Assembly (NCBI GenBank): GCA_039190745.1
Contig: JBCCXZ010000037.1
Coordinates: forward strand, 1 to 37,394
Direction: 5' to 3'
From: Planctomycetota bacterium
GTDB lineage: Bacteria > Planctomycetota > Planctomycetia > Pirellulales > Lacipirellulaceae
DNA length: 37,394 nucleotides
This document shows positions 1 through 37,394 of the stretch, in pieces. The position numbers and the translations under genes were made by a program. Below the pieces are notes generated by a model. That model did not search any database. It was not told the origin of the DNA and was given only the letters and a program-made list of their open reading frames with translations. Position 1 is the stretch's first letter. The number at the start of each line of letters is the position of its first letter.

Positions 1-178
1 CTTCGGTCGTGCCGCTGCCGGCTTCCTCTTCTTCTTCGGCCGAGCCGCTGCCCTCTTCGGTCGCGGTTTCAGCCGGGGGGGCTTCGCCGCCGTCAGCCGG
101 GGCCGCGTCGCCGCCGCCGCAACCAACCGTCGAAACGCACAACAGCAACGCAAAACTCAGGGCGAGGTAACACTTCAT
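1..178 (-). CDS. Small acidic lipoprotein, 3' end runs off the window (partial)
   Basis: Read manually: ATG at 178 preceded by GGAGG; MKCYLALSFALLLCVSTVGC|GGGDAAPADGGEAPPAETATEEGSGSAEEEEE, with a hydrophobic signal, lipobox-like TVGC and an acidic low-complexity tail. Confidence 0.75.
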   Translation of the reverse strand, partial: MKCYLALSFALLLCVSTVGCGGGDAAPADGGEAPPAETATEEGSGSAEEEEEAGSGTTE

Positions 179-546
179 CTTAAGGCCTCCGCATCTTCTC
201 TAAGGGCATGAATGGGTGAGTCCGCCTAGGGGCCAAGCAGTGTTGGCCACTCTCACTGCGCAGCCTAACCGTGCCGGTAAGCGGCCGCAATGACCGTTCG
301 GCGATGAGGATAGAACACCGCGAACACGCGCCCGCAAAGTCGTCGTAAGCCATCCCGCCCGTACCCTCGGCTCCGGCCGGAGCCGTTATGGCCGTTACGA
401 CTAATCCATGTGTCGCGGCCGAGTCGAAGTAGCCTCTGTTGAGGCAGACCGTCCACAAGCCGGTCGCGTACCCCCCCGACGTTCTGTTAGCCGGACAACG
501 ACCCGGTTGCCGGACCACGAACTTCCCGGACCCCGCAGGCCTGGAA

Positions 547-921
547 ATGAAACTCCTGCTGAAGACCGCGTGCTCGACCGTCGCCATCGCCACATTTGCC
601 GGCATGCTTACGCTCGGTTCCTCCGCCCAAGCCCAAGAACGCGCCGCAGACTCCCCCACCGGGGAGCGCAGCGAGTCTTGGTACTACGGCTCGACCCAGC
701 CGGCACAGACCTACACCGTCGCTCAGCAGAAGGCGATGGCCCGGGCCGCGGCCCGCACCGCCCGGCTCGAGTCGTCGCGGTGGTACGGCTTCCACCACGC
801 ACGCCCCACCGCGACCGCGATGGCCTTCACCTCGATGTACAGTCCGGCGTGGCAGATGCCCGGCGCCCGGCCCTTCGCCTGGTACCACGGCAACCGCGGC
901 CCGGTGGTGATCGTCCGCTAA
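547..921 (+). CDS. Secreted hypothetical protein
   Basis: ATG at 547 inside ORF 439..921 gives a Sec signal (MKLLLKTACSTVAIATFAGMLTLGSSAQA|QE); high-GC3 codon usage. Confidence 0.7.
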   Translation: MKLLLKTACSTVAIATFAGMLTLGSSAQAQERAADSPTGERSESWYYGSTQPAQTYTVAQQKAMARAAARTARLESSRWYGFHHARPTATAMAFTSMYSPAWQMPGARPFAWYHGNRGPVVIVR

Positions 922-971
922 ACAGCCTCGCGGGAGACGTGCCCGCGGCCGCGGAGGCCAGGGAAGGCTCG

Positions 972-1316
972 TCAGCGGCGCGGACGCGGCCGAGTGCGCA
1001 CGGCCCGGCACGCGGCCAGAAGCTGCGGCAAGTGCCGCGGTTGGCCTGAGTACGCCCTGTGCGGCGACTGCAATTCTTCCACCACGTGCCGCGCGTGACG
1101 CACGATCTCCGCATTGCCGTGGTCCGGCTGCAGGTCCGCCAACTCCGCGGTTGCCTCGGCGATGCCGCTCCAGTCCCGCATCGCCGATGCGGCAATCAGC
1201 CGCTCGATGCCGTCGAGCATCGAATCGACCACAGACTCCGCACGACGCGCCTGCACGCTGAGCAACGCGTGCATCTGCGATAGCCTCGCCATCGAGGGGT
1301 AGTCGGTCGTGTCCAT
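972..1316 (-). CDS. Hypothetical helical protein (114 aa)
   Basis: Amphipathic-helix composition; GAGGTG RBS upstream of ATG; co-oriented with the 1380..1718 gene. Confidence 0.65.
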   Translation of the reverse strand: MDTTDYPSMARLSQMHALLSVQARRAESVVDSMLDGIERLIAASAMRDWSGIAEATAELADLQPDHGNAEIVRHARHVVEELQSPHRAYSGQPRHLPQLLAACRAVRTRPRPRR

Positions 1317-1379
1317 GGCAGCACCTCACGCCGTACGCGGGCGACGAACAGTAGTAAGCGACACGTCGCAGAAACGGCC

Positions 1380-1718
1380 TCAGGCCGCCGCGCGGAGGGT
1401 CAGGCTACCGACCCGCTCACGCTCCATGATCCGCATCACTACAGGCACCAGTCGCTCAGTGGCGTCCCGGCGGACTGTGGACTCGAGCGAGGGGTGCACC
1501 CCGGCGTGCTTCACGGCCAGCCGAGCCTGCCGGCGGACGACCAGCCCGGCGCGGGCCCGGATGTAGCCGCGTGTCTCGGAGAGGCCCATCCCGCGGGCGG
1601 AGTCAGAAACCCGGGAGCAGACCGATTCGACGCTGGCGTCGGCGACCTGGCGCACGACCGATTCGACGAGCCCGGCCTGCATCACGGGGGCAAGCAGGCC
1701 TTGGAGTTTCTGGAGCAT
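1380..1718 (-). CDS. Hypothetical protein (112 aa)
   Basis: ATG at 1718 (MLQKLQGLLAPV...) with AAGGAA upstream; the upstream extension of ORF 1380..1976 looks non-coding; ends ...LRAAA. Confidence 0.65.
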   Translation of the reverse strand: MLQKLQGLLAPVMQAGLVESVVRQVADASVESVCSRVSDSARGMGLSETRGYIRARAGLVVRRQARLAVKHAGVHPSLESTVRRDATERLVPVVMRIMERERVGSLTLRAAA

Positions 1719-1987
1719 GGCGATGGCGTTCCTTGACGACGGTCGGGGAGATCCATTCTGCGGCGATGCGTGGGGCGGCCCACGCATGCGTCTGTTCAAG
1801 AATCGAGCCGTCGCCGACCCCGTCTCCACGCGATTAAGGTTGGCGTCGGCGACCCAATCATCCGATAATGGCTTTGCAGGCCGGCGAACGCACGCGACCG
1901 GCACAAGGGACGCAGCCGCACCACCGGGGCCCGCCGCCTTAAACTCCTCAGTCGGCGCCCTCAGCGTGACCTGCAAACCGGATGCAC

Positions 1988-2016
1988 TTGACCGAGATTC
2001 TCAAACCCCGTAATTT
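1988..2016 (+). promoter_or_regulatory. Putative sigma70 promoter for tRNA-Cys
   Basis: TTGACC(1988-1993)-17 nt-TAATTT(2011-2016); an alternative extended -10 TGcTATCGT lies at 2039-2047. Confidence 0.4.
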
Positions 2017-2062
2017 TCCAGTAGTCGACTGCGGGCAATGCTATCGTCCACAGACGACTCCC

Positions 2063-2134
2063 GGCGCCGTGGCCAAGTGGCTAAGGCATCGGATTGCAAA
2101 TCCGACATCGGCGGTTCGAATCCGCCCGGCGCCT
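2063..2134 (+). tRNA. tRNA-Cys (anticodon GCA), CCA not encoded
   Basis: Acceptor stem GGCGCCG/CGGCGCC; D-arm GGCCAAGTGGCTAAGGC; anticodon arm TCGGA-TTGCAAA-TCCGA; T-arm GGCGG-TTCGAAT-CCGCC; discriminator U as in tRNA-Cys. Confidence 0.97.
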
Positions 2135-2141
2135 CTCACCT

Positions 2142-2180
2142 AAGCCCCGCTGGCAACACTGCTTGCGGGGCTTTTCTATT
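2142..2180 (+). terminator. Rho-independent terminator after tRNA-Cys, possibly also serving the convergent MFS gene
   Basis: AAGCCCCGC/GCGGGGCTT stem followed by TTCTATT. Confidence 0.75.
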
Positions 2181-2217
2181 CTATGCGCGGCAGCCAGCTT
2201 GCCCGCAGGCGATCCGC

Positions 2218-3513
2218 CTACGAGTCCTCGAGGGTTCTCTGCGGGGCCTCCGCCTCGCCTCGGAGCGAAGGCTTCAACAGCAAGAAGGCCAACGCCGCGG
2301 CGGCGAGGCTGATTCCACCGAAAGCCGACCAGAAAGTCGTCCAGTCGTAGGGGGCGGGCGAGACCCCTTCCGGCGTAAGCAGACGTTCTTGCAACGCCCC
2401 GACGACCGCGGCCCCCGCGAGGTTGGCAAAGCCGAACATCACGCTGTAGTAAAGACCATGGATCGAACCACGCAGCTCCGGTTGCACGATCCGATCGATG
2501 TACATCGGACCTGTTACGAAGACCCAAGCGAAGCACGGCCCGTGCAGGAGGATCGCCAAGATCGCCGTCGAATCCGTCCCGAACAAGGAGGTAGCCGCAA
2601 AGCAGAAATACCGTAATCCCCAAGACACGGCGCCGACGAGAAAGAGGGCCGGCAGCCCGAGCCGCGAGACGAACCACGGCGTCAACGCCAGCAGGGTCAA
2701 TTCCGAGACCTGCCCAAGGGTGAGCAACGCGGCCGGGTTGGGGTAGTCTTCCCAATTCAGGAACGCATTCGCAAAGTTGTTGTACGCCATGGTCGGCACC
2801 GCGATCAGGAAACTAATCGTCAGGAACACAACCAGCGGGCGATTGCCCTTCCCAACGGCGGCCAGCGCGTCCCGCAAAGAGGCTTGGCCGGAGTTCGCAG
2901 CCGGGGCGGTCTGAGGAAGCGTTAGGCAAAACAGCGCTGTGCTTAGGCAAGACACCGCTCCGATCGCGAACGGCATCGGCGTGTCCTCGATCGATTCCCC
3001 GGTCATGCCGGGCCAGGCCAAGCCGACAAACAGGCCGGCCGTAATCCATCCCAATGCTGCACAGACACGAAGGATTGGGAATTCCGACTCCGGGTTTTTC
3101 AAGTGGCGGAAACTGATGCTGTTGTTCAGCGAAGCCGCCGGCACGAAGCAGTGGAAGAATCCTAGCAGGCACAAGAAGAACGTCGTTTGGCTCGTGCACA
3201 CAAACATGCCGTAACTAGCCGCGGCGCACCCCAGGTTCATGATCGCCAGGACGTACTGGGCCGAGAGCCGGCGGTCGCTGATCGCGCCCACCAGCACCGG
3301 GGCAATCAGACCGCCGACGGCCCCGGCGGCGGCGCTGTAGCCGGCAAAACCTGCCGAGAAAGTGCCACGTCCCGCCTCGCCGGTGTTGGCGGTGATGAAC
3401 GTGCCAATGGTCATCGCCCAGGTCCCGAGCGTCCACGACTGCAGGAACATCATCGCCGAGAGTTGCGCCAGCACGCGGCGAGAAGAGCGGGGGCGTTCCG
3501 GCGCGGCTTGCAT
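2218..3513 (-). CDS. MFS transporter, nucleoside:H+ symporter (NupG/XapB/YegT-like)
   Basis: LSAMMFLQ..., AISDRRLSAQ, FPILRVCAALGWI and LTLGQVSEL motifs; about 12 TM segments; start set at MQAAPERP (3513). Confidence 0.85.
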   Translation of the reverse strand: MQAAPERPRSSRRVLAQLSAMMFLQSWTLGTWAMTIGTFITANTGEAGRGTFSAGFAGYSAAAGAVGGLIAPVLVGAISDRRLSAQYVLAIMNLGCAAASYGMFVCTSQTTFFLCLLGFFHCFVPAASLNNSISFRHLKNPESEFPILRVCAALGWITAGLFVGLAWPGMTGESIEDTPMPFAIGAVSCLSTALFCLTLPQTAPAANSGQASLRDALAAVGKGNRPLVVFLTISFLIAVPTMAYNNFANAFLNWEDYPNPAALLTLGQVSELTLLALTPWFVSRLGLPALFLVGAVSWGLRYFCFAATSLFGTDSTAILAILLHGPCFAWVFVTGPMYIDRIVQPELRGSIHGLYYSVMFGFANLAGAAVVGALQERLLTPEGVSPAPYDWTTFWSAFGGISLAAAALAFLLLKPSLRGEAEAPQRTLEDS

Positions 3514-3757
3514 AGCGATCCTACGCGTGCGAGCCTGCCGCACGGCCTCAAGAGCAACGGCCGCAGCGGGCTTTCGATGCCGCGCCGCTGGTACAGCATA
3601 GTTGGCCCAGGATGTCCTTGGAATCCGTGCCGCCCGAACCGACCGCCGGTCAGAAACCCGTGGTCCAGCCTCTGCAATCAAGGGCTTTTTGACGTATGGT
3701 CCCCGTTCTCGAGTGCAAGCCAACGAAGATCAGGCCTCCACACACTCTCCGATTCAC

Positions 3758-3786
3758 CTGAAAACACCCCAGCAGCCAGCCGATCA
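3758..3786 (+). promoter_or_regulatory. Candidate sigma28 (FliA)-type promoter for the HD-GYP/PilZ/CBS operon
   Basis: (CT)GAAA-15 nt-GCCGATCA versus consensus TAAA-N15-GCCGATAA. Confidence 0.35.
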
Positions 3787-3924
3787 GTCACAACTGACGC
3801 GACCCGCACCAGCGACAGGTGGTTTTCCGAACCGCACCGCGAGAGCCCGTTCAGCGGGCGACTCTTGTGCAGCAGAGACCTAGGCTTTGGTCTCGGGGCC
3901 CGACGAGCACGGTCTATTGAGACC

Positions 3925-5010
3925 ATGCCCGCCGTGTCCAGTACATCAAGCCTTGGCCGTGGCTATCGAGCAACGCGGATGATCGCACTGAATCGGAACA
4001 CCGGCGGAGCCGCGTCCGACTCCTACGTCCGCCTGCCGTTGAGCGCTTTCCGCGTCGATCTCGTCAGCAAGGCCGACCTCTACTACGAGCCGACCGCAGA
4101 GGAGCTGCAAGACGCCCAAGCGGCAACCGCCTCCGGCTCGCCACGCCGACCGAAGATGCGGCTCTACCGCGCGGCCGACTACCCCGTCACCAAAGAAGAC
4201 ATCCAGAGACTCATCGACCGCGGGCACAAGGCGCTCTACGTCTCCGCCGTCGACCACGCCGCGGTCGGCAAGCAGCTCTTCGACAACCTGGAAGACCTCA
4301 TCAAGGACGAGAGCAGGCCCCCGGTCGAGCGTTTCGGCGTTATGCAGGCCGCGGTTGCTCTTGAAGTCGACGTCGCTTTCCGCCTCATCAAGCCCTCTCG
4401 CTTCGTCTCGCTGAGCACGCAAATCGCCGACCACATTACCACGCTCATGGGCGACAGCGACCTCGTCCCGCAGAGTCTGTTCGACGTGGTGCAGCACGAC
4501 TACTACACCTTTACGCACGTGACCAACTCGGCCGGCTACGCCGTGCTGCTCGCCGAGAAACTCGGCGTCTCCGACCCCGGCGTGCGGAAGCGGATCGCGG
4601 CGGGGGCGCTCCTGCACGACATCGGCAAACGCTTCATCCCCACCAAAATCCTCTGCAAGCCGGGCAGGCTCACGCCCGAAGAGCGCGAGTTAATCGAGTT
4701 GCACCCTCAGGCCGGCTACCTCGACCTGAAGAACAACTCGGAGCTGGACCAGGCCCAACTCATGATGGTTTACCAGCACCACGAACGGCTCGACGGCACC
4801 GGCTACCCCGTGAAGGTGCTCGGCGACGAGATCCACGATTGGGCGCGCATGCTCGCCGTCGTCGACGTGTTCGACGCCCTCACGAGCGACCGGCCGTACC
4901 GCAAGCCGATGCCCATCGCCGAGGCGATCGAATTCCTCAACTACTACGCCGGGCGGCACTACGACCCCGAGATGGTCCGCTGCTGGACCTACGCCCTCGA
5001 GAACCGATGA
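3925..5010 (+). CDS. HD-GYP domain c-di-GMP phosphodiesterase
   Basis: YTFTHVTN, LLHDIGK, HHERLDGTGYP, DVFDALTSDRPYRK motifs; start at 3925 or 3979 (ORF 3187..5010 is over-extended). Confidence 0.92.
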   Translation: MPAVSSTSSLGRGYRATRMIALNRNTGGAASDSYVRLPLSAFRVDLVSKADLYYEPTAEELQDAQAATASGSPRRPKMRLYRAADYPVTKEDIQRLIDRGHKALYVSAVDHAAVGKQLFDNLEDLIKDESRPPVERFGVMQAAVALEVDVAFRLIKPSRFVSLSTQIADHITTLMGDSDLVPQSLFDVVQHDYYTFTHVTNSAGYAVLLAEKLGVSDPGVRKRIAAGALLHDIGKRFIPTKILCKPGRLTPEERELIELHPQAGYLDLKNNSELDQAQLMMVYQHHERLDGTGYPVKVLGDEIHDWARMLAVVDVFDALTSDRPYRKPMPIAEAIEFLNYYAGRHYDPEMVRCWTYALENR

Positions 5011-5405
5011 AGCAGCTCGCAGCACAGCCAGAATCAGTCACCAAAGACCAGTGGTCGCTGCTCACCGTGCGCGCCGACCTCCCTTGCAGCCCCGACGAGT
5101 ACTTCGACCAATCGGGGCCCCTAAAGACCGTCAACGACACGCGCAGGCGCTTCCACCGCATCTTCCTCCGCTCCGTCGCGGTTATCTGGAACGGCGAGAC
5201 CGCGCTGGCGGGGTACGCGCGAGACGTTTCCCGCATGGGGGTCGGCATCTACTCGCCCGTGCAGCTCTTCCCAGGAGACATCATCCATCTAGGCCTCCCC
5301 GGGAAGCCGCCCATCTCGCTGGAGATCACCCGCTGCATCCGCCGCCGCGAGCGGTGCTACGAATGCGGCTCCGTCTTCCGCACCGCCACGACCACCAACC
5401 CGTAG
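5007..5405 (+). CDS. PilZ domain protein (c-di-GMP receptor)
   Basis: RRFHR (RxxxR) and DVSRMG (D/NxSxxG); ATGA start/stop overlap with the HD-GYP gene. Confidence 0.85.
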   Translation: MKQLAAQPESVTKDQWSLLTVRADLPCSPDEYFDQSGPLKTVNDTRRRFHRIFLRSVAVIWNGETALAGYARDVSRMGVGIYSPVQLFPGDIIHLGLPGKPPISLEITRCIRRRERCYECGSVFRTATTTNP

Positions 5406-5428
5406 CCGCTCGCACAGGAGCCCAACCC

Positions 5429-5881
5429 ATGCCCACCGCCGCCGATGTCATGAACCGCAGCGTGGTCTCGCTCTCGGCGGAACTCTCCGTCGGCGAAACG
5501 ATCGACATCTTTGTTAACCAGGCCATCAGCGGCGCCCCCGTCGTCGAGGGCGGCAAGGTCGTGGGCGTCGTCTCCGAGCTCGAGCTCTTCGACGTGCTCT
5601 TCGACCCCAGTATCCGCGAAATGAAAATCCGCGACATCATGTCGCTGGATATTGTCGCGGTCGAAGAGTCCGAACCGATCGCGAACCTGGCCCACCTCTT
5701 TGCCGCGAAGCGCGTCCGACGCGTGCCCGTGCTTTACGACGGAGCCGTGGTGGGCGTCGTCTCACGCCGCGACCTGCTGCGGTTCGCCAACAACTACAGC
5801 GAGCAGCTCGACGACCCGATCGCTTCGCTGATGTGCTGCACCGACGAAGACGAGACGCTCTCGACCGCGACGCCCGGCTAA
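5429..5881 (+). CDS. CBS-pair domain protein
   Basis: TAADVMNRSVVS..ISGAPVV..VVGVVSELEL and IRDIMS..VRRVPVL..VVGVVSRRDLLR; AGGAG RBS. Confidence 0.9.
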   Translation: MPTAADVMNRSVVSLSAELSVGETIDIFVNQAISGAPVVEGGKVVGVVSELELFDVLFDPSIREMKIRDIMSLDIVAVEESEPIANLAHLFAAKRVRRVPVLYDGAVVGVVSRRDLLRFANNYSEQLDDPIASLMCCTDEDETLSTATPG

Positions 5882-5906
5882 GCGACCTTAGCGAACCACT
5901 CCGGGC

Positions 5907-7247
5907 CTAAGCGTCCGCCGTCTCCTCTGCAGTCGCTTCGAGGTTGGCTTTCTCGTGGAACCCTAGGACGAACACCACCAGCACCCCCAAGGCGAACCAC
6001 GCGGGCAGCGTCCAATACTCCTTCCACTGGTCCATCGTCTCCGCCAGGAGCGTCGGGTCTACGCCTTCGGGCAGGACGCGGCTGAACATCTTCCCGAAGG
6101 CCGAGAAGAAGCCCGCGTCCGACTCCGGCCGCACGGCCGCGATCGCCTCGGCCAGCTTGCCCTGCGACTGCATCGTCTTCGCAAACTGGTTCTCAGCGAC
6201 CCAGAAACCGATCAGCATCCCGATGCCCTGGGTGAAGAACACCAGCAGGCTCTGGGCCTGCCCGCGGACCTCCTGCGGGGCCTTCTGGTCGGTGTACATG
6301 AAGCCCGTGACGAAGAAGAAGTCGTAGCAGATGCCGTGCAGGATCACGCCCAACAGCAGCATCCAGGTGGTCTGGTCTGGCGCCCCGAACGCGAACAGGA
6401 GGTACCGTACCACCCAAGACGCCATCCCCACAACGATCATCCACTTCACGCCCAGCCGGCTGAAGAAGAACGGGATCAGGAGCATGAAGAAGATCTCGCT
6501 CATCTGCCCGAGCGTCATCGTCGAGGCCACCTGCTCGAACCCGACCTGGTCGAGCAGCTTCGACGTGAAGCTGTAGTAGTACGCCAGCGGGATACAGACC
6601 AGCGTCGAGCAGATGATGAACACCGCAAAGGGGACGCTCTTCATCAGGCTGAAGGCGTCGACCATCAGCAGGCTGTTCATGTCGAGCGGCTTTCCTTTCG
6701 CCGGCGGCGGCGTGTGCGGAAGCGAGAAGCTGTACAGCCCGAACGCCGCCGAGGCCGCGGCGCCCAGCCAGAGGATGTTGATCTTGTCCGACCACCCGAG
6801 CCCGCCGACGATCAAACCCGCCACGATCCACCCGATTGTCCCCCAGACACGGATCGCCGGGAACTTGTTCTGGTCGTCGATGTTGGCGAACGCGATCGAG
6901 TTGCCAAGGCCCAGCGTCGGCATGAAGCAGAGCATGTAGCCCGTCAGCAGCCACACGGCCGTGCCGCCGTCCCCGCTCTCAACCGAACGCGCAACCCCCG
7001 TCATGAGCCCCGCGCCGATCAGCATGAGCACGCCCTGCACAATCTGAGAGGGGAACAACCGGTCGGCGATGAGTCCCAAGAACAGCGGGGCGATGATCGC
7101 CGCGATCGGCGCGCTCCGGTAGGCCTTCCCGATCGAGTCGTCCAGGCCAAACTGCCCCATGCACAGGGCGAGCGTGACGAACCACGCCCCCCACGTGAAG
7201 AACTGCAAGAACATCATCACGGACAAGCGGATCTGGATCGAAGTCAC
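5907..7247 (-). CDS. MFS transporter, nucleoside:H+ symporter (NupG/YegT-like)
   Basis: RLSVMMFLQFFTWGAW, LIADRLF, FPAIRVWGTIGWI, MTLGQMSEIFFM, LHGICYDFFFVTG, RGQAQSL motifs; GTG start. Confidence 0.93.
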   Translation of the reverse strand: MTSIQIRLSVMMFLQFFTWGAWFVTLALCMGQFGLDDSIGKAYRSAPIAAIIAPLFLGLIADRLFPSQIVQGVLMLIGAGLMTGVARSVESGDGGTAVWLLTGYMLCFMPTLGLGNSIAFANIDDQNKFPAIRVWGTIGWIVAGLIVGGLGWSDKINILWLGAAASAAFGLYSFSLPHTPPPAKGKPLDMNSLLMVDAFSLMKSVPFAVFIICSTLVCIPLAYYYSFTSKLLDQVGFEQVASTMTLGQMSEIFFMLLIPFFFSRLGVKWMIVVGMASWVVRYLLFAFGAPDQTTWMLLLGVILHGICYDFFFVTGFMYTDQKAPQEVRGQAQSLLVFFTQGIGMLIGFWVAENQFAKTMQSQGKLAEAIAAVRPESDAGFFSAFGKMFSRVLPEGVDPTLLAETMDQWKEYWTLPAWFALGVLVVFVLGFHEKANLEATAEETADA

Positions 7248-7449
7248 GCCGGGGGGCCTCGTGGTTCAGGGCTGGATAGGGAAGTAGAGAGAAGCCTTAG
7301 TGCTGGGAAAGCATGCGGAAGAAAAGACTAGCCACACCGACTCGCCGGCGCCGGAAAGCGCGCGGTCGAGCCATACTGCCGCCGCGGATCGCCCGCGGGC
7401 GTATCAGAACAAAAAACCAATACGGCGGCTAGCCTTACCGAGCCTGCGC

Positions 7450-8853
7450 TCAGACAACGCGTGATTTGCCAGGCGTGGGCACCGGGTAAGCCCCGCTCGC
7501 GTCCGGCATCACCGGCGGGTTCGCCGCGAAGTCGTACACCGACGGCGACAGGTCGACTTCCGAGTTCAACGCATCTTCCCAGCTCACCAGCTTGCCCGAG
7601 TACGTCGCCATCCGGCCCATGATCGCCGTGAGTGTCGACTCGGCGCCGTATTGAGCCTCGTTGTACGGTTTGCCCGCCCGGATCGCGGCGAACAAGTCGT
7701 CGTGCTCCTGCTGGTACGGGTCGATCGGGGCACCCTTGTACTTCCATTTCTTGTCGCCGATCTGCATCTGACCGCGGTGCAATGCCGCGCTGCCGTTGGT
7801 CGCCGCGGCGTACTCGGCAACCTGGCTCCAGCAGCCCGGCTGCTGGCGACACTGGCTCAGCATCGTGCTCCCGTCCGCGTAACGGTACTCGACCGCGTGG
7901 TGGTCGAAGATATGACCCGTACCCTTGCCGGTACGCACCTGACGCCCACCCATGCCGTTGGCCTCCACCGGCGCGGCGTTCTTCACCCAGTTGCTTACGT
8001 CCAGGTTGTGGATGTGCTGCTCGACGATGTGGTCGCCGCTCAGCCAGTTGAAGTAGTACCAGTTGAACACCTGGTACTCCATCTCGGTCGGCGCGTGCCC
8101 CTCGGCACGCTCGAAGTCGCTCCGAGTCCGCACCCAGATGCTGCCGCCGTTCCAGTAGGCACGCGTCAGCAGCACGTCGCCCAAGTCGCCGTTGTGGATC
8201 CGGTCGATTGCCTCGATATACTTCGGGTCGTGATGGCGTTGTAGCCCAACGCCGACCGCGAGACCCTTCTCCGTCGCCTTCTTGCCCGCGGCCATTACGC
8301 GGCGGACGCCAGGCCCGTCGACCGCCAACGGCTTCTCCATAAACACGTGCTTACCCGCTTCGACCGCCGCCTCGATCTCGATGGGCCGGAACGCCGGCGG
8401 CGTGGTCAGCACCACCAAGTCCACCCCGCTGTCAATCGCCTGCTGGTAGGCGTCGAATCCGGCGAACTGCCGCTCTTCCGGCACGTCGATCCGCTCCGCC
8501 ACCGGCACTTCGCCTTTGCCGGCGTCTTCGAGCAGGTCGTTCTGCAACCCTTCCAAGCAAGACCGCACCTTCGAGCCGAAGGCGTCCGCCATCGCCCACA
8601 GCTTGACCTTCCCCGCGGTACGCAACGCCTGCAAAGCGGCGCCCCGCCCACGCGAGCCGCAGCCGATCAACGCGACCTTGATCTCGTCGTCGCCCGAAAC
8701 GTGCACCCCGAGCGCTGGGTTCAAGCCCGTCACAACCGCGGCGCCCGTCAACGCCGCGACCGAAGAGTGCTTCACAAAGTCACGCCGCGTCGTCGCAGCA
8801 CTTTCCGACTCACTCGGGACCGCATTGGCCTGTGGATTTTCATTAAGTGGCAT
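7450..8853 (-). CDS. Tat-exported Gfo/Idh/MocA family oxidoreductase
   Basis: TTRRDFVK twin-arginine motif; VALIGCGSRG Rossmann motif; KHVFMEKP; SGDHIVEQHIHNLD. Confidence 0.92.
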   Translation of the reverse strand: MPLNENPQANAVPSESESAATTRRDFVKHSSVAALTGAAVVTGLNPALGVHVSGDDEIKVALIGCGSRGRGAALQALRTAGKVKLWAMADAFGSKVRSCLEGLQNDLLEDAGKGEVPVAERIDVPEERQFAGFDAYQQAIDSGVDLVVLTTPPAFRPIEIEAAVEAGKHVFMEKPLAVDGPGVRRVMAAGKKATEKGLAVGVGLQRHHDPKYIEAIDRIHNGDLGDVLLTRAYWNGGSIWVRTRSDFERAEGHAPTEMEYQVFNWYYFNWLSGDHIVEQHIHNLDVSNWVKNAAPVEANGMGGRQVRTGKGTGHIFDHHAVEYRYADGSTMLSQCRQQPGCWSQVAEYAAATNGSAALHRGQMQIGDKKWKYKGAPIDPYQQEHDDLFAAIRAGKPYNEAQYGAESTLTAIMGRMATYSGKLVSWEDALNSEVDLSPSVYDFAANPPVMPDASGAYPVPTPGKSRVV

Positions 8854-9181
8854 GGAGAAACCCTTTGTCGTTTGCCTGGGATCGATGTCGGTGCAAATGT
8901 GGCGTCGTGCGGTAAGAACACTCGCAACACGAAACGGTGAAATCAAGAAAAGAGAAAGCCCGGAAGGCGTTCCCAGCCCTCTAGTTCAACAACAGTTTAA
9001 CAGCCGTGAATTGTAGTAGCTACGTCGCGAGGACGTGAATACCGGCGGCACGACCCGATCAACAAGCGGACCCCGCAAACGCTTGGCATTTCCCTTGCGC
9101 GTTGTGCGTTAGGATCCTCACGGGCGAAACGATTCCCTGCAATATGGCTGCGATGAGCCCATCTTTAGGCAACGTTAGGCA

Positions 9182-10492
9182 TCACAGATACTCATTAACG
9201 ACGTTCTCAAACAACTCCTGCCGCCCACTCTGGTTCGCCGCGGGGTTGCCCTTCTCAAGCATCAGCGCTTCCAGTGACGCAAATCCGTGCTCGCCCGCCT
9301 CAATCTGCGCGCCCAGACCCGAGTCCCAGTTTGCGTACCGATCAGCGACCATCGCCTCCAGCCGTCCGTCGGCACGCATCGCCGCGGCGGTCTTCAGTCC
9401 TCGCGCGAACGCATCCATCCCGCCGATGTGTGCGTAGAACAGGTCGATCGGCTCGAAGCTCTCGCGGCGGACCTTCGCGTCGAAGTTCACCCCGCCGGTG
9501 GTGAACCCGCCGTGCTTGAGGATCGAGTGCATACACTGGGTCGTGACGTACACGTCGGTCGGGAACTGGTCGGTATCCCACCCCAGCAGCATGTCCCCGG
9601 TGTTCGCGTCGATCGAGCCCAGGGCCCCCGCCGCTCCGGCCACCTCCAACTCGTGGTGCATCGTGTGCCCGGCGAGGGTTGCGTGGTTGGTCTCAAGATT
9701 CAGCTTGAAGTGGTCCAACAAGCCGAACTCACGCAAGAAGTTCAGGCATGCCGCCGCGTCGGTGTCGTACTGGTGCTTGGTCGGCTCTTTGGGCTTCGGC
9801 TCGATGTAGAATTGCCCCGTGAAGCCAATCTCTTTGGCGTAGTCGACCGCCATTTGTAAAAACCGCGCAAGGTGCTCCAACTCGCGTTTCAGGTCGGTGT
9901 TCCACAAACACTGGTACCCCTCGCGGCCGCCCCAGAAGGTGTAGCCCTCACCCCCCAGGCGGTGGGTGACCTCGATCGCCTTCTTCACCTGTCCCGCGGC
10001 GTAGGCGAACACCTCGCTATTGGAGCTCGTCGCCGCACCGTGCATGTATCGCGGGTGGCTGAACAGGTTGGCCGTGCCCCACAGCAGCTTCACGCCGGTG
10101 TTCTGCTGCTCCTGCTCCAGCACGTCGGCCACCGCGTCGAGGTTCGCGTGCGACTCGGCGAGCGTCGCCCCCTCGGGCGCCACGTCGCGGTCGTGGAAGG
10201 CGTAGTACGGCGCCCCCAGCTTCCGGATGAACTCGAAAGCCGCCCGCACGCGGTCTTGCGCGTTCTCGACCGACTCGCTGCCGTCGTCCCAAGGACGCAC
10301 CGCCGTGCCGGGGCCGAACGGGTCGCCCAGCGGGTTCCGGAACGTGTGCCAATAAACCACGCTGAACCGTAGGTGGTCCCGCATGCTCTTGCCTTCGACC
10401 AGTTCGCTCTCGTTGTAGTGATGAAACGCGAGCGGGTTGCGGCTCTCGGGGCCTTCAAAGGGGATGCGGTCGATCTCGGGGAAGGCGGTCAT
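9182..10492 (-). CDS. xylA: Xylose isomerase (class II)
   Basis: [74 protein letters not shown]; 436 aa from MTAFPEID. Confidence 0.97.
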
Positions 10493-10618
10493 TGCGAACT
10501 CTCGATGGCGAAAGGGGCGGTCTACGCCTGCCAGCGGCCGGCGGTCGCCCGCAATCCTACAAAAACGATGAGGCATCAGCATCCCCCCGAAAAAAGCCTC
10601 ACCGGTTAGCATGGCGGA

Positions 10619-10998
10619 ATGCTCGCTCGCTACAAAATCTACCGCGGCAAACGCCCCGAAAAAAAAACCTGCCCGACGGCGTCCGGCAAGACACGCGTAA
10701 GCACCCCCGGCATTTCCTCCGTCCCGACTCCGACGCGGTCGCCAGGTTCCTCGCCAACCCCGACGCCGCAGGCTGGGACCGTTTTGCAGACCACTACCGC
10801 GGTCTGCTCGCCGAACGCTTCCGGTAAGCCCGCACGCCCTTCGACGACTTGGCACGGCTTGCTGAGTCGCAGGACGTGTACCTGGGCTGCTCCTGCCCTA
10901 CCGCGAAGAACCCCGACGCGGACCACTGCCACACAGTCCTCGCCCTGCGCTTTTTCGAGCAACACTACCCGCGGCTCAAGGTGCGCCTGCCCGGCTGA
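10619..10998 (+). pseudogene. Disrupted DUF488/YeaO-like gene (frameshift in an A9 run plus in-frame TAA)
   Basis: [16 protein letters not shown] continues in the -1 frame as [21 protein letters not shown]...[74 protein letters not shown]; pattern LxP..W..F...Y...L..LxC..HCH resembles DUF488/YeaO. Confidence 0.7.
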
Positions 10999-11055
10999 AA
11001 CGACGCCGGTCTTCTGCTACGATCGGACGGAGTGACCCCTACCTACGAGGCCTCC

Positions 11056-12045
11056 ATGAACCGATTGCTCGCTACGCTGGCCCTCTTCTGCACCGCCGCC
11101 GCGTCCCATGCCGAAGGCATCGGCGAACCGGCCGGCCGTAAGGGCGACGAGATCGTCGTCTGCGGCCAGTACTTTCACACGACCGCCCCTGTCGTCCTTT
11201 GGACCGACCCCGGCGGCTACGACGCCTACCGCGTCGAACGCCGATTCAGCGAGTTTGACAAGGCCGAGTGGGAACCCTCCAAGGCCGAGGTCCAATGGCT
11301 CGACACGCCCAACCGCTACGGCATCCGCAAAGAGGGGCTCACCTCCGACCAGCTCGAGCTCGTCCGCGGCGGCGGCTGGCCGCTCGAACTCCTCCAAGAG
11401 CAGGTCGACCAGTTCGTGATGCACTACGACGTCTGCGGCTTTAGCCGACGCTGCTTCCAGGTGCTGCACGACGCGCGGGGGTTGAGCGTCCACTTCATGC
11501 TCGACGTCGACGGCACCATCTACCAAACGCTCGACCTCAAGGAACGCGCCTGGCACGCCACGAAGTCCAACGGCCGTTCCGTGGGCATCGAGATCGCCCA
11601 GATGGGCGCCTACCCGCCAGACAACACCACCGTACTCGACAAGTGGTACACAAACACTGCAAATGGAACGATCCTCTCGATCCCCGAGGGCGTCGGCCCC
11701 ACCGGCATCCGCACCCCACGTTTCGTCGGCCGCCCCGCACGCCCCGGCCTGATCCGCGGCAACATCCAGGGCGCCGAGCTGCTGCAGTACGACTTCACCC
11801 CACAGCAGTACGACTCGCTGATCAAGCTCACCGCGGCCCTCTGCACCATCTTCCCCAAAATGGAGTGCGATTACCCCCGCGACGCGGAGGGCAAGCTGGT
11901 CACCAAAGTGCTCACCGAACAAGAGTGGCAAGACTTCCAGGGCCTCATCGGCCATTACCATGTCCAGCTAGTGAAAACCGACCCCGGGCCCGCCTTCGAC
12001 TGGGACAAGGTCGTCACCGGCGCCCAAGAGCTGATGGCGAAGTAA
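11056..12045 (+). CDS. Exported N-acetylmuramoyl-L-alanine amidase (Amidase_2/PGRP family)
   Basis: Signal peptide MNRLLATLALFCTAAASHA; VMHYD, SVHFMLDVDGTIYQ, AWHA, NGRSVGIEI, IGHYHV, KTDPGPAFDW. Confidence 0.88.
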   Translation: MNRLLATLALFCTAAASHAEGIGEPAGRKGDEIVVCGQYFHTTAPVVLWTDPGGYDAYRVERRFSEFDKAEWEPSKAEVQWLDTPNRYGIRKEGLTSDQLELVRGGGWPLELLQEQVDQFVMHYDVCGFSRRCFQVLHDARGLSVHFMLDVDGTIYQTLDLKERAWHATKSNGRSVGIEIAQMGAYPPDNTTVLDKWYTNTANGTILSIPEGVGPTGIRTPRFVGRPARPGLIRGNIQGAELLQYDFTPQQYDSLIKLTAALCTIFPKMECDYPRDAEGKLVTKVLTEQEWQDFQGLIGHYHVQLVKTDPGPAFDWDKVVTGAQELMAK

Positions 12046-12053
12046 CGCCGGAA

Positions 12054-12148
12054 GATTCACCGCAGAGGTCGCAACTAGTTCTGTAGGAGGCCTCTCCGAG
12101 GCCGATGACATTCACTTTCTCTCTGCGACCTCCGCGTCCTCTGCGGTT
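12054..12148. repeat. Intergenic inverted-repeat element enclosing a GTAG-type REP hairpin
   Basis: GATTCACCGCAGAGGTCGCA pairs with CTCTGCGACCTCCGCGTCCTCTGCGGTT; internal GTAGGAGGCCTCTCCGAGGCC; a related arm lies at 21640-21671. Confidence 0.65.
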
Positions 12149-12167
12149 CTTATCTGCTCAAAGAAAC

Positions 12168-13382
12168 ATGAAACTCCACCACGTCAAGCAGAACCTCGTC
12201 TCGGCGCCCATTGCCGACGTCGCCGCCGAGGTCCGCAAGCAGCTCGACACGCTCGACATCGATGTCCCCCAGGGCGAGGTGGCGATCACGTCCGGCAGCC
12301 GCGGCATCGCCAACATCGCCGCCATCACCCGCGCCGCCGGCGACTGGCTCCGCGACCACGGAGCCAAGCCCTTCATCGTCCCTGCGATGGGCTCCCACAA
12401 CGGGGCGACCGCCGAGGGCCAGCGGGCCATGATCGAATCGCTCGGCATCACCGAAGAGGCGATGGGCATGCCCATCCGCGCTTCGATGGACTGCGAAAAA
12501 ATCGGCGCCGTCGACACCGGTGACGTTTGGATGGACCGCCACTGCTACCACGCCGACGGCGTCCTCGTCCTCAACCGCGTCAAGCTGCACACATGCTTCT
12601 CTGGGCCCGTGCAGAGCGGGCTTACCAAGATGATGGTCGTTGGGATGGGCAAGATCCGCTCCGCCACTACCTTCCACTCCGCGCCCGTCTTCGAGATGAA
12701 GGATATGCTCCTTGAGATGGGCCAGCTGATCGTCGACTCCGGCAAGGTGTGGGCGGGCCTCGCCATCCTGGAAGACGGCTTCGACGAGACCGCCGAGCTG
12801 CACGCCATCCCCGCCGCCGAGATCCTCTCACGCGAACCCGACTTGGTCGATCGCCACCAAGACTACTTCCCCGCCCTGCCGTCGGACGACATCGGTGTGC
12901 TGATCGTCGACGAGATCGGCAAGACCTACAGCGGCACCGGCATGGACACCAACGTCATCGGCTACCGAGGAGTCCGCAATGGCGAAGACCTCTCCCAGCC
13001 CTGTATCGGCATCATCGGCGTCCTTGGTCTCTCTCAAGCCACCCAGGGCAACGCCTTCGGCATGGGCCTGGCCGACTTCTGCACACGCCGCCTCCGCGAC
13101 GCCGCCGACGAACGCAAGACCATGGTCAACGTCCTCGCCACCGGCGACATGCAGCGAATGCGCATCCCAGCCACTCTAGACGACGAAAAAGAGCTCGTAG
13201 AAGTCATCCGCGGCCGCTTCGGCGACGATCGCTGGATGTTCATCCCCAACACGCTCCACCTCGGCAGCCTGTACGTCACGCCCGACCTCGCCGACGAGCT
13301 CCGCGAGCACCCCCGCTGCGAAGTCGCCAACGAGCCGGTTGAGCTCGCCTTCGAGAACGGCCGCCACACGCTCGCCTTCTAA
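12168..13382 (+). CDS. LarA (lactate racemase) superfamily / DUF2088-type protein, substrate unknown
   Basis: VAITSGSRG, PAMGSH, NRVKLHT, SGLTK-x15-H and IGKTYSG align with the LarA catalytic His, cofactor Lys and Ni His positions. Confidence 0.8.
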   Translation: MKLHHVKQNLVSAPIADVAAEVRKQLDTLDIDVPQGEVAITSGSRGIANIAAITRAAGDWLRDHGAKPFIVPAMGSHNGATAEGQRAMIESLGITEEAMGMPIRASMDCEKIGAVDTGDVWMDRHCYHADGVLVLNRVKLHTCFSGPVQSGLTKMMVVGMGKIRSATTFHSAPVFEMKDMLLEMGQLIVDSGKVWAGLAILEDGFDETAELHAIPAAEILSREPDLVDRHQDYFPALPSDDIGVLIVDEIGKTYSGTGMDTNVIGYRGVRNGEDLSQPCIGIIGVLGLSQATQGNAFGMGLADFCTRRLRDAADERKTMVNVLATGDMQRMRIPATLDDEKELVEVIRGRFGDDRWMFIPNTLHLGSLYVTPDLADELREHPRCEVANEPVELAFENGRHTLAF

Positions 13383-13398
13383 CCGCGTTGTGGGACCG

Positions 13399-16300
13399 CT
13401 AGACCGCGAACAGCTCTTCCAAGGCCGCGTCTAAGGCGTCGTCCTCTTCGTCGTCTTCGGCTGCGTTATATGTGAGTACGTTCTCCAACCCGACCAATAC
13501 GCCAGCGGCCGACCCTCTGCCGAACAGCGAGTCCCAGATCGCGAGGTCCGCGGCGTCCACCGCCTCGTCGCCGTTGGCGTCCCCGTCCCCGATTGCAGCG
13601 GGAGCCGCCCCGAAGCCGCGTTGCTGCGCCAACAGGTCGGCCAGGTCGACGTCTCCGTCGCCGTCGAAATCGGCATTCGGCTGGGCCTCGATCGCCCCAA
13701 TATCACGCCCGGCGCCGACCGTCCTCGCAAACGGTTCGCCGCGCTGGTCGAAGTCCGGCACGCTCCCTCCTAGCGACCCGCCAGCGTCGATCGCCGGGCT
13801 TCCCGCCAGCGGCAGGTGCGTCGCCGCGAACCCGCCGTTCGCCGCCAGCGGCCCGAGCCGTGCGTCGATCACGCCCCCGCCCGCGGCGCTGCCGATCAGG
13901 TTCCCGTCCGCGTCAGGCGTTTGGCTCTCGGTCAACCCTGAGCCGGCGTTCTCGCCGATCAGGCTATCGCCGGCGGTGATGACCCCGACATTGCCCTGGA
14001 AGCCCGCCGGGTCGGCGCCCGCGTCGTCGCTCACCGCCTGAGCCGAGTTCCCCGCGACGATGGTGTTGTCCAGAGACAACTCGCCCCCCAACGTGAAGAC
14101 GCCTCCGCCCCGCGCCCCGCCTCCGCTCGCGTTGGCGCGGTTGTCGGTGATCGTCGAAAGCTGGATCGCAGAAAGCCCCGCCCCGATTGCGACGCTGTGC
14201 AGGCCCCCGCCGTCTCCCTCGGCTTCGTTGTCGGAGACGGTTAGCTGACGCGAAATCACAGCGCCTTCGAAGGCCAGCACGTTGATGCCGCCACCGGCGC
14301 CGGCGCTGGAGTTGCCGCTAACAGTGCTGTTCTCGACGATCACGGTCGCGTTCATGCCGGAGCTGATCTGCAGCCCGCCCCCGCCCCGGAAGAAGCACGG
14401 AAATGGCGTCGCAGTCGTGTTGCCGCTCACCTCCAATTCGCTGGCCGAGATGCTCCCTCCGTAGTTGGCAAATAGGTACGCTCCGCCCCCCGCTGCGGCG
14501 GTGTTGCCGGAGATGCGGCTGCGGCGCACTGTCAGCGAGCCGTCGTTCACCGTTGCCCCCAGCAAGCCGCCGCCCAGGCTGTTTGCGGAGGTGTTTCCCG
14601 TGAAGAGGCTGTCCTCAACCAACGCCGAGCCGGTCGACTGTGCCAACACCACCGCGCCGCCGGCGCTGGCCGCCGCCGTATTGCCGTGCACTGTCGTGCC
14701 CCGCAGGACCAGCGAGCCGCCGTTCTGGGCGTTGAGCGCGACGCCCCCCGCGCCGTTGTTCGAGCTGTTGTTCTCGATGAGCGAATCGACCAACTCCGTC
14801 GCCACGCCGTCGGCGTTGCTGATGATGCCCCCGGCCGCGCCGACGCCGTGATTGCCATAAACATGCAGCCGCCGCAGGCGCCCCTGCTCGAACGACGCGA
14901 TCCCCGCCGCGTCGTCGACCGAGACGCCCTCCTCCGTGCTGCGGCCGCCGGTGACCGCCAGGTCCTCGATGGTGATCTCAAGCTGCACCGAGTCGTCCCC
15001 GTCGTCGAGGCGGAAAACCTGTGCCAGGCCCTGACCGTCAACCGTCAGCCGATCCATCCCCAGGCCGCGCACCTCAACGGTGTCGGTGATCACCAGCGTC
15101 CCGAGGCTTTGCTGCAGCGTGGCCCCGTCCAAGGCCGGGGAGAATTCAATGATCTGCAGCGTGTTCGCGTCCGCGTTCGCCAGCCCCACCGCCTCGCGCA
15201 GCGAGAGGTTCCCCGGGCTGTAATCGCCATCGACCCGGTCCTCGGTGCTATCCACCAGCAGCGTTGCCGAAGCGGTGAATGCCTGGCGCTCTGTGGCGCC
15301 GATGTCGATCAGAGCGCCGGCGACCGCGTCACTGTCGACTACCCTCGCGAAAGGCGCGCCCCGCTGATCGTTCGCCGGGGGAGTCGCGATCGCCGGGTCG
15401 CCCGCGTCCACCGCCGGGCTCCCCGCCTGGGGCAAGTAGACTTTCCCCGGCCCGCCGAAGTCTGCCAGCGGCCCGAGCAAGGGGTCGATCACCCCCGAAC
15501 CGGAAGGATCTCCAATGAGATTGCCCGCTGCGTCCGGCAAACCCAGCGGCGCCTCGGACAAGTTGGTGCCCGAGTTATCGCCGATCAAGCTAAACGACGC
15601 CGTCACAGATGAAGCGGCGAATGCGGTGCTGATATCGGGTTCGTTGCTCTTGTCGTCGATGTTTCCCGCCACGATCGAATGGTCCAAGTCCAGATCGACC
15701 AAGAACACGCGGATTCCGCCGCCCTCGACAGTGCCGGACGTGCCAACCGTGCTATTTTCGCTGACTGTGCTGTGGCGGACCACGATCGGCTCGGTCGCTT
15801 GGAAACCGAACACGTCAATACCCGCGCCAGTCCGTGCCGAGTTTCCGGAGATCGTCGACTGCAGAACCTCCACCGATGCGTTGGCGACTTGGTCAATCGA
15901 CAGCCCGCCTCCGCCGCCGTTCACCGCGGAGTTGTGTAGGAACGAGCTGCTCGATATCAGCGTTGTGCTGTCGCCAGATGCCTCGATCAAGGCCCCGCCG
16001 CCGTCAACTGTCACCTGCAACGTCGCTTCGTTGTAAGCAAACGTAGAGTTCTCGATCGTCAGCGACCCCTGCGGAGCAACCTCAAAGTACGCCCCGCCGC
16101 CGCCCCAGTCGGTGCGGTTCCCGCTCAAGATCGACTCGCGAACCACGATCGATCCGCCCACAGCGTCCGGTCGTACGAACAGCCCGCCCCCGTCTCGTTC
16201 CGCGAAGTTGCCTCGTACCACCGACTCCGCCAGCACAAAGCTCTCCCGCGAGAGCACAGCCCCGCCTTGGGCATCGAATCCCAATCCGGTCGTGTCGCCG

Positions 16301-16680
16301 TCAGTCAGCGTCAAGCCAATGACGGAGACGGTTTGGTTCACACCCGTGTCTCCGTCGTCGATGTTCAGAACCCGGCTGCTCCCGCCCCCGCTGATCGTCA
16401 CCAACTCCGCGCCCGGGCCGTGGAAGTCCACAGACTCGGTGACCAGCAACTCTCCCTCGGTCAGTGTGATCGTCCCCGAAAGACCGGGGAACGCGATCTC
16501 ATCCGCCCCCGGCGTCGCGTTCGCATCGAACACCGCCTGACGCAGGCTCCCCGGCAGATCCCCGGCCGCTGTGACAGGGCCATCCAGCAGATTCGTCACC
16601 GTAAACGCCGCCAACACCCGGCGCTCTTCAAGCTGTTCCACACGCAGCCTGCGTGTGCGCACGATGCACTGCTCCGACAT
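13399..16680 (-). CDS. Large planctomycete extracellular protein: export motif, two CSLREA/beta-helix/choice-of-anchor-Q modules, C-terminal dockerin/EF-hand-like repeats
   Basis: RRLRVEQLEERRVLA; GSLRQAV and LSLREAV; GGG/SGN repeats; two copies of IDPxLGPLAxxGG..LPxAGSPAxDAG..DQRGxPFAR..DIGAxE; ADFDGDGDVDLADL and GDANGDEAVDAADL. Confidence 0.9.
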   Translation of the reverse strand: MSEQCIVRTRRLRVEQLEERRVLAAFTVTNLLDGPVTAAGDLPGSLRQAVFDANATPGADEIAFPGLSGTITLTEGELLVTESVDFHGPGAELVTISGGGSSRVLNIDDGDTGVNQTVSVIGLTLTDGDTTGLGFDAQGGAVLSRESFVLAESVVRGNFAERDGGGLFVRPDAVGGSIVVRESILSGNRTDWGGGGAYFEVAPQGSLTIENSTFAYNEATLQVTVDGGGALIEASGDSTTLISSSSFLHNSAVNGGGGGLSIDQVANASVEVLQSTISGNSARTGAGIDVFGFQATEPIVVRHSTVSENSTVGTSGTVEGGGIRVFLVDLDLDHSIVAGNIDDKSNEPDISTAFAASSVTASFSLIGDNSGTNLSEAPLGLPDAAGNLIGDPSGSGVIDPLLGPLADFGGPGKVYLPQAGSPAVDAGDPAIATPPANDQRGAPFARVVDSDAVAGALIDIGATERQAFTASATLLVDSTEDRVDGDYSPGNLSLREAVGLANADANTLQIIEFSPALDGATLQQSLGTLVITDTVEVRGLGMDRLTVDGQGLAQVFRLDDGDDSVQLEITIEDLAVTGGRSTEEGVSVDDAAGIASFEQGRLRRLHVYGNHGVGAAGGIISNADGVATELVDSLIENNSSNNGAGGVALNAQNGGSLVLRGTTVHGNTAAASAGGAVVLAQSTGSALVEDSLFTGNTSANSLGGGLLGATVNDGSLTVRRSRISGNTAAAGGGAYLFANYGGSISASELEVSGNTTATPFPCFFRGGGGLQISSGMNATVIVENSTVSGNSSAGAGGGINVLAFEGAVISRQLTVSDNEAEGDGGGLHSVAIGAGLSAIQLSTITDNRANASGGGARGGGVFTLGGELSLDNTIVAGNSAQAVSDDAGADPAGFQGNVGVITAGDSLIGENAGSGLTESQTPDADGNLIGSAAGGGVIDARLGPLAANGGFAATHLPLAGSPAIDAGGSLGGSVPDFDQRGEPFARTVGAGRDIGAIEAQPNADFDGDGDVDLADLLAQQRGFGAAPAAIGDGDANGDEAVDAADLAIWDSLFGRGSAAGVLVGLENVLTYNAAEDDEEDDALDAALEELFAV

Positions 16681-16914
16681 ATCCCTGCTCTCTCAATGCG
16701 GTCGATCAATCACGCGGGCCCCACGGTTCCGCGTCTGTTGTGTCTTCATCCACCCACTCCCGCTGGCCGCCCATTCTAAGCGTCCCGTTGCAGGATGCAA
16801 AAAACTGTGCCACACATTTTTTCACCCGCTGCTACGGCCCTAAACCGCTGATAAACTACCGTTTCGCGCCTTTGCAAGAAGCCTCCGCGTACCTCTTCGA
16901 AAGAACCTCTAAAA

Positions 16915-18687
<1,773 letters not shown>

Positions 18688-18763
18688 GCCTTTGATAGCC
18701 GGCGACCTACGCGTCGCCGGCAGTGCCGACGCAGGAGCAACCCGTGCGTTCCCGCGTTCGAGA

Positions 18764-20101
18764 CTACTCGCCCTTGGATGTACCGAAGGCAAACTTCACC
18801 TCTGGCAGGTCCACCCCGCCGGCCGAGAAAGCCGGGTAAGAGACGCTGAAGCCCGTGCGGTCGGCGGTCGTTTCGTACGAGGCCGGCTGGCCGTCGTACG
18901 GGCTCGCCGGCAGCATCCCCCCGAAACGTGCCGTGACGCCGGCCAAATCAGCCGGAAACAATCCGCCCTGCTTCTCGGCACACAGGCCCAGCACGATCTG
19001 CAGCAGGTGGTGCTCCGCCTCGTGGGTTGCGTAGTACGCCACGATGTTCGTGGGGCTGTAGGGCCCCTCGTCGCCCAGGCGTTTCAGCTTCGGCGAAAAC
19101 TCGTCGAACACTCGCTTGCCTGCCTCCAACGCTTCCTTCGTCGGCAGCGAAACGGTTTGGACCATCGCCTCGTAGTAGTCTTGGTTCACCTCCCGCAGCA
19201 GCTCCAGGTGCGCGGCGAAGGCCGCGTCGCTCTCGAACACCGTTTCGGGGACGCCCCGCTCGATCGCCGCCGCCACCGCGGCCGCTCGCATCGTCTCGGG
19301 GTCGCGGGCCTCCGGGGTGATGTCCAAGAGGTCCAGCACCGCCTCGGCCCAGGCCCCTTCGGGGTAATCGTCCCCGATCGCCGTCAGGCCGTTCAGCAGC
19401 AGGCTCGATTCATAACCCAAGGCCGTCGTTGGGCTCAGGTGCTCAGGCACCACAACGTTCAAAGCGCTCAGCGTGCTGGCTACCAGCTCCGCGTCGGGGC
19501 ACTCGGCCGCCCAGGTCGCCAGCACGTAGTAGCCCGTCTCAAGAATCCGCACCGCCTCGATGGCCTCGGCCAGCGTGAGCTGTTCGCTCATGTGCTTGCC
19601 CATGTGCATCACGTCCAGGTAAACCATCGCCGCCTGGCGCCAGTCGCCCTCGGACTGCTTCTGCAAACCGTGCAGCGTCAGCACCCGGGCGAGCTTCTGC
19701 ATCAGCCCAACGTGCGGGAGCCGGGTCGCCGCCGAATAGGCCCGGAAGTCGACCCCGAAGTCGGCGTGCGGCTGCGAGGCGCCGGCGATCGCCGCCCGCA
19801 CCGCGTGCCGCGACGCGACCAGCAACGCATCGATCCGGGCGACCTCAGCCTCGGACATCTCCGGGTGCACCAGCTCCCAGATCGGTTGCTTCAACAGCGC
19901 CCGCTGCTCCAGGTCGACATCGGCCATCAGCAAGATGGCGCGGTGGTAGTGGAGCGCCGCGTTGCTCGAACTCGCAGGGATGCGTTGCGGCAGCTCGACC
20001 GCACCGGCGGAGCACGGCGCCGCCACAACCCCAACGACCAAAACAAACGCCCAAGCACCGCTAGAACGGGCCAACGACTGAAAGGTGGATAGCAAGCTCA
20101 A
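18764..20101 (-). CDS. Secreted helical hypothetical protein (PVC-type 'NAA..Y..A / LPH....LAR' family)
   Basis: TTG at 20101 with GAGGT RBS gives a signal peptide ending ...VVAAPCSA; coding-like composition; C-terminal FPADL..LPASPYDGQP..Y. Confidence 0.75.
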   Translation of the reverse strand: MSLLSTFQSLARSSGAWAFVLVVGVVAAPCSAGAVELPQRIPASSSNAALHYHRAILLMADVDLEQRALLKQPIWELVHPEMSEAEVARIDALLVASRHAVRAAIAGASQPHADFGVDFRAYSAATRLPHVGLMQKLARVLTLHGLQKQSEGDWRQAAMVYLDVMHMGKHMSEQLTLAEAIEAVRILETGYYVLATWAAECPDAELVASTLSALNVVVPEHLSPTTALGYESSLLLNGLTAIGDDYPEGAWAEAVLDLLDITPEARDPETMRAAAVAAAIERGVPETVFESDAAFAAHLELLREVNQDYYEAMVQTVSLPTKEALEAGKRVFDEFSPKLKRLGDEGPYSPTNIVAYYATHEAEHHLLQIVLGLCAEKQGGLFPADLAGVTARFGGMLPASPYDGQPASYETTADRTGFSVSYPAFSAGGVDLPEVKFAFGTSKGE

Positions 20102-20166
20102 TGGATACCTCTGCTGCAAGAGCGAGTAAGGCGCGTGACGCCGCAACGATTGACAACCCGCAACGA

Positions 20167-20802
20167 TTAATAGCCCGGGAAGCCCAGGCCCCGCATGATC
20201 TCCCAACGCGCAACGTCCTTGCCGCTGACCAACGGACCCTGCTCTTGGCGAGCACGGTCGTATTGCGGGCCCGAGAAGGGCTTCCGCACCTGAGAACGCC
20301 CCGCGAGTGCGTTGCTGTTCCCCGTCGCGAACCGGTTCGATCCCCCGCGCTGCAGCCCGGAAGAAACCGTGCGCGACCCGGAGTAAGGATTGCTAAAGCC
20401 CCCCACGCTGGGAGACCGCCGCTGCGAGACCGCCATCTGTCGGCCCTTGGCCGCCGATGCGTTTCGGTTCCGGACCGAAGCCCGTTCGTCTTGGAACTTG
20501 ATCAGCCAGATCCGCATCTGGTCTGGGTCTTTGCTCCGCAGGTCCGCCATGTATTTCTTGGCCTCGGCGTCCGAGATCTTCGCCGACCGCTCGAAGTAGG
20601 TCTCGAGGTACGCCCGCGCGGAGAGCATGTCTGGACTATTCCAGATCGCCTCGCGCTCGGCGTCGATGTCTCGCCCCGAGTTCTCTGAAGAACCGGGGGA
20701 CTGCGAGTGGACCGGCCCCGCCGACCACGCAGCCAACAGCAACACCACAGCGGCCAACGCCGCCGCCCGCCTATACGCTTGGTTCTTCAACACGGCTTGC
20801 AC
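20167..20802 (-). CDS. Secreted hypothetical protein
   Basis: Signal peptide (RRAAALAAVVLLLAAWSAGPVHS|Q); ERxAIWNSPDM helical core; GTG start. Confidence 0.75.
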   Translation of the reverse strand: MQAVLKNQAYRRAAALAAVVLLLAAWSAGPVHSQSPGSSENSGRDIDAEREAIWNSPDMLSARAYLETYFERSAKISDAEAKKYMADLRSKDPDQMRIWLIKFQDERASVRNRNASAAKGRQMAVSQRRSPSVGGFSNPYSGSRTVSSGLQRGGSNRFATGNSNALAGRSQVRKPFSGPQYDRARQEQGPLVSGKDVARWEIMRGLGFPGY

Positions 20803-20975
20803 GTAACCTGCTTATCCAGACTTGGGTTCAGACCTGCGTCCCAGCCCCTCTAGCATACTAGAGAACGCCCGCCTTTGGGGAGTGATTGCGCACCTCCGGC
20901 CGCATCGAGACCCGTCCAAACCCTACAACCGGCCCGAGGCTCCAATCAAACTGGCGCCATGCCCACGCCCGCGTG

Positions 20976-21077
20976 GGCATGTCTTGCATCAGATTACCTG
21001 GGTGGCACTGGCGTCTCGCCAGTGCGGCGTGCCAGAAAAAACCTGAATGGAAAACGTGGCAAGATGCCAGCGCCACC
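20976..21077. repeat. REP-doublet unit, copy 1 (~102 bp)
   Basis: GGTGGCACTGGCGTCTCGCCAGTGC...TGGCAAGATGCCAGCGCCACC as an inverted pair of hairpins; about 90% identical to 21519-21621 by manual alignment. Confidence 0.85.
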
Positions 21078-21123
21078 CACGGCTTCTTGATTCTGGCAGC
21101 CATGCCCACGCGGGCGTAAGTAT

Positions 21124-21502
21124 ATCCGGGAATTCGGCGGTGCAGATTCCTCACTGCGGATCGCGACACAAACGGCCCCGGAGGGGCCAAGTCGTGTAGC
21201 CCGGGGCAAGGCCCCCGTGAGCGCAGCGAACCGGGCCGCAGCCCCGGGTTAGTTGTTGATTCTTACCGCGGCCGAGCAGTCGGCGTGGTGATAATCGGCG
21301 GTCGATCAAGGCCGCAGCCATCCGCGGCCTGGGGGAGTCCTCGGCTGAACGCCGATTGCGGCGGGGTCGCACGCTCGGACGCCGTGCGTCGCTCGATTCA
21401 ACCCGGGGCGGCGCCTGCCTGCTGCAGGCTTGCCCCGGGCTACACGCTGTCGCCCCTCCGGGGCTTCACTCAGGGCATCACCTGCAGGATAAATTCCCGG
21501 AT
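21124..21502. mobile_element. MITE/REP-like palindromic element with nested inverted repeats (non-autonomous)
   Basis: Perfect IRs: ATCCGGGAATT 21124-34/21492-502; GCCCCGGAGGGGC 21175-87/21452-64; CGTGTAGCCCGGGGCAAG 21193-210/21429-46; GCCCCGGGTT 21241-50/21400-09; no credible ORF. Confidence 0.65.
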
Positions 21503-21518
21503 GCTCTCACGTCCGAAT

Positions 21519-21621
21519 GGCATGTCTTGCATCAGAGTCCCTGGGTGACACTGGCGTCTCGCCAGTGCGGCCTGCCAGAAAACAGCTGAATAGAAAACGC
21601 TGGCAAGATACCAGTGCCACC
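21519..21621. repeat. REP-doublet unit, copy 2
   Basis: Direct repeat of 20976-21077 with about 10 differences. Confidence 0.85.
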
Positions 21622-21678
21622 TCGGCTGCTTCCGCGCCTCTCTGCGTCCTCAGCGTCCTCCGCGGTGAATCCCCCGCC

Positions 21679-23085
21679 TCAATCCACCGCTAGCCCCAGA
21701 TACTCTCGGGCATTCGAGTAACAAATTCCCCGCACCATCTGCCCAACGAGTGCATCGTCCGCCGGCAGGGCGCCACGCTCCATCTCCGCTCCCAAGAAGT
21801 CGCACAAACACCGCCGGAAGTACTCGTGCCGCGGGAACGACAAGAACGATCGCGAGTCGGTCAGCATCCCCACGAACCGCGAGAGCAGACCCAAGTTTGC
21901 AAGAGTACGCATCTGCTCGGTCATCCCGTCCCACTGATCGAGGAACCACCAGCCGCTCCCCCACTGCACCTTGCCCGGGGTCTCGCCGTCCTGGAAGTTC
22001 CCCGCCATCGAGGCGAACACGTGGTTGTGCGCCGGGTTGATGTTGTACAGGACCGTCTTCGGCAGCCGCCCTTCGAGATCCAGCTGCCCCAAATACCAGG
22101 AGAGCGTCTCCGCCTGCGGGCGGTCGCCGATCGAGTCGCACCCGATGTCCCGCCCCAGTGACCGATACAGCCTCAGGTTGTTGTTCCGCAGCGGCCCGAT
22201 GTGCAGCTGCTTCGTCCAGCCCCGCTCGGCGTCCCAGCGGCCGAACTCCAACATGAGGTAGGTTCCGAACCGCCGGTGCTCGTCCGGCGTCGCCGGCGTG
22301 CCGGCCAGCGCCGTCTGGAAGATCGCTGCCGCCTCTTGTTCCGTACACGGCGAAGCGAAGCACTGCTCCACCCCGTGGTCCGAGAGCCGGCACCCCGCCC
22401 CGTGAAACGCATCGTGCCGATGCTTGAGCGCACCGAGGAGCCCATCGATCGTACGGATCTCCTGCCCGGCGCGCTCGCCAAGCCGCCCCAGCCACGACCG
22501 CCATTCCTCCGGCTCGTCCACCCGCAACGCCGCGTCCGGCCGGAAAGTCGGGTACACCTTTGTCGCACAATCAGAAGCCGCGATCGCCTCGTGGTCCGCC
22601 AGATCGTCCGCCGGGTCGTCGGTCGAGCAAACCGCACGCACGCCGAACCGCTCCATCATCCCCCGGCACGTCATCCCGTCGGAAGCGAGCGTGGCGTTGG
22701 CCTGCTCCCAAACCTCCTCGGCGCTCGCTTCGCTGAGCAGCCCGTCGAAGCCGAAGTACCGCTTCAGCTCCAGGTGCGTCCAGTGGTACAGCGGGTTGCC
22801 CAGCGTCTGCGGCACGGTCCGCGCCCAAGCCAGGAACTTCTCCTTCGGCGCCGCGTCCCCCGTGCAAAGCCGCTCGGGCACGCCCGCGGTGCGCATCGCC
22901 CGCCACTTGTAGTGATCGCCCTCGAGCCACGCCTCGAACAGGTCGCCAAACCGGCGGTCCGCCGCGATATCGGCCGGAGGCAAGTGCGTGTGGTAATCCA
23001 GAATCGGCTCGTCCGCCGCGTACCCGTGGTACAGCCGCCGAGCCGCCTCAGTCTGGAGAAGGAAATCGTCTTGGATGAAGGTCAT
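21679..23085 (-). CDS. uxaC: Uronate (glucuronate) isomerase
   Basis: PILDYHTHL, GDHYKWRAMR, GNPLYHWTHLEL, STDDPAD, SDHG, QLHIGPLRNNN, GSGWWFLDQ, GMLTDSRSFLSFPRHEYFRR. Confidence 0.97.
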   Translation of the reverse strand: MTFIQDDFLLQTEAARRLYHGYAADEPILDYHTHLPPADIAADRRFGDLFEAWLEGDHYKWRAMRTAGVPERLCTGDAAPKEKFLAWARTVPQTLGNPLYHWTHLELKRYFGFDGLLSEASAEEVWEQANATLASDGMTCRGMMERFGVRAVCSTDDPADDLADHEAIAASDCATKVYPTFRPDAALRVDEPEEWRSWLGRLGERAGQEIRTIDGLLGALKHRHDAFHGAGCRLSDHGVEQCFASPCTEQEAAAIFQTALAGTPATPDEHRRFGTYLMLEFGRWDAERGWTKQLHIGPLRNNNLRLYRSLGRDIGCDSIGDRPQAETLSWYLGQLDLEGRLPKTVLYNINPAHNHVFASMAGNFQDGETPGKVQWGSGWWFLDQWDGMTEQMRTLANLGLLSRFVGMLTDSRSFLSFPRHEYFRRCLCDFLGAEMERGALPADDALVGQMVRGICYSNAREYLGLAVD

Positions 23086-23106
23086 GAGTACCGTTCTTCT
23101 CCGAGT

Positions 23107-23352
23107 TCACTCAGCCATCATAGAAAGCACCAGGTACGGCGTCAGGTTCAGCACAAAGATTGCCGTTTTGAACGCCGCCATCCCCGCGTAGTGGATCGCG
23201 TCAAACTGCTCTACGCTCACCCGGAACAGCCGCCCATGGAAGCGGTACATCCAATCGTGCGCCAGCCAGAAGAACCCGAGCCACCAAATCAACAACCCTG
23301 AGTTGATCAGCGCACACCAGCCGAAGAACTCACGCAACATTCCAGCGTCCAT
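23107..23352 (-). CDS. Small membrane protein, DUF6868-like
   Basis: FFGWCALINSGLLIWW...HDWMYRFHGRLF..SVEQFDAIHYAGMAAFK..IFVLNLTPYLVL; GGGGGTG RBS before ATG 23352. Confidence 0.75.
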   Translation of the reverse strand: MDAGMLREFFGWCALINSGLLIWWLGFFWLAHDWMYRFHGRLFRVSVEQFDAIHYAGMAAFKTAIFVLNLTPYLVLSMMAE

Positions 23353-23680
23353 CGCACACCCCCCGCGATCGCGTCCACAGAATTGAAAATGGCCACCCAA
23401 CATGATATACAGACGTTCATGTTCAGGCCGGTCCGCACCCAACTCCTTCCGCACTCCGCAATCCCCGATTTCTTGATGAACCAAGCCCGCAATCGAAAAA
23501 CTCGACACGTCCAGACGTAAACTCCAAATGTAAAGTCCGCATGGAACCAGCCGCGACGCTACGCATCGCGGGCAAACCCACGACCGGCCCGGACAAAACA
23601 ACGGACTTTTGGCGTATCGCCGCGTGTACCGGAATCCGTGCCTAAAGACAAAACCCCCGGCCTCTGGATCACAACGCCCG

Positions 23681-24490
23681 CTAGATCGTCGTCGCCGAGA
23701 ACCCGCCGTCCACCACCAGATTCTCCCCCGTCACAAACGACGAAGCCCGGTGCGAAGCCAGCCACACCACCGCCCCGGCCAACTCCTCGGCCTTGCCGAA
23801 CCGACGCATCGGCGTGTGCCCGATGATCTGCCCGCCCCGCTCCGAGTAGCTGCCGTCTTCGTTGTACAAGAGCGCCCGGTTCTGATCGGCCGGGAAGAAG
23901 CCCGGGCTGATCGCGTTCACCCGCACGCCCGCCTCGGCCCACTCCCGGGCCAAGAACCGCGTGAAGTTGATCACCGCCGCCTTCGCCGCCGAGTACCCCA
24001 CCACCCGCGACAGCGGCGTCATACCCGACATCGAAGCGATATGAATGATGCTACCCCGACCGGCCTTGACCATCGGCTTGCCGAACACCTGCGCCGGCAG
24101 CACCGCCCCGCCGATCAGATTCATGTCTACCACGTTGCGGAAGGCTTCGGTCGACATCCCGCAAAAGTCGGCCCCCGGCGGCAGCGTCGCCTCCGGCAAG
24201 TTACCCCCCGCGGCGCTCACCAGCACGTCGGCCGGTCCCAGCCGCTCGGCGATCGCGTCCCGCGCCTCGGCGAGCGAATCCGCACTCGTCGCGTCCGCCG
24301 CCTGGAACACCGCCGTGCAGCCGGCCTGCCCCAAGGCATCGACCCGCTGCGCCCCGCGCTCCGCGTTCCGGCCCACGACTGCCACTTTCGCACCGTGCGA
24401 GCCCAAGGCCTCGGCCATCGCCCCGCCCAACGCGCCGGTGCCGCCGATCACCACCGCCGTGCTGCCGGCCAAGTCAAACAGGTTCGCCAT
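23681..24490 (-). CDS. SDR oxidoreductase, D-mannonate/fructuronate oxidoreductase-like (SDR-type UxuB)
   Basis: GGTGALG, AAGGN, IASMSG, PLSRVVGYSAAKAAV (YxxxK), RVNAISPGFFPADQNRALL, HTPMRRFG; adjacent to uxaC. Confidence 0.85.
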   Translation of the reverse strand: MANLFDLAGSTAVVIGGTGALGGAMAEALGSHGAKVAVVGRNAERGAQRVDALGQAGCTAVFQAADATSADSLAEARDAIAERLGPADVLVSAAGGNLPEATLPPGADFCGMSTEAFRNVVDMNLIGGAVLPAQVFGKPMVKAGRGSIIHIASMSGMTPLSRVVGYSAAKAAVINFTRFLAREWAEAGVRVNAISPGFFPADQNRALLYNEDGSYSERGGQIIGHTPMRRFGKAEELAGAVVWLASHRASSFVTGENLVVDGGFSATTI

Positions 24491-24514
24491 GAGTCATTGA
24501 TTCCTAAACGCTTC

Positions 24515-26218
24515 CTAATCCGCGGCCTCGGGCTCTTCGCGGGTCAGCTGCACCGCGATGACCAGAGCCAAGTAAAGGCCGACCACCACCAGCCCCGCGT
24601 TGCCAGCCTTCTTCATGATGGCCGAGACGCCCGCGGCACTCGCCGCCGTCGCCGCCAGCCCCATCAGCACGTTCCACAACACACGTCGGCCCCCGGTCGG
24701 CAACTGATCGCCCAGCAGGCTCCGCTGATTCATCATCACGAAAAACGTGACGTAAGCGATCGGCAGCAGCATCGAGCCGAACACCCCGGCGACCACGGTC
24801 AGGTAGGCCTTCGCGTCGCCGTCTCCCCAAACCAACGGCCACAGCACGCCCACCGAGGCCAGCATGCACCCGCCCCGGAAGACCCAGCCCTCGGTCGGCT
24901 CGCCGAGCACCTCGCACACGACGAAACCCGAGATGAGCATCATCAGCGAGATCGAAGACAGCGTCATGCCGACCACGCCGATGCCGAACACGATGTTGGA
25001 AAAAACCCGTCCGTCGCTGTCCTCGTCCGCGAACAGCGTCTGCAGCGACTTGGCCAAGTCGAGCGTGTCACGCTTGCACAGCACCGCGGCCAAACGCTCC
25101 TCCGCAACGCCCGGGGCGCCGGCGATCCCGTACTCCTCCGCAGCGTCGTCACGGTTTTTCAGGTTCTTCGAAAAGGCCTTCTCAAACTGCGGAGGCGGCT
25201 CCACGTTCTCCTCCGACACGACAAAGCCGTCGGGAATCTGCGTGTGGAACTGCTGCGCTGAAGCGATCACCACGCAGCACGTCGCGATCACGAACGGGAT
25301 GAAGGTCCCGGTGGAGAGGTCGAAGATCGTCAGCCCCCGGAAGGCCCGGTCCCAGCCCCGCGACAGCAGCGAGTACGGCAGCAGGAAGGTCATGTTGATC
25401 CCCACGGCCGCCGCGCCCGCAGAGAGCATCACGTCGCGCTGCTGGCTCACAATTAAGTCCGACCAGTACGAGCGGGCAGCGGGGTCGGTCACCGCCTCCA
25501 ACAACGGAGCGAAAGTGGCCGACGGCTCGTAGAGGTGCTGCGGCTTGGGCACGAACCCGGCCAGCACCGCCCCCCAGTCCAACCCGGGCTCGACGCTCGC
25601 CATCCGGAGCACGACCCCGGCGAAGGAAACAACGATCAGCGCGACAACCAGCTTCAGCACAATCTCGTACAGCCGCACGCCCCAACTGCCGCTGCCGTAG
25701 CTCCAGGTCACAACCGTGCAGATGGCCAGCGCAACGAAGGAGACAAGCCACTTGCCCGCGTCGCTCGCCTGTGTGCCGTCGGAAAGGGGGCCGTCGCCCA
25801 GGAAGATGCTCGGCAGCAGGTTCTGCTCGCACACCGCAAAGCAGAGCGAGTACTGAGGCAGCACCCAGACCATGTTGGCCATCAGCGTAGCGGCCACCCA
25901 AGACCAACCCAGCACTGGGTTGATATGCCGATTAATCGCCTGCAGCGGCCGCTCATTAGTCGAAAGAGTCACGTAGCTGATCGCACTGAGCATGATGACG
26001 CCCAGCACCATCGCGAAGGGCTGCAGCCAGAGCAGGCTCGTGCCGGCCAAGATCCCCAGGTACAGGCTGCTGCCGAGCGACCCGCCGCCCAGCGTCAGCG
26101 CGCTCTGCAGCCAGCCCGGGCCCGAAAGCCTAAGGTAAGTGGTCAGCTTGCCGGCGCCGCCCCGCTCTTCGGCTGCGAGCAGCATCTGGCGTTCGGTTTC
26201 GAAGCGTTGGTCAGACAA
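24515..26218 (-). CDS. NRAMP/APC-fold membrane transporter (atypical)
   Basis: LSGPGWLQSALTLGGGS, SLLWLQ, WGAVLAGFVP, AVGINMTFLLPYSLL, MMNQRSLLGD; about 11 TM segments; canonical DPGN motif absent; TTG start. Confidence 0.8.
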   Translation of the reverse strand: MSDQRFETERQMLLAAEERGGAGKLTTYLRLSGPGWLQSALTLGGGSLGSSLYLGILAGTSLLWLQPFAMVLGVIMLSAISYVTLSTNERPLQAINRHINPVLGWSWVAATLMANMVWVLPQYSLCFAVCEQNLLPSIFLGDGPLSDGTQASDAGKWLVSFVALAICTVVTWSYGSGSWGVRLYEIVLKLVVALIVVSFAGVVLRMASVEPGLDWGAVLAGFVPKPQHLYEPSATFAPLLEAVTDPAARSYWSDLIVSQQRDVMLSAGAAAVGINMTFLLPYSLLSRGWDRAFRGLTIFDLSTGTFIPFVIATCCVVIASAQQFHTQIPDGFVVSEENVEPPPQFEKAFSKNLKNRDDAAEEYGIAGAPGVAEERLAAVLCKRDTLDLAKSLQTLFADEDSDGRVFSNIVFGIGVVGMTLSSISLMMLISGFVVCEVLGEPTEGWVFRGGCMLASVGVLWPLVWGDGDAKAYLTVVAGVFGSMLLPIAYVTFFVMMNQRSLLGDQLPTGGRRVLWNVLMGLAATAASAAGVSAIMKKAGNAGLVVVGLYLALVIAVQLTREEPEAAD

Positions 26219-26577
26219 GTTTCGTTTGCGTTCGCTGAGGGACAGGAGATGTGGGGAGAAGCAAGCCGCGGCTTGATTAGGGACAGCACCCAGTTACCAG
26301 TGCTGATCGCTCAATCCGTAGCGGCCGATTGTAGATGCTCACGACCACGTCGCAAGCGAAGCTTGGCTCCCCGTCGCGAACACGGTTCAATCACCCGACA
26401 GGATGGCAAGAAATCGGAATCTTGCGTCGCGATTCTTCTACCCACAAACCGATCGTCGCAGCCGATTGCGAATCCTACTAAGATAGGGCTTTGATCGGCC
26501 CAACTGGACAAGCAAACCTGCGCACCCCGGCCGCTTCCCGAAGCCGGGCCCAACACCGAGGCGCTCTCTAAAGACGT

Positions 26578-27900
26578 ATGACTACCGGAAACCTCCAAAC
26601 ACCCGCCTATGTGGGCGACTCGCCTTACGAGCTCGCGGTCGCCGACGCCAAACGGCCGATTGGGACGGCCGAGCTGCACAAGCACATCGACCGCTTGTTG
26701 GAACAATGGGTCCTCAAGGCCGGGGTCGAGCGGTTGCTGCTGCTGCCGCCCGATCACACTAGGCTCCATTCCTTTGCCGGCGAGATCACCCGCCACATTT
26801 GGCGCAGCGTCTCCGACCGCGTCTCGATCGACGTCATGCCGGCGGTCGGGACGCACTTCGCGATGAGCCCCGCGCAGCTGCACATGATGTTCGGCGACGA
26901 GATCCCCCTGGAGAGGTACAAGGTTCACGACTGGCGAAACGACCTGGCCGAACTCGGCGAGATACCGGCAGAGAAACTCACCGAGTTGTCGGGGGGGCGG
27001 ATGGAGATGCCCGTGAACGTCGCGGTCAATCGCCGACTCGTCAGCGGCGACTACGATCAGGTCCTCTCAATTGGCCAGGTCCTGCCGCACGAGGTGATCG
27101 GCTTTGCCAACCACGCCAAGAACGTGTGCGTCGGGGCCGGCGGAGCCGACCTTATCCACAAGTCGCACTACCTGGGCGCCGTTTGCAACATGGAGACCAT
27201 CCTCGGCCGGGCCGATACGCCCGTACGGCGGTTGATCGACACGGCCTTCTATGACTTCGTCAGGCCGCGGTGTGACGCCCGGTTTATCCTCACCGTGGTC
27301 GGCGGCACCGGCGCCGAGCCCGGCCTGCACGGCCTCATGGCGGGGCAAGACCGCGAGTGCTTCCGCAGGGCCGCCGAGCTGTCGGCAGAGCTGAACATTA
27401 GCCGGCTGCCGAAGCGGATCGACCGTTGCGTGGTGCACCTCGACCCGCGTGAGTTTTCTTCGACCTGGCTCGGCAACAAGTCGATCTACCGCACCCGCAT
27501 GGCCATGGCCGACGGCGGCGAACTCTATGTGCTCGCCCCAGGGATTGAGACCTTTGGAGAAGACCCGACCATCGACGAGTTGGTCCGCAAGCACGGCTAC
27601 CACGGCACGCCCCGGACGCTCGACGCGGTGGACTCCGACCCGAAGCTGATGGCCAATCTGTCGGCTGCGGCCCACCTGATCCACGGCTCGACCGAAGGGC
27701 GATTCTCCGTCACGTACTGCACCGGCGACGGGCTGAGCCGTCAAGAGGTCGAGGGCGTGGGCTACAACCACTTGCCGATCAGAGAAGCCCAGCGCAGGTT
27801 CGACGTGTCCGACAAGGCGGACGGGTGGCACACCGACGCGGCCGGTGAGCCGTTCTACTTCATCAACAACCCCGCGTTGGGGCTGTGGGCGGCCGATTGA
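26578..27900 (+). CDS. LarA-superfamily nickel-pincer epimerase, probable D-mannonate/D-gluconate 2-epimerase (GntE-like)
   Basis: PPDHTR, AVGTH, LPHEVIGFANHAK-x15-H, STWLGNKSIYRTRMA; divergent from the uxaC/SDR operon. Confidence 0.8.
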   Translation: MTTGNLQTPAYVGDSPYELAVADAKRPIGTAELHKHIDRLLEQWVLKAGVERLLLLPPDHTRLHSFAGEITRHIWRSVSDRVSIDVMPAVGTHFAMSPAQLHMMFGDEIPLERYKVHDWRNDLAELGEIPAEKLTELSGGRMEMPVNVAVNRRLVSGDYDQVLSIGQVLPHEVIGFANHAKNVCVGAGGADLIHKSHYLGAVCNMETILGRADTPVRRLIDTAFYDFVRPRCDARFILTVVGGTGAEPGLHGLMAGQDRECFRRAAELSAELNISRLPKRIDRCVVHLDPREFSSTWLGNKSIYRTRMAMADGGELYVLAPGIETFGEDPTIDELVRKHGYHGTPRTLDAVDSDPKLMANLSAAAHLIHGSTEGRFSVTYCTGDGLSRQEVEGVGYNHLPIREAQRRFDVSDKADGWHTDAAGEPFYFINNPALGLWAAD

Positions 27901-27945
27901 CGCTGCGTAACCGGCTGCCGGCTTGGGCGGTCACCGGTTCGCAAT

Positions 27946-28992
27946 CTAGGAGGAAATCTTCACCGCGCGGCCGGACGAGGCGGACTTGTAAACGGCATTG
28001 ATCACCTCAACCGAACGGCGGCCTTCGTGGCCGTCAATCGCCGGCGGCCGGTCGTTCTTGATGGCCGAAACGAAGTCCTTGAACAACAGGGCGTGGGCGT
28101 GGTGGCCGATCGCGGCCGGGTCGGATGCCCCGCCGCCGGAGCTCTTGGACTTCTTCATCGACTCGAGGATCGCCGCGTCGCCCCGGCCTCGCTTGGCGAA
28201 GTCCCATTTGATGATGTCCTCTTCTTCGAGGACCGCGGTTCCCCCGATTCCGTGCAGCTCGATCCGCTTGAGATAACCGGGGTAGACCGCCGTGGAGGCC
28301 TCGAGCACTCCAAGGGCGCCGTTCTCGAAGCGGAGGATCGCTGTGGCAACGTCTTCGACCTCGATCCGCTCGTGGGCGAGGGTCGCGGTGTGCGCCCTTA
28401 CCTCCGTGACCGGGCCCATGAGCCAGAGGAGCAGGTCGACGGTGTGGATGGCTTGGTTCATCAGGGCGCCGCCGCCGTCGAGTTTCCACGTGCCCCGCCA
28501 GGCTCCGCTGTGGTAATACTCTTGCGATCGGTACCACTTCACGTAGGCGTCGCCGAGGGTCAGCTTTCCAAAGCGTCCCGCGTTTACCGCCTTCTTCATG
28601 GCGATCGACGAATCATGGAACCGAGAGGGGAAGATCGTGGCCAGCTTGACTCCGTTCTTCTCGCAGGCGGCGATGATGCGGTCGCAGCGGCGGGTCGTCA
28701 CTTCGAGCGGCTTCTCGACAACGACGTGCTTGCCGGCTTCCGCAGCCGCGACCGCGGGTTCGAGGTGTACGCCGCTGGGCGTGGCGACGGAGACCACGTC
28801 GACTTGGTCGTCTTTCATCAAGTCTTTGATGTTGACGTATTCGGCGCAGTCGTGCTCTGCGGCGAACTTCACCGCGGCTTCAGGGTTGCGGTCGCAACAA
28901 GCCACCAGCTTGGCGCCACGAACCTCAGCAAGGGCCCGCGCATGAAACGTGCTGATCATGCCGGTGCCGACGATAGCGAATCCAAGGGCCAT
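27946..28992 (-). CDS. Gfo/Idh/MocA family oxidoreductase (cytoplasmic)
   Basis: FAIVGTGMIS, VATPSGVH, GKHVVVEKP, WRGTWKLDGGGALMNQAIHTVD. Confidence 0.93.
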   Translation of the reverse strand: MALGFAIVGTGMISTFHARALAEVRGAKLVACCDRNPEAAVKFAAEHDCAEYVNIKDLMKDDQVDVVSVATPSGVHLEPAVAAAEAGKHVVVEKPLEVTTRRCDRIIAACEKNGVKLATIFPSRFHDSSIAMKKAVNAGRFGKLTLGDAYVKWYRSQEYYHSGAWRGTWKLDGGGALMNQAIHTVDLLLWLMGPVTEVRAHTATLAHERIEVEDVATAILRFENGALGVLEASTAVYPGYLKRIELHGIGGTAVLEEEDIIKWDFAKRGRGDAAILESMKKSKSSGGGASDPAAIGHHAHALLFKDFVSAIKNDRPPAIDGHEGRRSVEVINAVYKSASSGRAVKISS

Positions 28993-29140
28993 AGAGAGTC
29001 TGTTCGGTGTTGGCGTTCAGATGAGGTATACGGGATGATTACTGATCATGTTTGTAGAGATCGCGATTAGCCAGATCAAGCCGGAGCAATCGGATTCAAA
29101 GTCGCGAAAAAGCCGAGTTGGAACACCGATTTTTTGGAAA

Positions 29141-29971
29141 TCAGCGGCCGGTCGCGGCGAGTAGATTGGAGAGGCTCTCCCGAGCAACGGCCTCTCCACT
29201 CGGCTCGTAGCGGAAAGGCTCGACCGAGACCCAGCCGTCGTAGCCGGTCTCGGTGAGTGCGGTCATGATCGGCTCAAGGTCGATGTCGCCCATCCCCGGG
29301 CCGAGAAGGTTCGGGTCGTTGGCGTGGAAGTGAGCGGTCCAATCGGCGAAGTCTTGGATGATGTCGCTGATGGGGGTCGGCTCGCTGGCCATGGCTTTGA
29401 TGTCGAGGTGCAGCCGGCAACTCGGCGAGCCGACGCTTTGGGCGAGCCGTACCGCAGCGGAGGCTGTATTCAAGAAATCACCCTCGGCCGGCCCCAGTGG
29501 TTCGAGCGCAAGGGTCAAGCCGCGGTCTTCGAGTTCGGGAGTGACTCTGCGGAGGACTTCGGCGGCGTACTCCTCTGCCTGTGCGTGCGACACGCCCGGC
29601 AGCAGATTCCGCTGTTGCGGCGAGCCCAGCACGAGAACCTTGCCACCTAGCTGATCGCAGAGCCGAGCGAGTGCGAGGAAGTACTCGGCGGTTCGTTCTC
29701 TCACGGCGGAGTCGGGGCTCGTCAGGTACAGCCCGGAGGTTTTCGCGAGGAGCCAGTGCAGGCCGATAATCTCGAGCCCTTCTGCCCGAGCCGCGTCTCG
29801 GGCCTCGTTGACCGCCGCTTCGCTGAGCTTGCGGACATCCGAAGTCTCTTCTCCAGGCTGCAGCGTGAACGGGGCCACTTCTAGCCCGGTGTAGCCCATG
29901 CTCGCGGCGGAGCGGCAGCTCTCTACGAACGAAAGGCCTTCGAAGACTTCGTTGCAGATGGCGAAACGCAT
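29141..29971 (-). CDS. Sugar phosphate isomerase/epimerase (AP-endonuclease-2 TIM barrel, ketose 3-epimerase-like)
   Basis: MRFAICNEVF, GYTGLEVAP, LALEPL, LHLDIKAM, HFHAND, GPGMG, YDGWVSVEPF. Confidence 0.9.
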   Translation of the reverse strand: MRFAICNEVFEGLSFVESCRSAASMGYTGLEVAPFTLQPGEETSDVRKLSEAAVNEARDAARAEGLEIIGLHWLLAKTSGLYLTSPDSAVRERTAEYFLALARLCDQLGGKVLVLGSPQQRNLLPGVSHAQAEEYAAEVLRRVTPELEDRGLTLALEPLGPAEGDFLNTASAAVRLAQSVGSPSCRLHLDIKAMASEPTPISDIIQDFADWTAHFHANDPNLLGPGMGDIDLEPIMTALTETGYDGWVSVEPFRYEPSGEAVARESLSNLLAATGR

Positions 29972-30088
29972 CGTTTTGTGAAGATCAGGAAACTTGGCGG
30001 GTATTCCGGTATCCGTGGGCAACACGGCCGGCTGTGCGAAGTATATTGGGCGGCTTCTAGACAAACAACTAAGCGGGGTGCATCAGAG

Positions 30089-32032
30089 ATGAGGTTTAGC
30101 TTGCTGTTGGGTTGTGTTGTTTCCCTTTCACTGGCTTGCGGTCCGGCCGTCGCTTCGGCCCACGATGCTTCGGAAGAGGGCTCTTCGGAAAAGGGCAGCC
30201 CCGGAAACGGGGGTGTAGCGGTCCTGGCCGATGGGTACGCCGACTTGACCCTGCCGGTGATCGATTGCCCGAAGCCTTGGTCGGACAAACCACTGCTGGA
30301 CGACCCCGAGAGGTTTCAGATTGCGATCATGACCGACCGCACCGGCGGCCACCGCCCGGGTGTGTGGATGGACGCGGTCCGGAAGCTGAACATACTCCGC
30401 CCGCAATTCGTAATGTCGGTCGGAGACCTGATCGAAGGCTACACCGAAGACCGCGATCAAGTGGATCGAGAGTGGGACGAGTTTCTTGGTTTCATTGACC
30501 AGATGCAGATGAAGTTTTTCTTTGTCGCGGGCAACCACGACCTCTCGAACCCGATGATGCACGAAAAATGGCGCGAACGCTTCGGCCCGAAGTGGTATTC
30601 GTTTGATTACAAAGGGGTTCATTTCGTCTGTCTTTGCAGCGAAGACCCGGTCAACCGCATTGGCGACAAGCAAGTCGAATGGCTCGCCAAAGACCTGGCG
30701 GAGCACAGAGACGCACGCTGGACTCTGGTGTTTCTGCACAAGCCGCTCTGGACGTACGCCGAGCGAGACCTGGAGCGGGGCGAGGAGGACAGCACCAACT
30801 TCAAGCGGGTCGAGGCTTTGTTGAGCGACCGTCCGCATACCGTCTTCGCCGGGCACGTACACCATTACGTGCAGTACGAACGCAACGGCCAACAGTACAT
30901 CCATCTCGCCACGACGGGAGGCGGCTCGCGTCAACGGGGCGTTCCCTACGGCGAGTTCGACCACGTCATGTGGCTGACGATGGAAGCCGACGGGCCCCAC
31001 TTGGCGATCCTGAAGCTCGACGGAGTACTCGCCCCCGACACGATCAACGAGGCTGGCATCGCGCGGTTCCGGCGTTTTCTCGATGAGGTCCGCATCACGG
31101 CGGAGCCGATCCTGCTAGACGACCAACGAGGGTTTGAGGGCGGAACCATCCAGTTTCAGTTGGAGAACAACTTCGATCAGCCGGTTGAGATTACGGGGAA
31201 GATATCGGGGCTGCCGATGACCGGCATCACGGTCGACTCTACAGACATATCGCTGAACGCCGAAGCGGGGGACAAAGCCAAGCAGAGTGTGCGTGTAGGC
31301 TTCCGCGACTCGGTCGGCTTTGCCGATCTGCAGTCTGGGCGCGTTATTGCTTCGATCAAGTCCATCGGCGACGGAGCACTCACCGCTGAGCGGACCGTCC
31401 CGATTGTGATCGACGAGCGCTTCACTATTTCTGAGGCCGACTCGGAGCCGGAGATCGACGGAGACCTTCGCGATTGGGGAGAGCTGGAATTGGCCTCCGC
31501 AGAGGAACCGTTGTTGACCGGTAACCCCGAAGAATGGAACGGCCCCGGCGACGCCTCCGTGCGTTTTTCTACTGCTTATGACTCGGAATGGGTCTACGTG
31601 GCAGCGGAGGTGACCGACGATCAAGTTGTGGAAGGTGACAAGGTGATGGCCTACATCGACGGGCGTCCGATCGACGATCGACGGCGCGACCCAGACTACC
31701 AATGGAACGGCGCTGCGGTCGGCGGGGGCCCGTCCGAGGCGGAGCCTTTTGAGATGAAATGGCTGCGACGCGGGCGCCGGGTCCGGCAGGCCAAGGGTGC
31801 GATTGTGAAATCAGACGAGGGCTACCGGGCAGAGATGGCCGTGCCGGTTTGGGCCCTTACCCGTGAACGAGAGAATTGGGGGAGCCACCAGCTCACGATT
31901 GTTGTGCACGATGTCGACGCTTCAAGCGACGAGGGTTGCAGCGTGGTTTGGCGGGGCACACCCAGGTATGGCGAAGACAGCACGGGGTTTGGGCATTTCC
32001 TTCGGGAGCCTCAAACCCAGGCTCAACGCTAG
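30089..32032 (+). CDS. Secreted metallophosphoesterase with C-terminal CBM9/DOMON-like sugar-binding domain
   Basis: Signal peptide; MTDRTGGH, VGDLIEG, AGNHD, FLHKP, AGHVHH; C-terminal PEIDGDLRDW...YDSEWVYVAAEVTDD...GYRAEMAVP. Confidence 0.87.
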   Translation: MRFSLLLGCVVSLSLACGPAVASAHDASEEGSSEKGSPGNGGVAVLADGYADLTLPVIDCPKPWSDKPLLDDPERFQIAIMTDRTGGHRPGVWMDAVRKLNILRPQFVMSVGDLIEGYTEDRDQVDREWDEFLGFIDQMQMKFFFVAGNHDLSNPMMHEKWRERFGPKWYSFDYKGVHFVCLCSEDPVNRIGDKQVEWLAKDLAEHRDARWTLVFLHKPLWTYAERDLERGEEDSTNFKRVEALLSDRPHTVFAGHVHHYVQYERNGQQYIHLATTGGGSRQRGVPYGEFDHVMWLTMEADGPHLAILKLDGVLAPDTINEAGIARFRRFLDEVRITAEPILLDDQRGFEGGTIQFQLENNFDQPVEITGKISGLPMTGITVDSTDISLNAEAGDKAKQSVRVGFRDSVGFADLQSGRVIASIKSIGDGALTAERTVPIVIDERFTISEADSEPEIDGDLRDWGELELASAEEPLLTGNPEEWNGPGDASVRFSTAYDSEWVYVAAEVTDDQVVEGDKVMAYIDGRPIDDRRRDPDYQWNGAAVGGGPSEAEPFEMKWLRRGRRVRQAKGAIVKSDEGYRAEMAVPVWALTRERENWGSHQLTIVVHDVDASSDEGCSVVWRGTPRYGEDSTGFGHFLREPQTQAQR

Positions 32033-33843
32033 TTGACCTGTTTCGGGCTCTTCAGCGGAACCGCCACCGTCTTGCCCGAGGCGTGCGAGACGAAGACGGC
32101 CGCGTCGCCCGTTCGAGCCGCGGCTTCTAGCGCCGTGGTTGCTCGGCTGATTAACTCGACCGCGGTGTCCGTCACGCAGCCTTCGGCGACTCCGACGCTG
32201 CCTTTGACCGAGACGCGTGCTTTGCCTTCGACGGCGATCTTCACCTGGGTCGCCGCGGTGCGGATGCGTGCGGCGACCATGACGGCGTCTGCAACACTCA
32301 TCTGCTGCAGTAGAACCGCGTAGATGCCGCTGTCGAAATCGCAGCAGTGGTCCATCTCCCTCGTGTTCGCGTCCAGTAACCGAGCGATCGCGTCGTGGAG
32401 GGCGTGGGCGGCGTCTGAGCCGGGCGTGACCGAGTTGCCTGCGTCGACGTGCAGCAAGACGACGGTGCTGCTCGGGCCGCCGCGTTTCCAGAGGGCGAGG
32501 CTGCGGCTGACGCTGTGGAAGAACACCGTGCGTGACGAGAGCAAGGCCCGTGCGGTGTCGCCGAGTTTGGCGCCGCTCGAGGCGTCGACTTTCTTGCTCG
32601 TTATCTTGTCGGCGGAGCGGCGTTGCTTCCCGGTTTGGTTGCGAGCCTGCTCCTGCTCTTTCGGAGGTTCCGATCCCCAATCGACACACTCTTTGCCGTT
32701 GTGGAAGCACACGCGGTCGCGACCACCGCGTTTGGCAGCGTACAGTGCCTGGTCGGCGCGCTCGACAACGTCTTCGCGGGATTCTCCTTGGGCGGCGACG
32801 GCAACACCCATGCTGGCGGTCACGCGAATACTGTCCGTCCGGCTCCGGGTCTCGGAGGCTCGGATGTCTTGCAGCACCCGCAGCGTAATGCGTTGCAGCG
32901 AATCTGTGTCGACGTCGAGCACACGCCAGGCCAGTTCTTCACCGCCGTACCTGGCCAGGAAGTCGGTTTGCCGCGTCTGAGCCGACAGCACGCCGGAGGC
33001 CTCGCGGAGCACGGCGTCGCCGGCCTGGTGTCCGAACCTGTCGTTGACCGACTTGAAGTCGTCCAGGTCGATCAGCACGATCGCGAAGGGCCTGCCGTTG
33101 TTGGCTAGAAAATCGACGCAGCGTTGCGCCTCTCGGTCAAACTCCCCACGGTTCATCAGACCCGTTAGGGCATCGGTGACACTCGTGATCGCCTGGCTTT
33201 CGAGCGCGACCGACTGCGCCTGTAGTTTCCGGTCTGCTTCGACAATGTCTTCTTGCATTTGAGTGGCCGCAGCGATTAAGGACCCCACGGCGGACACGAT
33301 GTCGGTGGAACTGCTGCTTGGCTTCTCAGCCTCGTCATTGCAGCTGGCGACATCTTCTCGGTGGCGCTTCACCGTGCTCGAGACCTGCTTCGCGATTTGC
33401 CGCAAGTCGTCGAGGACCCGCTCGTCGGCCGTCGGTTTCAGCTTCTGCTTGGCTTTGCTCTTTTTGGGCGGGTGTTCTCGGAGCCACCACTGGATCTCCT
33501 CTTCACGCTTGCCTAATGAAGCCTCGATGTCGTCGAGTTGATTGATGAGGCGTTTGTTGTCGTCGATCAGGCCTGAGATGAGTTCGGTGTTGCCGCCGCC
33601 TTGGGCGGACTCCTTCTCGAGAAGGTCTTCTAGTTCCTTCAACCGGCGTTTGTGGACATCGACGACCTGACGAGCTTCGTCGGCGGCGTGCTGGAGGTCG
33701 GCTAGCGTCTGCCCAACGAAGGCGCGGTCACTATTCCACACGGGATCACGCTTCGCGCGAACGCCGCGGAGCTTCCAGCCGAGCGCGGCCCCCCCAGAGG
33801 CGCCTAGGCCGATACAGATCACGTCGGAAAGGCCGAAGTACAT
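32029..33843 (-). CDS. Membrane-anchored diguanylate cyclase with a second, degenerate GGDEF domain
   Basis: N-terminal TM helix and coiled coils; TDALTGLMNR, IDLDDFKSVNDRFGHQAGD, RQTD-FLARY-GGEEL, ADQALYAAK; C-terminal GGDEF-like domain with REMD-HCCDF-DSGIY. Confidence 0.9.
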   Translation of the reverse strand: MYFGLSDVICIGLGASGGAALGWKLRGVRAKRDPVWNSDRAFVGQTLADLQHAADEARQVVDVHKRRLKELEDLLEKESAQGGGNTELISGLIDDNKRLINQLDDIEASLGKREEEIQWWLREHPPKKSKAKQKLKPTADERVLDDLRQIAKQVSSTVKRHREDVASCNDEAEKPSSSSTDIVSAVGSLIAAATQMQEDIVEADRKLQAQSVALESQAITSVTDALTGLMNRGEFDREAQRCVDFLANNGRPFAIVLIDLDDFKSVNDRFGHQAGDAVLREASGVLSAQTRQTDFLARYGGEELAWRVLDVDTDSLQRITLRVLQDIRASETRSRTDSIRVTASMGVAVAAQGESREDVVERADQALYAAKRGGRDRVCFHNGKECVDWGSEPPKEQEQARNQTGKQRRSADKITSKKVDASSGAKLGDTARALLSSRTVFFHSVSRSLALWKRGGPSSTVVLLHVDAGNSVTPGSDAAHALHDAIARLLDANTREMDHCCDFDSGIYAVLLQQMSVADAVMVAARIRTAATQVKIAVEGKARVSVKGSVGVAEGCVTDTAVELISRATTALEAAARTGDAAVFVSHASGKTVAVPLKSPKQVN

Positions 33844-34181
33844 GAGAGCGGGGCAGTCGGACTGGAGGACCGTGGGTGGCGGCAGCAGACACGAAAATGT
33901 AGGTCACTCCGCTCGTCCGATGGCCTGTCGATAGTGGTAAACCGCTAGAGTGACGATTGTTCCGGTTCTAAGACCCATGGGTCGACCCACCCTGTCGCGG
34001 TAGGCCGTGCCCAGCCAGGGATCGGAGAGGTAGGGTTCATAGAGAGCTCTGCGGACAAGGAACAGGACTTGCGCCGTTGGATGGTTTTGGGGGCGTCGGA
34101 TAGACAGGGCGTTCAAAGAGGCAGCACGCAAAGATAAAGATAGCGCCTAAATCGATGGGGATTCGAGGGAGGAAGGACACA

Positions 34182-34349
34182 ATGCAAGAAACAATCGATG
34201 CCTTATCGCGGTACGTAAACGACGGGATGGGCGCCTCTTGGGCTTGGATCAATTCATTGAACACCGAGGAGTGGTTTGTGCTGCTTGGCGCAACCGCGTT
34301 AGCGGGTTTCCTGTGCATGCGTGGAATCACGAACGGCAAACGCGCGTAA
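34182..34349 (+). CDS. Small single-TM hypothetical protein (55 aa)
   Basis: AGGAAGGA RBS; W..SLN.EEWFVLLGATALAGFLCMRG hydrophobic helix. Confidence 0.7.
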   Translation: MQETIDALSRYVNDGMGASWAWINSLNTEEWFVLLGATALAGFLCMRGITNGKRA

Positions 34350-34420
34350 CCGATACTCCGACTGATGTCGACGTGCCCCGCTAGGGGGGCGGTTCTCTTC
34401 TCTGATTGGTGGGGCAGGCG

Positions 34421-35449
34421 ATGTTCGACGAATTGCTGTCGATCCCCGAAGGGTTCGGACTCGCAGATAGCGTTGCGATGTCTGTGGTTGCAGTGCTGGG
34501 CTACTTGTTCGGCAGGCAGTCCAGCGGTCGTGTGATGAACGAGTGTTCGGCCGGGCTCCGGACAGAACTCGATCGCGCCTCCCGAGTCGCCGAGGAGATC
34601 GAACTCACCTCGGCGGGCATCCAAGGAGAACTCAAGCGTCACCGGGATAGCGTCAGGCGTTTTCAAAAGAAAGTCAGGAAGTTTCAGGAGGCCCCTACCG
34701 CCGAGGGGTGGGAGGTCATCGGTCGCGAGGCCGACGCGTTGCTTGGGCCGACGCTACGCCTGGCCACCCATCTGGCAGGCTCGAACGAGCAGCTGAGGAA
34801 GCACGCGAACCAACTCGTCACGTTTGCCGATTCTCGAATCGACCGGTTGACAGGGTTGCACAACCGACGTGCGTTCCAAGAGTTGCTCCGGGCCCAATTG
34901 CAAGTTGGGCACGACATGGAGGCGTCGTTCAGCGTTGTGCTGCTAAACCTCTCGCCCCGCCCCGGCACTGCGGTCTTAACGGACGAAGAGACGCAGCACT
35001 TCTCCGCGGTGTTGGACGAAGTCCGCCGCGCGAACGACGTTCCGGCACACACGGGGGTCGACGAGTTTGCGGTGATCCTCCCACAGACTAAAACTACAGG
35101 TGCGGCTACTTTTGCGAAGCGGCTCATGGACCGCGTCGCTCAAGACACAGAGCTGACACTCTATGGTGCTGTCGTGAGTTCGATCCGCGGCGAGTCCGAC
35201 GAGCGGCTTCTTTCGAGAGCAGGGTCGGCGCTCTACAGCGCTCGGGCGGTTGGCCAGTCCAGCCTGTTCTTGCACACGGGCATCTCGATCCAGGAGTACC
35301 AGCTCGAGACGGAAGCAACTCGCCAGCTCGACTCTGGCGACGGGTCGTTGGGCGGCGAAGCAGATGGCGATAAGGTCGATGGCCATGAAAAAACCGGTGA
35401 CCAACCCGCTGCGGACGAGGCGGTGTGTGCGGCGACCGGAGCGGCTTAA
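34421..35449 (+). CDS. Membrane-anchored degenerate GGDEF protein
   Basis: TM helix (VVAVLGYLFGR) and coiled coil; IDRLTGLHNRRAF; RAND-VPAHT-GVDEF; metal-binding Asp replaced (VLLNLS). Confidence 0.85.
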   Translation: MFDELLSIPEGFGLADSVAMSVVAVLGYLFGRQSSGRVMNECSAGLRTELDRASRVAEEIELTSAGIQGELKRHRDSVRRFQKKVRKFQEAPTAEGWEVIGREADALLGPTLRLATHLAGSNEQLRKHANQLVTFADSRIDRLTGLHNRRAFQELLRAQLQVGHDMEASFSVVLLNLSPRPGTAVLTDEETQHFSAVLDEVRRANDVPAHTGVDEFAVILPQTKTTGAATFAKRLMDRVAQDTELTLYGAVVSSIRGESDERLLSRAGSALYSARAVGQSSLFLHTGISIQEYQLETEATRQLDSGDGSLGGEADGDKVDGHEKTGDQPAADEAVCAATGAA

Positions 35450-35537
35450 GGCGGCCGTCCTCGGCTCCGCGAGCCGCTTGAGATCATCGGCAGCGACGAC
35501 TAATATCGACCCCGTACCGCAGAGAAACTGCGTCGCG

Positions 35538-35567
35538 TTGACACCCCCAGCCGGGCCGGAATAAACT
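35538..35567 (+). promoter_or_regulatory. Putative sigma70 promoter of the DUF6793-like gene
   Basis: TTGACA(35538-43)-18 nt-TAAACT(35562-67). Confidence 0.5.
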
Positions 35568-35722
35568 GGCTTCCGTCGTAGTTCGAGGCGGTCGTCGGCG
35601 TTGTATCGGTCCCGTTCCGGCGTGCTCGGACCTCTCGGTACGGCCACGCCGCGTTTATGGATCGACCGCCGAATCGCTTGGTACTTTCGAGTAATCGCGG
35701 TTGACGCTAGAAGGAGATCGCT

Positions 35723-36046
35723 ATGCCTTTGTTCGAGGTCGAAACGGACAGTCACATCATCATCACCTGGGCGAGCGACAGCGACGAAGCCTCTGCTGTG
35801 GTTGCTGACGCCTACCCGAACGACACGGTGACACGGCTCACCAAGCGTCCCCGAGACACGTGGGTAATCTCGAAATCGGCGTTGGGAATCGCCGGAGTCC
35901 TCGACCCGTGCAATACGGCGCGCGACTGCCTGTCGAAAGCAGAAGGCGACAAGCTCCACGCGATCCGGCTCTACATGCAAGAAACCGGTTCCGATCTCGA
36001 ACAGTCACGCCGCGCGATCGAGTCGAACATGGTTATGGGCTGGTAG
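35723..36046 (+). CDS. Conserved planctomycete protein (DUF6793-like)
   Basis: AAGGAG RBS; MPLFEVETDSHIIITWA...RLTKRPRDTWVISKSALG...ARDCLSKAEGDKLHAIRLYM...IESNMVMGW. Confidence 0.8.
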   Translation: MPLFEVETDSHIIITWASDSDEASAVVADAYPNDTVTRLTKRPRDTWVISKSALGIAGVLDPCNTARDCLSKAEGDKLHAIRLYMQETGSDLEQSRRAIESNMVMGW

Positions 36047-36185
36047 GGCCGAGATTCCCTGCCAGTTTCTTACTGCCGCAGATTCTTCCTGAGGCAGGCG
36101 CATCGCGAGCGAGCGGCAAAGTTAACCTCTCGTACGATGGCTTTGTGGGCCCGAGCTCAAGACGCCGCCGGGTCCGGCGAGGCTA

Positions 36186-37091
36186 TTAGCGGTAGCGGCC
36201 TTGATCGGCTGACGGACTTGCAGGCTCTTTTGCGGTTGGGGCCGGATTGCTCGCTTGAGGTTGTTCGGGGCGTGTGGCGATAGAAACTGGGGCCGTTGCG
36301 GGATAGCTGCTCGGGTAGCTACCCGTTCCGCCGGGCCGGTAGGGCTCAGTTGTAGCGACCTGAGCGGCAGATGTTTCTGAAGTCGTGACCGATTGAGGTT
36401 CAGCCGCAGGCTGATCAGCGGCAGCGTAGGCGGGTGCGATTTCGGCCGATGGAGTGGGCGAAGAACCGTACCGACTTGCAGCGACCGGTGGCTGAGCCGT
36501 TGGGTCGAACGGGACTGCCTTCTCGGCGGCAGCCGCATAAGCTGGGGCAGGAGTGCTGGAAGCAGCGAGGCCGCTAGGCGTGGGCTCGCTTGACCCATAA
36601 CCATAGTCTGCCGGCGAGGGCGTCCGGTCCGAGCCCGCAACCGTTCCGTAGCCATAGCGATCGGTTGGGGTCGGAGTTGTCGGCGAGTCGGCCGGGCTCG
36701 TTGAGGCGGGGGCCGACGACGCGATACTGCTGGGGTCGTAGGGAGAGATCGCCGCCGCGGCCTTCTCAACCGGTGATTGCTGCTCCGGGAGGCTCGCGAA
36801 GCCGGCGGGCGTAGAGGTTGAAGGGAACGCCGGAGCCGCGCTGTCGACACCCGTCGACGCCGGGGGCGAGTAAGGCGGTGCTTGGGAAGCAATTGCTTCG
36901 GTCCCTGCGGCCGCAACGCCTTCCAACTGCTTGGCGATCTCGGACGGCAACTCCGGGGCCGCGTTTGCCAAAGCCGTGCTCTCCGCGGCGTCGGCTTTGG
37001 GTTTCCAGAAAGCGAGCTTCTGTGCTGATTTGCAACCGATCGAGTTGGCGGTTGCGCTCAACAGCAACACGGCAGTTAGAGCGGTTCTCAT
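36186..37091 (-). CDS. Pro/Ala/Ser/Thr-rich low-complexity lipoprotein
   Basis: Signal peptide with lipobox SIGC; AAGGA RBS; conserved-looking PYRPGGTGSY motif near the C-terminus. Confidence 0.75.
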   Translation of the reverse strand: MRTALTAVLLLSATANSIGCKSAQKLAFWKPKADAAESTALANAAPELPSEIAKQLEGVAAAGTEAIASQAPPYSPPASTGVDSAAPAFPSTSTPAGFASLPEQQSPVEKAAAAISPYDPSSIASSAPASTSPADSPTTPTPTDRYGYGTVAGSDRTPSPADYGYGSSEPTPSGLAASSTPAPAYAAAAEKAVPFDPTAQPPVAASRYGSSPTPSAEIAPAYAAADQPAAEPQSVTTSETSAAQVATTEPYRPGGTGSYPSSYPATAPVSIATRPEQPQASNPAPTAKEPASPSADQGRYR

Positions 37092-37394
37092 GGCATCCTT
37101 GCCCTGGGTCGTTTTAGCGGGGGTCCCGTTCGGAGGCCGTCCAACGGTGCGGATTCCGATGGCCCACCTATCTCCGGTGGTCTCATCACTGAGATCGGCG
37201 CCATTTTATCCACTCGCCACAAAATCCCTACAAGCGGCAGTTTCGTGACAGCAGACGCCGTTGGTAGGCAGGTGAAATACCGCCCAGGCGGTAATGCGTC
37301 AACACCATCAAGCAGCTGGCGTTCACGCAACAAGGGCCGCACGCCAGCATAGCTAGAGTGCGGCCCCTGCTTGAGAGCGATGCTTGGCTAAAGC

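Follow-up and report, generated by a model that had tools for sequence, protein, structure and literature searches.

We propose that a divergent gene set in the 37,394-nucleotide stretch of planctomycete DNA analysed here (the window) encodes a shunt that feeds glucuronate into the pentose-phosphate pathway by way of mannonate and gluconate, a reading to which we give a probability of about 60%. UxaC would convert glucuronate to fructuronate, which an SDR would reduce to D-mannonate, and a group 18 LarA homologue would most likely epimerise D-mannonate at C2 to D-gluconate. The gluconate, once phosphorylated, would be passed by Gnd into the pentose-phosphate pathway, and the epimerase step would make the use of uronate dependent on nickel. 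The sequence-only reading had considered the gene set the best candidate in the window for an undescribed system. However, a mannonate-to-gluconate branch was proposed for Thermotoga by Rodionova et al. in 2012 (cited in PMC6978723, PMC7583248, and PMC5673643), enzymes of LarAH groups 19 and 20 convert D-mannonate and D-gluconate into each other in vitro, as demonstrated for the group 20 enzyme GntE2 of T. maritima by Desguin et al. 2020 (PMC7583248), and group 18 is already named in NCBIfam. Hence, the finding is a sound annotation of a route already proposed for other bacteria, and not a new system.

The five genes described in the sequence-only reading, namely those for a transporter, the SDR, a DUF6868 protein, UxaC, and the divergent LarA homologue, were found with Pfam and NCBIfam where it had placed them (Table 1). 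xylA was likewise borne out in the vicinity, and a Pfam scan of 29 window ORFs detected no uxuA, kdgK, eda, or larBCE, in agreement with that reading. The intergenic region contained a single promoter-like site, on the minus strand (26355-26328); its palindromes were short and at the level expected by chance, and no regulator gene adjoined it. The DUF6868 domain spans only residues 84-162 of the ORF at 23107-23601, so that the gene is most likely the shorter one listed. DUF6868 occurs in 22 of the 121 genomes of the class, and at its 23 other loci neither UxaC nor the SDR nor the carrier lies within 1.5 kb; it is a bystander rather than a conserved component of the pathway. At loci L010 and L155, the closest LarA orthologues also have the GFO and TIM-barrel genes as neighbours (TIM-barrel identity of 63% and 67%, respectively), and the pair is possibly a feeder branch for the route. 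The window also holds a second LarA homologue, of group 22, which had been passed over earlier.

Table 1 Features of the window discussed in the text
Feature	Coordinates	Strand	Evidence
xylA	9182-10855		TIGR02630 713.7 bits
Second LarA homologue, group 22	12105-13382
uxaC, glucuronate (uronate) isomerase, 468 aa	21679-23085	-	PF02614 628.6 bits; NF002794 587.1 bits (cut-off 387)
DUF6868 small membrane protein, most likely 81 aa	23107-23352	-	PF21742 115.3 bits
SDR, predicted fructuronate reductase/D-mannonate oxidoreductase (UxuB/UxaD function)	23681-24490	-	NF006132 338.1 bits (cut-off 281)
Nramp-fold carrier, 567 aa, first gene of divergent operon	24515-26218	-	PF01566 41.1 bits, weak, residues 406-504 only
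Divergent intergenic region, 359 bp, between carrier-SDR-DUF6868-uxaC operon and epimerase gene	26219-26577	.	Promoter-like site at 26355-26328
LarA homologue, group 18, putative NPN/nickel-pincer-dependent hexonate 2-epimerase, 440 aa	26578-27900	+	NF052594 547.5 bits; Lar_N 40.7 bits
Gfo/Idh/MocA oxidoreductase, convergent with epimerase	27946-28992	-	Pfam and NCBIfam
Xylose-isomerase-like TIM-barrel protein, convergent with epimerase	29141-30064	-	Pfam and NCBIfam

By its sequence, the divergently encoded protein is a member of group 18 of the LarA superfamily. It passed the cut-off of 500 bits for NF052594 ("nickel-dependent putative hexonate epimerase"), the next family gave 49.3 bits, and the Lar_N domain (PF09861) exceeded its cut-off of 23.3 bits. 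A hexonate is the predicted substrate of this family, which fits the function foreseen from the sequence and has over 600 matching stretches among species-representative genomes; the planctomycete subclade of the window protein, gluconokinase fusions included, scores lower against it (529-547 bits). Interconversion of D-mannonate and D-gluconate has been measured for LarAH groups 15, 19, and 20, and weakly for group 10 (PMC7583248, PMC11770544). For group 18, the account of Desguin et al. 2020 gives only the prediction that it acts on "a hexonate" (PMC7583248), and the 2024 survey (PMC11770544) mentions neither "LarAH18" nor "group 18". The public annotation, "lactate racemase domain-containing protein", hides the function.

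When the protein was aligned with T. maritima GntE2 (PDB 4NAR; E 2.7e-28, 102 bits, residues 48-376), D59, R62, G91-T92-H93, H171, K181, H197, and K301 matched D38, R41, GTH, H154, K164, H180, and K287 of GntE2, which are catalytic or NPN-binding (Desguin 2020, PMC7583248). The LarA equivalents mapped from the same paper are D72, R75, H108, H174, K184, H200, and K298, comprising two catalytic His, the NPN-tethering Lys, the NPN-binding Arg and His, and the catalytic Asp and Lys. P170 precedes H171, N300 precedes K301, and the spacing is H171-x9-K181-x15-H197; all the LarA motifs that had been picked out by eye (DHTR, GTH, PH-x9-K-x15-H, and a late NK) thus hold in this alignment. The seven catalytic or NPN-binding positions were identical in all 25 family members aligned. 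Groups 18-20 are described as sharing an E-V/S loop after the catalytic His, a Trp in helix alpha-11, and A/V in helix alpha-14 (PMC7583248). In the pairwise alignment, which does not fix the alpha-14 position, we observed E172-V173 after His171 and Trp297 four residues ahead of Lys301.

Seven among the best 120 epimerase homologues listed carried an N-terminal GntK/IdnK-type gluconokinase domain, and a gluconokinase fusion whose LarA part is 65% identical occurs in one genome of the window's own family. A fused kinase domain reached 173.9 bits against TIGR01313 (cut-off 113.75). These fusions suggest that gluconate is one partner of the epimerase reaction. In the LarA tree, the window protein fell into a six-row clade (SH-aLRT 100) together with two gluconokinase fusions and with two proteins whose genes adjoin an SDR: the one from Botrimarina, which also has PfkB next to it, and an orthologue that also neighbours an Nramp-like carrier. 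The adjacent clade (15 rows, support 99) consisted entirely of Planctomycetota, with SDR, UxaC, PfkB, or GntK as neighbours. From context and fusions, the window protein is most likely a D-mannonate/D-gluconate 2-epimerase.

Subsequently, gene neighbourhoods within 10 kb were compared at 80 loci related to the epimerase from at least eight phyla. UxaC was found at 28 and UxaE at 22 of them, one or the other at 37 across phyla, Gnd at 37, and an SDR at 33; SDRs 66-68% identical to that of the window adjoin the closest LarA orthologues. A kinase was fused or adjacent to the epimerase at 40 loci (PfkB 28, GntK 7, ROK 5), and no locus had two of these kinase types. Because 64 of the 80 loci had an SDR, UxaC, UxaE, Gnd, or a sugar-acid kinase, the arrangement is not due to chance. 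UxuA and Eda were each present at three loci; the shunt is often found together with the classical route rather than in its place. In a phylum sample of 301 genomes, UxaC occurred in 27 of the 33 with the epimerase versus 24 of the 268 without it, and an Eda-family aldolase in 27 of the 33. Among the 27 genomes with both UxaC and the epimerase, 21 had no Pfam match for UxuA and 26 had no full-length UxuA. The anti-correlation between UxuA and this epimerase clade that had been anticipated is therefore real, but it is weak and comes from related genomes: full-length UxuA was found in 1 of 27 genomes with UxaC and the epimerase and in 6 of 24 with UxaC alone, four of the six belonging to one genus.

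The context was not uniform within the window's own family. Six further genomes of the family carried a separate NF052594-positive clade, with an adjoining FAD oxidoreductase in three of the six and hexuronate genes absent nearby, and a seventh (G412) stood apart on a long branch.

We also searched the whole genome, an assembly of 125 contigs with a completeness of 95.47%, and the entire classical lower pathway (UxuA/UxaA, KdgK, and Eda) was missing in recognisable form. UxuA (PF03786), whose presence elsewhere in the genome would have spoken against the proposal, gave no match with the HMM or by tblastn with the operon proteins of planctomycete genome G047; UxaA (PF04295) and Eda (PF01081) likewise gave neither Pfam nor tblastn matches. 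The single IlvD/Edd-family gene is IlvD. Since Eda is absent as well, the Entner-Doudoroff exit is excluded here. A single DHDPS was present and no second DHDPS-type aldolase was recognised, and two enolase-superfamily matches considered as ManD-like dehydratases did not resemble ManD. By contrast, the cofactor genes larB, larC, and larE, for which a genome search had been suggested, were all present above their cut-offs: LarB (NF033503, 271.6 bits, cut-off 175) on contig C67, LarC (TIGR00299, 223.7 bits, cut-off 90) on C27, and LarE (TIGR00268, 306.1 bits, cut-off 150) on C59. Gnd (725 bits) adjoins Zwf elsewhere in the genome. No gluconokinase of the GntK/IdnK or FGGY type was found: TIGR01313 and tblastn with the fused kinase domains gave no match in the whole genome, and its sole FGGY kinase is XylB-like, scoring 48.8 bits against TIGR01314 (cut-off 648). 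Consequently, of the exit envisaged in the sequence-only reading, epimerisation of mannonate to gluconate is supported by family, neighbourhoods, fusions, and gene content, whereas the Entner-Doudoroff branch and a gluconate kinase of a known type are not.

The kinase of the route is most likely a KdgK-derived PfkB paralogue, one of two PfkB-family genes in the genome, located at 32965-34050 of contig C3, a different contig from the window. Its orthologue in Botrimarina (73% identical) adjoins the epimerase. The C3 protein reached no NCBIfam cut-off, and in the tree it lay outside the clade (100/98) of context-verified KdgKs linked to Eda or UxuA. Among 11 family genomes, all nine PfkB copies with an identity to it of 70% or more were located away from Eda, and nine copies with 33-47% identity were near Eda, eight of them within 250 bp. 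A canonical KdgK was rejected on these grounds, although the sequence is still KdgK-like and its best solved relative is the T. maritima KDG kinase 2AFB (E 1e-50). A genome of the same genus (G409) has two orthologues of the C3 protein (92% and 75%) and neither the epimerase nor UxaC; accordingly, this PfkB is not dedicated to the route.

The window SDR passed the cut-off of the D-mannonate oxidoreductase model NF006132, the gluconate 5-dehydrogenase models remained below theirs, and the protein resembles TM0441 (1VL8; E 1.1e-31). A structure atlas groups the transporter with Nramp clusters from Planctomycetota and Verrucomicrobiota at TM values of 0.86-0.93. In all four clade members compared with E. 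coli MntH, DPGN was replaced by GGGS and M-P-H by L-P-Y. In MntH, these helix 1 (DPGN) and helix 6 (MPH) motifs supply the metal ligands. A Slc11/Nramp divalent-metal importer was rejected on the loss of these motifs, while the fold and the Pfam family are kept. Homologues of the carrier directly adjoin the epimerase at two loci (L029 and L154), and a paralogue (71%) on contig C12 of the genome follows another SDR; this placement here and in two relatives suggests a sugar acid as the substrate. Hence, the carrier is predicted to be, most likely, a sugar-acid importer of Nramp fold devoid of metal ligands. It shares the fold, with the Asp, Asn, and Met positions of MntH replaced, with the "orphan outgroup" of PF01566 (Cellier 2023, PMC10606218), to which no substrate is assigned in the description of that outgroup, whereas the context of the window carrier points to a sugar acid. 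A minimal case, in which glucuronate would be burnt only via the nickel shunt and its two unassigned steps would be taken over by proteins of unexpected families, with the PfkB paralogue as hexonate kinase and the Nramp-fold carrier as uronate importer, is put forward tentatively. In this reading, the C3 PfkB may be the "mannonate kinase" which, alongside a LarA-type 6-phosphomannonate 2-epimerase, would account for the orphan activities of Valk et al. 2020 (PMC6978723).

The order of kinase and epimerase might be the reverse, PfkB phosphorylating D-mannonate and the LarA homologue acting as a 6-phospho-D-mannonate 2-epimerase that yields 6-phosphogluconate. We consider this unlikely, even though it is the order measured in extracts of Lactobacillus suebicus, which showed no direct conversion of mannonate to gluconate; a GntE homologue was detected in the proteome (Valk 2020, PMC6978723). 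The fused or adjacent kinases at half of the 80 loci would suit it, as would a PdxB-like dehydrogenase encoded between the epimerase and gnd at 18 of the 80, whose family takes its name from a phosphorylated 2-hydroxy acid. But the kinase at seven loci and in seven fusion proteins is of the GntK/IdnK gluconokinase subfamily (TIGR01313), and E. coli GntK is cited as not accepting mannonate (PMC6978723). Published kinetics point both ways: Km values for free mannonate are high (120 mM for GntE1, 17 mM for GntE2, and 9.4 mM for LarAH15), yet GntE2 and LarAH15 turn it over at 197 and 111 per second (PMC11770544, PMC7583248).

It is more doubtful still that the epimerase serves a different hexonate or sugar acid, such as L-gulonate/L-idonate or a product of the GFO and TIM-barrel enzymes, with only a loose functional tie to uxaC. 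UxaC is present in only four of the ten epimerase-bearing genomes of the family and is missing from G406 and G411, the genomes of the two closest orthologues, beside which the GFO and TIM-barrel genes are kept; moreover, the paper that predicted "a hexonate" for group 18 doubted that mannonate is what group 19 uses natively (PMC7583248). The association with UxaC or UxaE and with Gnd across phyla, the frequency of UxaC in epimerase-bearing genomes, the score of the neighbouring SDR, and the gluconate implied by the fusions all argue for the mannonate-gluconate pair instead. A classical pathway (UxuA or ManD, KdgK, and Eda) hidden in the unassembled 4.5% and carrying the flux, with the C3 PfkB as KDG kinase and the epimerase as an accessory, seems very improbable. 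The incomplete, fragmented assembly, Eda in nine of the ten other family genomes, and the nearest solved PfkB relative would agree with it, but the gaps would have to hide at least four independent genes (UxuA, UxaA, Eda, and the Eda-linked KdgK paralogue) at once, the retained PfkB is the paralogue never found beside Eda in relatives, and HMM and tblastn searches agree on the absences.

The proposed shunt shares with T. maritima (GntE2, the SDR UxaD, and GntK) the LarA superfamily, the catalytic and NPN-binding residues, and the logic of UxaC, SDR reductase, C2 epimerase, kinase, and Gnd. It differs in that the epimerases are only distantly similar and belong to groups 20 and 18, that FGGY and GntK gluconokinases are lacking and the genes lie on three contigs, and that UxuA and Eda, detected in T. 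maritima by a control search, were not found here. Within group 18, the window protein is no different in kind, its score lying above the curated cut-off. The upper isomerase pathway of L. suebicus likewise reaches 6-phosphogluconate with no activity of UxuA, KdgK, or Eda, and ribulose-5-phosphate is entered in a redox-neutral way in both cases; there, however, the kinase acts first, the genes are not named, and the exit is the phosphoketolase rather than the pentose-phosphate pathway (PMC6978723). UxaC and an SDR-type fructuronate reductase are common to the classical Ashwell isomerase pathway (UxaC, UxuB, UxuA, KdgK, and Eda), of which genome G047 has a complete planctomycete operon (Eda-UxaC-PfkB-UxaB-UxaA-SDR-UxuA, locus L123). 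The C3 PfkB is a paralogue of the KdgK of that operon; searches of the window genome gave no UxuA, UxaA, UxaB, or Eda, and no copy of the KdgK paralogue linked to Eda.

Taken together, the route would carry uronic acids to ribulose-5-phosphate without dehydratase and aldolase steps and would tie their use to the nickel supply, and standard pathway tools would call this planctomycete unable to use glucuronate. Because it has neither a competing classical route nor a canonical gluconokinase, the genome offers a clean setting in which to test which substrate group 18 uses, in what order kinase and epimerase act, what the LarA-associated PfkB paralogues do, and what the Nramp carriers without a metal site transport.

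The genes between positions 21679 and 27900 of the window were called by scanning the listed ORFs against Pfam and NCBIfam profiles, and the layout given by the sequence-only reading was correct. The extent listed for the DUF6868 gene is the most likely one because the domain spans only the final residues of its ORF. Together, the genes would form a shunt in which glucuronate is converted to fructuronate by UxaC, to mannonate by the SDR and to gluconate by the LarA homologue (the epimerase), and then enters the pentose phosphate pathway. The window genome has a size of 3.89 Mb in 125 contigs and a completeness of 95.47%; the GC content of the window is 60-68%, and the best named homologues listed for its proteins are from Botrimarina, Lacipirellulaceae, and Phycisphaerae, which marks the source as a planctomycete of the Pirellulales type. 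Neither promoter-like sites (2 observed, 0.9 +/- 1.0 expected) nor terminator-like sites (9 observed, 5.9 +/- 2.5 expected) were above chance, nor were two palindromes, each of 10 nt, between the divergent genes.

Features of the gene cluster, and other genes of the window genome mentioned in the text (C3, C12, and C60 are other contigs of this genome, G000)
Feature	Position	Strand	Evidence or remark
Nramp-fold carrier	24515-26218	-	weak Nramp match
SDR, D-mannonate oxidoreductase subfamily	23681-24490	-	NF006132, 338.1 bits (cut-off 281)
DUF6868 protein	23107-23352 (most likely extent)	-	domain is the last 79 ORF residues only
uxaC	21679-23085	-	628.6 bits
LarA homologue (epimerase), 440 aa	26578-27900	+	divergent; 359 bp from the minus-strand genes
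Gfo/Idh/MocA oxidoreductase	27946-28992	-	convergent with the epimerase gene
Xylose-isomerase-like TIM-barrel protein	29141-30064	-	convergent with the epimerase gene; weak best match IolO 5-keto-L-gluconate epimerase, 86 bits (cut-off 300)
Second LarA homologue, 425 aa	12105-13382	+	NF052515 'NPN-dependent isomerase, group 22', 445.5 bits (cut-off 400); about 1.2 kb from xylA
xylA ORF, 557 aa	9182-10855	-	xylose isomerase model match begins at residue 125
Third LarA homologue	G000:C60:13853-15019	-	best NCBIfam match 48.7 bits; unclassified
PfkB kinase	C3:32965-34050		KdgK-like (2AFB, E 1e-50); reaches no NCBIfam cut-off
XylB-like FGGY kinase gene with the overlapping PdxA-family gene	G000:C3:29646-32150	+	kinase 257 bits, under the cut-off of 380
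Carrier paralogue	G000:C12:54910-56613	+	71% identical to the carrier; 77 bp downstream of another SDR

The Gfo/Idh/MocA and TIM-barrel genes recur near the closest LarA orthologues (loci L010 and L155), and the pair may be a feeder branch into the shunt. Translation of xylA probably begins some 120 codons after the first start codon of its ORF.

Against NF052594, the LarAH group 18 profile named 'nickel-dependent putative hexonate epimerase', the LarA homologue scored 547.5 bits where 500 is the cut-off; the next LarA family model gave 49 bits. Its sole solved relative by sequence was T. maritima GntE2 (4NAR, E 2.7e-28). When the two were aligned, D59, R62, H93, H171, K181, H197, and K301 corresponded to the catalytic and NPN-binding residues listed in PMC7583248, and all of them were invariant in an alignment of 25 relatives. 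Furthermore, the Glu-Val following His171, together with Trp297, agreed with the signature described there for groups 18, 19, and 20. LarAH15 and LarAH10 were added as mannonate epimerases by a 2024 survey (PMC11770544), whose main text names neither 'LarAH18' nor 'group 18'. The epimerase family is large: at E <= 1e-20 it numbers at least 8000 proteins, and species-representative genomes contain at least 600 stretches that match it. Of the 120 best homologues listed, 7 are N-terminal gluconokinase fusions. A tree of 92 sequences was built with a quick LG+G4 method from ORFs of at least 380 aa, each cut to its C-terminal 425 residues so that ORF extensions and fused domains did not enter. The window protein fell in a clade of six (SH-aLRT 100) that includes two gluconokinase fusions, a Botrimarina gene divergent from those for PfkB and SDR, and an orthologue followed by an Nramp-like carrier; the enclosing clade of 15 (99) was entirely planctomycete, with SDR, UxaC, PfkB, or GntK as neighbours. 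With the second and third LarA homologues, the window genome has three NPN-type enzymes in total.

The whole genome was examined for the classical route. Profile searches found no UxuA, UxaA, GntK/IdnK gluconokinase, or Eda, and neither the proteins encoded by a full planctomycete hexuronate operon (genome G047) nor the fused gluconokinase domains gave a tblastn match. Accordingly, no uxuA that could carry the flux was found elsewhere in the genome by either method; LarB, LarC, and LarE, whose absence would have spoken against a nickel-dependent enzyme, were present above cut-offs on three other contigs. The single IlvD/Edd family gene was clearly IlvD. An archaeal-type KD(P)G aldolase was rejected, the single DHDPS-family gene scoring as the relatives' best copy, and a ManD-type mannonate dehydratase had no support: neither of the two enolase-superfamily matches was ManD-like, one being DgcA-like and adjoining DgcN and the other, of 483 aa, having no NCBIfam match at 1e-8. 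Since the Entner-Doudoroff and KDG exits are thus unavailable, 6-phosphogluconate and Gnd, which adjoins Zwf on contig C29, form the sole visible exit. The sequence-only reading had offered both exits for gluconate; the pentose phosphate one stood and the Entner-Doudoroff one did not.

The shunt then needs a hexonate kinase, and the genome has two PfkB genes, of which the copy on contig C5 is ribokinase-like. The C3 copy is 73% identical to a Botrimarina PfkB that lies 163 bp from an epimerase gene. In a careful tree of PfkB proteins (31 of 32 ORFs were used, the other being under 300 aa), two KdgKs verified by context, namely the operon copy of G047 and that of a PfkB-Eda pair in G129, formed one clade (100/98), joined by second PfkB copies from five loci. 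The copies of the window genome and Botrimarina and all epimerase-adjacent copies fell outside it, in at least two other clades. Furthermore, all nine family copies with 70% identity or more to the C3 PfkB were away from Eda, and nine copies at 33-47% identity lay close to Eda, eight at a distance of 250 bp or less. The family genome with a GntK fusion had no PfkB match. These results support, at the level of sequence and gene context, the C3 PfkB being a paralogue departed from the KdgK role. Its assignment as the shunt kinase is kept at roughly even odds because two of its orthologues persist in the same-genus genome, which has neither the epimerase nor UxaC. The genome's one FGGY kinase lies on the same contig; its stop codon and the start of a gene for a PdxA-family dehydrogenase (350.9 bits) overlap, and the PfkB gene lies some 0.8 kb away.

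We also examined the 80 best epimerase loci, 37 of at least 20 kb and 20 under 10 kb, in which ORFs were clustered and cluster representatives annotated. Within 10 kb of the epimerase, an SDR was found in 33 loci, Gnd in 37, UxaC in 28, UxaE in 22, a long-chain mannitol-type dehydrogenase (MtlDH) in 8, LarB in 6, and LarC in 5. A kinase was found in 40 loci (PfkB 28, GntK 7, ROK 5), never two types together, and 16 of the 80 had none of these genes within that distance. Typical gene orders were SDR-UxaC-PfkB-LarA, MtlDH-GntK-LarA-LarC-LarB-Gnd, and PfkB-LarA-(PdxB-like)-Gnd-UxaE. The PdxB-like dehydrogenase (2-Hacid_dh and DUF3410), from a family named for oxidation of a phosphorylated 2-hydroxy acid, separates the epimerase from gnd in 18 of the 80 loci, nearly all from Bacteroidota (including L020, L021, L024, L038, L039, L047, L056, L058, L072, L073, L078, L080, L084, and L087), and elsewhere in the locus in L060 (Spirochaetaceae). 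In the Acidobacteriaceae loci L030, L044, L045, L057, and L088, UxaC-LarA is followed by a ROK-family kinase in the place taken by PfkB or GntK in other lineages. Among NCBIfam models this kinase matched polyphosphate-glucose phosphotransferase best (110.5 bits, cut-off 250), and it is a candidate third type of hexonate kinase.

Among 301 evenly drawn genomes of the phylum, 33 had the epimerase above cut-off, 51 had UxaC, and 27 had both. Any Pfam UxuA match was present in 6 of these 27 and a full-length UxuA (at least 370 bits) in only 1; for the 24 genomes with UxaC and without the epimerase, the corresponding numbers were 8 and 6, four of the latter from one genus. Many planctomycete Pfam matches to UxuA were partial (profile positions about 170-350) and are putative as mannonate dehydratases. 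Hence, genomes with the epimerase mostly have UxaC and no UxuA, though the difference is a modest one and comes from genomes of shared descent; the expected anti-correlation with UxuA held in direction and was weak rather than strict. Absence of Eda is not a general trait of epimerase carriers, 27 of 33 having it, and the loss of the aldolase is therefore peculiar to a few genomes including the window genome.

By features and predicted structure (TM 0.86-0.93), the Atlas groups the carrier with Nramp clusters from Planctomycetota and Verrucomicrobiota, and phmmer against PDB sequences gave no match at E <= 1. Compared with E. coli MntH, DPGN was replaced by GGGS and M-P-H by L-P-Y in all four clade members; Cellier 2023 (PMC10606218) describes a PF01566 'orphan outgroup' diverged at the metal site. 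A carrier homologue directly follows the epimerase in one Phycisphaerae locus and one family genome. The carrier is most likely a sugar-acid importer. Import of nickel for the cofactor, to which its position beside the epimerase in three loci would point, was judged less likely, given the replaced metal ligands and the pairing of the 71% identical paralogue with an unrelated SDR. That SDR is glucose 1-dehydrogenase-like (211 bits), and the two form a second carrier-SDR pair in the genome. DUF6868 was found in 22 of 121 genomes of the class, including a family with UxaC in none of 16 sampled genomes, and none of 23 other loci had UxaC, SDR, or the carrier within 1.5 kb; it was rejected as a component of the pathway.

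Two other readings of the epimerase were weighed, the one that it acts on a different hexonate and the other that a kinase acts before it. Bearing on the former, a sample of 11 genomes from the window's own family had the epimerase in 10, UxaC in only 4, Eda in 9, and GntK, fused to the epimerase, in 1. Six of these genomes (loci L147-L152) have a separate NF052594-positive LarA clade at 620-638 bits, above the score of the window protein, with no hexuronate neighbours; a DAO-type FAD oxidoreductase lies directly upstream in three of the six (L148, L149, and L151, in G407, G410, and G405), and a seventh genome, G412, is on a long branch apart from them. This lowered our confidence that every family member acts on uronate-derived mannonate. 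The only same-genus genome sampled (G409, 92% complete) lacked both the group 18 epimerase and UxaC, so the shunt is variable inside the genus; G409 carries two Eda-PfkB pairs.

In the kinase-first order, mannonate would be phosphorylated and 6-phosphomannonate then epimerised. This order was measured in L. suebicus extracts by Valk et al. 2020 (PMC6978723), which names no genes, whereas the main reading here places the epimerase first; that paper alone was found for 'mannonate kinase' or '6-phosphomannonate'. We consider the kinase-first order the less likely one in the window genome. Epimerase activity was demonstrated for sister groups in 2020 (PMC7583248). With the epimerase first, the shunt goes back to a proposal by Rodionova et al. 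2012 for T. maritima, as cited in PMC7583248, PMC6978723, and PMC5673643. The suggestion of an undescribed system is thus not borne out. Judged by titles and abstract openings, no relevant paper joining LarA, Planctomycetes, and glucuronate was found. Taken together, annotating the cluster with this catalogued putative-epimerase family is correct and useful, but it is not a new system, and in the window genome the shunt appears to be the sole glucuronate route.
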